Source: a virus
Taxonomy: Duplodnaviria; Caudoviricetes
Reading direction: 5' to 3' (one strand)
Length of the DNA: 47,925 nucleotides
Virus record (IMG/VR): IMGVR_UViG_3300026543_000024
Location: 1 to 47,925 of that record
Part shown: positions 1-47,925 of the stretch, piece by piece
Layout: each line of letters opens with the position of its first letter
Numbering within the stretch: position 1 is the first letter of the stretch
Translations under genes and position numbers: made by a program
Notes under the pieces: model-generated
The model's database searches: none
What the model saw: the letters and a program-made list of their open reading frames with translations, nothing else
Told to the model about the DNA's origin: nothing

Positions 1-117
1 AGTTTTGGCGGCACGCTTGGGAGCTTTCACCTCCTTACGCTTGACCGCATCAGCTATGAGGTCATCGAGGTTCATGGCGACTCTACTCTCCGCCATTCAA
101 GTTTGAATATGTGAGTC
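1..117. repeat. Terminal direct repeat, left copy (circular assembly overlap)
   Basis: 1-117 identical to 47809-47925; genes read continuously across the join. Confidence 0.95.
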
Positions 118-707
118 GAATATTCATGCTTCTCGTTGAACCCGTCAATAACTCTAATAAACCCAGTAGATTGTGAATCATGAGGAGGTGTCCCGCCTAC
201 TAACTCAAACCTATTACCCTGAGTATCCTTAACAATCTCTCCGTAGGGGAATTCGATTTCAGAGTCGATTCCATAGAGCTTCCATTCCCCAGGTTTAGGC
301 TTTGGCGAAAACATAACACCTGCAATACCATCAGGCATTATACTATCAGGTAACTTTTCGGCTATTTTCGATTTTATAAGCTGGTCTAGAATACCATCAA
401 GAGAGTTGGTAGCGTGCATGGTTTCAATAGCCTGTCTACGAAGTTTCGATAAAAGTCCCTGAACTGCGGGAGGTAAATCCAATACATTATATTCGATCTT
501 CTCACTATAGTGTCCCTTCTCTGATCCTTCGAGGAAAATAACTTCTTTTTCAAAAAGTACTGTTCCGAGTTTTTCAAGCAAAACCTGATCGACGGGTTCC
601 ACCATCTTGGCCACGTAGTATTTACCAGTGTATTCGTTATGAAATTGAGAGGTGCATATTACCTCCCATTCAACGCCATTTCGCTGGAATTTCTCAGTGC
701 CTTTCAT
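72..707 (-). CDS. Hypothetical protein (211 aa)
   Basis: ORF with GAGGGG RBS; its stop overlaps (ATGA) the start of the next gene across the circular join. Confidence 0.8.
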   Translation of the reverse strand: MKGTEKFQRNGVEWEVICTSQFHNEYTGKYYVAKMVEPVDQVLLEKLGTVLFEKEVIFLEGSEKGHYSEKIEYNVLDLPPAVQGLLSKLRRQAIETMHATNSLDGILDQLIKSKIAEKLPDSIMPDGIAGVMFSPKPKPGEWKLYGIDSEIEFPYGEIVKDTQGNRFELVGGTPPHDSQSTGFIRVIDGFNEKHEYSTHIFKLEWRRVESP

Positions 708-913
708 TACATACCCCTCGCGCGTCTTTTCACGTCTTCGTTTGTGCGAGCATGCTCGGCTAAAACAGCATTACTGCGAACTTCCAGTATTTTAACAACA
801 GGAGCTCCACCTTCTACAAGTCCATCGCCAAACGTATAGGCTGCCTCTTTATCATTAATCTCGTAATGATCGATCCTATTGGTGCTTGGATCATAGTAAA
901 TAACAATAAACAT
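707..913 (-). CDS. Hypothetical protein (68 aa)
   Basis: AGGAG RBS, downstream of a sigma70 promoter, stop overlaps next start. Confidence 0.8.
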   Translation of the reverse strand: MFIVIYYDPSTNRIDHYEINDKEAAYTFGDGLVEGGAPVVKILEVRSNAVLAEHARTNEDVKRRARGM

Positions 914-954
914 TTAAGTTTCTCCTAGAAAACCTGGGCCAAATTACCCAGACA

Positions 955-973
955 ATTATGAATTATTCATAAT
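955..973. promoter_or_regulatory. Perfect 9-1-9 palindrome ATTATGAAT-T-ATTCATAAT, candidate operator
   Basis: Lies at the predicted transcription start of the 980-1009 promoter. Confidence 0.5.
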
Positions 974-979
974 GCAATT

Positions 980-1009
980 ATTGTATCATGGTTTTAGTCA
1001 AGGTGTCAA
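980..1009 (-). promoter_or_regulatory. sigma70-type promoter
   Basis: TTGACA-18 nt-TACAAT with extended -10 TG. Confidence 0.75.
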
Positions 1010-1032
1010 ATACTAATTGTGAGAGTTTTGAC

Positions 1033-1310
1033 AGCCCCCAGGAGTATTCGAGCCTGGGGGCTAATCAGGGGCAGGTGATCTTTTAAAGGGAAACCTGACC
1101 TATGCGCCGACTACACGGAAAGCTGAGGCACTAGGAGTTACCTCAACAACGGGCTCGGCACAACACCCGCACACCTGAATCCGCTTTTTACTGAACTAGG
1201 TTCACCTATTTAACCGACAGGGGCAGCAAAGGCGATCACTCTTTGCGGCGGATAACCACAACTCAATTCATTGCCCCCTCGTTACAATTGGAGAACTGCA
1301 CGAGGAGGAC
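1033..1310 (-). ncRNA. Candidate structured non-coding RNA with multiple helices and an H-type pseudoknot
   Basis: About 400-nt ORF-free gap with at least 8 complementary segments; several contain G-U pairs only on the minus strand; ends in a 10-bp hairpin AGCCCCCAGG/CCTGGGGGCT. Confidence 0.55.
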
Positions 1311-1321
1311 TTTAGCCTGGG

Positions 1322-1816
1322 CTATAGGCCTTGTAAGGTTAAAGGAGCAACTTCCTTGCCACCAAGCTCGGCTTTCAGCTTTTCGGCATCTGCCGCAGCT
1401 TTCTTCAGCTTGATTTGACTCAGTTGAACCTGAATTGCAGGATGCACACGAACGGCTTTTTTCTTGTCGTCATCCATTGCCGACAGGATTTCAACGCACT
1501 TCTCAACAGTCTCACCAGTTTCAAGAGCCAGAGCTTCAGCCAGTTGAGAGATACGCGGTGAACCACCGCCGCCTGCACGTGCAGACCAGTTGCCCTCATT
1601 CAGGTTAACTAAAACGCCGGTGAAGATGCTATGACATTTATCTGCATCCTCGCCAGAATAGCTATCACCCAGCTTTTGGGACAGACCATGTAGCATGAGC
1701 TGCTTTTGAATATCCCCCGAAAAGTCCTTCGGAGATACCTCGACCACTTCGCCAGTGGCGAATTCGAACGTGACTGCTGTGTCACTTACTGCCTTGGAAA
1801 CTTTCTTTTCTGCCAT
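1322..1816 (-). CDS. Unknown early protein, paralogue of 4271-4735
   Basis: GAGGA RBS, probable own promoter; HGLSQKLGDSYSG motif shared with 4271-4735. Confidence 0.9.
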   Translation of the reverse strand: MAEKKVSKAVSDTAVTFEFATGEVVEVSPKDFSGDIQKQLMLHGLSQKLGDSYSGEDADKCHSIFTGVLVNLNEGNWSARAGGGGSPRISQLAEALALETGETVEKCVEILSAMDDDKKKAVRVHPAIQVQLSQIKLKKAAADAEKLKAELGGKEVAPLTLQGL

Positions 1817-1877
1817 CTTACTATTCCTCTTGGTTTAGGTTAAAAGAGGGGCGATTAAGTACCGCCCCCATAAATAC

Positions 1878-1905
1878 ATTATCCACATTCTACGGAGGTT
1901 GTCAA
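1878..1905 (-). promoter_or_regulatory. sigma70-type promoter
   Basis: TTGACA-16 nt-GATAAT upstream of the 1816 gene, followed by a GGGGCG/CGCCCC hairpin. Confidence 0.5.
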
Positions 1906-1912
1906 CCCCTTA

Positions 1913-2623
1913 TTACGCGGTGGCGGGTGGATCAGTCTTTGCATCGCGTTCAAGCTGCTCTTTCTCAGCTTTTTCAGCTTGAGCCTTTTGCACGAGGTTG
2001 GTATGATGCTGAGCTTCCAGTTCACTGTGAGTGGTGGGTGAATCTGTTTCCTCAGGATACTGAGGACCGGCGCTAGGTTCTTCGCCGGAAATATCCTGAG
2101 TTAAGGATTCATCCAATTCAAGTGGAGGAACTAAGTCAGGTGTCTCGATGCCGAAGTGCTTTCCAAGCCTTGGTAGGATTTCGAATTCCTCGAATTCCTC
2201 GGAACCATTTCTGATTGCCGCACCAACACCTTGAACTAGTCGATTTGAAGTTAGTACCTCAGCAATGCCACGATTCTCACTGTAGTTCTTGATATGTACA
2301 CGATATAGAGGCAGCTTGGCCAGATTAACAGAGGCTTTAGCTTCTATGGAACCGGTGTTTGGGTTAAGTAAGACAATACAGGTATTTTCATTATCTGCGT
2401 ATTGCGTGCAGACAACTTCGAATTGCTTCTTGTTCCACTCAACTAAAATGCGTTCATCAACTTCGGCTTCCGGGCCTTGGCCCGGCTGTCCCGCTAGGAA
2501 GTCTGGAGGATCGAGAGGGATGGAAGCATCGGCTTGAGGAAGGTCAGCAGGTGTATTAGGTCCAGCATCGGCCACAGGACCGGATGAACCGGCTTGTGAT
2601 ATATCAGGTATATCGTCTTGCAT
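1913..2623 (-). CDS. Acidic protein with a central DUF4313-like domain
   Basis: GGAG RBS; ASVNL...IKNYSENRG motif; Pro/Asp/Glu-rich disordered ends. Confidence 0.7.
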   Translation of the reverse strand: MQDDIPDISQAGSSGPVADAGPNTPADLPQADASIPLDPPDFLAGQPGQGPEAEVDERILVEWNKKQFEVVCTQYADNENTCIVLLNPNTGSIEAKASVNLAKLPLYRVHIKNYSENRGIAEVLTSNRLVQGVGAAIRNGSEEFEEFEILPRLGKHFGIETPDLVPPLELDESLTQDISGEEPSAGPQYPEETDSPTTHSELEAQHHTNLVQKAQAEKAEKEQLERDAKTDPPATA

Positions 2624-2635
2624 AGGATTTCTCCG

Positions 2636-3151
2636 TTAAGTTTTAGTGAAAAGCGAGGACAGATCGCCCTCAGGGTTAACAGCTTTATTCTCCGGCACCG
2701 CCGGTTCGGAAGAGTCAAGCTTTGGAGTAGCTGCCGCTGCTATTTCATTCATATGCTCGGCGATGATCCGTGCGGCTTTCGCTCGATTCTCGATATCTTC
2801 AGGCGTGTCGGGAGACAGCGGACCAAGGTCCGAGAGGGCGGCTTGGATTGCTAGGTTCTCAGGAGCAAAGTTTTTGTTCAAGAGTTTAATAAATGCGCCA
2901 TCTTCTGTCGCACCTACAGTGATTTGAATTTGATGAAGGCGTTTAGCTTCTCGCAGCTCATCCGGCAAAGCTATACTATCCTCTCGAAAATCAACAGCGT
3001 TGACGTATGCGTAAAGTTGCATACGAGTGCGTTGGGCAATACGCTTATTGGGGCACTTCCATGTGATTCCAGTTTCACCAGCTGCAAATGCTGCGAGCAG
3101 TAGGTCCTTGAAAACCGATGGGAACTTATCAGGGTTCTTACTTCTTGGCAT
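2636..3151 (-). CDS. Hypothetical protein (likely start MPRSKNPDKF)
   Basis: Part of track ORF 2636-3223; ATG at 3151 is coupled to the upstream small gene. Confidence 0.75.
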   Translation of the reverse strand: MPRSKNPDKFPSVFKDLLLAAFAAGETGITWKCPNKRIAQRTRMQLYAYVNAVDFREDSIALPDELREAKRLHQIQITVGATEDGAFIKLLNKNFAPENLAIQAALSDLGPLSPDTPEDIENRAKAARIIAEHMNEIAAAATPKLDSSEPAVPENKAVNPEGDLSSLFTKT

Positions 3152-3305
3152 GACGACATATCGCGCTGATCTTTTGAGTGGATACGTCCAGTATTCTAGC
3201 AATTCTACTGGATGGAACGCCAATGTGTTTCAAGTGTATAAACAATTCAGCGAGGAGTATAGTTGAAAACTCGGTCATATGTACAGGCTTCTTGACTTTA
3301 GTCAT
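3138..3305 (-). CDS. Small HTH-like DNA-binding protein (55 aa, not in the ORF track)
   Basis: MTKVKKPVHM...GVPSSRIARILDVSTQKISAICRHAKK; HTH-like pattern; directly downstream of promoter 3335-3363. Confidence 0.6.
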   Translation of the reverse strand: MTKVKKPVHMTEFSTILLAELFIHLKHIGVPSSRIARILDVSTQKISAICRHAKK

Positions 3306-3334
3306 AGGAGGTCTCTCAATTTGAGTTGAAACCC

Positions 3335-3363
3335 ATTATGGCACGACTCAGCCCAGGTGTCAA
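3335..3363 (-). promoter_or_regulatory. sigma70-type promoter
   Basis: TTGACA-17 nt-CATAAT with extended TG; shares TTTGACACCT with the 1009 promoter. Confidence 0.75.
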
Positions 3364-3444
3364 ATCTATTGATTTCGAGCTTATCCGCTGCTCATTTTCC
3401 CTTTTAGCCAGAGCTTTCCCCTTTATGTACCCCCATTTCGCCGG

Positions 3445-3591
3445 GTTTCTCCATTTTCCTATTTGGACCACCCCCCCACCCCAATCTGTGTGTTTAGTAA
3501 GGGGTAAGTGAAAATAAAAAAAAAATATTTATACCTTAGTACTTACATACATGCATGGGCCGGGGGGTGCAGAATAGCGAAATGGAGAAAC
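3445..3591. repeat. Long imperfect inverted repeat around an A10 tract; candidate replication origin
   Basis: GTTTCTCCATTT (3445-3456) pairs with AAATGGAGAAAC (3580-3591); inner CTATT/AATAG and CACCCCCC/GGGGGGTG arms; A-run at 3516-3525. Confidence 0.7.
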
Positions 3592-3699
3592 TAGGGAAAA
3601 TACCCCACCGAAAGGGAAATTTGGGGGGAAAACTGGGGAAATGCGATTTGTTGATCCAGGGGGAATTGTTGGTGGTCTGATTTAACTGGGGAGGAGGGT

Positions 3700-3713
3700 G
3701 GCCATCCTTGGCC
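3700..3713 (-). promoter_or_regulatory. GGCC-AAGGAU-GGCC hairpin, CsrA/RsmA-type site, copy 1
   Basis: Exact 14-nt repeat of 4246-4259; ANGGAN hexaloop. Confidence 0.5.
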
Positions 3714-3727
3714 AAAGTGTTAAAAAC

Positions 3728-3913
3728 TTATTCAGGAAAACTTAGGTCAATTTGAATTTGCTGTGGTGGGACGTCTGGTAGTGAACCGCGTTTCACATAT
3801 AGTGAAGTAACAGCGGCTTCAGGCTCTTGATCTTTAGCATGATAAACGTGCGTTCCCTTGGTGCTTTTAAAATACAATAAGTTAACCGTTAGGATTTTCA
3901 TATTACGCTCCAT
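3728..3913 (-). CDS. Small hypothetical protein (start may be 3901)
   Basis: ORF; GGAG RBS before MKILT. Confidence 0.75.
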   Translation of the reverse strand: MERNMKILTVNLLYFKSTKGTHVYHAKDQEPEAAVTSLYVKRGSLPDVPPQQIQIDLSFPE

Positions 3914-4013
3914 TACGTTGATTGTTGAACCACCAGTTTATCACAGCTAGTGCCAGGTAGCAATCACTAGTTTCAAAAGCTGTAATTTGTTGGTCTATCA
4001 ACTCCCGCGCCCG

Positions 4014-4037
4014 AAAAAAAAGCCCCATCTCAGGGGC
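4014..4037 (-). terminator. Rho-independent terminator
   Basis: GCCCC-TGAGAT-GGGGC followed by T8 on the minus strand. Confidence 0.8.
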
Positions 4038-4044
4038 CTCAAGA

Positions 4045-4227
4045 TTAACTGACGTATTTAGATTGCACAGTATACGTCTCTACTTTACATCGATCGTGAT
4101 CAGAACGAAAGTGCCTACTTTTTCTAATCGCGTTCCTATGCTTTACAGCTTCAGCTTGGTCATCATAAACCTGTATGATGCTGTCCCTGTTGCTTTCTTC
4201 TAGTAAACTAACAATATAAACTTGCAT
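4045..4227 (-). CDS. Small hypothetical protein (60 aa)
   Basis: AAGGAA RBS; followed by a terminator. Confidence 0.75.
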   Translation of the reverse strand: MQVYIVSLLEESNRDSIIQVYDDQAEAVKHRNAIRKSRHFRSDHDRCKVETYTVQSKYVS

Positions 4228-4245
4228 AATAATTCCTTAAAAATA

Positions 4246-4259
4246 GGCCATCCTTGGCC
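4246..4259 (-). promoter_or_regulatory. GGCC-AAGGAU-GGCC hairpin, CsrA/RsmA-type site, copy 2
   Basis: Just upstream of the RBS of the 4227 gene. Confidence 0.5.
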
Positions 4260-4270
4260 CCGTTACTTCC

Positions 4271-4735
4271 TTAGCTTAAAGTGAGCGGCTTCACGTCACC
4301 GGTCTCGGTGAGACTAGCGGCCTTGGCTTGGGCGCGTTCCAATCCAATCTCGGCTTGTGCCTTGATCAAATCAGGATGCTTTTTAGTCGCGGTTTTCACC
4401 TCGTCCGACATTTTATCCCAAGCTTCCAGTGCGGCTTCAAGGGTTTCGCCTGTGGCACGTGCCAAAGCCTCAACCCATATTCCACCTGTAGAGCCTCCTT
4501 TGCGGTTCCAATCGCCAGCCTTCAATGCGGCTAAAACTCCGTGCATTGCAAGCTTCGCCTCCGCTACGTTGGTTATGCCAGAATAACTATCACCTAGTTT
4601 CTGGCTGAACCCGTGAAGAGCGGCGCGATAAATAACCGCTTCGTTAAACAGACTCAACCCGATTGTTTCGCTGGTTTCGTCCGCCCAGGTAAATGTTATA
4701 CTGGATTCACCAACCAGTTTTTTGGCTATGTTCAT
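4271..4735 (-). CDS. Unknown early protein, first gene of the leftward arm; paralogue of 1322-1816
   Basis: AGGAG RBS; HGFSQKLGDSYSG motif. Confidence 0.9.
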   Translation of the reverse strand: MNIAKKLVGESSITFTWADETSETIGLSLFNEAVIYRAALHGFSQKLGDSYSGITNVAEAKLAMHGVLAALKAGDWNRKGGSTGGIWVEALARATGETLEAALEAWDKMSDEVKTATKKHPDLIKAQAEIGLERAQAKAASLTETGDVKPLTLS

Positions 4736-4751
4736 TATGAACTCCTAGCAA

Positions 4752-4782
4752 CCACGCGATAACAGGCGCGCGTGGAACGCCT
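4752..4782 (-). promoter_or_regulatory. Compact H-type RNA pseudoknot in the 5' leader
   Basis: AGGCG-uu-CCACGCG-CGCCU-guuau-CGCGUGG, ending 5 nt before the AGGAG RBS. Confidence 0.6.
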
Positions 4783-4798
4783 TGTAAACCTTAGCAAA

Positions 4799-4810
4799 TT
4801 GTTAAAGATC
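4799..4810 (-). promoter_or_regulatory. boxA-like Nus-factor antitermination element
   Basis: GATCTTTAACAA, one mismatch to rrn-type boxA GCTCTTTAACAA, in the early-arm leader. Confidence 0.55.
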
Positions 4811-5139
4811 AAGCGATACGCGAATGGGAATCCACCCATAAACACAGGGGAACACCCCATGTCCTAGTCAAATCAGTATGACAAGTCTATACCTAATAGC
4901 ATACCTCGATGCGACCTAAACCATTCAAAATGCGACCTTGGCCAAAATGGTACATCGCCGGCCACAGTGATGACCGCTTAATGCGAATGCGAATCATTCC
5001 CAGGGGGCCGCCATCACCCCCACCCGACCCCTCCAGGCCTCTATCTCTAAGCCATCTAGCGCGATCTCCTGAGCTTTTGATAAACTATTGCATCTGCGCC
5101 ATCGGCGCAATAAGCACCTCGGGTTGCACCCTTAAATTA

Positions 5140-5164
5140 TTGTAAGTTGGATTTCAACTTACAA
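5140..5164. promoter_or_regulatory. Perfect 10-bp inverted repeat TTGTAAGTTG-n5-CAACTTACAA, candidate operator
   Basis: About 55 bp upstream of the late promoter -35. Confidence 0.45.
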
Positions 5165-5219
5165 GCATTCGCCGTAAGCGAACAAGAACTGTCTCCAGCT
5201 ACAGCGGGGCAGATTTAGC

Positions 5220-5248
5220 TTGACAAACGCGTTCGAGTGTGGTAGGCT
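5220..5248 (+). promoter_or_regulatory. sigma70-type late-arm promoter
   Basis: TTGACA-17 nt-TAGGCT with extended TG, upstream of terS. Confidence 0.65.
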
Positions 5249-5276
5249 CGCGCACATACTCTTAGAGACTTGAGCC

Positions 5277-5897
5277 ATGCAGTTTAACTACGAAATCAAA
5301 AAGCTGACGGTGAATCACAATGCGATCGCGGATTGGCTTATTGCGAATCCAGGAAAGGCGCAGCAACGACTTTGTGCCCCAATCTTTGGTATCACTGAAA
5401 GCTGGCTTAGCACACTGATAAATCAGGACGCGTTTCAGTCCTTATTAAAGAATAAACAGGCTGACGCATTCGATCAGGTGATCATTCCGCTTCAGGACAA
5501 AATCGCCGGTGTCGCCCACGCCTCTGTTGAAAAGCTAGGTGTAATCCTCGATAAGACCGAGGATGGGCGGCTTGTCAAGGATATAGCTGACTCAACACTG
5601 AAAGCCCTTGGCTATGGCGGTCAGAAGGCGTCCGCGCAGCTCATTATTAATACCACAAATAATAACCTGACTGTGAATCAAGCCGCCCTTATCGAGGCGC
5701 GTGCTCGTCAGTCTCAACACTACGGGAGGGCCCTTGAGAGTTCTAGCGAAACCGCAGAGTCCCCACCTCAAACTCAAACCTCCGAACTTCAGGATAATCG
5801 AAAACTTGAAATGGGCGAGGCCCGCGAATTACGTTCCGAGCATGTTAACAGCGGAACGGAAGTACAAGGGCAGCCGACGGAAGGGAGTGATTTATGA
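5277..5897 (+). CDS. terS: Probable terminase small subunit
   Basis: First late gene; N-terminal HTH-like segment (FGITESWLSTLIN), helical middle, upstream of terL. Confidence 0.6.
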   Translation: MQFNYEIKKLTVNHNAIADWLIANPGKAQQRLCAPIFGITESWLSTLINQDAFQSLLKNKQADAFDQVIIPLQDKIAGVAHASVEKLGVILDKTEDGRLVKDIADSTLKALGYGGQKASAQLIINTTNNNLTVNQAALIEARARQSQHYGRALESSSETAESPPQTQTSELQDNRKLEMGEARELRSEHVNSGTEVQGQPTEGSDL

Positions 5898-6267
5898 GAG
5901 TCGGGCACATCAATACTTAGAGGCAATGTATGGAAAAGCTTACGTCAGAGCACCTTGGTTCCAGTATCAAGAAGCAAGGGAATCTCGTGTCCGATACTGT
6001 CAGCCAGATGGTTTACTCTTTGACGCCAAGCTTCGACGGATTGTCATCGTTGAGATCAAGCTCCGCCATACTGAAAAGGCGTGGTGGCAGCTCCGACATA
6101 AGTACAGTCCCATTATCGCCTACGTGTTTCCCTGGATAGAGATCGCCTACTGCGAACTCGTCCAGTGGTTTGATATGGCGATCCCCTTTCCTGAGATGGT
6201 TGAACTTAGGCCGGCTGTTCGTATGGCTAGGCCGGATGAAATACAGGTAACGATATGGAAACCTTAA
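5701..6267 (+). CDS. PD-(D/E)XK endonuclease (start may be TTG 5733)
   Basis: YE...QPDG...VEIK...Q..Y motif. Confidence 0.7.
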   Translation: MLVSLNTTGGPLRVLAKPQSPHLKLKPPNFRIIENLKWARPANYVPSMLTAERKYKGSRRKGVIYESRAHQYLEAMYGKAYVRAPWFQYQEARESRVRYCQPDGLLFDAKLRRIVIVEIKLRHTEKAWWQLRHKYSPIIAYVFPWIEIAYCELVQWFDMAIPFPEMVELRPAVRMARPDEIQVTIWKP

Positions 6268-6407
6268 AAGCCGACAAGGTCGGTCCGGAAGAGTACAACA
6301 TCGGGGTTTTTTTCCCGATATTTACCTATAACCAGTTGTCCAGTTCCTCGCTTGAGATCGTGCATCCACCGAAGCGTAAGCCGCGTAAGCGAAGGCGTTC
6401 TAAGTGA
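6255..6407 (+). CDS. Small protein with a very basic C-terminus (50 aa)
   Basis: METLKADK...PPKRKPRKRRRSK; fills the gap; GTGA overlap with the next gene. Confidence 0.5.
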   Translation: METLKADKVGPEEYNIGVFFPIFTYNQLSSSSLEIVHPPKRKPRKRRRSK

Positions 6408-6703
6408 GCGAAATAACTACAGATCACAATCATCCTGGAATTAACAAGGTTCGCGAGGATGGGCAAAACGAAGCGTATATTGTGCTTAGTGAAGAAGAAC
6501 GTGCTCAGGGCTTTGTGAGACCAGTGCGAAGATCCTATATTCACGATAAGTGTGGAGTTTCGACTCGTATTCATCTTAGTATTGCGGAAACCTTTGCTCG
6601 TGATCCTACCTTCTATAAGGGTGGTGGCTTCTGTTGCGGTTGTGGTGAGCATGTACCTAGTGCCGAGCTTAAGTGGGAAGATGGGGGGATAGTAGGTCAA
6701 TGA
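6404..6703 (+). CDS. Small Cys/His (zinc-binding) phage protein
   Basis: YIVLSEEERAQGFVRPVR..Y.H..CG..T...FCCGC..H.P pattern typical of phage proteins. Confidence 0.75.
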   Translation: MSEITTDHNHPGINKVREDGQNEAYIVLSEEERAQGFVRPVRRSYIHDKCGVSTRIHLSIAETFARDPTFYKGGGFCCGCGEHVPSAELKWEDGGIVGQ

Positions 6704-8214
6704 GCGAAATGCCAGAACGCGTTGCACCGCTCACGTCTGCAGCTTCCTTAGAACTCTTGAACCTTGGAGCTGTAGATGGTGAGTTCTATTGTAGGCAATG
6801 GTTTCCCAGAGCGGCACGCCAACATTCTCCTGACTTCCACGTGGAGATATGGGAGGCGCTTGAGGGCGGGCATCGGTATGCCTCGGTAGAAGTATTCAGA
6901 GGTGGTGGAAAAACAACGCTTTTGAGAATGTTTACCTCGAAACGTGTTGCTTATGGTACATCTCGTACCATCATGTATGTGTCGGAGACACAAGATCATG
7001 CGAAGCGTTCAGTACGTTGGTTACGCCGTCAGATACTGTTTAATCGACCTTGGGCTAATTTCTTTAAGTTATCACTGGGGACGAAAAAGACAGATGAGTG
7101 GCTTGAGATAGTTCATGGAATTGAGGAAGAACCTATTACCATACTGGCGGTAGGTATGACTGGTCAGACGCGGGGAATAAATCTTGATGATTGGCGTCCT
7201 GATCTTATAATCGTAGATGATCCTTGCGATGAGGAGAACACTAGTACTGAGGAACAACGTCAGAAACTACACAAGCTCTTCTTTGGTGCGCTTGCTAAGT
7301 CGTTAGCTCCGCCGATAGATTCAGCTAATGCGCTGATGTGCTTGCTTCAAACGCCTTTGAATGAGTTCGATCTCGTTTCTGAGTGCCGTAAGGCTAAGCA
7401 ATGGTTTTCGCTTACCTATGGTTGCTTTAACGCAGTAGGAAAGTCTCGTTGGGAGGAGCGTTATCCCACCCAGTTCCTCCTTGATGAGAAGCAAGCTCAT
7501 ATTGAAGCGAATGACCTCCCTCTTTGGTACGCGGAAATGGAGTGCCGGATTATTGCTGAAGCCACTTCGTCGTTTAGACAGAAGTGGCTCAAAGAATACC
7601 CTGAAGGAATGGATTGTCGTGATATGTTAAACGAGGGTGGTCAAGCTTTTCTTTGGATTGACCCAGTTCCACCGCCATCTGAACGCCAATTGGCTCGTGG
7701 ACTTCAGGGGAAAGACTATGAGGTACTTGCTGTTGTAATTAAGTTTAAGGGAGCAATTTATCTCGCCGAATATGCTGAGAAAAGGGGACATGAGCCTGAC
7801 TGGACAATCATGGAGTTTTGGAGACTTGTAAATACGTATCGAGTGCTTCAGTTTGGAGTTGAGGTACGTGGCTATCAGCGTACTTTGAAATGGCTGATTG
7901 AACAGTCTATGATTAAGCATGGTCGGTATATTCAGGTGTATGTACATGATAAGGAGGATAATCGCAAGAAATCTTATAGAATCATCGATTCTCTGAAGGG
8001 GATTTGTTCACAGGGTCAGTTTTATGTGCGCTTCTCCGAACACGCTAGATTCATTGAGCAATATACGGCGTATCCTGCTGTAGTTCATGATGATGTTATA
8101 GAGGCGGTTGCAGAGGCAACTCGAATCGCACAGGAATACCTAACACTTGAAGGTACATATGATCGTTACGACGATGATGAGCCTGCACAAAAATTGATTG
8201 GAGCCTGTCCATGA
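6700..8214 (+). CDS. terL: Terminase large subunit
   Basis: Walker A FRGGGKTT, Walker B LIIVDD, nuclease WIDP and HDDVIEA; ATG 6700 overlaps the previous stop. Confidence 0.93.
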   Translation: MSEMPERVAPLTSAASLELLNLGAVDGEFYCRQWFPRAARQHSPDFHVEIWEALEGGHRYASVEVFRGGGKTTLLRMFTSKRVAYGTSRTIMYVSETQDHAKRSVRWLRRQILFNRPWANFFKLSLGTKKTDEWLEIVHGIEEEPITILAVGMTGQTRGINLDDWRPDLIIVDDPCDEENTSTEEQRQKLHKLFFGALAKSLAPPIDSANALMCLLQTPLNEFDLVSECRKAKQWFSLTYGCFNAVGKSRWEERYPTQFLLDEKQAHIEANDLPLWYAEMECRIIAEATSSFRQKWLKEYPEGMDCRDMLNEGGQAFLWIDPVPPPSERQLARGLQGKDYEVLAVVIKFKGAIYLAEYAEKRGHEPDWTIMEFWRLVNTYRVLQFGVEVRGYQRTLKWLIEQSMIKHGRYIQVYVHDKEDNRKKSYRIIDSLKGICSQGQFYVRFSEHARFIEQYTAYPAVVHDDVIEAVAEATRIAQEYLTLEGTYDRYDDDEPAQKLIGACP

Positions 8215-10220
8215 ACATCTCGATTCCTTATAATAAAGATTTACATAAGAAGGTTGAAGAAGCCTTACGCAATAGGAAGCGTATGTGGAATAAGGCTACT
8301 TCAAATCGCCGCAGAAAGTGGGCTCGCGATCTGGAGAACTATCAATCGTTTATCCATGAATCTCAGGATGATAAAGATCGAAAGACTACGGCTAAGAATA
8401 CTGGAAAGCAGGAATATACGCAAATTGAGGTTCCATACTCATATGGCCTGATTATGGCCTTTCATACATATCTTGCTTCAGTGTTTCTTGCGCGAATCCC
8501 AGTGTTGCAGTATCAAGAGCGTCATGGAGCTGCTGAAACGTCTGTGCAGGCAATTGAGGCTGTTATGGATTATCAGACCTCGATTGGAAAGCATCTGGTA
8601 CCTTATTATATTTGGTTAATGGACGCTACCAAGCATGGTGTTGGCGTTGTTGGAATGTTCTGGGAGAATGAAATTGTGCGAGTTTCTCAGATTGTATCTG
8701 AAGCTCCTTCTTTCGGTCCATTTAAAATACCTGGTGCTTCAGCACGAAAGGTTAAGAGAACCATTGAACTTCCAGGGTATAAAGGGAATCACCTTTATAA
8801 CATCAGACCTCAAGACTTTATCTTTGATACTCGGGTCTCGTTAGCTGACTTTCAGACAGGAGAGTTTGCAGGTCGCTTATTGGACATGAGTTGGCTTGAT
8901 ATTATGGATGGTAAAGAGAAGGGTATCTATATGAATATAGATAATCTAAAAGAGAAGGCTGGGGACCGTCGAGGTGACCATGATGAACATCGTGATCGTG
9001 ATGAGCAAGTTATTGAGTTGCCAGATCGTGCTCAGGGTAGTCATCCAGGGGTAGATACTTCAGTGTTTGATATACCACAGACTGGACGCCTTGAGGGATA
9101 CGAGATGATAGTCCGTCTTGTACCGAAGAATTGGAAGCTTGGAAAGGGTAAGAGTACTGAGAAGTGGGTTTTCACTGTAATTAGTGGAGTTATCATACGC
9201 GCACAGCCGCTTGGTGAACTTCATGACAAATTTCCTTTCAATGTGTTGGAAACAGAGATCGATGGGTATGCATTATTTAAGCGATCCATGATGGAGATAG
9301 CTGAGCCTCTTAATGAAGTGGTATCGTGGCTTATAAATACGCATTTCTTCGGTGTTCGGTCAGCATTAAATAATATGTTCGTTGCTGATCCATCTCGAGT
9401 GCGTACAAAGGATATACGAGACCCAGATCAAGGATTGCTTATCAGAATGCGACCTGAAGCGTATGGTCAGCCAATTGGTAATTTTATTCAACAATTTAAG
9501 GTGACTGATGTAACTCAGAATCATATACGCGATATAGATGTTATAGCTCGCCTTATGCAGCAGACTCTTGGCGTAAATGAGCAATTAATGGGAATGCTGC
9601 AGGATGGAGGTCGGAGAACCGCTACTGAAGTGCGTGGAGGTGTTGGATTTTCAATGAACCGCCTTAAAACGCAAGCTGAGTACATGAGTGCCCTTGGATT
9701 TGCGCCACAATCTCAGATGATGGTTCAATCGACACAACAGCACTTAGATATTGAAAGATACTATAAACTTACCGGTGATTTGCAGCCAGGGTCAGAACAA
9801 GGTATTATGGTTAGTCCTGAGAATATTACGGGATTTTTCGATTATATACCTGTAGATGGGACTATGCCGGTAGATAAGCTTGCATTAGCGAACCTTTGGA
9901 AGGAATTAATGCTAGGGGTAGCTGGAAGTGAGGAATTAATGCAGCAATATGATATAGGTAAGATTTTTGCGTATACTGCGCAATTAAGTGGGGCTAAGAA
10001 TATTAGCCGTTTTAAAGTGCAACTGACTCCAGATGAGCAGATTGCGCGTGATCGAGTTGCAGGAAACATAATACCTGCAGGAGAAGCAGCAAATGCCAGA
10101 GGAAATGTCAGCACAGAGTCTTTTGGGTCCCCTAGAGGAATTGACGGGGGACGACTTGAGGATCAAGCAGCAAGGGTTAATGACCCTAAGCAACTCACAG
10201 GGGTGGGACCTCTATCGTAG
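8211..10220 (+). CDS. Portal protein
   Basis: 669 aa directly after terL; RRTATEV motif and helical composition typical of podovirus portals. Confidence 0.88.
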   Translation: MNISIPYNKDLHKKVEEALRNRKRMWNKATSNRRRKWARDLENYQSFIHESQDDKDRKTTAKNTGKQEYTQIEVPYSYGLIMAFHTYLASVFLARIPVLQYQERHGAAETSVQAIEAVMDYQTSIGKHLVPYYIWLMDATKHGVGVVGMFWENEIVRVSQIVSEAPSFGPFKIPGASARKVKRTIELPGYKGNHLYNIRPQDFIFDTRVSLADFQTGEFAGRLLDMSWLDIMDGKEKGIYMNIDNLKEKAGDRRGDHDEHRDRDEQVIELPDRAQGSHPGVDTSVFDIPQTGRLEGYEMIVRLVPKNWKLGKGKSTEKWVFTVISGVIIRAQPLGELHDKFPFNVLETEIDGYALFKRSMMEIAEPLNEVVSWLINTHFFGVRSALNNMFVADPSRVRTKDIRDPDQGLLIRMRPEAYGQPIGNFIQQFKVTDVTQNHIRDIDVIARLMQQTLGVNEQLMGMLQDGGRRTATEVRGGVGFSMNRLKTQAEYMSALGFAPQSQMMVQSTQQHLDIERYYKLTGDLQPGSEQGIMVSPENITGFFDYIPVDGTMPVDKLALANLWKELMLGVAGSEELMQQYDIGKIFAYTAQLSGAKNISRFKVQLTPDEQIARDRVAGNIIPAGEAANARGNVSTESFGSPRGIDGGRLEDQAARVNDPKQLTGVGPLS

Positions 10221-10425
10221 TGTACTTATGGCTCAGATAGAGGGTCGAAAGAATAGTTGTTTCTTTACACCTTGTGCGGGGGTGGATGCTACACTGTCTC
10301 AAGAGTTCATGAAGGGTGAGGGTTCTGGTATATATCAGACTTGTACTCTTTTAGAGCTTCTCATCGAAGCGTTAGATGAGGAGATTAATTCACGTAAAAC
10401 GGAAGAAAATGAAGAGGATGCTTGA
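10093..10425 (+). CDS. Small head-associated hypothetical protein
   Basis: GGAG RBS at 10080; between portal and scaffold; overlaps the portal 3' end by 128 nt. Confidence 0.7.
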   Translation: MPEEMSAQSLLGPLEELTGDDLRIKQQGLMTLSNSQGWDLYRSVLMAQIEGRKNSCFFTPCAGVDATLSQEFMKGEGSGIYQTCTLLELLIEALDEEINSRKTEENEEDA

Positions 10426-11492
10426 CAACTATGAATATTCGTAATATAACGCACGTGTACCGCGAAGAAGCGGGAGAGGGTAAAGATGGTTCGGCTGGTG
10501 CGCCAGTTGAAACACCACCTGTAGAGACTCCACCTGTGGCTGTAACGCCTCCTGTGGAAACTTCACCAGCGGTTGAAACACCGCTCGTGGAGACTCCTCC
10601 AGTTGAACCTGTTACCTCTCCTGTTGATGACGGGACTGCCGATCACATCCCCGAAGTGAACCTTTGGGACGCCCTGTCTAAAGATACGGACGATGATGAT
10701 GATTTACCAGAGGAAGTTGTTTCGCCTACGCCGGACCCTGAGGTAACCCCTCAGCCTCCCGCGCCTGGTGAGCCACCTGCCCCCGCTGAACCTCCAGCTG
10801 TGGAAACTCCTACTGTGGAACCTGTTGTTCCTCCGGTGGAGACGCCTCCATCACCTGTAGCGCAGCCGACACCCGTAACACCTGAGCCTCCAGTAACACC
10901 GGAGCCCTCCGCAGAAGAAACCGCGGCAGCCAATTTAAAGGTGCGCGAGGAATTTCAGGACAAGATAGCTAAGCACTATGAAATGTCCGAAGTGGAGTCT
11001 CTACAGTTACTGTCTGATCCAGGGACTTTTCTGCCTAAGTATCAGGCGCGTATGTGGACAGATATGTGGTATGCAATGCAGACCCTTATGTCAAACTCCA
11101 TGCCTAGTCTTATCCAGTCAAATCTCAGGGAAGTGGAAGATCAACAGACTTATGTCAAAGAGTTTTTCACGGCTTGGCCAAAATTGAATCAGAAGGAACA
11201 TGGGAAAACTGTATCTGATGTAGCTAAGGTATATTCTCAGGTTAATCCATCTGCTTCAACGGAGGAGGTTACAAAGTTTGTTGGTATGCAGGTAATGTTA
11301 CATCATGGTATTGCACCTGACCTTGTTCCAGTAGAAACACCGCCTGGAGCGCCAACAGCCCCAGTGACTCCTCCGGCCAGTCCTCCCTATCAGCCAGCAG
11401 CCGTTAATGCCGCACCAGCGGCACAGCAGTTGGACTCTGATAATTTGTATACAGCATTTGCTGAAGAGATGTTAGAGGACGATTTAAAATAA
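10422..11492 (+). CDS. Capsid scaffolding protein
   Basis: Acidic and Pro-rich with VETPP repeats; immediately upstream of the capsid gene. Confidence 0.75.
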   Translation: MTTMNIRNITHVYREEAGEGKDGSAGAPVETPPVETPPVAVTPPVETSPAVETPLVETPPVEPVTSPVDDGTADHIPEVNLWDALSKDTDDDDDLPEEVVSPTPDPEVTPQPPAPGEPPAPAEPPAVETPTVEPVVPPVETPPSPVAQPTPVTPEPPVTPEPSAEETAAANLKVREEFQDKIAKHYEMSEVESLQLLSDPGTFLPKYQARMWTDMWYAMQTLMSNSMPSLIQSNLREVEDQQTYVKEFFTAWPKLNQKEHGKTVSDVAKVYSQVNPSASTEEVTKFVGMQVMLHHGIAPDLVPVETPPGAPTAPVTPPASPPYQPAAVNAAPAAQQLDSDNLYTAFAEEMLEDDLK

Positions 11493-11510
11493 ACTCTTTG
11501 GAGATGTAAG

Positions 11511-12689
11511 ATGGCTTTTGCAGGCTTACGTGGCACCGGAGACTGGGGCGTAGACGAACGGCCTAAGAATTTTCGTGAGATGATTCTTTGGCGCAATCCA
11601 AACGGCCAAGCTCCTTTGACAGCCCTAATGTCAAAAATGAAAACTGAGAAAACCGACGATCCGGAATTTTCTTGGTGGGAAGAACAACTGGACGTTGTTC
11701 GAGTGGTAGTTGTAGGTGCGCAAACTTCAGGTGATACTGCAATGGAGGTTGTTTCTGGTGGCTTTAAATTGGTTATCGGCGATTTACTCCTGGTATCTAA
11801 AACAGAAGTTGCAGCTTACGATAACGAGCTAATTGAGGTGGGTGCAGTTGCAAGTGATACCGCCTTTACAATTGTTCGTGGTGCAGCCGGTTCAACTGCA
11901 GCTGCGATGGCTGGTGGTGAAACGCTTACCAAGATTGGTAACGTGTTTGCTGAAGGTACAGTCTCACCTACCGTCACTAACGAAAACCCTGTTAAACTCA
12001 AGAACTTCGCTCAGATTTTCAAGACAGCGTATGAGTTGACCGGTACTGTTCAAGTGACTCGTGCACGGACTGGTGATCCGCTGAAGAACGATAAGAAGCG
12101 GAAGATGTTTGCCCATTCGGTTGCCTTGGAAATGGCGTATCTGTTCGGTAAGAACTTTGAAACAACTGGTGCTAATGGTAAGCCTAAGCGTTATCTTGGT
12201 GGACTTCGTGAGTTCATTGTGACCAATGCGAAGGTGTTTACTGTAGCCGCTACCGAAGATACATTCCTGGATGATACCTTCAAAGTCTTTGACTACGATT
12301 CCGGTACTACAGGAAATGAGCGTCTGGTCTTTGCGGGTAATGGATACCTGAATAATCTGAATAAACTTGCTAAGAACTCCAGCTCGACTCGGATCAACTT
12401 TGACAGTGTTGTCAGGGTGTTCGGTATGGAATTGCAGCGTTGGATACTACCGCAGGGTACCTTCTTCATTCGGTCTCATCCGCTGATGAATACGCACAAC
12501 ATTTACACCGACAGTGCGTTCTTCATTGATCCAAGCTCGATTGTCTATCGTCCGCTTCGCGACACTAAGCCTGAAGATAATATTCAGGCAAATGATGCGG
12601 ATACCCGGAAGGGTCAGTGGTTTACCGAGGCTGGTATTGAGGTTCGCCATGAAGGTACAATGGCGTATCACGGTAACTTTCTGATATAA
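11511..12689 (+). CDS. Major capsid protein (SU10/DUF5309-like)
   Basis: GGAG RBS; EFSWWEE, NFAQIFKT, E...LFG and GGLREFI motifs; position. Confidence 0.9.
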   Translation: MAFAGLRGTGDWGVDERPKNFREMILWRNPNGQAPLTALMSKMKTEKTDDPEFSWWEEQLDVVRVVVVGAQTSGDTAMEVVSGGFKLVIGDLLLVSKTEVAAYDNELIEVGAVASDTAFTIVRGAAGSTAAAMAGGETLTKIGNVFAEGTVSPTVTNENPVKLKNFAQIFKTAYELTGTVQVTRARTGDPLKNDKKRKMFAHSVALEMAYLFGKNFETTGANGKPKRYLGGLREFIVTNAKVFTVAATEDTFLDDTFKVFDYDSGTTGNERLVFAGNGYLNNLNKLAKNSSSTRINFDSVVRVFGMELQRWILPQGTFFIRSHPLMNTHNIYTDSAFFIDPSSIVYRPLRDTKPEDNIQANDADTRKGQWFTEAGIEVRHEGTMAYHGNFLI

Positions 12690-12701
12690 TAATAAGGTTG
12701 T

Positions 12702-12722
12702 GGGGGGTGTCTTTTCACCCCC
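12702..12722 (+). terminator. GC hairpin after the capsid gene
   Basis: GGGGGTG/CACCCCC stem; no strong U-tract. Confidence 0.45.
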
Positions 12723-12746
12723 TGTCTACCTCTCGAGGATATTGAT

Positions 12747-13100
12747 ATGCCTGTGGAATTACGGAAGACGCTGCACACCTTGCTTAATGTTACGGCGTCA
12801 GGCGAAGGCGTTTTTGTTCGTTCGGTTGAGTCGCAAGAACTCATCTCATCGGAAGCTGAGTTTTATGTGGACGTTACGGCGATTGCAGGTACTGCGCCTA
12901 CAGCACTCTTTTCTATTGTTGCCTTGATTGGGACTGTGGAATTTGAGGTTGCAACCACCATTGCTTTGACTACTACAGGTTTAGTTAAGTTTACCAATAC
13001 ATCTGGCCTTAAAATCTTTCCTGATAGCCTTAAGGTATTGTTTACCTTGGGGGGTACGGTTACAGATCTGGATGCGGTAATTTATGCAGTAAGGATGTAA
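12747..13100 (+). CDS. Putative capsid decoration or beta-sandwich virion protein
   Basis: GAGGA RBS; beta-rich, follows the capsid gene. Confidence 0.55.
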   Translation: MPVELRKTLHTLLNVTASGEGVFVRSVESQELISSEAEFYVDVTAIAGTAPTALFSIVALIGTVEFEVATTIALTTTGLVKFTNTSGLKIFPDSLKVLFTLGGTVTDLDAVIYAVRM

Positions 13101-13101
13101 T

Positions 13102-13380
13102 ATGACACTCCATGAAACCTTTGAGATTGATCTTCCTCCGATACAACCTGAAACGGTATCATCAGAGGTTCACAGTATCTTTCTTCCTATCAGTAAAGAA
13201 CTTGCTGAAGCGCTTGATATTGATGAGCGTGTTAGCATAAGTGCTACTGGTATCGTGAAGGAATTAAGTGCAGGGTATACAGATCATATAGATGATTATT
13301 CGCTTCGTCTGGATATTAAACGCGTTACAGTAGATAGGGAAACTATATTCGAAAAGCTGTCAAGAGATGATGATGACTGA
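13102..13380 (+). CDS. Small acidic putative head protein
   Basis: ORF in the tightly packed head operon. Confidence 0.6.
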   Translation: MTLHETFEIDLPPIQPETVSSEVHSIFLPISKELAEALDIDERVSISATGIVKELSAGYTDHIDDYSLRLDIKRVTVDRETIFEKLSRDDDD

Positions 13381-13667
13381 TGGCTCTTTATATCATACAC
13401 AAGAGGAATCCTTATTTTAAACCTGGAGTTGTTATTGAGTTATTAGAGGATGGATTTCAGGAATGTATCCTTAAGGAAAATAAGGAAACTGGAAATCTTG
13501 ATCCTATTACGCATACAGGATTAATTCATGCTGAGGAACTGATTATGCCTTTCTGCATGAAGATGCTTAGTTGGGGCTTTGATGATCCAAAGCTTCGGCG
13601 TAAGGTAGGGAAGGGAAGTACAGCGCCTGATGGTGTGACTCCCGATGAGCTTAAAGAGTTCTTGTGA
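13380..13667 (+). CDS. Hypothetical protein
   Basis: Coupled start and stop codons. Confidence 0.7.
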   Translation: MALYIIHKRNPYFKPGVVIELLEDGFQECILKENKETGNLDPITHTGLIHAEELIMPFCMKMLSWGFDDPKLRRKVGKGSTAPDGVTPDELKEFL

Positions 13668-13969
13668 GTGCAAAAATTTTAATCGATGGCAGGGATGAAT
13701 CGGTACAACTTGCAGGTGAGGCTTCCGCTTGGGTTGGGGAGATGCCTCAATATGCTAAGCGAGTGGAAATTCGGACTGTAGGTTCGATAACGACTATTTA
13801 TAAAGCTTGGGCAGACTATGGAAGTACAGAAGCTGCTCAATCTTGGATGATAGTTAAGATTACTTTAGATACAACGACAGAACTGGATGTTGTAGAAGGT
13901 ATTGCAGGTGGTTCTGTTAATTTATTTATCTTTACTTGGACAGGGCGGGCAGCTCATAGCTACTCATGA
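13664..13969 (+). CDS. Putative virion structural protein
   Basis: A..G.......W.I.KI...F.W..R...SYS pattern seen in phage virion proteins. Confidence 0.6.
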   Translation: MSAKILIDGRDESVQLAGEASAWVGEMPQYAKRVEIRTVGSITTIYKAWADYGSTEAAQSWMIVKITLDTTTELDVVEGIAGGSVNLFIFTWTGRAAHSYS

Positions 13970-14271
13970 CTATTGATTTAAAGAAGGCTCATCCCGTTAT
14001 ACAGTGGGGATTGCTTATCGCTGCTATTGGACTTGGCGGTAAGGCTATGTATGCTGCTAATAATGTTGAGAATCTTGCCCTTGCAAACGAGAAGGATATT
14101 TTTTATGAAAGGGAAATTCGTGTAGTATCAGCTGTAACACTTGAGAAAAATCTTGATGAATTGAAAGAAGCTGTTGATAAGTTCAAGCAAGAATTAAAGA
14201 GCGAGACTGGTGAAATTAAAGCTCTTTTAAACCAAATTTTATTACAAAGGGTGGCTAGTCCATCTGATTAG
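13966..14271 (+). CDS. Membrane-anchored coiled-coil protein
   Basis: N-terminal hydrophobic helix WGLLIAAIGLGG followed by a coiled coil. Confidence 0.6.
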   Translation: MTIDLKKAHPVIQWGLLIAAIGLGGKAMYAANNVENLALANEKDIFYEREIRVVSAVTLEKNLDELKEAVDKFKQELKSETGEIKALLNQILLQRVASPSD

Positions 14272-14282
14272 AGGAAAGAACA

Positions 14283-16772
14283 ATGGCAGCAATAGTAGTA
14301 GGTGACGTCTCGATTAATGCGGCAGGTGATATTCGCTGGACAGGTGCAGCAACTACTCCAAGGCATTCCATATTAGAGTTTATCCAATTTCTGATGGATA
14401 AACAAGATGATGGTCAGGCTGTTGGAGATGATTTGCTGGACATTACAGTGGATACCGCGTATGACCGATCTACTGATCAAATTCTCAAGTTAAATTCACC
14501 TTTTAATATCGATGATACGTTTGCAACCCACTTATTTGATGGGTCAGTATCACAAACCGAACCTGTGGTATTAGGGGAAACTATCTACTCAGGTATAAAT
14601 ATAATTGGGCCTGTAGAGACAGGAACTGAGTATATGATTATTCAGGATGGTAAAGTACTTCCAGCTTTCTGGGGTACGGGTATCAACCCGGAAGCTGCAC
14701 CATCCCTGGTATTCTCAAGTCACCTAGTAAGATCAAAGTTTGCTGGTGCCGACATAGATGGTCAGAGAGTCACAGTACTAGCTAGAGAACTAGGAGACCA
14801 GTACAGACGGTTCCCTGCTACTCTTGGTACTGGTAACTCAGTTGCCGCGATCGGTAATGGCCCCGATATTTTTAACACTACAGTAGATACAACTATTGCT
14901 GGTTGGACTACTATTACCAATGTAGAGGGCTTTCAAGAGATTGATATTGATGGTACTGGTGCGGCGGGTCAGGAGTTTTACTCACAATGGAATATTGGTG
15001 TACAGTCAGTTAACGATACATACGAGAGATCAAAGTGGATTACACAGCGTTCTCATACTGCTGATCTAACTGGTGGTACACCTACTGGTGCTGATTTTGT
15101 TATAGACAATGCAACCATTGTAGGACAAGGTCAGTCTTTCATTCCGTTATCTGCAAGCGAGAAGTTAACTGAAGTAAAAGCTAAGATTAAGATTTTAGCT
15201 GGTACACCTACAGGTACAATTTATTGTGAACTATGGGACTCGGATGATGTAGCCGCGCAACTCGCAGAACCTACTGGTGGTGCTCTGGCTAGATCAGAGC
15301 CTATACTAGCATCTGCTATTACAAGCACATACGAAGATGTAATATTTAGGTTTAACAAACGTAATCCTAGTACAGGAGCAGACCAGATTGCCGGTTTGAC
15401 TCTGGCTAATGCTGAGTACTTCGCAGTCTTCCGAAACTTGGAAGGTACTGCTGGTAACAACTTTTCATTAGAGGGTGCTTCTACAGACCAAGACTCAACT
15501 ATGAACCAAGCTGATGACACAGCCGCAGTATGGACAGCATCAGCTACAGATGATATTAATATCACTGTCAAGTCATCTCCGGTCATTCATGATGTACCAG
15601 GTGAGTTCTTTCAGGGAATTAATATTGAGGTTGGTTTTGATGGAGAGATAGGTGCAGGTATTGTTGAGAATGATATTATAACTTGGGGTACTAAGATTAC
15701 TTATGATGCTCTAGTCTCCGGGCCGTTTGTTGCTGGAGAGTACATACAGATTTTTGTAGGAGCAACCTCAGTACTCAGATCAGGTGCTAAGGTTCTATTC
15801 GATGATGCTGTAGCTGAGATCGTAGTAGCACTCGACACATTGAGTGTTATTTTAGATAATGATACAATTAGTACAGTTAGAGGAGCAGCCGAAACTACAG
15901 CAACTATCAATGTAACTATTGTAGACTTTGATAAGTCTGGTGGTGAGGGTATTATACTAGCTAAGGATGACAACGGTGCAACAGGTGAGGTTTATCTACA
16001 GGTACTCTCAGGGGCTAACCCAGTAAACAATAACGTATTACGTACGGATGATGTTACTGCTGATCCTCTGCTTGATTTGGCCTTAGCTACTACCACACTT
16101 AACACTAGAACAGTAAGCCCAGAGTATTTAGGAACCTCTACAGGTACTAACATAATTGGTGCTTATGGTTTAGGCTTTGAGCTTTCAGATGTTGGAGCAT
16201 CCGACCGTTTTACTGACTTGGCTAACGCCTCAAGAGTACCACCGAATAACGTCACATTCACAGTCTCTGGACTGGTGAGTGGAGAAGATAGAGTTCTGGT
16301 TGGGCCTCGTACAGGCATCTTACTTAACAGAGCTCAGATGGCTACTGACGTCACACTAAGCGCTGTAACAGAAACACTAGTACAGACTTCTGCTGTGGTG
16401 CCTGCTGGTACTCCTACAAGCGGAACTGGTGCTGATTCTACTCGCTTGCGTGTGGAACTAGACACTGGTATCTACCGAAGGATACAGTATGATTCCTTTG
16501 CAGTCAATGACTTTACTATCACAGTAGGGCCTGATGATGACTGGTCTGGTATTAATGTATCGACTCAACCTAAGGATGTATTCGTAGCTTACATAGATAA
16601 ACTAGCTGCTGCTACTAGTGAGTCTTATACAGCAGTTCATACTATTAATGTAGACTTACTTGTAAGAGTGAGGGATGGTGGGGCAACACCTATAAAGACC
16701 TTTGAGGCACAAGCAGCACAATTCTTGTCCACGCCAGTAACAGTGGCGGCAGTTAGAACGAGTGATGCGTAG
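14283..16772 (+). CDS. Large acidic beta-rich virion structural protein (829 aa)
   Basis: GAGGA RBS; Thr/Gly/Asp-rich; ends VRVRDGG.TPIKTF...RTSDA. Confidence 0.7.
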   Translation: MAAIVVGDVSINAAGDIRWTGAATTPRHSILEFIQFLMDKQDDGQAVGDDLLDITVDTAYDRSTDQILKLNSPFNIDDTFATHLFDGSVSQTEPVVLGETIYSGINIIGPVETGTEYMIIQDGKVLPAFWGTGINPEAAPSLVFSSHLVRSKFAGADIDGQRVTVLARELGDQYRRFPATLGTGNSVAAIGNGPDIFNTTVDTTIAGWTTITNVEGFQEIDIDGTGAAGQEFYSQWNIGVQSVNDTYERSKWITQRSHTADLTGGTPTGADFVIDNATIVGQGQSFIPLSASEKLTEVKAKIKILAGTPTGTIYCELWDSDDVAAQLAEPTGGALARSEPILASAITSTYEDVIFRFNKRNPSTGADQIAGLTLANAEYFAVFRNLEGTAGNNFSLEGASTDQDSTMNQADDTAAVWTASATDDINITVKSSPVIHDVPGEFFQGINIEVGFDGEIGAGIVENDIITWGTKITYDALVSGPFVAGEYIQIFVGATSVLRSGAKVLFDDAVAEIVVALDTLSVILDNDTISTVRGAAETTATINVTIVDFDKSGGEGIILAKDDNGATGEVYLQVLSGANPVNNNVLRTDDVTADPLLDLALATTTLNTRTVSPEYLGTSTGTNIIGAYGLGFELSDVGASDRFTDLANASRVPPNNVTFTVSGLVSGEDRVLVGPRTGILLNRAQMATDVTLSAVTETLVQTSAVVPAGTPTSGTGADSTRLRVELDTGIYRRIQYDSFAVNDFTITVGPDDDWSGINVSTQPKDVFVAYIDKLAAATSESYTAVHTINVDLLVRVRDGGATPIKTFEAQAAQFLSTPVTVAAVRTSDA

Positions 16773-17596
16773 TGGCAATTTCAAGAACTGCCAAGGGTAC
16801 GGCTACTGATAAGAGTCTTGGCAAGACGTTACAGGTAGATAACGTCGTCAAGAGTCCTTATGCGTTTATCGGAGTGTGCATCGTCTATGACAATTCTCAG
16901 GGCGACCCCTCTGTCAGATGGGGTATAGATATACCAAAGAATCAGCTTTTGTTGGTGCCCGGCTCTCTTAAAGCGCACGGCTTGTTGCCATTTTCAATTG
17001 CTCATTGGCGAATTAAGACCGGTTTCGGAGATACAAGGAATTTGAGGGCTACGTGGAGCGCGAATATCGCCGCGAGAGCCATGTTCGTCTACGAATTAAG
17101 CGATGTAGAACGTAAGGATGTTGTAGTTACAAGAATCCACAATAATACTGACGCACCGAATACCAGTACCGCCGGCAATGCGCCGACAACCACAAATCTC
17201 AATACCTTTCATGTCGCCGCCTTTGGCAGCATTGGCCCCGAATCTGACAGTCAGGGAGTTGCAGGTAGTGGGCACATATTAGGACAGCGGGCCGGTACAA
17301 CAGGCGCACCGGCGGCATCAAATGTAACCATTCAGGAAACATTTGATGAATTGAGTGCTACCGGACAATGCTGGGCGAACTTAACCGGAGCAACATCGAG
17401 AGACTGGATCAATACTATTGTTGCCTTCGAGAGTCCTTCAAAGGAAGAAGATTTATTGATTTTGCAGAAAGAGTGGGAAACGGTACAGGCAAGGACGGCA
17501 GCCATCGAAGCAAATCACGGTCTTGATGTTGCGCTTCAGGGTACGGTGGCTACTACGACAACCGATATTGCTTCAGTAACGATTGATGCGTTATGA
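16772..17596 (+). CDS. Putative virion surface or adhesin-like protein
   Basis: Thr/Ala/Gly-rich beta protein, coupled start. Confidence 0.6.
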   Translation: MAISRTAKGTATDKSLGKTLQVDNVVKSPYAFIGVCIVYDNSQGDPSVRWGIDIPKNQLLLVPGSLKAHGLLPFSIAHWRIKTGFGDTRNLRATWSANIAARAMFVYELSDVERKDVVVTRIHNNTDAPNTSTAGNAPTTTNLNTFHVAAFGSIGPESDSQGVAGSGHILGQRAGTTGAPAASNVTIQETFDELSATGQCWANLTGATSRDWINTIVAFESPSKEEDLLILQKEWETVQARTAAIEANHGLDVALQGTVATTTTDIASVTIDAL

Positions 17597-19482
17597 CTAT
17601 ATCGCTGCCCGCTGCTGTTAATTTGCACACGCTCAACCATAGTGTCGATGCGCGGGCTCGTGGCATCACAAATGGCGCGGTCCAAGGACTCAAGCCCGGC
17701 GGCAATCTCCCGTTGACGACGAGCGCGGCTGTCGTCGTCAACAATACGGCTTCCAGTCAAACCGGAACATGGACGGCCTTACATTGGGAATTCCTGGCAA
17801 CTGGTGGTTACGATGTGTCGAGCGAAACCCGTGTGGCGATCTTTGGCATTCAATTCGCCACGGCGGATCGTATCCAAATTTCTGATCTGGTAAACGATGG
17901 CATTGCCATCCGCATTGGAAGTGGCATCGGCTCTCCGCCCTCGAACTATAAGCACTACCAGGTAGGCGGACGGGACAGACCGTTGGCGTCGTCCATGGTC
18001 CAGAGTCTGCCGGTGGTTATCGATCTGAACGATACTTCGAATGAGTCGACAGGCGGGACGTTCGATAACACCGATGTTCAGACCTACGGGCCGGGGAACG
18101 TGCGCTGGGATATGTTTGGTACGCTTAACGGTTTGATGGTAATCTCCCGGGCGTTCGTTTTTACCACGGCAGTAGACAGTGCTGACATTCCTTTATTCAC
18201 AGGAGCAGGGTCAGACTGGGACGATTTGGTTGATTTTGTTCAGGGCGCAGACTTCACCGACAAAATCGGGGAATGGTGCTTCCGCAATGGTAGCACGGTC
18301 GTCGTGCCAATTCCATGGCAGATTGGTGACGGAACAACAGCTACCACTTTTAACGACAACGGCGACACGATTGTTGGCCCTCCACATGATGACGTTAATG
18401 ACCCACGGTTTCGATTAACTTCGCAGGCGTTGAGGGGATATATCCGGCTGCGTGATAATGCTGCGGATATTGTGACATTGAGTGGCACGTACAATTTTAT
18501 CGACAGCAATAAGCCTGATCTTGATTTCGACGTTTCAAACGCAGCAGTAATTACACTCACTGGATCGACTTGGATTGGGCGAGGCCCAATTACGTTGGGT
18601 TCGAGTGTAGCAGGTGCGGCGACATGGGATCGCTGTGGCACTGTGGACGCAACGGCAGGACCAGATGTTGACGGTTCGATATTTAAGTCACCAACTAACG
18701 ATGCGTTATTGATCGACAGCACTCAGACTCTCGCAGACCTCCGTTTTGAGTCTTATACCGGACAAGTCGCGCTGAATGTTGGGGCGGGTGCGAGCAATGT
18801 CAACATTACTCTCGATAATTGTTTCTTTGACAAAACTGGAACATTTGAAGTAGAGAACAGCGGTTCTGGAATCGTTACACTGATTATGATTAACGGCACG
18901 GCACTTCTAGTTGCTGCCGATGTAACCAATACTGGTGGTGGTTCTATTGAATTAATAGCAGAAACTGTCACAACAACGATTCATACAGATGATAATACAG
19001 GTACAAACTTACAAAACTCCAGAGTCTTAGTAAGGGCAGCAGCAGGTGGCCCCGAACCACATGATGTAATTGTAACTATTACAAGAGTTACAACTGTTTC
19101 CACAGTTGCTCACACAGCTCATGGAATGGGAGTTGGTGATAAATTCCAGCTCAAAGGTATTACAGATAAAACAGAGGATAATGGGGTACAAACTATAGTT
19201 ACTGTGCCTGGTGTAAACTCGTACACCTATACGACAACCAACTCTGGGTCAACAAATTATACAGGTACAATATTGTCAACAGCAGTTTTTATTGATGGCT
19301 TGACAGATGCAAGTGGTGATATATCTGATACCAGAGTGTTTGCATCTAACCAACCTATAGATGGTTTTGTACGTAAGGCTTCAGCATCACCAAGATTTAA
19401 GAGCTTTGGTCTTGCTGGAAACACAATAGACAGCGTAACAGGATTAACAGTAAACATAAGGATGATATTAGATGAGCAATAA
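17593..19482 (+). CDS. Putative tail spike or beta-helix virion protein (629 aa)
   Basis: Thr/Gly/Asn-rich, repetitive beta pattern. Confidence 0.6.
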   Translation: MTISLPAAVNLHTLNHSVDARARGITNGAVQGLKPGGNLPLTTSAAVVVNNTASSQTGTWTALHWEFLATGGYDVSSETRVAIFGIQFATADRIQISDLVNDGIAIRIGSGIGSPPSNYKHYQVGGRDRPLASSMVQSLPVVIDLNDTSNESTGGTFDNTDVQTYGPGNVRWDMFGTLNGLMVISRAFVFTTAVDSADIPLFTGAGSDWDDLVDFVQGADFTDKIGEWCFRNGSTVVVPIPWQIGDGTTATTFNDNGDTIVGPPHDDVNDPRFRLTSQALRGYIRLRDNAADIVTLSGTYNFIDSNKPDLDFDVSNAAVITLTGSTWIGRGPITLGSSVAGAATWDRCGTVDATAGPDVDGSIFKSPTNDALLIDSTQTLADLRFESYTGQVALNVGAGASNVNITLDNCFFDKTGTFEVENSGSGIVTLIMINGTALLVAADVTNTGGGSIELIAETVTTTIHTDDNTGTNLQNSRVLVRAAAGGPEPHDVIVTITRVTTVSTVAHTAHGMGVGDKFQLKGITDKTEDNGVQTIVTVPGVNSYTYTTTNSGSTNYTGTILSTAVFIDGLTDASGDISDTRVFASNQPIDGFVRKASASPRFKSFGLAGNTIDSVTGLTVNIRMILDEQ

Positions 19483-19867
19483 TAACGGTAAAGATGTTCA
19501 ACACTCTGATTTAATTGAGGGTTTTAAAATACTAGACGAGAACTTGCTAGAGCGTAATGCGCCTAAGATACAATGGGGTGGTCTATGGAAACAAAGAAGT
19601 CATGAAGATCAGATAAAGTATCTTCAGAATCTAGCCTCGACTATGAACCACGCAGCTTGGTTAATACAAGAAGAAAGAAACCAACTGATCACTATATGTG
19701 AGACTAAAGATGCTCAACTTAAAACACTGCAAGTGTCTATTGAGCAGAATAATGATATGCTTCAGACTGAACTTGTCAAGATGAATGAACGTGGACACGT
19801 TTATAAAAAGGAGATAGCAAGACTCAACATAGTTATTAGAGAACTGGAAAGTGGCAATATCGATTAA
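19472..19867 (+). CDS. Coiled-coil hypothetical protein
   Basis: ORF with heptad pattern. Confidence 0.7.
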   Translation: MSNNNGKDVQHSDLIEGFKILDENLLERNAPKIQWGGLWKQRSHEDQIKYLQNLASTMNHAAWLIQEERNQLITICETKDAQLKTLQVSIEQNNDMLQTELVKMNERGHVYKKEIARLNIVIRELESGNID

Positions 19868-20330
19868 CTTCACCACTAAGGTTATCAGTGTTCCACAAGC
19901 GGACATGACCTTGGTAAGTGGCACATTCTTTCGTTTACCAACTGAGACACTGTTCAGAACAGATGTTAATGCGTTGATGGATGATGAAGAAGGGATTGTC
20001 TTTGATACTCCCATCAACCATAATACTGAGGTTACTATTGCTGGTGTAACATTTGCAAGGTTCATTGAATTGATTAACGGTTACTCAGTTCAAATGACCC
20101 CAAACTCTCAGTTTACTGTTGAACTTACAGAGTCTAATAATAACCTGCATGATGTAGTAGCAGGAGCTTTAGTTCAGAATCAGGTACAAGTTCTGACAAC
20201 CAATTCAGCGGGACTTATAACCGTTATTAGTGGCTCTGGTGTTACACCAGGAGATATTACAGCTATTGCAGCGGCGGTATGGAATCATGTTAAAGCTTTA
20301 ACCTTTAATCTGTGGTACGGAAATAAATGA
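19851..20330 (+). CDS. Putative virion structural protein
   Basis: MAISINFTTKVI...GVTFARF...NSAGL...IAAAVW pattern of phage structural proteins. Confidence 0.65.
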   Translation: MAISINFTTKVISVPQADMTLVSGTFFRLPTETLFRTDVNALMDDEEGIVFDTPINHNTEVTIAGVTFARFIELINGYSVQMTPNSQFTVELTESNNNLHDVVAGALVQNQVQVLTTNSAGLITVISGSGVTPGDITAIAAAVWNHVKALTFNLWYGNK

Positions 20331-20350
20331 ACAATATAGAGGATTAGATA

Positions 20351-21238
20351 ATGGGACTAGAAGCAGGTACATTTATTAGTGATTTTGTTAGAACTAATCC
20401 GCTTGGTTCGGATGATCGATCCACAGCAGATGATCACTTGCGCCTTATTAAAGATTTTATTCTTAATACCTTTCCTAACCTTAATGATGCTTGTAATATG
20501 ACTGACGAGGAATTAAATTTCCTCGTAGGTGTTACAAGTGCTATTCAAACTCAGATTAATAATACAGCTAATGCTACACATACTGGTGATGTTACAGGCA
20601 GTGGAATATTAACTATTGCTTTAGATATCGTTACAAATGCTAAAGCTGCAAATATGGCGCAGGATACACTAAAAGGTAGAGCATCTGGGGCTGGTACAGG
20701 TGATCCAACAGATTTGACAGTTGCACAAGTTAAAGCAATTTTAGGTATTCCTGTTTTAACACAACCAGATGTTGCCATGAGTGGCTCCACTACAACACTT
20801 ACAGGGATACCAGATGATTGTGATAAATTTGAAATAGTATTATATGCAGTCTCTTATAATACAACTGGTGGAACCTGGAGAGTTAGTTTAGGAACCGTCA
20901 CTGAATCAGCATCTACACAATATGATTCAAATGCTTATGATCTTATTAGTAATACTAATGCTAGTAGTGGTAGTACTTTTAACATTGTACCGAATTTTCT
21001 TATTGCCACCGATTTAGTATATGGAATACTTACATTTCTTAGGCTTAAAGATGCTAGTGGAACTAGAGATGGCTGGATGATGAATGGCCAGCTTAGTACT
21101 CAGCAAACAGGTTTGCATCATATTCTTTCATCTGGTCGAGCCTTATTTCCAACGGATTTGCATGTAGGGCAAGTGATATTTGGCACAAATGCTGGTGCCT
21201 TTGATGGTGGATTTGCTTCATTAAGATTTCCAGAATAA
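20351..21238 (+). CDS. Tail fibre protein
   Basis: N-terminal NP...DDHLRLIK...TFPN anchor typical of podovirus fibres; HTGDVTG shaft; GAGGA RBS. Confidence 0.75.
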   Translation: MGLEAGTFISDFVRTNPLGSDDRSTADDHLRLIKDFILNTFPNLNDACNMTDEELNFLVGVTSAIQTQINNTANATHTGDVTGSGILTIALDIVTNAKAANMAQDTLKGRASGAGTGDPTDLTVAQVKAILGIPVLTQPDVAMSGSTTTLTGIPDDCDKFEIVLYAVSYNTTGGTWRVSLGTVTESASTQYDSNAYDLISNTNASSGSTFNIVPNFLIATDLVYGILTFLRLKDASGTRDGWMMNGQLSTQQTGLHHILSSGRALFPTDLHVGQVIFGTNAGAFDGGFASLRFPE

Positions 21239-21290
21239 GATATTTTCTAATATTTGCTTGACTATATAATCCTAATTTGAGAGTAGTGTA

Positions 21291-21941
21291 ATGTTACGCG
21301 ATGCTGTAGTAGACCTTATTCAAAAGCGAAACGGTAATAATACCGATGTAACGCTTCGGGATGATATTATTAAGGAAATGGTAAACATACAGGATACCAT
21401 CCTTGAGGGCGATCCTATGAGCCCTTGGTTTTTAGTGACCGACGAAACTTCTCTAGCAACTGTAGTGGGAGAAGAAAAGGTAGCTTTACCTTTGGACTTT
21501 TTAATGCCCTGGGAGTATGGAATTCTGTTTCGATTTGATTCAACGCTTGATGATCCCTATATTGAAATGACTCGTGAGGATTGGGATTTAATTAAGGAGA
21601 TTCTGAATTCTCCTGGCACACCTACGCATTATGATATTGCAGGAGAATTTTTCCTGATGCGACCTATAGCTGATGCAATTTATCCGCTTCGTATGAGGTA
21701 CATAGCTAGAGGCCTCAGCCTTGCTGGGAATTATGGAACTAATAATATCGAGAATATCTGGTTGAAATTTGCCTCGGACTGGTTCATTGGCGAGGTTGGT
21801 GCAGTGATCTCGGAACAATATCTGCAGGCGGTTCCTGCAAAGGTAGATGTTTTTAAAGCGCAAGCGACTCGAGGACGCGAACGAGTTAGGATTAAGAATG
21901 TTGCTATGGAAGAATCGAACAAGCGGAGAGTAATAGGCTGA
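21291..21941 (+). CDS. Tail adaptor (tubular protein A-like)
   Basis: LPLDFL, GTPTHY and RPIAD motifs; position before the nozzle. Confidence 0.75.
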   Translation: MLRDAVVDLIQKRNGNNTDVTLRDDIIKEMVNIQDTILEGDPMSPWFLVTDETSLATVVGEEKVALPLDFLMPWEYGILFRFDSTLDDPYIEMTREDWDLIKEILNSPGTPTHYDIAGEFFLMRPIADAIYPLRMRYIARGLSLAGNYGTNNIENIWLKFASDWFIGEVGAVISEQYLQAVPAKVDVFKAQATRGRERVRIKNVAMEESNKRRVIG

Positions 21942-23554
21942 TGCCAAATTTACCTATAGAGAATGTAGGGCGGTTTGGGCTTCAAACTGACAAGAAACCT
22001 TACGAGTTGGAAGTTGAGGCTTGGAGTCAAGCTAACAATATTCGGTTTAGTGCTTTGGGTGCAAAGAAATTTACAGGGCATAAGCTGGTGTACACCACTA
22101 CAATGCTACATGACCCGTATTGGCTCTTCCCATGGCTTAGTACCGTAACGCCAGGTTTCTCGTGGTTATACCCAAGCTTTACTCGTATGGCTCGTATAAT
22201 AGGTACAGCACATTCAGATGTAACGCGATTTACTACAATACTGGGAGATGATAATTATGCGGCAGTAGTTAGCTCTTTGTGGTCGGGTACATTACTAGGA
22301 GATTTACCTATTTGGTGTTATGATGGACAGGTTGATCCGCCACAAAGTTTTAATGTCGCGAACACTCGCTTTGAAAATCTCCCTAATTGGCAGGTAGCTT
22401 CCTTTGCTGATATTTTGACTGTTGTAGATCGACACGTTGTAGCCTTAAGAATAAAAAGAAGTGGTATAGCCTTTAATCCTCGTATGGTGAAATGGAGTCA
22501 AGCAGCAGATCCAGGTACATATCCTAGTTCATGGGATGAGACTGATCCAACAACAGGTGCTGGTGAAGTAACTCTTGCGGAAACTCCTGGAGAAATTATA
22601 GGTGTAGCCCTGCTTGGTAACTCTACTCTTATTTATAAGCAGGATAGCGTTATAACTATGCGCTTTGTAGGGGGACAAAGCATATTTCGCTTCGATACAA
22701 TCTTCTCTGAGTTTGGCGCTCTTTCCCGAGAGTCTATAGGGATTCTTGAGAACTCACACTTTGTGGTAACAGAGGGAGATGTAGTTGTACATAATGGACA
22801 GATCTTTCAAAGTGTAATAGATAAGAAGAATAGAAATCTGTTGTTTAATTTTATGTCTCGAACTTTGAAAGGGAAAACTCAGGTAAAAGTCTATGAGCAG
22901 TTAACTGAGGTTTGGATATGTTATTGTGATATAAATTCTTTAGGGCAGCTTAATAAAGCGTTGATCTGGAATTATTTAGATAATACTTGGTCACAACGAG
23001 ACCTTCAAGAATTTTCTTATGTATCCTTTGGTTTTATTGATACTACAGCATCAGGACAAAGCTTTAATGATATTTCAGGAACCTTTGATACGGACTTAGG
23101 GCCTTTCGATGAGACAACCGTTTCTCCAGTCTTTGATGAGTTACTGGCTGCGAGTGCGATACCTAGAGAGTTGCTGGCGTTGAATTTTACAGAGCAGTTT
23201 AATGGTGTTAATATCTTGACGCTATTAGAACGTACAGGCTTGGCTATAGTGGGTAGGGATCGACAAGGTCAATGGCGTACAGATTTAGATTCTGTAAAAT
23301 TTATCAGACGTGTTCATTTGAAGTTGGATTCTAATGGCCTTGTAAACGTATTTGTAGGTAGTCAACAAAAGGTAGGTGGCTCTGTAGAATGGGGAACAGC
23401 TTTCGTTTTTGACCCTGCTACGCAATCTTTTTTTGATTGTAGAGTTAATACGAAATTTTTTAATTTCAAGATCGAGTCTGCCACAAATATTACTTGGACA
23501 CTATATGGTTATACGATTGATCTCAGTATTATTAGTGAGGCATCGCGACAGTGA
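21941..23554 (+). CDS. Tail nozzle (tubular protein B; P22 gp10-like)
   Basis: 537 aa beta-propeller-like; VKWS, ALIWNYLDNTWS. Confidence 0.78.
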   Translation: MPNLPIENVGRFGLQTDKKPYELEVEAWSQANNIRFSALGAKKFTGHKLVYTTTMLHDPYWLFPWLSTVTPGFSWLYPSFTRMARIIGTAHSDVTRFTTILGDDNYAAVVSSLWSGTLLGDLPIWCYDGQVDPPQSFNVANTRFENLPNWQVASFADILTVVDRHVVALRIKRSGIAFNPRMVKWSQAADPGTYPSSWDETDPTTGAGEVTLAETPGEIIGVALLGNSTLIYKQDSVITMRFVGGQSIFRFDTIFSEFGALSRESIGILENSHFVVTEGDVVVHNGQIFQSVIDKKNRNLLFNFMSRTLKGKTQVKVYEQLTEVWICYCDINSLGQLNKALIWNYLDNTWSQRDLQEFSYVSFGFIDTTASGQSFNDISGTFDTDLGPFDETTVSPVFDELLAASAIPRELLALNFTEQFNGVNILTLLERTGLAIVGRDRQGQWRTDLDSVKFIRRVHLKLDSNGLVNVFVGSQQKVGGSVEWGTAFVFDPATQSFFDCRVNTKFFNFKIESATNITWTLYGYTIDLSIISEASRQ

Positions 23555-23946
23555 GTATTGATTTTTATTCGGGCCTTCTTCCACAGATATCGGAAGAGGT
23601 TCCTCTTTATTTACAGGAGTTAACTAAGCGTTTAGAGGAAGCTTTTGCTGTTATTGATGCAAAGGAAGTAAATCATACGACAGTCACTACGACATTATAT
23701 ATCGCTGCAAATGAAGATATTATTTTAGTTGATGACGATGCTGCGGGGGGAGTTGTGACGATTACATTGCCTGCAACATCAAGAAATAATGCTATTTATA
23801 ATATTAAGAAACTGGGAACAACTGCAAATGTCGTTATCGATGGCAATACAGCAGAAACAATAGATGGTGGGCTTACAGCGACTCTTACCGTTCAATACGA
23901 ATCAATAACGATTTATTCTGATGGCTTAAATTGGCATATTCTCTAA
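23551..23946 (+). CDS. Tail-associated protein
   Basis: TITLPA...IKK...ETIDG motif common in tail fibre modules. Confidence 0.65.
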   Translation: MSIDFYSGLLPQISEEVPLYLQELTKRLEEAFAVIDAKEVNHTTVTTTLYIAANEDIILVDDDAAGGVVTITLPATSRNNAIYNIKKLGTTANVVIDGNTAETIDGGLTATLTVQYESITIYSDGLNWHIL

Positions 23947-24734
23947 TGTCTTATTATCCTTTAATGAAAAATATCAAAGAAACAGTTGACAAATTAACTT
24001 TTGCTGATCTTATAAGAAGTTATAACTCGAATTTTACACAAGGAAGTACAGTTTCTGGTATAGAACGTCCGGCTGGTTGGTATATATCAGGTGTTGAAGG
24101 TTTTGATACGTTTATTAATGAGGGACCAGCTATTAATGGTATTATGCGGATAGTAGATAAATTTGAGCAAGCTACGGTTGATGTAGCTTCAAAAGCGTTT
24201 CCTGTAGTTGCCGGTGAGTCTTACGATGTAGGAGTGATTTATAAATCTCACGAAAGCGTTTCGATGAGTTTTCGTTTTTATATTACGACTATCACTGATG
24301 ATATTATTCCATTGGGAAAGGTAGCATTAGGAGTAAGTACAACAGTCTCTCCATCAGAGGATGAGCCTTATGTTTTGCCGAGAAATGATCCTGCTGCGAA
24401 TGGTTGGGTGCGGGATGCTGTATTCGAACATTCGAGTATGCCTCTCGTTTATACATTTTACGGAGCAAGTTGGACAGCGCCTGTAAACGCTAAGTGGGCA
24501 TCAATAGGAATAAGAAGAACTGGAGTAACTGATCCGTCAGAAGAAAATAGTTTATACTTTTCGGAAGCTTATGTTTCTCAAGGAAATGTGTTTAAACATG
24601 ATTTGGGAAAGATAATGACTAATATGGCTATAGCCGAAACGGATTCAATTCCTGCAAATGCAATTTATAAGTTTCCTGTTTATGATCTAGATGAAAATCT
24701 TGTCGGATATATTCCAATTGTAACGGATTTTTAA
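23946..24734 (+). CDS. Tail-associated protein with a possible carbohydrate-binding beta-sandwich
   Basis: GESY and WTAPVNAKWA pattern; ATG 23946 overlaps the previous stop. Confidence 0.55.
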   Translation: MSYYPLMKNIKETVDKLTFADLIRSYNSNFTQGSTVSGIERPAGWYISGVEGFDTFINEGPAINGIMRIVDKFEQATVDVASKAFPVVAGESYDVGVIYKSHESVSMSFRFYITTITDDIIPLGKVALGVSTTVSPSEDEPYVLPRNDPAANGWVRDAVFEHSSMPLVYTFYGASWTAPVNAKWASIGIRRTGVTDPSEENSLYFSEAYVSQGNVFKHDLGKIMTNMAIAETDSIPANAIYKFPVYDLDENLVGYIPIVTDF

Positions 24735-24738
24735 TGAT

Positions 24739-24987
24739 ATGGATGAAATACCACTTACAGAGGATCATGTTAAAAAAATTGTCGATGATAGATTACGTTA
24801 TATTGGCTTTGATCCACAAGATACTGAAGAAATTCGTGAGAGAATTATGTGGCTTAAGGCAAAGAAAAGGCAACGTGATAACATAGTTTTGTGGACAACT
24901 AGGGCTATTGTAGTTTCTGTTATTACTGGTATTGCTTATGCAATCTGGGAAGGCATCAAGATATTTCTTAGCAAAATACACGAATGA
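24739..24987 (+). CDS. Putative holin or single-TM membrane protein
   Basis: 82 aa; C-terminal TM AIVVSVITGIAYAIW preceded by a basic patch. Confidence 0.5.
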   Translation: MDEIPLTEDHVKKIVDDRLRYIGFDPQDTEEIRERIMWLKAKKRQRDNIVLWTTRAIVVSVITGIAYAIWEGIKIFLSKIHE

Positions 24988-25018
24988 AGAAAGACTTAGA
25001 GTTATGGAACGGTTTATC

Positions 25019-25047
25019 TTGACAGCTTTTGGCTATTGTGTTATAAG
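25019..25047 (+). promoter_or_regulatory. Internal sigma70-type promoter
   Basis: TTGACA-17 nt-TATAAG with extended TG. Confidence 0.6.
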
Positions 25048-25061
25048 CTAATGATTGCATC

Positions 25062-25550
25062 TTGGATTTGAACATGCAATCATTAGAAGGATCATTTAAA
25101 CCTCTTATGTCGCGTGAGGAAGCGATTGCGAATATTTACGAATTAGAGGAAGCTATATTAAAGTTACCTAATAGCTTTAATAAGCATTCTCTTAATTTCA
25201 GTTATAGACATTGGTTTGTTCCCGGTATATATGGTAGGGAGATTACAATACCTGCGAATTGCGTACTAACAACCGAGATTCATGCCTCCGAGAATATAGC
25301 GGTTGTTTCAAAGGGAGCCTTCACATTTTATACGGAGAGAGGCTTAGAGTATATAGAAGCGCCAGCAACTATGGTAACAAAGATAGGTACCAAGCGAGCT
25401 ATGTATACCCACACTGAGGTGATCTTTACCACCTTTCACTGCAATCCTGATAATGAACGGGATATCGATACTTTAGTTGCTCGCTATACTTTTAAGAATG
25501 AAATTGTATATCAGCAATATAAACAGGACTTATTAGAGGTGGCCTCATGA
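25062..25550 (+). CDS. Cupin-fold protein
   Basis: HWFVPGIYGREITIPA...H...GTKR...TFH.NP, a phage cupin-like family. Confidence 0.7.
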   Translation: MDLNMQSLEGSFKPLMSREEAIANIYELEEAILKLPNSFNKHSLNFSYRHWFVPGIYGREITIPANCVLTTEIHASENIAVVSKGAFTFYTERGLEYIEAPATMVTKIGTKRAMYTHTEVIFTTFHCNPDNERDIDTLVARYTFKNEIVYQQYKQDLLEVAS

Positions 25551-26461
25551 GTTTTGCAGTTGGTGGCGCAATTATAGGGGGATCGCTAATTACCAGTAGA
25601 GGTAATAAAAGTGCAGCAGAAACGGCTGCAAATGCAACTCCTAATTTTCCTACAGCGGTGCAGCCGTTAGTTGACCAGACGGTTGGAAACCTTGTGGGTA
25701 TAAATCCAGTTAAGCAATTTGGAGGAGATCGGATTGCAGACTTTAGTGATCTTCAACAGCAAGGAATTGAGCAAGCTCCCGGACTATCACAAGCGCTTCA
25801 AGCTCAAGCCGATACTGCAGCAGGGGGATTTAACACTTTTGCTAGTGGCAGTCAAGTTGGTCAGAATCCTTTTCTGGATGAATCTATTGAAGCATTACGT
25901 CAGTCCGCTAACCAGGATTTACAACGAAATCAACTACCAGCGATTCGGAATACTGCAGTAGCCGCTGGGGGCCTTGGGGGTTCTCGCCAAGGCATTGCAG
26001 AAGGACTTGCGGTTTCAGACTTGAATCAAACGTTGGTTAATCAAGAGGCGGAGTTGCGTACTCAGCAGTTTAATCAAGATCAGACTAATCAGCTTAATGC
26101 GCTTATCCAACAAGGTAATATTCTTAGTGGTCAAGGTGCAGGTCAACAACAGTTATTACAGACTGGTGCATTACAACAGCAACAAGAACAGGCGGAGATT
26201 GGTGGTGCTCAACAGTTGTTTAATGAGCAACAGCAGCAAGAGTTTGATAGGCAGGCACAGCTTCTTCAGATTCTTATGGGTTCTCCAGCCTCTGCATCAC
26301 AACTATCAGCTCAGGCTGATCCGTTAGTATCTGGCTTAGGAGCAGGATTAACGGTGTCACAATTATTTCCTGGCGGTAGTGGAGGTACAACAAATCCTCT
26401 TGTCGGTACAAATATATTACCAGGGGTTAGTCCTAGTGATGCGATAGGGACACCTTTTTAG
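25547..26461 (+). CDS. Internal virion / DNA ejection protein
   Basis: Gly/Ala N-terminus, Gln-rich helices, GGLGGSRQGIAEG motif. Confidence 0.75.
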   Translation: MSFAVGGAIIGGSLITSRGNKSAAETAANATPNFPTAVQPLVDQTVGNLVGINPVKQFGGDRIADFSDLQQQGIEQAPGLSQALQAQADTAAGGFNTFASGSQVGQNPFLDESIEALRQSANQDLQRNQLPAIRNTAVAAGGLGGSRQGIAEGLAVSDLNQTLVNQEAELRTQQFNQDQTNQLNALIQQGNILSGQGAGQQQLLQTGALQQQQEQAEIGGAQQLFNEQQQQEFDRQAQLLQILMGSPASASQLSAQADPLVSGLGAGLTVSQLFPGGSGGTTNPLVGTNILPGVSPSDAIGTPF

Positions 26462-26470
26462 GAGTAAACT

Positions 26471-26695
26471 ATGGCCGTTGATTTATTTCAATCTTTGATG
26501 AACATGAATACTGGAGTGGCTCAGCCGCAAGGCCAGCCACTATTGCAGGGTGAAAATCCCTTAATTAATTTGCAGGGACTTCCTGCTGGAACTACACCAG
26601 CTGCTACTCCTGCTCCTGATGTGTCAGCTAATCCAACTAAGCAAGTGAAGTCACTTGAAGAGTTGCTGTTTGGCATGGGAGGTTTTAATGGCTAA
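26471..26695 (+). CDS. Small Pro/Gln-rich putative internal virion protein
   Basis: AGGAG RBS; within the ejection cluster. Confidence 0.65.
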   Translation: MAVDLFQSLMNMNTGVAQPQGQPLLQGENPLINLQGLPAGTTPAATPAPDVSANPTKQVKSLEELLFGMGGFNG

Positions 26696-27506
26696 TCTAT
26701 TTTCAGGACTCAGTGACCTACCTGTCTTTGAAGGGCGATCCGAAGAGGATCGCCGTAGTGCCTTGTTAGCAACTGGATTAGGTTTGCTTCAGCCTCAGGA
26801 CCCTTTAGCTGGTGGAAACGCCTTAACACAATTAGGTGGTGGTGTGCAAGCAGGACTTACATCTTTAGATACGACAGCAGCTACAAATCGTGAAACGGAG
26901 CAGCAAGCATTCCAGAATATAATTACGGGTCGAGCGGCTGCTACAGATGAGACTCGTGCCGAATCCGGTCAGGTTGTAGCTGAGGCTGCTGCACTTAATG
27001 CAGAAACGAATGTAGCGGCGCAAGGACAAGATGTAACAGAGTTTAGCGCTGAAAAGGGTTTGCGTGAGGCCAAGATTGATTTGAATAAAGCGCAAGCTGA
27101 GTGGCTTCGTCGTCGATTTGCTGGAGACCCCAGCGCTTCTACTAAGGTAACTGCAGCTATGCTTGAAGATAAGGTTATTCAAGCTCAAATGGAGAATTTA
27201 CTTCGATCCGATCCAGAAAAATATACGTTATCTGATGGTAAGCCGAACATCGCTCTACTGACTGTACAGGCGTTTAACGATCTGCATAAAGCTAAAGGTC
27301 TAGCGGCTAGTGAGCAGCTAGGGCTTATTGTAAATACAGGAGAAGCAGAGGAGATCAGTGGAAATATATCTACATTGCAGGGACCTCCTCCAGAACCTGC
27401 TACAGAACCTCAAGTACAAGTCATTACAACTCTTGATGAGTTTAATGCATTGCCAATTGGAGCAGAGTATAGCCACAACGGACAAAAGTTCCGAAAGGAT
27501 AAGTAA
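26688..27506 (+). CDS. Internal virion / ejection protein
   Basis: GGAGG RBS before MANLFSG; ALLATGLGLL segment; helical. Confidence 0.7.
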   Translation: MANLFSGLSDLPVFEGRSEEDRRSALLATGLGLLQPQDPLAGGNALTQLGGGVQAGLTSLDTTAATNRETEQQAFQNIITGRAAATDETRAESGQVVAEAAALNAETNVAAQGQDVTEFSAEKGLREAKIDLNKAQAEWLRRRFAGDPSASTKVTAAMLEDKVIQAQMENLLRSDPEKYTLSDGKPNIALLTVQAFNDLHKAKGLAASEQLGLIVNTGEAEEISGNISTLQGPPPEPATEPQVQVITTLDEFNALPIGAEYSHNGQKFRKDK

Positions 27507-30500
27507 TGGCACAGTCAGGATTCGGCGGAACGCCGCTGTCTACCCTACAGCTTTCCCAAGAGGAACCAGCAGGGTTCGGAGGGACGCCGGCAGGTGAAGA
27601 GCCAGCGGGCTTTGGAGGCGTTCCGGTTAAGGAAGGGGGCTTTGGGGGAACGCCTCTTGATCCAGCACCACAAGACTCTACATCAGTAGGGATTACAACG
27701 CGGTTTGGAACACGGCAAGCCTTAACATCTGAACAGGTTCAACAGAATCAAGCACATGATGTAGTTCTTAATCAGCTTTCAGCCGGTGTTAAGGAATATG
27801 AGGATCAATTCAGCTTCCTAGAGCGACAGAGCATTCGGCTCGGTAAAGGTAATACGAGACTTCAAGCAAATGCTATGCTTAGAGAGATGGCGTCATTGCA
27901 GGAGCAACTCGTCGGTTTACAGAATCTGGAGCCAGAGGCATTAAAACGGTTTCAGATTCTCCAATCACCAAAGGGAGCCCTTGGACCTCCTGTTCCCGAT
28001 GCAGAGCGGGAACAGACTATTCAAAGCTTGCAAACTCGCTATGATGCAATAGAACAGGAGTACCTGTTCGTCTCCGATGCAGTGATGAATCCCACTTCAA
28101 ATGATGCAACTGGTACTGCTCGTGATGTTCCCGAGCATCCTGTCATGCAGGCCTTGCAACAGGCACAGTTGGCAGGTGATCAAAAGCTGGTTAATCGTAT
28201 AGGGCGGGAGTTCCTTCCTGAGACTATTGCAGAAGTTGCTTTACCTAGCATGACTCAAGCAGGTTGGTCGCAGTTATTAATTCCAGGTGGATTAGCAACC
28301 GTAGGAAAGTTAGCCTTGGGTTCTACTACAGCAGCCCGAGTAGGTTTCGTTGCAGGTACAGGTTTTGTCAGTGGTCATGTTGAGTCTAATGCTGCGTTCT
28401 CAGAGTTCTTGCAGGAGAATGGTGTTGACATTACGAATACCGCTGAGATAGCTAATGCGTTAAGTGATCCTGAACTAGTCAGGAAGGGACGAGCCTTTGC
28501 GACAAAGCGTAGTATCAGTATTGCGATGTGGGATATGGCAGGAGGTTATATAGCTTCAAGAAAGATTATGCCTCCAGGACTCACCAATAAATTTGCTCAG
28601 CAAATATCTAATGTGGCAGCACAAGTAGTAGCTCAACCGTTAACAGGATTGGCAGGAGAAGCAACTGCACAGATTGTTGCGGGGCAGGAGCCTAATCTAC
28701 TTGAGATTAAACTAGAAGCTATAGGTGAATTACCGAGTGCTATAACTGAACCTGTTATCTTCCACCTTGCTGATAAACTTGGTGGAAAGCCTAAAGATTA
28801 TGGCACTGTTGAGCAGATTCTGGATGCCTTCATAAAGAATCCTGAGATGACAATGGGTGAGGCGCTTACAGCTTTACAAGAAGTAGCCTCACGTGGTATG
28901 ACGGAGGCAGAAGCTATCAAAATGCTTGAAGCTATTCCAGGGGTTACTTTGGATACTGAAGCTATTCTTGGCGATCGACTTCATATGAGTGCTAAGGATT
29001 CTAAAAGTGGATTTCAAGAGAATCCATTGTTGAAACATTCACTCAGAGCTACATTATATGGAACTACTTCAGGAGAGATACTGACTGGCGATCAAATTCT
29101 TGATGCTGAAAAGGGTACAGGTAAAGTGTATTGGGCTACAGATCAGATGCTGGCTGATCCTGTATCGGGAGAAGCGAGTGGTATTGGAGTAGGTACAACA
29201 GCTCGTAGTCTTGATGCTATTGAGCTGTTAATCTCACAGGCTCAAGCTGACTTGAATATTGTAATGGCGCAGCAAGCTCCCTCTACTATAGTAAATCAAT
29301 TGTCAGATGAATTAGAAACATTAAAGGAGCGGAAAGCTCAATTTCAGCAAGATGAAAAAGTTATGTCTGACTTACGCCCAAGGTTACAGGGCTTGCTACA
29401 GGAGATGGTATCACTTTTCATGCCTAATACAGATATGTTAGTTATTGAGAATTCCTTTTTACGAGATCATTTTGAAGATAAAAGTGTCTTAGGTACTACG
29501 AACTCGAATAACTCAACTGTTACAGGGAAGCGGACTCAGTTACTTTATTTAAATACAAGGAAATTAATCGATCTTGATATGCAGGCGAATCCTAAACGTA
29601 AGCATGGGCCAAGAACCTTTGCTACAATGGCCTCAGTAATGGGGCATGAGTTTGGACACGCTATAGCCATGACTTGGTTCAATAAGCTTCCTACGGTAAT
29701 TCGTCAAGCATTACAAGTGGAGCATCGGAATTGGCTTGCTAAGGCATTAAAGGAGAATAAGGAGGAAACACTTCTACAGGATATTACAGGTTCTAAAAAT
29801 AATCCTGCACAGGAGAAAGATGTTAATCCGAATTTTAATGGTAGGCATCCAATAAAAGTTGTGCCTAAGAAGATGTTAAACTACCACCTTAGCTTTACTG
29901 AGTTTGTAGCCGACTTGATGGCAAGGCAGTTAGCTGGTAATAAAGAATCTACTATCGTAGCTCCATTGACCAAGAAATTCTTACCGCGCTTGCAGACACT
30001 AATGCGTAGGTATTTTGATAAGTATAGAGATCAAAATGTATTCTCTGCTGACCAGACCTATGATACGTTCCTGCAGTATCTAAGAGCTACGGCACAGACA
30101 ACAAAGATGGAGGAAATTAAGGGACAGTTTAGTGATACGGAATTGGCAATGCCTGCAGGTAATCAAGCTGAGAATGTATTCAGGTTACTGGACTCAAAGG
30201 TACTTAATATTGATTCAGAAATTCGTGATGAGGTAATGTCTAACCTTGACACGTATAATAAGCTTATGCGATATGGTGCTACTATCTTACAGCTTGGTAA
30301 AGAGAATAAACATATTGCTGGTTTGCAGAAGTATATTCGAGCGGTTCATGAGCATTGGATTACTAAGTCAAACTGGAATGATGCTGCTATGAAGTCAATG
30401 AATGCATGGCGGAAGCTAGGTAAGTCTGGCGATGAACTAGGCAGATTCTTAATAGAGTTAACTGTGAAGTCAGACGAGTTGGGTCGTGCCTTAACTAACG

Positions 30501-32965
30501 ATGAGATACAAGAGTTAATTGACGAAAAGAGGATTAATTTTGGAGATAAAGCGCCCCAAGCGTGGGAAGTGTATGCAAGGGTCAAAGGTGATCTTGCGAA
30601 TGCGCTTCAAGAATTATACATCATTGAGAAAAACCGTATCAATCAAGACTGGGCTGAATTTGAAACCCAGCGGAAAGCTAAGATACAGGAACTTGATACG
30701 CTCTTCTCTAAGCTTCGGAATAGAAATTACTTTCCCCTGTCGCGTTTTGGTGTCCTAGGGATTGCAATGAAAGCTAAGGAATCTGTGCAAATTGCAGGTC
30801 GAGGTTATGCTAAGGGTGAAGTAATGCACATGGAATTGTTTGAAGGTAAGCGACAACGGAATAAAGCGATTGGTCGCTTACGTCGTAAGTACGGTCCGAA
30901 GGTACAGGAAACTTTCTTCGCTGTAGATGAGGATATGAAACCTTTTGCAGGGCTGCCTATTGCTATCATGCGACAGTTAAAGCAGAACGATAAACTTCGA
31001 TTAACTCCAGAGCAGAAAACAAAGTTACAAGATATGATTGATACGATGAGTCCGACTCAATCTATTGCTAAGCGGATGCTGGAACGTAAGGGGACAGCGG
31101 GATTCAGTAACGATGCGCAACGAGGCTACGGTAACTACATGCTTATGATGGGTGGCCATATAGCTAAGATGCGTCATATCGGAGAGATGGATGCAGCAAT
31201 TGACTCGGTTAGGAAGTCTGCTAGATACCTAGGTGAGCGAGGAATCATCAATGACAAGCGGAATGAGATTGCAGGGCATCTTACAAGGCATCAAGATTAT
31301 CTGTTAAATCCTGTAAATGAGTGGGGTGGTATGAGAGCGTTAGCGTTCTTATGGTTCCTCGGCTACAATGTTAAGTCGGCGATCGTGAATTTGACACAAG
31401 TACCTTTAGTAGCTTACCCGTATCTGGCAGCGCGAGTAGCCTTGACAGGTGGTACAACGCTTAAGAGTGATGCGATTGCTATTGCAGCTCTTACTAAGGC
31501 AGGGCTTGATGTAGCGAACCTCTTTCGAAAGGGGATAAATAAATATACTGTAGACGAGCAGGAAATGCTTTCAGTTCTGCAGTCTGAGGGTATCATTGAT
31601 GAGTCACTGGCAACGGAGCTTGCAGGTGTAGCGCATGGTGATATGATCTCTAGAAACATGCCGAAGGAAACTGCCTTTACAACTAATGTTCAACGAGGTT
31701 CACAACAGTTTTTGCGTGGGTCTACCTGGATGTTTCAAGCGGCTGAAAAATATAATCGGAGGGTGGTTGGCTTAGCTGCCTATCGTTTAGCTCGAGAAAA
31801 GAATATGGATACCCAGACTTCTATTGATGAAGCTCGGGAAGCAATTCGAGCTACACAATTTGAGTATGCACGGTGGAATCGTGCTGCCTTTATGCGAGGT
31901 AAGCCAGGAGTATTCTTTGTATTCATGCAGTACCTGCAGAATGTACTGTACTTTGTAACGCGAGACCCAGGGAAAACCCGTTACATGCTGATGATGTTTA
32001 TGGCAGCTGGATTACAGGGACTTCCAGGAGCGGAAGACTTCCTGGACCTGTATGACTTTGCAGGAAATAAACTGAAAAAGTGGACAGGTTCTAAGCGTGA
32101 TCCACGGACTGATGTACGTGAGGATTTACGTCGCATGATTATGTCACTTCATGCTTCTCCAGAATTAATTATGCATGGACTAAGTGCTCAGAGTTTTGGA
32201 TTAGGAATGACCTCTGTAAATGATATGTTAGGTACAAGTCTACCTGCACTCAGCTTTGAGAACTCTATCTCTGCTGGTCGCGTCATTCCAGGTTGGGAAG
32301 GACTCATGAAGTTCTTTGGAGGTGGTCGTGTAGGACAAGCCGGACAGGTAGCAGGAGCAAAGGATGTATTAGGAGCTGCTATTACAATTCCTATTAATAT
32401 ACTTCAATGGCGTATGGATGCTGACCCTTCGGAGCTACGTGCCTTTGAACGCATGGCTCCTAGTGTAATAAAGGGGGCTACCCGAGCTTTTCGTATAGCA
32501 TCAGGAGCTAATGAGGAAGGGATAAGTACCTTTACGGACAGACAGGGTAGAACGATTGCTGATTTTGATATGAATAACTATGAGCATATAGCGGAGTTGA
32601 TTGGTATGTCCTTGGGTGCTGTACCTACAAGAATCCAGCGTGTTCAGGAAGCTAAGTGGGCTGAGAAGGAAGCGTTGCAATTTTATGGTGAGATGCGCGT
32701 ACGACTCCAGGTGAACTTTAACTATTCTATGGAGGATCGACGAACTAATCCTGATGGAGTTAAGGAAGTTAAAAAGGCTATCAAGGATTTTAATGCGAGT
32801 GTCCCTAAGGGACAACAACTACTCAACTTTGGACAGTCCTACATGGATTATAAGCTGGGCATCGAGTTTGATAAGAAAGGGGTTGGCCGTAGAATGCTTG
32901 ATCAACCTGTGCGTGGGGATATTCAGGAGACATTCCCTGCGGCTACTGAAGAACGCATTAAATGA
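27506..32965 (+). CDS. Large polyvalent internal virion protein (1819 aa) with HExxH zincin-like and PLxRFG motifs
   Basis: HEFGH...EFVAD; YFPLSRFG; N-terminal GFGG(T/V)P x4; last gene of the late arm. Confidence 0.8.
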   Translation: MAQSGFGGTPLSTLQLSQEEPAGFGGTPAGEEPAGFGGVPVKEGGFGGTPLDPAPQDSTSVGITTRFGTRQALTSEQVQQNQAHDVVLNQLSAGVKEYEDQFSFLERQSIRLGKGNTRLQANAMLREMASLQEQLVGLQNLEPEALKRFQILQSPKGALGPPVPDAEREQTIQSLQTRYDAIEQEYLFVSDAVMNPTSNDATGTARDVPEHPVMQALQQAQLAGDQKLVNRIGREFLPETIAEVALPSMTQAGWSQLLIPGGLATVGKLALGSTTAARVGFVAGTGFVSGHVESNAAFSEFLQENGVDITNTAEIANALSDPELVRKGRAFATKRSISIAMWDMAGGYIASRKIMPPGLTNKFAQQISNVAAQVVAQPLTGLAGEATAQIVAGQEPNLLEIKLEAIGELPSAITEPVIFHLADKLGGKPKDYGTVEQILDAFIKNPEMTMGEALTALQEVASRGMTEAEAIKMLEAIPGVTLDTEAILGDRLHMSAKDSKSGFQENPLLKHSLRATLYGTTSGEILTGDQILDAEKGTGKVYWATDQMLADPVSGEASGIGVGTTARSLDAIELLISQAQADLNIVMAQQAPSTIVNQLSDELETLKERKAQFQQDEKVMSDLRPRLQGLLQEMVSLFMPNTDMLVIENSFLRDHFEDKSVLGTTNSNNSTVTGKRTQLLYLNTRKLIDLDMQANPKRKHGPRTFATMASVMGHEFGHAIAMTWFNKLPTVIRQALQVEHRNWLAKALKENKEETLLQDITGSKNNPAQEKDVNPNFNGRHPIKVVPKKMLNYHLSFTEFVADLMARQLAGNKESTIVAPLTKKFLPRLQTLMRRYFDKYRDQNVFSADQTYDTFLQYLRATAQTTKMEEIKGQFSDTELAMPAGNQAENVFRLLDSKVLNIDSEIRDEVMSNLDTYNKLMRYGATILQLGKENKHIAGLQKYIRAVHEHWITKSNWNDAAMKSMNAWRKLGKSGDELGRFLIELTVKSDELGRALTNDEIQELIDEKRINFGDKAPQAWEVYARVKGDLANALQELYIIEKNRINQDWAEFETQRKAKIQELDTLFSKLRNRNYFPLSRFGVLGIAMKAKESVQIAGRGYAKGEVMHMELFEGKRQRNKAIGRLRRKYGPKVQETFFAVDEDMKPFAGLPIAIMRQLKQNDKLRLTPEQKTKLQDMIDTMSPTQSIAKRMLERKGTAGFSNDAQRGYGNYMLMMGGHIAKMRHIGEMDAAIDSVRKSARYLGERGIINDKRNEIAGHLTRHQDYLLNPVNEWGGMRALAFLWFLGYNVKSAIVNLTQVPLVAYPYLAARVALTGGTTLKSDAIAIAALTKAGLDVANLFRKGINKYTVDEQEMLSVLQSEGIIDESLATELAGVAHGDMISRNMPKETAFTTNVQRGSQQFLRGSTWMFQAAEKYNRRVVGLAAYRLAREKNMDTQTSIDEAREAIRATQFEYARWNRAAFMRGKPGVFFVFMQYLQNVLYFVTRDPGKTRYMLMMFMAAGLQGLPGAEDFLDLYDFAGNKLKKWTGSKRDPRTDVREDLRRMIMSLHASPELIMHGLSAQSFGLGMTSVNDMLGTSLPALSFENSISAGRVIPGWEGLMKFFGGGRVGQAGQVAGAKDVLGAAITIPINILQWRMDADPSELRAFERMAPSVIKGATRAFRIASGANEEGISTFTDRQGRTIADFDMNNYEHIAELIGMSLGAVPTRIQRVQEAKWAEKEALQFYGEMRVRLQVNFNYSMEDRRTNPDGVKEVKKAIKDFNASVPKGQQLLNFGQSYMDYKLGIEFDKKGVGRRMLDQPVRGDIQETFPAATEERIK

Positions 32966-33110
32966 ATGATTGTATTTTCTGTATGCCCGTATGCGGGGCG
33001 ATAATTTGAGCTGCATAACTACCCGCCTTTTTTCTGATCGTGGTGTAGCGATGGGAAAACGGGCTGTACGATTGATTCCTGAAGGATGAGAAGTCCGTAT
33101 ACTGTTTCGA

Positions 33111-34316
33111 CTAATCAAAGGGTACTGTCCCCTTAGCATAAATGATTTGACCTAATCGCTCGATCCGTTTGATGAAGCCTATAGCAGCGGCACTAGCCAT
33201 AGCCTCTTGATAATCTTTATACTTAAACTTATTTAATACCTTAGCATACAGGTCTACGTTAGAGACTTCACCTTTAAAACACACGTAACGGAGCAGGGCT
33301 TTGATCTCTCGCTGGTTATAATTAGTTCCAATACGGCTAAAGACTTTGGGCATGTCCTCTTCAAGATCTGCCACATAGTTGGAAGCGTTAAACAGATGAT
33401 GTTCTTCGATGATAAGTTTATCGTGTTCAGCAGCAGCGAGAACCATGGCCAGCTTGTGAATGTGCGTTTGTTTTCGTGCGATATATCCTCCAAAACGCTC
33501 TCCAACGAGGTCTTCGGGAGGGTTCCTATAATGCTTATCGTACCAGACTTCTCCGTAAGCCCGAGCTGCGTCAGACAATTTATATTCACCAGTAAGAGTA
33601 GTCGAAATGTGTCCGAGGTCTTGGATGAGTTTGAGTTGCATTTCGTAGAAGTCATGAGGTATCTCCGTATCAGTATAGGCTGTGAAGTGCCGTTTTTTTT
33701 CGGCATAGATAAAAACACAGCGGGAAGTGAAGCCCCCGCCTATTAAGGCATCGGGAAAATTTCCTGCTATCCAATCTGGTGTTGTACAAGCAAGTACATT
33801 TAGCCAGGGGTTTTCGATTAAGTTATTACCCTGTGTTTTGGTTAGCTTAGTCCAGATGCCAATCTGACCATCCCATAAGGATACAAGGGCGTCTACCATC
33901 TCGCGATCGTGTGGATTCAGGAAGTTTCCAAACTCGCTGCACACGCAGGTGAGGGCTGACATGATATGGTACTCACCATCTCCGTCAGTCAATTGAAACA
34001 TCTCCTTAGCTTCCTGCAGTTCTGCTACAAGTGCTTGCCACGTTACAGCATCTGGACCGAACTTAATCCCTTCTACCTGACGTAGCAGGTTCATTCCAAT
34101 GTTAACTGTGGTAGACTTTGATACTATGCCAGGAGGAGCTACGAATATGATATACATATTCGGTGTCCACTGGAAGTACTTCATGTCTAACCAGACGTGG
34201 CGACGTAGAGCTCCGGCGATTACAGATATGGCGGTCCAACGGTGGAAGTTCTTGGGGGCCTCGGAATGTCGGCTGTATTCAAGATAGGTTTCAATCCAGT
34301 TAGAGTAGTTACGCAC
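33111..34316 (-). CDS. DUF3987-type P-loop ATPase, putative replicative helicase
   Basis: SEAP..FH.W, PNMY...APPGIVSKST (Walker A variant), SEFG, LWDG and GGFTSR motifs. Confidence 0.75.
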   Translation of the reverse strand: MRNYSNWIETYLEYSRHSEAPKNFHRWTAISVIAGALRRHVWLDMKYFQWTPNMYIIFVAPPGIVSKSTTVNIGMNLLRQVEGIKFGPDAVTWQALVAELQEAKEMFQLTDGDGEYHIMSALTCVCSEFGNFLNPHDREMVDALVSLWDGQIGIWTKLTKTQGNNLIENPWLNVLACTTPDWIAGNFPDALIGGGFTSRCVFIYAEKKRHFTAYTDTEIPHDFYEMQLKLIQDLGHISTTLTGEYKLSDAARAYGEVWYDKHYRNPPEDLVGERFGGYIARKQTHIHKLAMVLAAAEHDKLIIEEHHLFNASNYVADLEEDMPKVFSRIGTNYNQREIKALLRYVCFKGEVSNVDLYAKVLNKFKYKDYQEAMASAAAIGFIKRIERLGQIIYAKGTVPFD

Positions 34317-34484
34317 CTAATCGTCGCCACCTTCTGTAAACCACCTGGCAAAGAACTCCTCTTTTCTTTGTTGATATAAGGCCTGTTCATGCTGCCATGA
34401 GGGAGAATGCTTATTGGTATTAGCCGTACGAACTAAGCTTTCTATAACTTTAAGGAAATCTTTAACCATCTTGTCAGGTATCAT
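34317..34484 (-). CDS. Small hypothetical protein
   Basis: GGAGGAG RBS before MIPDKM. Confidence 0.65.
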   Translation of the reverse strand: MIPDKMVKDFLKVIESLVRTANTNKHSPSWQHEQALYQQRKEEFFARWFTEGGDD

Positions 34485-34707
34485 CGTATTTCTCCTCCAG
34501 CCCTTGGGCTGGCTCATCATTACCATGTTTTCTACACGAAGGGCTAATACACTCACCTGCTTTATTTACAATGGTAATACCACAGCCTTCACAAATTACA
34601 GTCCAGCCGTAACCGTTTTTTAAGACCTTATTAGGGTGTAAATTAGCGAGATCACCAAAATCTTTTGTGAATATCTCAAGGCTACATTGTTTACAAAAAT
34701 CAGCCAT
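34474..34707 (-). CDS. Small Cys-rich zinc-binding protein
   Basis: MADFCKQC...CEGCG...C...C..H; GGAG RBS. Confidence 0.75.
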   Translation of the reverse strand: MADFCKQCSLEIFTKDFGDLANLHPNKVLKNGYGWTVICEGCGITIVNKAGECISPSCRKHGNDEPAQGLEEKYDDT

Positions 34708-34708
34708 T

Positions 34709-35479
34709 TCATTTCTCCAGTAGGTTACCTTGCCAGTCACTCTTGGCACAGTCGCCCCAGCTTTTATCGCTGTAGCTCAGGCCAGCAGGAATGATAAGGG
34801 GATCATCGTAAGGGATTGTTACCTTGAAGGCTTCTTCGATAGCGGGGAGCTTACGGCGGAATGTACGTTGCTTGACTTGAAATACAAGACTATCGTGAAC
34901 CTGTAACAGCACTTGAATGTCGGGGTCATTAAGGTTTTCGATAGCTCGCCACGCACGGTTGATGACCAAGGCGACAGTGGATTGAGGAATCCAAGCGAGG
35001 GCCTCCGGAAGAGCACGGTTAATCCTACCAAAGTAGACCCTACGGTTTCCGAAGCTATTCGTAATTGTCCGCTCGGTTTGTAATGCGGTATCAACGCGCT
35101 GTTTCCAATCAAGTATACCAGGGTGAGCAGTAAACCAAGTGTCAATAAAAGCTTCCGCCTCCTTGATAGTGCAGCCAAGAAGGAGTGCAAGTGCTCTTGG
35201 TTGTATATCATAGTTTACTGCGTGGACACCAGCCTTAGCTTTCTGGCGGAGGCTAGGACTCGTTCTTCCAAAAATATCCTGCGCGTTCGAATCATGTAAA
35301 TCTGCATCTTCATCTTGAAATATCTCCTTGAGCGCGGTATCGTCTGCTTCCCACGCAACGACCTGCGCATCGGCCTGAGCAAGGTCAGCGTCGCAAATGA
35401 AAAATCCTGGATCGGGTATGAAAATCCTTTTGATATTGGGTAGCGCAATTGTCTGTGCAACCATGTCATTTACCATCAT
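34709..35479 (-). CDS. polA: DNA polymerase family A, C-terminal catalytic subunit (motifs A, B, C)
   Basis: DADLAQADAQ (motif A), RQKAKAGVHAVNY (B), LLQVHDSLVF (C). Confidence 0.92.
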   Translation of the reverse strand: MMVNDMVAQTIALPNIKRIFIPDPGFFICDADLAQADAQVVAWEADDTALKEIFQDEDADLHDSNAQDIFGRTSPSLRQKAKAGVHAVNYDIQPRALALLLGCTIKEAEAFIDTWFTAHPGILDWKQRVDTALQTERTITNSFGNRRVYFGRINRALPEALAWIPQSTVALVINRAWRAIENLNDPDIQVLLQVHDSLVFQVKQRTFRRKLPAIEEAFKVTIPYDDPLIIPAGLSYSDKSWGDCAKSDWQGNLLEK

Positions 35480-35633
35480 CCTCCAGCGCTTGTGCTGGCT
35501 TTTCCAGTTTAGTAATACGCTTATCTATATCATGGAGCAATATTATAAGATTCCATCTCCATAACTCAGGGATGGAATCAGCAGGTAGAGGTGTGTTTCG
35601 CAGCCAAGTGTAGGCTTCCTTAAGCTCAGTCAT
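35466..35633 (-). CDS. Small hypothetical protein (55 aa, not in the track)
   Basis: MTELKEAYTW...ALEDDGK; GGAG RBS. Confidence 0.65.
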   Translation of the reverse strand: MTELKEAYTWLRNTPLPADSIPELWRWNLIILLHDIDKRITKLEKPAQALEDDGK

Positions 35634-35635
35634 GT

Positions 35636-35965
35636 TTAACTCCAGTCAGGTAAAGTTCTAAGGATAATTCGTTTGCCCATCTCTTGATAGATTTGCATTG
35701 CCCTCTTCATTCCTTTAGAGATACCTAGATCGGTATACACTACAACGTAATCGCAGTGTACACCCCACTGATAACCAGCGGCAATCCCCATGGCACGCTC
35801 TTCTTCCACCTCGTCACGGAGTACCTCGGGTTGTGTGTAAAGGAGGTGGGAGGCTAGAGGTGCCTCCCCCTTATGCAGGCAATCTGCCATAGCGAGCCTA
35901 GCATATAGCAGGTGTCGCTCGACGTTGCCAGCGTAGGGAGATTCAAGTATGACACAAGCACTCAC
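35636..35965 (-). CDS. Small Rossmann-like phage protein (nucleoside deoxyribosyltransferase/DUF4406-like clan)
   Basis: ESPYAG, GEAP.ASHLLY and GISKGM motifs. Confidence 0.7.
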   Translation of the reverse strand: MSACVILESPYAGNVERHLLYARLAMADCLHKGEAPLASHLLYTQPEVLRDEVEEERAMGIAAGYQWGVHCDYVVVYTDLGISKGMKRAMQIYQEMGKRIILRTLPDWS

Positions 35966-36138
35966 GGAAGAATTCTAGAGCTTATCTTGTTAAGAACTGC
36001 GTTCTGCTTATCAGAAAGCTCATAGTTCTCAGGCTTACCTGAAAGGGATTCGATAAATTCCTCCTCCCAATCAGATAAATTTCCATAAGCTGCAGAATTC
36101 ACGCAATCCTCTAGCAAGCGTAATTGAAAACCATTCAT
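35962..36138 (-). CDS. Small phage protein (58 aa, not in the track)
   Basis: LSDWEEEFIESL...LSDKQ..VL.KI motif; ATGA and GTGA overlaps on both sides. Confidence 0.75.
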   Translation of the reverse strand: MNGFQLRLLEDCVNSAAYGNLSDWEEEFIESLSGKPENYELSDKQNAVLNKISSRILP

Positions 36139-36422
36139 ATGGATTCCAGTCGAGATACTTCATGCTGTAGGTCATTAAGAACTCTAGAGTAGTCATCAAC
36201 CATTAGATTAATCTCTTGTTGAACACTTGCTTCAGTAGGTTGGCCTGGGGGACTTTCAGTCTCCACAGCTGGAGGTTCAGGCCCGATCATCGCCGTATTA
36301 ATACTGTTTAGGCGTCTTACAAGATTCCGTAAATCATTATAGATTCCAGTCATTGGCTCTAGAGAAGCAGTTAAGCGGCCTATGGGTTTGGGAGTATTTG
36401 CTGATACAGGTGGATTATCCAT
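36135..36422 (-). CDS. Coiled-coil hypothetical protein
   Basis: GGAGG RBS; coupled. Confidence 0.75.
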   Translation of the reverse strand: MDNPPVSANTPKPIGRLTASLEPMTGIYNDLRNLVRRLNSINTAMIGPEPPAVETESPPGQPTEASVQQEINLMVDDYSRVLNDLQHEVSRLESI

Positions 36423-36748
36423 TAGTATTGTCCCTCCATAGCGTCTTGAACTTTCTCTTCAATGAGTTCAGTCAATAAACTCTCCAGCGTGTCTGGCTCT
36501 GTTGCCGGCTCATGATTTGGTGCTACAACCAGACCCTTTTGCTCCATACAAGGGCGACAGAAGTCCTTCCAGTGGTCCTGTAGAAGGCGATTGTTACTGG
36601 TGGATCGTACAGATGGGTTAAATATCCGAGGAAAGGGTAGTTTAGGATTGGCGTTGCACACGGCAACAACTCCAATGGTCCAGAGTTCCTCGTTATTCTC
36701 TACAATATTCTCACAGTTGTCACAGGTTCTTAGTGTTACATTACTCAT
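36422..36748 (-). CDS. Zinc-finger protein (start MSNVTLRTCDNC)
   Basis: CxxC...CxxC; ATG 1 nt after the stop of the N-terminal polA gene. Confidence 0.75.
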   Translation of the reverse strand: MSNVTLRTCDNCENIVENNEELWTIGVVAVCNANPKLPFPRIFNPSVRSTSNNRLLQDHWKDFCRPCMEQKGLVVAPNHEPATEPDTLESLLTELIEEKVQDAMEGQY

Positions 36749-36749
36749 T

Positions 36750-38417
36750 TTATTTTTCCGTCCCCGAGGGGATAGTTTGTAAGTTTGCGCCTTGACCAAA
36801 CGCATCCTTCGATGATGAAAGTCGAAACGTCTCAGTGCCAGCCAAGTTATACGAGCATCGGATTCGACCGTCGTTCCCGAGAGGTGCCTCGAGGAAATTC
36901 TTTCTGAAGATGTTGACACTTCGGAGTTCCTTAATGTGTTGGATGATGGGAGAGACAGCGGCTTCTACCTGAATTAGCTTATCTAGAGCTTCATCATCGG
37001 TGGAGATTTGGCCAGTCTTTCTGTTTCGTTGCTTTGCTAGGTCAAGGTAGCTGTAGAAAAAAGCTTGACATTGCTGCGGAGAATTAAACCAACGAACCTT
37101 AGAGGTAGTATTCTCGGGGATGAAATTCCCTGACATGATAAGTAAGCGCTCTTCAAGTTGTCCTGCAATCTCAAGCAATTCAAGACTGAGTACTGCTCTT
37201 AAGGGTTTGTCTACCCTCACACCACGTAGCATTGCTCGAAAAACAGGTTTATACATTGACATTTGAAACTCGTACTGCGTTTGTTGTTCAGCGCTGTTAA
37301 GAAGTACAGGGAGTTTCGTTGCAATCTCATAGGTGTACACTGCATCTTTGCAGTTGTAGTTCCAGTATTGTAGAGGGTCTACAGGATAAGAGTTGTAGTC
37401 CTTTAGCTCGTCCTTCCAGTAACAATAGTGATCGCAAAAGAGGGAAGCGAGAAAGTCCAAGGATTTTTTCTCACCTGAAAATACCGTATGCCATGCGAGC
37501 ATCGTGTCCATGTCAATGTTAGGCTTGTACCCCCAACTTTTAGCGATATGCTGCATATCGTAAAGATAATTTTGACCGACAACTCGTGCGTTGGCATGTG
37601 TAAGTATTCTTTGCTGCAAGACCAGTATGTCAGTCTCTTCTTGAATCGTCCAGTAATTATGGTTTCCACCGCGTCCCTCCTCAGGAGTCATAAATGGGAT
37701 GCAGATTGCATCGGTTGCTGACCATGCAATACCAGAGCAGCTGATGTATCGATTGATTGTCTCCAGATCATGAGCTAACAGCATTGGACCTTTTTCAAGG
37801 CGAGTTAATAACATAGTTAAGGTAGCATCTACTTGTAAGATATCAGGTTTAATTCTGAAATTCCATTCTGGATTTGAGTAAGTTTGTGTTAAGCTCTCTG
37901 TCATGATACGTTGCAGATCATAGACTGCTATGTGTCTCCAGTCCCAGACCTTCAGAATCCTCGACGGTGCATACGTTGGTATAACTTTAATTCTGCGACC
38001 TTGAATCTCACAGCCCATTCGTGAGCCGCGCCACTTAGCCACAGACTTCTCTCCCGTAAGAATGAACAGGGATAGGTCGCCAAGAGCAATAACGATCCTA
38101 CAATTAGATTCATAAATCGCTTGCCATACATGATCTACGTGCTCCTGATATTTAGGTTTAATAAAGGGGTTCTTCTTAGTCCAATCCTCCACGTAACATT
38201 TGGAGTCGAAGTAAGTATGCTTTGGTATGCTGAACACCATGTCATGATAGCAGTCAAAGAACTCGAAGCCAGCTTCGCGGCACATCTTCTTGAACTCCTG
38301 TCCACTGCCACCACTGAAATGATAACCGCGATTCCAGTCATTTATCTCAGCGAATTCTCCAAGGATAAAGATACCATTGGAGTTCTTAGGTTTAAAGGTA
38401 TGAGTTACACGCTCCAT
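36750..38417 (-). CDS. polA: DNA polymerase family A, N-terminal subunit: degenerate UDG-like domain, 3'-5' exonuclease and thumb
   Basis: ILGE...FSGGSG...IVIALG...WRGS...PTYAPS (UDG-like); HDLET, NYLYD, YNCKD (Exo I-III); GVRVD, NSPQQ, STDDEAL, TETFRLSSS, NLQTIP. Confidence 0.9.
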   Translation of the reverse strand: MERVTHTFKPKNSNGIFILGEFAEINDWNRGYHFSGGSGQEFKKMCREAGFEFFDCYHDMVFSIPKHTYFDSKCYVEDWTKKNPFIKPKYQEHVDHVWQAIYESNCRIVIALGDLSLFILTGEKSVAKWRGSRMGCEIQGRRIKVIPTYAPSRILKVWDWRHIAVYDLQRIMTESLTQTYSNPEWNFRIKPDILQVDATLTMLLTRLEKGPMLLAHDLETINRYISCSGIAWSATDAICIPFMTPEEGRGGNHNYWTIQEETDILVLQQRILTHANARVVGQNYLYDMQHIAKSWGYKPNIDMDTMLAWHTVFSGEKKSLDFLASLFCDHYCYWKDELKDYNSYPVDPLQYWNYNCKDAVYTYEIATKLPVLLNSAEQQTQYEFQMSMYKPVFRAMLRGVRVDKPLRAVLSLELLEIAGQLEERLLIMSGNFIPENTTSKVRWFNSPQQCQAFFYSYLDLAKQRNRKTGQISTDDEALDKLIQVEAAVSPIIQHIKELRSVNIFRKNFLEAPLGNDGRIRCSYNLAGTETFRLSSSKDAFGQGANLQTIPSGTEK

Positions 38418-38629
38418 AGCGTACCTATAAGCATACCAATGCCTACACCTAGCCAGAAAAATAAACCACCATAAATTAGTAAAAACCTTAAATTCAAATG
38501 TTTGACCCCGAATTTTTTAAGGGTTTTTGATAATGCAATCATTCGGCAAGTCTCCGCAATCTGCTTATTAGGATTCTCCCACATGAAAGTTCCAGGGGCT
38601 TCATTGTCTAAATTAGTAGGCCTTTTCAT
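38405..38629 (-). CDS. Small membrane protein
   Basis: C-terminal hydrophobic helix. Confidence 0.65.
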   Translation of the reverse strand: MKRPTNLDNEAPGTFMWENPNKQIAETCRMIALSKTLKKFGVKHLNLRFLLIYGGLFFWLGVGIGMLIGTLWSV

Positions 38630-38805
38630 TCAACTACCCTGACCTTTGCTAATCCCATAAAGCCACCTGTACCCTCATAAACTCTTTTAGCAAAGCCGTC
38701 TAAAATGAAGCGATTAAAGGATTCAATTTCTTCATCGCTAAGAGTACCAACATGATAACCATTAAAGCTTCTAATTAAATCTCTATTAGCTTGTGTACTA
38801 TTCAT
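38626..38805 (-). CDS. Small hypothetical protein (start MNSTQAN)
   Basis: GGAG RBS; coupled. Confidence 0.65.
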   Translation of the reverse strand: MNSTQANRDLIRSFNGYHVGTLSDEEIESFNRFILDGFAKRVYEGTGGFMGLAKVRVVE

Positions 38806-39001
38806 CAGTATCTCCGGCGTTAGCCATATTAACCTTGATTTTAACAATTTCAGCTTTATGATTTTCATACATCTCACGGTTCCAAGCCTCGAGGTTGGCA
38901 ACGCGAGCTAGTAGGGAATCAATAAGGTCTTCAGCTTCACTAAAGGTTCGAGGAAATACAGGATCATTCCACTCTTTTATTTGATCATCTAGTTTGCTCA
39001 T
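38798..39001 (-). CDS. Small coiled-coil hypothetical protein
   Basis: ATGA coupling to the methyltransferase gene. Confidence 0.7.
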   Translation of the reverse strand: MSKLDDQIKEWNDPVFPRTFSEAEDLIDSLLARVANLEAWNREMYENHKAEIVKIKVNMANAGDTDE

Positions 39002-40335
39002 TCGCCAGTATCTCCGAAGTTAGCTATATTTGCTTCATCTCCAATCTCAGCTTGGCGAAGTTCTTCGTCCTCGGCTATTGACAGATCAAGGCGTTTCGAC
39101 GCATAACCTACAGCTATCGGATCAATTTCAATTCCAAAAGCCTTACAACTTAGTTCGTTTGCAGCGGGGAATAAGGGCCCAAGTCCACAGCAAGGGTCAA
39201 GCACCGAATCACCTGGTTGTACACTTCGTGCAAGTAAGTCAAGATATAAAGTGGTTGGTTTCTCGGCGCCTCGACGTTGTCTTGTAAGAGTACGGATAGT
39301 AATAAGATCTGGGGCAACTCGGGTAACTGGTTTATCTCCTTTACTAGCGAAGAGTATGCATTCATAAGTATATCTCGGGCCGTGATCGGGGCGAGCCAAA
39401 AGGCCATTCCCTTTATTCCATATGAGGGGTCGTGGCCACACTGACCAACCAGCACGTTCCATCTCTCGTTGTATGAATCTCCCGTTGGTATACTCGTGGA
39501 ACACATAGGCGTGTGCTCGAAGCTTACAGACACGAAAACCCTGTACTGCAATGGTGGTGATGATTCGTTCAAAGTTCTCTCTTGTGTCATTGTAAACATG
39601 GGTTATTCCCTCTTGGGCGTTGAAGTCTTGAGCATCTATCCCGTAGGGCGGATCGGTGCAAATTACATCGAAGGTATTTGCATCTAAGTTCGCCATTGTT
39701 TGTATCATGTCCGCTGCGAACAGGATGTGAGGGCTGTCGATGTTGTTTAATTGAAACTCGGCAGCTAAAGAGGCGTTATGTTCATCGCGCTTCATTCGCG
39801 TGATAACCTTCATCGCATCTTTTCTGGATTTGGTTTTGGCTACTTCAGGGTTGGTAGCAAACTCGTCAATTAGGAGGGCATCTCGAATGTCCATCGAGAA
39901 TAGTTTCTTTCCAGGCTTAGATAGTTCTACCGCGGTGTCAAGTTTAGTTTGACCAGGGTTTTGTTGTACTCGTAGTCGATGAAGGTCAGCTCTAGCTGCG
40001 GCCTCTTCGTGTACCGACAGATCTTCGCGCATAAGGTTCTCTTCCAGCTCGGCTTCCATAATAATGTTGACTGTAGAGCTGCCCAGTTCCGTATACGGGA
40101 CGAGTCCCTCTGGTACTTCAACGCCTTGATAACGAAGCTGATGCTTAAAAGCTGCCATAATAGAGATTGCCTTAAGGCGCCTCTCACCACATACCAACAC
40201 CCCATTATTAAGGATAGGTGCATGGAGTAAACCCAAACGCGCAATTGAATCTGCAAGATTTGCCAGTTTAACTTCATCGAAGGTTCTACGTATTCGTACG
40301 ACAATTTTAATCTCCTTTAAAGGGATTGTTTTCAT
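38998..40335 (-). CDS. ParB/Srx N-terminal domain fused to an N6-A/N4-C DNA methyltransferase (beta class)
   Basis: LADSI...GLL..P...GERRLKA...EENL.REDL; TDPPYG (motif IV) before VLDPCCGLG (motif I). Confidence 0.88.
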   Translation of the reverse strand: MKTIPLKEIKIVVRIRRTFDEVKLANLADSIARLGLLHAPILNNGVLVCGERRLKAISIMAAFKHQLRYQGVEVPEGLVPYTELGSSTVNIIMEAELEENLMREDLSVHEEAAARADLHRLRVQQNPGQTKLDTAVELSKPGKKLFSMDIRDALLIDEFATNPEVAKTKSRKDAMKVITRMKRDEHNASLAAEFQLNNIDSPHILFAADMIQTMANLDANTFDVICTDPPYGIDAQDFNAQEGITHVYNDTRENFERIITTIAVQGFRVCKLRAHAYVFHEYTNGRFIQREMERAGWSVWPRPLIWNKGNGLLARPDHGPRYTYECILFASKGDKPVTRVAPDLITIRTLTRQRRGAEKPTTLYLDLLARSVQPGDSVLDPCCGLGPLFPAANELSCKAFGIEIDPIAVGYASKRLDLSIAEDEELRQAEIGDEANIANFGDTGE

Positions 40336-40337
40336 AG

Positions 40338-40562
40338 TTACTTCTTATTTTTAAGGTTAGTTTCAAGTTCTATTATATTATGCTCTATAACCCAAGTATC
40401 TAAAATAGATGAGCCTATTAATTTTTGCAGTGCAGTTAAGTCACCTTTATCTTTAAACTTTCCTGCATCAAAAGCTTTGCGAAGGTGATAAACTGCCTTA
40501 TGTTTTAAAGGCAACGTACGCTTCATAATCTGAATACGCTGCTTAATGGTAGAGACTTTCAT
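40338..40562 (-). CDS. Small basic hypothetical protein
   Basis: AGGAGG RBS. Confidence 0.75.
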   Translation of the reverse strand: MKVSTIKQRIQIMKRTLPLKHKAVYHLRKAFDAGKFKDKGDLTALQKLIGSSILDTWVIEHNIIELETNLKNKK

Positions 40563-40636
40563 CTCAATACCTCCTAGTTAAATGTGTAGGCTTTGCACCT
40601 ACTCGACGATCATATCTAGTATCGCTACAAGATGAG

Positions 40637-41071
40637 TTAAGCGCGAACGCTTCTTACTTCAGCAAATACGCCACCCTTTTCACCGAGACGATGCTTGATA
40701 TCTACGGTTGCGACTTGACCAAGGAGGTTAGTCGGTTTCCAAGGGGCTCCGGTGTTCTGACCAAGAGCATCACGCAGCCTGCCAAGCTGTACATTTTTGT
40801 TCTTGCCAAATTCAAGGGCACCAGCCTCGGTAAAGTCTAGCCAGACTGTCTGTTTTGTAGTTGGCTCATCCATGCCAAGCAGTTCACGAACTGAAGCGTC
40901 ATCAACGATCCAGATAACTTCCATAAAAGTAGAACCTTTCGGTGTCGTTCCAGGTTTAATTTCCTTAATTACGGCTTGATATTCAGCTTCAGGAATTGGG
41001 GTAAACTCCGTTTCCAGTTCAATCTCAACTTCAGTTGCCATAAAGGCATCAGCATTAAATGATGTAGTCAT
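40637..41071 (-). CDS. Putative ssDNA-binding protein (DUF669-like OB fold)
   Basis: FTPIPEAEY.A.I...L..L..ALG...LLG...V.I pattern; near the Sak4-like ATPase; own promoter. Confidence 0.65.
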   Translation of the reverse strand: MTTSFNADAFMATEVEIELETEFTPIPEAEYQAVIKEIKPGTTPKGSTFMEVIWIVDDASVRELLGMDEPTTKQTVWLDFTEAGALEFGKNKNVQLGRLRDALGQNTGAPWKPTNLLGQVATVDIKHRLGEKGGVFAEVRSVRA

Positions 41072-41159
41072 AGTTGTCTCATAGGTAGTTCAGTTAGTCG
41101 GAAGAGTTTTACGACTTCTCGGTCGATTCCAGGGGAATTATTTAATTATTGCATCTTGC

Positions 41160-41189
41160 ATCTTAACATACAATAATTCAAGTTGTCAA
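41160..41189 (-). promoter_or_regulatory. sigma70-type promoter
   Basis: TTGACA-18 nt-TAAGAT with extended TG. Confidence 0.6.
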
Positions 41190-41557
41190 GCGGCTTTTGC
41201 TTGGTTCTCCATTCGACGAAGGTGATTAAGACATTTCTTCTTACGAAGTAGGGCTGTAGCTTGATTGTAGTAATCTTTACCGGAAACAAAACCACTTGAC
41301 TCGCTGGTATCACGATAATCTCGGCAGAACATCATGTTGTTGCCTTCAATATGAGTAATCCCAAAGAAGTCAGCAAATCCATCTGAGCCATTTAGACGGA
41401 TTTCTAATTGTATTTCGGGATACTCTCCTTGATAGTTAGCGATAAAACACTTATGATCGAGTTTATTGTGTGAGTGAGCCATACCGTTAAATACACAGCA
41501 TTCCTCGACAGTTTTAATGTGCATAGTCATGGCACAGAATAGTTTTACATTTTTCAT
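41186..41557 (-). CDS. Hypothetical protein
   Basis: GAGG RBS; 123-aa ORF. Confidence 0.7.
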   Translation of the reverse strand: MKNVKLFCAMTMHIKTVEECCVFNGMAHSHNKLDHKCFIANYQGEYPEIQLEIRLNGSDGFADFFGITHIEGNNMMFCRDYRDTSESSGFVSGKDYYNQATALLRKKKCLNHLRRMENQAKAA

Positions 41558-41558
41558 G

Positions 41559-42410
41559 TTACACCTCGGTAGGTTTAATTACCCCACCAGCTTCCACCCA
41601 ACCTTGAATAGCAGGGACGAAAGTTGGGAGGAGGTCATTCGACTCAGGTAAGAGCCGATGTTTCAGGTCAACATTGGGTTCTTGGGTTGACCAAGAATAC
41701 TTATCGCCAATGTGCTTGGCAAGGATAACTTCATCGAAATTTTGAGGAATCTTGGGGGCGAGCTTTCTTCCCAAGGTGCCAACCATAATGTGCATAGCAC
41801 CTGTAATCTCGTCCTGTTCTTTCTCGATATGCCCAGTCAAGATAAAGTGACAGGGAGTGTCAGTACAGATTAAGTCTAAGAAGCCGAGCATATTGTTTTG
41901 CGCTACCTGCCAGTCACTCACACTACGAGTTGGACGGAGGCCGACTACCAAAGCCATAGCCATCTTGTTTAAGCCACTGAGCGAGTCAAAGACTAGGCAG
42001 CGATCAGTACCCCAATGTCCGATATTACCGAACTCTTCGCCTGTGCGATCATCAACGAAGTTCTCACAGGTACGCAGGACCTCAATCCATTGCGTACATT
42101 GATTCCTATTTGAGTCAATCATTTTAGTCAGCAGTTCAAAGGACATACGATTGACATTTTCAGCCATAGCAATCATGGATTTAAAGTCTTGGGTGGCAGG
42201 AGCTACGTAATGCCACTTGCAAGAGTCAGGTGATAGCCCTTTTTCCTTTAGCACCTTCCCGATAGTGGACATTCCATTCTCAGTAAAGATAATGAAGGGG
42301 GTTATACCAGCCTCAAGTAAAGTCGTAAGGGCATGAGTTTTACCTGAGCCGGTGGCTCCAAGGAGTAAGGCCTTTAAGCCAGGAATTGTATATTCTTCAG
42401 GCATGATCAA
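41559..42410 (-). CDS. AAA_24 / Sak4-like P-loop ATPase (recombination)
   Basis: GATGSGKT, LVFDSLS, ILTGH, FDEV. Confidence 0.82.
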   Translation of the reverse strand: MIMPEEYTIPGLKALLLGATGSGKTHALTTLLEAGITPFIIFTENGMSTIGKVLKEKGLSPDSCKWHYVAPATQDFKSMIAMAENVNRMSFELLTKMIDSNRNQCTQWIEVLRTCENFVDDRTGEEFGNIGHWGTDRCLVFDSLSGLNKMAMALVVGLRPTRSVSDWQVAQNNMLGFLDLICTDTPCHFILTGHIEKEQDEITGAMHIMVGTLGRKLAPKIPQNFDEVILAKHIGDKYSWSTQEPNVDLKHRLLPESNDLLPTFVPAIQGWVEAGGVIKPTEV

Positions 42411-42630
42411 CCTCCAAGGCTTGAGCAGTAAAATAGCGTTGAGACTTTCCTGATATAGGCTTAACAGTCATATAGTCAAACCCTATTTCATCTCCTAGGG
42501 CTTTCCATGCTGCATTAGCATTTGCTTGCGGACTAGAAGGGGTTCCACACTGTAAAGCAATCATCATAACAGGTTGGCTTGCTTTTACAATTGTTTTGTA
42601 TTGCTTTCGAGTTAGTTTATAATCTGTCAT
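42397..42630 (-). CDS. Small conserved phage protein
   Basis: SPQANANAAWKALG...GFD..TV.P pattern. Confidence 0.75.
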   Translation of the reverse strand: MTDYKLTRKQYKTIVKASQPVMMIALQCGTPSSPQANANAAWKALGDEIGFDYMTVKPISGKSQRYFTAQALEVDHA

Positions 42631-42920
42631 CGGTTTAGCTCCAAGTTAATGTTTATGTGTTTAGAGAGTTTTTCAATCTCCACCAATAAGTTCTCCATTT
42701 CATCATCGAGATAATGCTCTGAGGAGGAAATAGAAATATATTTCGCCATCAGTTCGATAAGATTTTCAGAGTTTAATAGCTTCAAGTTATCACGTCGAAG
42801 CCATTTAGCCTCAATATACATTTCATGCATAGCAACGGTAATAGCTGGCTCGGCAGCACAGCTTGTTATAGAAAGGGCAACAGCTTCCCGCCATCGAATC
42901 AACATTTCCGTTGTAATCAT
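42627..42920 (-). CDS. Hypothetical protein
   Basis: GGAG RBS. Confidence 0.7.
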   Translation of the reverse strand: MITTEMLIRWREAVALSITSCAAEPAITVAMHEMYIEAKWLRRDNLKLLNSENLIELMAKYISISSSEHYLDDEMENLLVEIEKLSKHININLELNR

Positions 42921-42972
42921 TTTAACTCCATTGAGTTGTAACTATTTGGCATCCAATATAACATATTCTGAT

Positions 42973-43140
42973 TCAGGTCTCAATGGTTTCATTAATATCC
43001 TCTTCAAGTTCTAAGGCACATTCATCACAGATAAGCTTTGTATTATCCTCAGTTTTCTTAGTGAAATTAGAAAGGTCCATACATGGTGAATAATCGTTAT
43101 CCTTGTAATCATCACAGTTTTCACAGTAGTATAGGCTCAT
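42973..43140 (-). CDS. Small acidic zinc-finger protein (55 aa, not in the track)
   Basis: MSLYYCENC...ICDECA; ATGA coupling. Confidence 0.7.
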   Translation of the reverse strand: MSLYYCENCDDYKDNDYSPCMDLSNFTKKTEDNTKLICDECALELEEDINETIET

Positions 43141-43424
43141 TGGAAGCTCACCTCGTATACGTGCCCTATTTCAGCACCTTGTATCACCTTGACAGTTCCG
43201 ATGTAAGTGTCAACGAGACCGCACTCGAAAGGCTCTCCAGTAGGCCTGACATGAAAAGCTCTAGCACGAATACCTTCTTCAGGGTCAGGGTCTTTATCTT
43301 GTTCAACCCATAGTCTAATGACGCCATTTTGCTCATCAACGTGGAGGGGAATTGAACCTCGAGGTAGAACTAGAAATGTCCTGTCGTTAATACGCAAGTC
43401 ATATTTAAAAATTACTTTCTTCAT
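43137..43424 (-). CDS. Conserved small phage protein
   Basis: IFKY.L...LP.G...Q...LW...TG...YIGTV...HV.E pattern. Confidence 0.8.
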   Translation of the reverse strand: MKKVIFKYDLRINDRTFLVLPRGSIPLHVDEQNGVIRLWVEQDKDPDPEEGIRARAFHVRPTGEPFECGLVDTYIGTVKVIQGAEIGHVYEVSFQ

Positions 43425-43837
43425 ACTGTTCTCCGAAAGTGTTTATATTGAAAGAACTGGTGATAGGTACGAATCCCTTCGTCATACCAGCCTTTGATAA
43501 TGTCCATTTCGCGATGCAGTAGCGCCGTAGGTAAGGACCTGTTCCAAGGCTCATTCCATGCGTCCCAGAGTGAACCGTTACCACATTTCCGGCAAGGCCA
43601 TATTCGAATATTCCAATGGTCATTGAGCTTGGAGACGAGCAAGCGTTTAGCCCACACGTCTCCACAGTGTCCGCAGAAGATGAGCCATGAGTCGGGTTGG
43701 TAGACTCGACCGTCAAGGGCGATTGAAGGTGTCTCGGCAATAGGATAGGTATAGCTAATCTTATGGTTGTAAGGATTCAAAATAAACTGCGTTTTGACAT
43801 TAGGTGAAGTGGAAATGGGTTTCATTGCCAGTTTCAC
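43421..43837 (-). CDS. Zinc-finger protein
   Basis: CGHCG...CRKCG. Confidence 0.7.
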   Translation of the reverse strand: MKLAMKPISTSPNVKTQFILNPYNHKISYTYPIAETPSIALDGRVYQPDSWLIFCGHCGDVWAKRLLVSKLNDHWNIRIWPCRKCGNGSLWDAWNEPWNRSLPTALLHREMDIIKGWYDEGIRTYHQFFQYKHFRRTV

Positions 43838-43856
43838 TCTAAGTAATATTTACTCA

Positions 43857-44087
43857 TTAGCCTTCTACCTCCATTTCACCTCGAGGAAAATACTTCATAA
43901 AATCTCCTTTAATAAACATTTCTTCAGTATAGCTGGTAGACCATTGAGGTCCAAATAATTCATGAGCTCTAGTACGACCAGCTTCCTCATCTATAGCATT
44001 AATTACGGCAACACAGTCACAATCGAATGTTTTATTATTTACTCGATGGGTATGACCTTGGCCAAAGGTTATATAAATTTTACTCAT
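43857..44087 (-). CDS. Conserved small phage protein
   Basis: YITFGQGH...FG..WS..Y pattern; AGGAG RBS. Confidence 0.8.
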   Translation of the reverse strand: MSKIYITFGQGHTHRVNNKTFDCDCVAVINAIDEEAGRTRAHELFGPQWSTSYTEEMFIKGDFMKYFPRGEMEVEG

Positions 44088-44280
44088 CAGTTTCTCCTTC
44101 TAAGTAAGCGTGCATTTCATTGTAAGCTTTCAGGGATACTTCCCACATGTCTACGTGTCCGCAGAACTGACAAACTCTATCTAAAGGCTTGCCGTTCCGA
44201 TAGACCTTTCGAGAAGACAGACCACACTCTGCGTTATGGCAGTGCATGGTCTGCAATGTGTAGGTAGTACCCCAGACCAT
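44080..44280 (-). CDS. Small zinc-finger protein
   Basis: CHNAEC...CQFC. Confidence 0.7.
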   Translation of the reverse strand: MVWGTTYTLQTMHCHNAECGLSSRKVYRNGKPLDRVCQFCGHVDMWEVSLKAYNEMHAYLEGETDE

Positions 44281-44642
44281 TATTCAACTACCTTGAGACA
44301 CTTTGCTCGATTAACAAGGTACATAAAAAAGCCGTGATCAAGATTAGGATTAACAGCTTTAATAGCTACTTCAATCTCAGCGCGGGTATGATATTCGGTT
44401 ATATCTCCATTTACCCAAAGCCTCTCTTTAAGTTTATTCCAGGCAACTAGATAAGTTCCTTTGCTTGGCCCTTCTTGGTCTAAGGATACTCGAAATTTTG
44501 TATCTTCAGAAATAAAAAGGCGTGGTATACGTTCTCTTTTGCTTCCAGCTAATACTTTAGGCATAAGGACATGACATTCGATCTCATAACCGAGTTTCAT
44601 GAATTCAGATGCTTGTTTCACATCAATTTTTATCTTGTCCAT
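44280..44642 (-). CDS. Hypothetical protein
   Basis: GAGG RBS, coupled. Confidence 0.75.
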   Translation of the reverse strand: MDKIKIDVKQASEFMKLGYEIECHVLMPKVLAGSKRERIPRLFISEDTKFRVSLDQEGPSKGTYLVAWNKLKERLWVNGDITEYHTRAEIEVAIKAVNPNLDHGFFMYLVNRAKCLKVVE

Positions 44643-44860
44643 CAGAATACCTCTCTAGTTACATAGATGATGCAAGTTGGATACTTGCCATAGTCATCAT
44701 TTACAGCACATAATGCTGCAATAGGGCTTACTCCAGTCTTTACCATTTCTGCAACAATTCTATTGCGTTCCAGGTAAAAATTAGTGGCAAGAAATACACT
44801 TGTTATAATAGTAAAGGCTATTATACTAAAAGCGCCTAGCCAAAAGTTATTTTCGTTCAT
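44642..44860 (-). CDS. Small membrane protein (start MNENNFW)
   Basis: AGGAG RBS; N-terminal TM helix; two Cys. Confidence 0.7.
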   Translation of the reverse strand: MNENNFWLGAFSIIAFTIITSVFLATNFYLERNRIVAEMVKTGVSPIAALCAVNDDYGKYPTCIIYVTREVF

Positions 44861-45779
44861 CAGTTGCTCCTGATATTGCAAGAGGGTCCCATACGAAATG
44901 TTTGAAGGTGGGTTCAATCCATTTTTCCCAGTTTTCTTTATCGCATAGGTCCCGATACGGGCAGCCCCCGTAGGCTTTACACGCTTGACCATATGAAGGA
45001 GTAAAGGCTTCCGGCCCTAAGCTGAATGCTTTCAGCATACCTTCAAGGTTAGAGTGCAACACATTGTGCCAGTTTGTAATATGCCACTTCGTTCGATACT
45101 GAATAGCTTGCGCATGACCGAAGTCGTATTTGAGGATACTGACCCCTCGAATAATTGCGGTTTTTAAGTCTTCAAATCCAGCTTGTTGGCTGGCCCATAT
45201 ATATCCAGTGATTTGAGAGTCGAGGTCCCAGCCATTAACCCATTGGTTTCCGAGTTGTGAAGCGGTTTTATCATCCTCGATGGCCTTTGCTCCTTGAAAG
45301 TCTACGAACATATCAAAGCGACCCGTATAAAGAATAGGGTCGCCAGACACAGGATGTAGATTGCTTAAAGGTAGGGCAAAGGTGAACTCGACAGCTGGAG
45401 AGCCATCGGCGTTTTCAATTGGCCTGAGCCAATCCCCTTCCATAGGCCAGACCTTAAAGCAATACAAGATTGCACCGAGACAGTTAGGTAGGCTCTTAGC
45501 TTCGTCAAGAAGCATGTCGTCAAGTTCCTCATCCCAGTGCTTGATTGCAGCAATACAAGCTTTACCAAGATAATTTGGCTTATTGGTATTACCAGCATAG
45601 AACTCCTTACGTGCCACCTCGAGTCCTGCGGCGTAGGCTCCTCCAAAGACAAGGTGCATCGAGGGATCAGTCTTTCGTAGGTTGTAGATGTGACCGAGGA
45701 GGAACTTCCGTTGACATGCATCATAAGAGGTTCGCATCGTGTTGTCGATAGCGACAGGGAAATCATAGGTTAGCTGCAT
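44847..45779 (-). CDS. PD-(D/E)XK exonuclease (Cas4/RecB-like, PDDEXK_1)
   Basis: CQRK, VE..F, GRFD, EDDKT, Q..GY, C-terminal C....C.Y..LC. Confidence 0.88.
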   Translation of the reverse strand: MQLTYDFPVAIDNTMRTSYDACQRKFLLGHIYNLRKTDPSMHLVFGGAYAAGLEVARKEFYAGNTNKPNYLGKACIAAIKHWDEELDDMLLDEAKSLPNCLGAILYCFKVWPMEGDWLRPIENADGSPAVEFTFALPLSNLHPVSGDPILYTGRFDMFVDFQGAKAIEDDKTASQLGNQWVNGWDLDSQITGYIWASQQAGFEDLKTAIIRGVSILKYDFGHAQAIQYRTKWHITNWHNVLHSNLEGMLKAFSLGPEAFTPSYGQACKAYGGCPYRDLCDKENWEKWIEPTFKHFVWDPLAISGATDERK

Positions 45780-45945
45780 TGGTATTTATCTTCTTTAAAA
45801 TATCATCTCGATATTGAGTAAGTCTATCAAAGGTATTTTGATCCAGTGCAATTTTACAACCATAGGCCTGACCTCAAAGATCAAGCCATATTTGATCACC
45901 ATCAAAGCTGGCATATACACCATCACCTAAGTAAGTATCTTCCAT
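45763..45945 (-). pseudogene. Small phage gene (YLGDGVYASFDG family) interrupted by an in-frame TGA at 45874-45876
   Basis: GAGGTG RBS; MEDTYLGDGVYASFDGDQIWLDL*GQAYGCKIALDQNTFDRLTQY...; the frame stays open to the next gene. Confidence 0.7.
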
Positions 45946-45953
45946 ATGTCACC

Positions 45954-46151
45954 TCATTTCTTGAAAAGGTCAGCGAGATTCTCAATCACAGGAACCTTAG
46001 CAGCTTTGTTCTTTGCTGCTATACCACGAGTCGCATGTAACGCTTGTACTGCGTTCCAAACCTCTTCAGGTTCAGGGTCAACTCGTTCTGTATCGAGGAC
46101 TTGGGCACGAAGGTCTATAACCTTTTGCATGTTTTCTTCATAACTTGGCAT
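45954..46151 (-). CDS. Small hypothetical protein
   Basis: GGAG RBS. Confidence 0.75.
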   Translation of the reverse strand: MPSYEENMQKVIDLRAQVLDTERVDPEPEEVWNAVQALHATRGIAAKNKAAKVPVIENLADLFKK

Positions 46152-46416
46152 CGGGGTCTCCGGTTAGTGCATCAGTATAAGCTTTTATCTGTGCGGCCTT
46201 AGCCGCCTTTTCCAGTTGGTTATAATAACCAATTCGAGCTGCTTGTCGAATAACAGAATGAAAGCGTTTTGCACCAGTATAATATTGCTTTACAAGATGA
46301 GTAAAGAATTGATTATCAACATCTCCAAACTGTTTTGCAATAGCTTTTCCAATTTTTCGACCTATACTAAAGGCTGACTGATTCTGTTGAGCGTGTTTGC
46401 TCACTACGACCTCCAA
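46138..46416 (-). CDS. Small basic hypothetical protein (start uncertain)
   Basis: Fills the operon gap. Confidence 0.6.
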   Translation of the reverse strand: MEVVVSKHAQQNQSAFSIGRKIGKAIAKQFGDVDNQFFTHLVKQYYTGAKRFHSVIRQAARIGYYNQLEKAAKAAQIKAYTDALTGDPDAKL

Positions 46417-46633
46417 AGTGTTGAACTATATCAGCTATATCAATATCATTTCGACCGAACTTGATAGCCTCAATAGTCTTGTTAAGTAAGGCCTCCACGA
46501 TAAGTGACTTCTTACCGTACGAGGAGCGGTTTGCAACGGGGTCGAGTAGCAGCAATTCAAACTTCGCTGCTAGCGACTCTGAGATGCGAAAGGTCACAGC
46601 CTTTGTCGGGTGTGTCAGTTTACGTCTAGCCAT
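46367..46633 (-). CDS. Ribbon-helix-helix-like DNA-binding protein
   Basis: MARRK...KAVTFRISESLAAKF...KSLIVEALL; GAGG RBS. Confidence 0.6.
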   Translation of the reverse strand: MARRKLTHPTKAVTFRISESLAAKFELLLLDPVANRSSYGKKSLIVEALLNKTIEAIKFGRNDIDIADIVQHFGGRSEQTRSTESVSL

Positions 46634-46901
46634 GTTCGGATAACCTCTGGACATAGCTATTAAGCGTATCCGTATGTTGTATAGCCTCAGGATAGTCAGC
46701 ATTAAACTGTAAGAATATTCTAAGAGGCCATTCATGAGTTGCATCTGCAAGAGGTATTGTTGCTACAGCCTTACGTTCGGAATCAAGAGTATGAATAAAG
46801 GTTAGAGATACGCCTCTACCAATACCTGTGGTTAGATCAAATATCTCCATTTCTGTAGGACGGAGATAACCCTTTGGTTCATCTTCATATTTAGTCGTCA
46901 T
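46626..46901 (-). CDS. Hypothetical protein (start MTTKYE)
   Basis: GGAG RBS. Confidence 0.65.
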   Translation of the reverse strand: MTTKYEDEPKGYLRPTEMEIFDLTTGIGRGVSLTFIHTLDSERKAVATIPLADATHEWPLRIFLQFNADYPEAIQHTDTLNSYVQRLSEHG

Positions 46902-47130
46902 GATCTGGCTCCATAAAGTCAGGTTCCCAATCACGTATATCGAACTCGACGATACATTCAGGAGTAGCCCAAAGAGAATCGTCACAGCAGTCGCTGTACG
47001 GGTTCCAATCTTCATACCAACTCTTTATACCCCAAAACTCAGTAGGACCGAGACCATCATCTACCCACTTAACATTACAAGGTTCTTTACAATACCCGCA
47101 AAAGGCTTGTTGTCCGTTCAAGAACGGCAT
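46891..47130 (-). CDS. Small acidic Cys-rich protein
   Basis: CGYC...G..EFWG...SDCC pattern; GAGGAGG RBS. Confidence 0.75.
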   Translation of the reverse strand: MPFLNGQQAFCGYCKEPCNVKWVDDGLGPTEFWGIKSWYEDWNPYSDCCDDSLWATPECIVEFDIRDWEPDFMEPDHDD

Positions 47131-47429
47131 TTTCCACCTCCTCGTTTATGTGGGAACTGATATACTTTACAGCTACAAAATTCCATATCTTCTATGTCTG
47201 CTGTAAAATAAGTTAAAAGAATCTTCTGACCACGCCAGAAACCCGAGCATACCTGTACTAGTGCATGATAAAGGTTTTCTGGCCAGTCAGGATTAAATCG
47301 AGGATAGCTAAATTGATCCTTGTGACTTGCACAGTGTACAAGTTCACCTTCAAAGGCGTGTCGCCTACTGTAATATCCGGATTGAGGGTAAATTGTCTTA
47401 ATTCGATACACCTTATCTGTCCTCATCAT
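47118..47429 (-). CDS. Hypothetical protein with a C-terminal CxC..Y.FPH.RG.G.C motif
   Basis: Part of track ORF 47118-47522. Confidence 0.65.
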   Translation of the reverse strand: MMRTDKVYRIKTIYPQSGYYSRRHAFEGELVHCASHKDQFSYPRFNPDWPENLYHALVQVCSGFWRGQKILLTYFTADIEDMEFCSCKVYQFPHKRGGGKCRS

Positions 47430-47883
47430 CGACATAAGTCTCAATTCCTGTGCTGTAGATCGTATCATAAAGTTCTTTGAATTCACTATTCTTAATATGG
47501 ATAGGTTCATCTTCAGGTTCAAGTGTTATAAATGTTGCTCCTGTAAGACACGCTGCACAGTAAGGTATTTCGACTAATCGAGTTTCAACGAAGATTGGAA
47601 GTTTACTGAAGTCAGTTAAATCTTCTTCAGGTCTAAAATGTGTGACAGATATACCAACACACTTAACAAGGGGTATATTATTAACTGCCTCGTATCTCGC
47701 ACCACACTTACAAAGTTGATTCGTGGTGTGGAGGTGAACAGATTCAGGGATACAGCGTTCAAGCGTTGCAAAGCGCATTTCCTCTGCAGTACGTTTAATT
47801 GCTGCTTTAGTTTTGGCGGCACGCTTGGGAGCTTTCACCTCCTTACGCTTGACCGCATCAGCTATGAGGTCATCGAGGTTCAT
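47413..47883 (-). CDS. Zinc-binding hypothetical protein (start MNLDDLIADA)
   Basis: CxC and CxxC; its ATG overlaps the stop of the 72-707 gene across the circular join. Confidence 0.75.
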   Translation of the reverse strand: MNLDDLIADAVKRKEVKAPKRAAKTKAAIKRTAEEMRFATLERCIPESVHLHTTNQLCKCGARYEAVNNIPLVKCVGISVTHFRPEEDLTDFSKLPIFVETRLVEIPYCAACLTGATFITLEPEDEPIHIKNSEFKELYDTIYSTGIETYVDDEDR

Positions 47884-47925
47884 GGCGACTCTACTCTCCG
47901 CCATTCAAGTTTGAATATGTGAGTC
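47809..47925. repeat. Terminal direct repeat, right copy
   Basis: Identical to 1-117. Confidence 0.95.

Follow-up and report, generated by a model that had tools for sequence, protein, structure and literature searches.

The family A DNA polymerase (PolA) of this phage is encoded by two separate genes, whose products very probably reassemble non-covalently to form a single enzyme; the active site is predicted to be shared between the chains. The window, that is, the whole stretch of 47,925 nucleotides analysed here, is a complete 47.9-kb phage genome, and its PolA genes lie on the minus strand. A preliminary description had proposed that PolA consists of two subunits here and that small genes accumulate at the break, and this reading is supported by a conserved break, variable cargo, intact residues, purifying selection, the lack of any intron or intein sign, and a model of the complex.

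Two genes for one polymerase domain

The two PolA genes and the five ORFs between them were all found at the coordinates first claimed, and only the strand had been left out. Pfam, NCBIfam, and motifs read row by row showed that chain 1 (36750..38417, minus strand, 555 aa) contains a UDG-like domain (15-158), a 3'-5' exonuclease (198-370), the thumb, TETFR, and NLQTIP, and ends with SGTEK before the stop codon. The preliminary description had recognized all of these except the N-terminal UDG-like domain. Chain 2 (34709..35464, minus strand, 251 aa, Pfam E 9e-28) carries the LPNIKRIF strand and motifs A, B, 6, and C. Its end stood as described, but its start is most likely the ATG at 35464 (MVAQTIAL) rather than 35479, because MVAxT is kept in the closest relatives behind different upstream genes. 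Therefore, chain 1 and chain 2 are 1285 nt apart instead of about 1.27 kb. Chain 1 matches positions 32-136 of the DNA_pol_A profile (PF00476) and chain 2 matches positions 140-357, and thus the halves abut with nothing missing or duplicated. Both score above the cut-off, and they are the only two PF00476 matches in the genome. The cut, at profile position 136-140, is about 185 residues beyond the exonuclease.

Motifs A, B, and C with the catalytic Asp, Lys, Tyr, and Asp, together with the TGR-type arginine (R532), are present across the two chains, placing them in family A, and chain 2 aligns with the Pol I enzymes of Bacillus and E. coli. In chain 1, D217, E219, D287, D358, and R532 are invariant in 53/53 aligned rows, and so is N545; in chain 2, D27, K77, H81, Y85, and D191 are invariant in 58/58 rows. 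His81, found in all 58 rows, occupies the F762/B3 position of motif B in the alignment to Bacillus Pol I, and we found no literature on a histidine at position 762. The UDG-like domain matches PF03167 at the cut-off (24.3 bits), which gives the protein the domain content of a UDG-PolA, while its TIGR00758 match in NCBIfam (E 5e-6) is far under the cut-off of that model. The catalytic motifs of UDG are GEAPG, an Asn, and HP. In the window they read GEFAE and YAPS and the Asn is absent, whereas GEAPG/TNV/HPAA is intact in many relatives, both split and unsplit. The family-4 UDG-like domain of chain 1 is likely to be inactive. Both PolA halves are under purifying selection, as judged from sequence comparison: in the three split pairs that are diverged but not saturated (L025/L035/L075), dN/dS of each half lay at 0.04-0.10, compared with 0.04-0.06 in the unsplit L037/L040/L041. 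Between the window and L006 it was 0.079 for chain 1, and the synonymous sites of chain 2 were saturated.

The five ORFs, all on the minus strand, leave 1% of the gap uncovered (99% coded); the spacers measure 1, -1, -4, -4, and 2 nt. ORF 1 (36422..36748, 108 aa) has two CxxC pairs and no match in Pfam, PHROG, or NCBIfam. Its counterpart in the L006 gap is 62% identical, and the gaps of L094, L096, and L097 hold homologues as well; its weak Atlas look-alikes are unnamed viral proteins and suggest no function. ORF 2 (36135..36422, 95 aa), also without a family, is 28% identical to an ORF in the L006 gap (pairwise E 1e-7) and 39% identical to one in L094. ORF 3 (35962..36138, 58 aa, without a family) had no homologues in the loci searched, and its Atlas look-alikes are hypothetical proteins of 54-56 aa that suggest no function, with two of three clusters mostly viral. 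ORF 4 (35636..35965, 109 aa) is DUF7768 / nucleoside 2-deoxyribosyltransferase-like by Pfam and PHROG (PF24963, E 3e-27; phrog_355, E 2e-20) and has homologues in the gaps of L006, L094-L096, and L149/L150. ORF 5 (35466..35633, 55 aa, without a family) has a 69% identical counterpart in L094, and its stop is 1 nt ahead of the likely chain 2 start. None of the five is a homing endonuclease by Pfam, PHROG, or NCBIfam.

A 22-nt hairpin-like sequence ending in GGAGGA (35479..35500, minus strand) lies upstream of chain 2, with a second copy at 34493-34514. Among 174 loci it occurs only in the window and L094. Since it is not conserved past L094, we did not regard it as a regulatory element. The hairpin had a z of -0.5, compared with -2.5 for the second copy and 0.2 for the end of chain 1. 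Scans of 33000-41500 gave 19 promoters against 16.2 expected and 7 terminators against 6.5 expected, none of them informative, and a search for tRNA genes found none.

A recurrent break with variable contents

The preliminary description had suggested a search for the same break with different genes inside it, and other phages do have it. Of 86 related loci (80 from IMG/VR, five GenBank phages, and the window itself), 35 share the break, or 27/64 after dereplication at 90%; the loci were ranked by likeness to chain 2 of the window, and the split fraction is therefore not a population estimate. Among 84 further loci, labelled automatically, 37 were split and nine had just a free-standing second gene visible; L123 has an atypical tail. 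Contiguous polA genes in all close relatives would have argued against the proposal; instead, independent assemblies 71-88% identical carry the same break. So does the cultured Vibrio phage vB_VspS_VS-ABTNL-3 (MF497422), in which the halves are annotated as two genes. A chain 1 search of viral contigs returned the L006 contig again and nothing else, and a DNA-level search of a phage collection found no match to the window. The neighbourhood is shared, with a methyltransferase upstream in 73/85 loci and a DUF3987 gene downstream in 80/85.

In every split locus with both halves seen, chain 1 precedes chain 2 by at most 1.8 kb. At one extreme the stop and start overlap, at the other the gap reaches 1.8 kb, and gaps with ORFs are 73-100% coding. 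Six loci have gaps of <80 nt without any ORF, and in each of the six gapless or near-gapless loci inspected, chain 2 is read in the -1 frame. The content and order of the gap genes differ even between close relatives. Of 34 cargo ORFs, Pfam matched six to dUTPase, two to Lon_C, and one each to ribonucleotide reductase, a methyltransferase, and an HNH endonuclease, the last in L017.

The break sits in a loop that is peculiar to this family and differs in length among its members. In the window, five residues after NLQTIP and eight before PN make 13, which falls inside the 8-29 aa of the linker in 34/35 unsplit rows. In the AF2 model of the unsplit L012 (mean pLDDT 92.9) the linker is a coil, and block 541-550 has the second lowest value, 79. 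Anti-SD pairing of the junction 21-mer was in the top tenth of the gene in 21/27 split versus 9/35 unsplit rows, although the rows are non-independent and the signal in unsplit rows is modest (median percentile 0.22).

Trees were quick LG+G4 or FastTree builds; L004 and L005, which have long branches, were omitted from most of them, and L007, L011, L038, and L080 were dropped because their halves are short. The AU test rejected a single split clade (p 6.9e-7 concatenated, 3.4e-5 chain 2, 2.7e-59 chain 1). The number of changes of the split state on the trees is between 5 and 9, with 3-4 of them forced, suggesting that the state changed at least three times and that the split likely arose more than once, although they do not separate fission from re-fusion. 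The chain 1 and chain 2 trees put the window in different places, and thus recombination may inflate this count. On these trees the clearest independent event is the fission in L023/L052, nested among unsplit relatives. VS-ABTNL-3 falls inside the all-split clade of the window in the concatenated trees (support 98-99).

The split may have arisen in the following way. The Gly-acidic tail of the loop often resembles a Shine-Dalgarno site, and therefore a stop codon that arises there and overlaps a newly formed start would yield two coupled genes, the state found in the six gapless or near-gapless loci. At this boundary small genes would then be gained and lost, as at any operon boundary. More speculatively, and less likely than not, this surface loop could be a built-in perforation, its codons doubling as a ribosome-binding site, that has been cut repeatedly and perhaps re-joined. 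The catalytic half (fingers, motifs A-C) could then be a swappable module with its own line of inheritance, and the gap would accommodate genes of nucleotide metabolism (dUTPase, ribonucleotide reductase). Other members are cut at a second loop, located in the exonuclease, and the enzyme might therefore tolerate assembly at two fixed joints.

Assembly of the chains and alternative explanations

Modelled as a complex, as had been suggested, chains 1 and 2 passed with a score of 0.87 against 0.01 for the best control; the pass mark is reached by 116/157 solved pairs and 2/215 mismatched pairs. The runs agree in >=91% of contacts, with a partner pLDDT of >=89. The predicted interface has about 150 residue contacts; in it, residues 8-18 of chain 2, the strand at its new N-terminus, pack on residues 398-403 of chain 1. 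The high score may reflect the model's memory of solved Pol I-like structures, and halves of such a domain are expected to pass. The chains of the window were modelled in the complex only; the Klenow fold is supported by the model of the unsplit L012, for which Pol I structures were retrieved as matches (E 5e-30, TM 0.80 by target). In the assembled enzyme, chain 1 would supply the exonuclease, the thumb, and the TETFR arginine, and chain 2 would supply both catalytic aspartates and the fingers.

The halves might instead act separately or with other partners, chain 1 in exonuclease activity or DNA binding and chain 2 with a host or phage factor. Up to 1.8 kb of cargo between the genes and the partly discordant chain trees would fit this, but we consider it improbable. 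Chain 1 retains the thumb, the TETFR arginine, and NLQN, with R532 and N545 invariant, and we know of no use for these without the palm. Moreover, chain 2 lacks a thumb of its own, the genes keep their order and proximity, and the complex model passes. It is less probable still that the gap is excised from RNA to give one chain, whether as an intron of group I or II or through some unknown ribozyme. Introns in polA are common in phages according to the available part of one study (PMC10580990), and the HNH cargo ORF of L017 (1/34) and 20 in-frame U...G junction pairs, a number that chance predicts, could be cited in its favour. However, no Rfam match was found in 34000-39000 of the window (E<=1) or in 10 split loci, and the gap is 99% coded and thus has no room for a non-coding intron core. 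The ORF-less gaps of six loci, the shifts in gap content and order between close relatives, and the Met-Val-Ala start that chain 2 retains also speak against excision. The earlier statement that no homing endonuclease, intron core, or intein motif is present at the break holds by Rfam, Pfam, and the coded gap.

Ribosomal frameshifting or bypassing into one chain is highly unlikely. The -1 frame in 6/6 gapless or near-gapless loci would suit it, but TAATG and ATGA overlaps yield this frame unaided, and no shared slippery heptamer was seen by eye at those junctions. The known bypass in T4 gene 60 spans 50 nt, whereas the gap of the window has 1285 nt and five genes. Trans-splicing by a split intein (a 'fractured gene') is hardly credible: only 5 + 8 extra residues are present, within the range of unsplit linkers, and thus a split intein is excluded by length unless a cargo protein supplies it; a Cys/Ser start, a His-Asn end, and a Hint match in Pfam are absent. 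Misassembly or a dead, broken gene deserves just as little credence, since the break recurs in independent assemblies and a cultured phage, and selection and the catalytic residues are intact; by these comparisons it is refuted as a general explanation. Annotation pipelines will label such genes as truncated or intron-broken, when a two-gene PolA of this kind is probably whole.

Comparison with known split polymerases

The preliminary description overrated the novelty of a split PolA, since split PolAs have been published (PMC10201439; PMC10580990) and that of phage LUZ24 is annotated as separated genes. A search of titles and abstract openings found no description of the split in this family, and we found no literature on the VS-ABTNL-3 DNA polymerase. 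VS-ABTNL-3 belongs to the same family and has the same break (NLQNLPKGDG before the stop), with a single 184-aa cargo gene without a Pfam match instead of five ORFs.

In the OM43 phages MEP401/MEP402 (Zobellviridae), PolA is interrupted within the polymerase domain and an ORF separates the two pieces; the authors considered an intron and left that option open, as far as the available text goes (PMC10580990; OP830906). As in the window, the MEP401 cut is between NLQN and motif A, and a small ORF of unknown function separates the genes. However, MEP401 is cut after the IKTLF strand and its chain 2 starts five residues ahead of the motif A aspartate, whereas the window is cut about 12 residues earlier, with the IKxxF strand on chain 2. 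MEP401 chain 1 has 387 aa and begins with the exonuclease, in contrast to 555 aa with a UDG-like domain first. Thus the position differs, which gives no sign of a common origin of the two splits; the trees were built without MEP401. In Pseudomonas phage LUZ24 (NC_010325), several small genes also separate the PolA parts, with the exonuclease and polymerase genes annotated eight genes apart (gp25, gp34). Unlike in the window, the separated part is a 169-aa exonuclease, and gp34 carries the thumb along with the TGR motif and motif A. Single-chain UDG-PolAs of N4-like cluster 17 and SPO1-like phages (PMC10201439, in the part available) have the same UDG-exonuclease-polymerase order in a single protein. 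Position B3 of motif B is Phe in the N4-like enzymes but His in the window family. Unsplit members of the window's own family, with the same gene neighbourhood, are Microcystis phage Mel-JY34, ctMlz233, and Desulfofustis phage MD01.

A functional parallel is found in the T7-like cyanophages S-SBP1 and S-TIP37. According to the available parts of PMC10201439 and PMC12695635, fission through a new stop and an overlapping new start split exonuclease from polymerase in one ancestral event, the genes are adjacent, and AlphaFold predicts that the chains reassemble. The mode of fission is alike, but those phages are cut where the exonuclease meets the polymerase domain, which stays intact, whereas in the window family the break runs through the catalytic domain, has cargo genes in it, and is recurrent. 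The PolA of the window thus works like the S-SBP1-type split but is not a member of that type. What is new is the recurrence at one loop, the gapless intermediates, and a cultured phage with the same break. One family contains a graded series from one chain through overlapping genes to one to five cargo genes, and fission and re-fusion of an essential enzyme become countable and testable, also in a cultured phage. The design of split-polymerase tools could draw on this natural break between NLQN and motif A, and natural PolA splitting is extended from domain boundaries to a cut through the active site.

Organization of the polymerase locus

The 47,925-nt record is a complete virus genome with direct terminal repeats of 117 nt, and its head genes are podovirus-like, with a portal and capsid of the SU10 type (Pfam). 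As the preliminary description stated, PolA lies in two genes with five packed ORFs between them. Chain 1 (38417-36750, minus strand, 555 aa) ends in NLQTIPSGTEK and a stop, and in Pfam matched UDG (15-158), exonuclease (198-370) and positions 32-136 of the DNA_pol_A profile. The chain 2 ORF (35479-34709, minus strand) carries LPNIKRIF and motifs A-C and matched profile positions 140-357. These two chains gave the only PF00476 matches in the genome. Translation of chain 2 most likely starts at 35464 rather than at 35479, because MVAxT is retained in L094-L098 and other related loci despite a differing preceding gene. A 22-nt direct repeat (91%) at 35479-35500 and 34493-34514 forms a short hairpin with a terminal GGAGGA, and both genes flanking chain 2 terminate in PAQxLE; the repeat and shared ending may be remnants of a recombination event that duplicated a gene end.

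Upstream of the polymerase lies a gene for an N6/N4 DNA methyltransferase extended at its N terminus (38998-40335), and downstream a DUF3987 gene ('primase' in PHROG; 33111-34316). Both neighbours are almost always present, in 73 and 80 of the 85 loci, respectively. The window also encodes an 1819-aa virion-type protein (27506-32965) that had no Pfam match and whose C-terminal half weakly resembles DarB-like antirestriction proteins (PHROG).

The break and its contents in related loci

We scanned IMG/VR with chain 2, retained the best 80 of 88 relatives and added five GenBank phages. With the window, the set comprises 86 loci, 35 of which are split at a point 2 to 15 residues past NLQN(I/L)x (mostly 3-6), a proportion biased upward since loci were ranked by likeness to the window, which favours split ones. 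Dereplication at 90%, with four loci dropped for short halves, left 64 loci, 27 of them split. The cultured Vibrio phage VS-ABTNL-3 has a single gene between the halves, and the polymerases of Mel-JY34, ctMlz233 and MD01 are one chain. A further 84 loci (the best 80 of 225 metagenome relatives and four from a genome scan), not dereplicated and on contigs partly overlapping the first set, were labelled as 37 split, 37 one chain and one unclear; in the other nine, a free-standing second gene was found and chain 1 lay beyond the contig. The nearest of these, with 76-88% identity in chain 2, are broken at the same point and differ in their gap genes. Close relatives are not all contiguous, and the same break does recur with other intervening genes.

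The preliminary description saw no non-coding intron core and no intein motifs at the break, and our results agree. Rfam gave no match in the window region or, among the other 34 split loci of the first set, in the 10 searched. There is no room for intein halves, since the termini created by the break contribute just 5 and 8 residues and do not exceed the linker of 8-29 residues in unsplit relatives (34 of 35 rows). Three otherwise unsplit genes (L083-L085) have an in-frame insertion of about 300 codons at motif B, which is likely an intein.

The gap ranges from a stop/start overlap (L009, L023, L024, L029, L068) to 1810 nt. In the window, 99% of it is taken up by five minus-strand ORFs (108, 95, 58, 109 and 55 aa) that lie -4 to +2 nt apart. 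Only the fourth was assigned to a family, DUF7768, and the first two have homologues in reversed order in the gap of L006. Among 34 cargo ORFs of representative loci, Pfam named six dUTPases (L021, L031, L049, L050, L072, L081), two Lon C-terminal domains, one ribonucleotide reductase (574 aa; L076, 6218-7942), one methyltransferase, DUF7768, DUF3310 and one HNH endonuclease; 18 had no match. The reductase and dUTPase loci all belong to a single split clade (11 rows), and the Lon domains are free-standing protease-like genes of 174-180 aa, each the sole cargo (L026, L030). The gap resembles any other boundary between genes in its behaviour.

A second break site, between WK and the Exo III motif, falls within the exonuclease (window chain 1 residues ~340-350) in Caulobacter phage Kuura (L004), L019, L046/L047, L051 and L053/L054. 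Its gaps range from overlap to about 660 nt, and the NLQN site is uncut in every one of these loci. In L070, the frame changes close to residue 370.

History and function of the two chains

Split and unsplit forms are interleaved in the trees, which are quick LG+G4 or FastTree inferences. Concatenated trees required 7-8 changes of state, 3-4 of them forced by starred branches, and the half-trees 5 and 9; a single split clade was rejected for the concatenation, chain 1 and chain 2. The window falls in an all-split clade of seven rows (support 98-99, concatenated trees) whose deepest row is the gapless L009, and in the chain 1 tree it lies beside the unsplit L012 (93). Gapless L023/L052 are nested within a starred, otherwise unsplit clade. 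The trees give no direction, and the pattern may reflect repeated fission, re-fusion, recombination between halves or any mixture of these. The 21 nt past NLQNIP rank in the top tenth of their own gene for anti-Shine-Dalgarno pairing in 21 of 27 split rows, where this site belongs to the next gene; only the weaker excess in unsplit rows (9 of 35) would suggest a junction predisposed to splitting.

The AlphaFold2 model of L012 (27-row alignment, mean pLDDT 92.9) resembles Pol I structures, and its linker is coil. Its weakest 10-residue blocks, 541-550 (pLDDT 79) and 341-350 (68), coincide with the NLQN-site break and the exonuclease break, respectively. When the two window chains were modelled as a complex, the score was 0.87, and the best-scoring of three controls reached 0.01; the pair thereby passed a mark attained by 116 of 157 solved and 2 of 215 mismatched pairs. 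The model has about 150 contacts, run-to-run agreement of at least 91% and a partner pLDDT of 89. In it, the TETFR segment packs against the helix after motif 6, and chain 2 residues 8-18 pack against chain 1 residues 398-403. The score supports binding, short of showing it, because the pair are halves of a well-known fold and the pass may reflect that likeness.

Chain 1 D217, E219, D287 and D358 (exonuclease) and R532 are unchanged in 53 of 53 rows, as are chain 2 D27, K77, Y85 and D191 in 58 of 58. Sixteen pairs were computed for dN/dS, four of them nearly identical and several saturated; both halves of the three unsaturated, diverged split pairs gave 0.04-0.10, and two unsplit pairs 0.04-0.06. 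For the window against L006, chain 1 gave 0.079 and chain 2 was saturated. Both halves thus look alive. The UDG domain of the window is missing family-4 UDG motif residues that many relatives retain, so it is likely structural here. Taken together, the two-chain PolA of the window is real and inherited, and most likely functional. Of note are the cut through the catalytic domain, its recurrence at one loop, the intermediates without a gap and the availability of a cultured phage for tests.

Comparison with known systems

Judged from the alignment, the nucleotide pocket of chain 2 departs from textbook PolA family-wide. His occupies the F762/B3 position in 58 of 58 rows (window chain 2 residues 77-85), Asp replaces the steric-gate Glu in at least 90% of rows (residues 27-34), and the consensus after the steric-gate position is Gln instead of Arg. 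Our literature search found no description of His at B3/F762, and the consulted part of one study lists only Phe, Tyr and Leu there (PMC10201439).

Our literature search, mostly of open-access main texts, found no description of a split in the window's polymerase family. Other systems for comparison are the split family B polymerase gp43A/gp43B, fractured intein genes and the T4 gene 60 bypass. Within PolA, the sections consulted describe UDG-PolAs and give the exo|pol fission of T7-like cyanophages, with a predicted complex, as the first PolA split (PMC10201439), and another study defines a clade by the exo|pol split (PMC12695635). In the annotation of LUZ24, exonuclease and polymerase are eight genes apart. 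The MEP401/402 polymerases are reported to be cut within the polymerase domain, their parts separated by an ORF of unknown function, and the authors consider that an intron may be present (PMC10580990); by its sequence record, MEP401 is cut about 12 residues later than the window polymerase.
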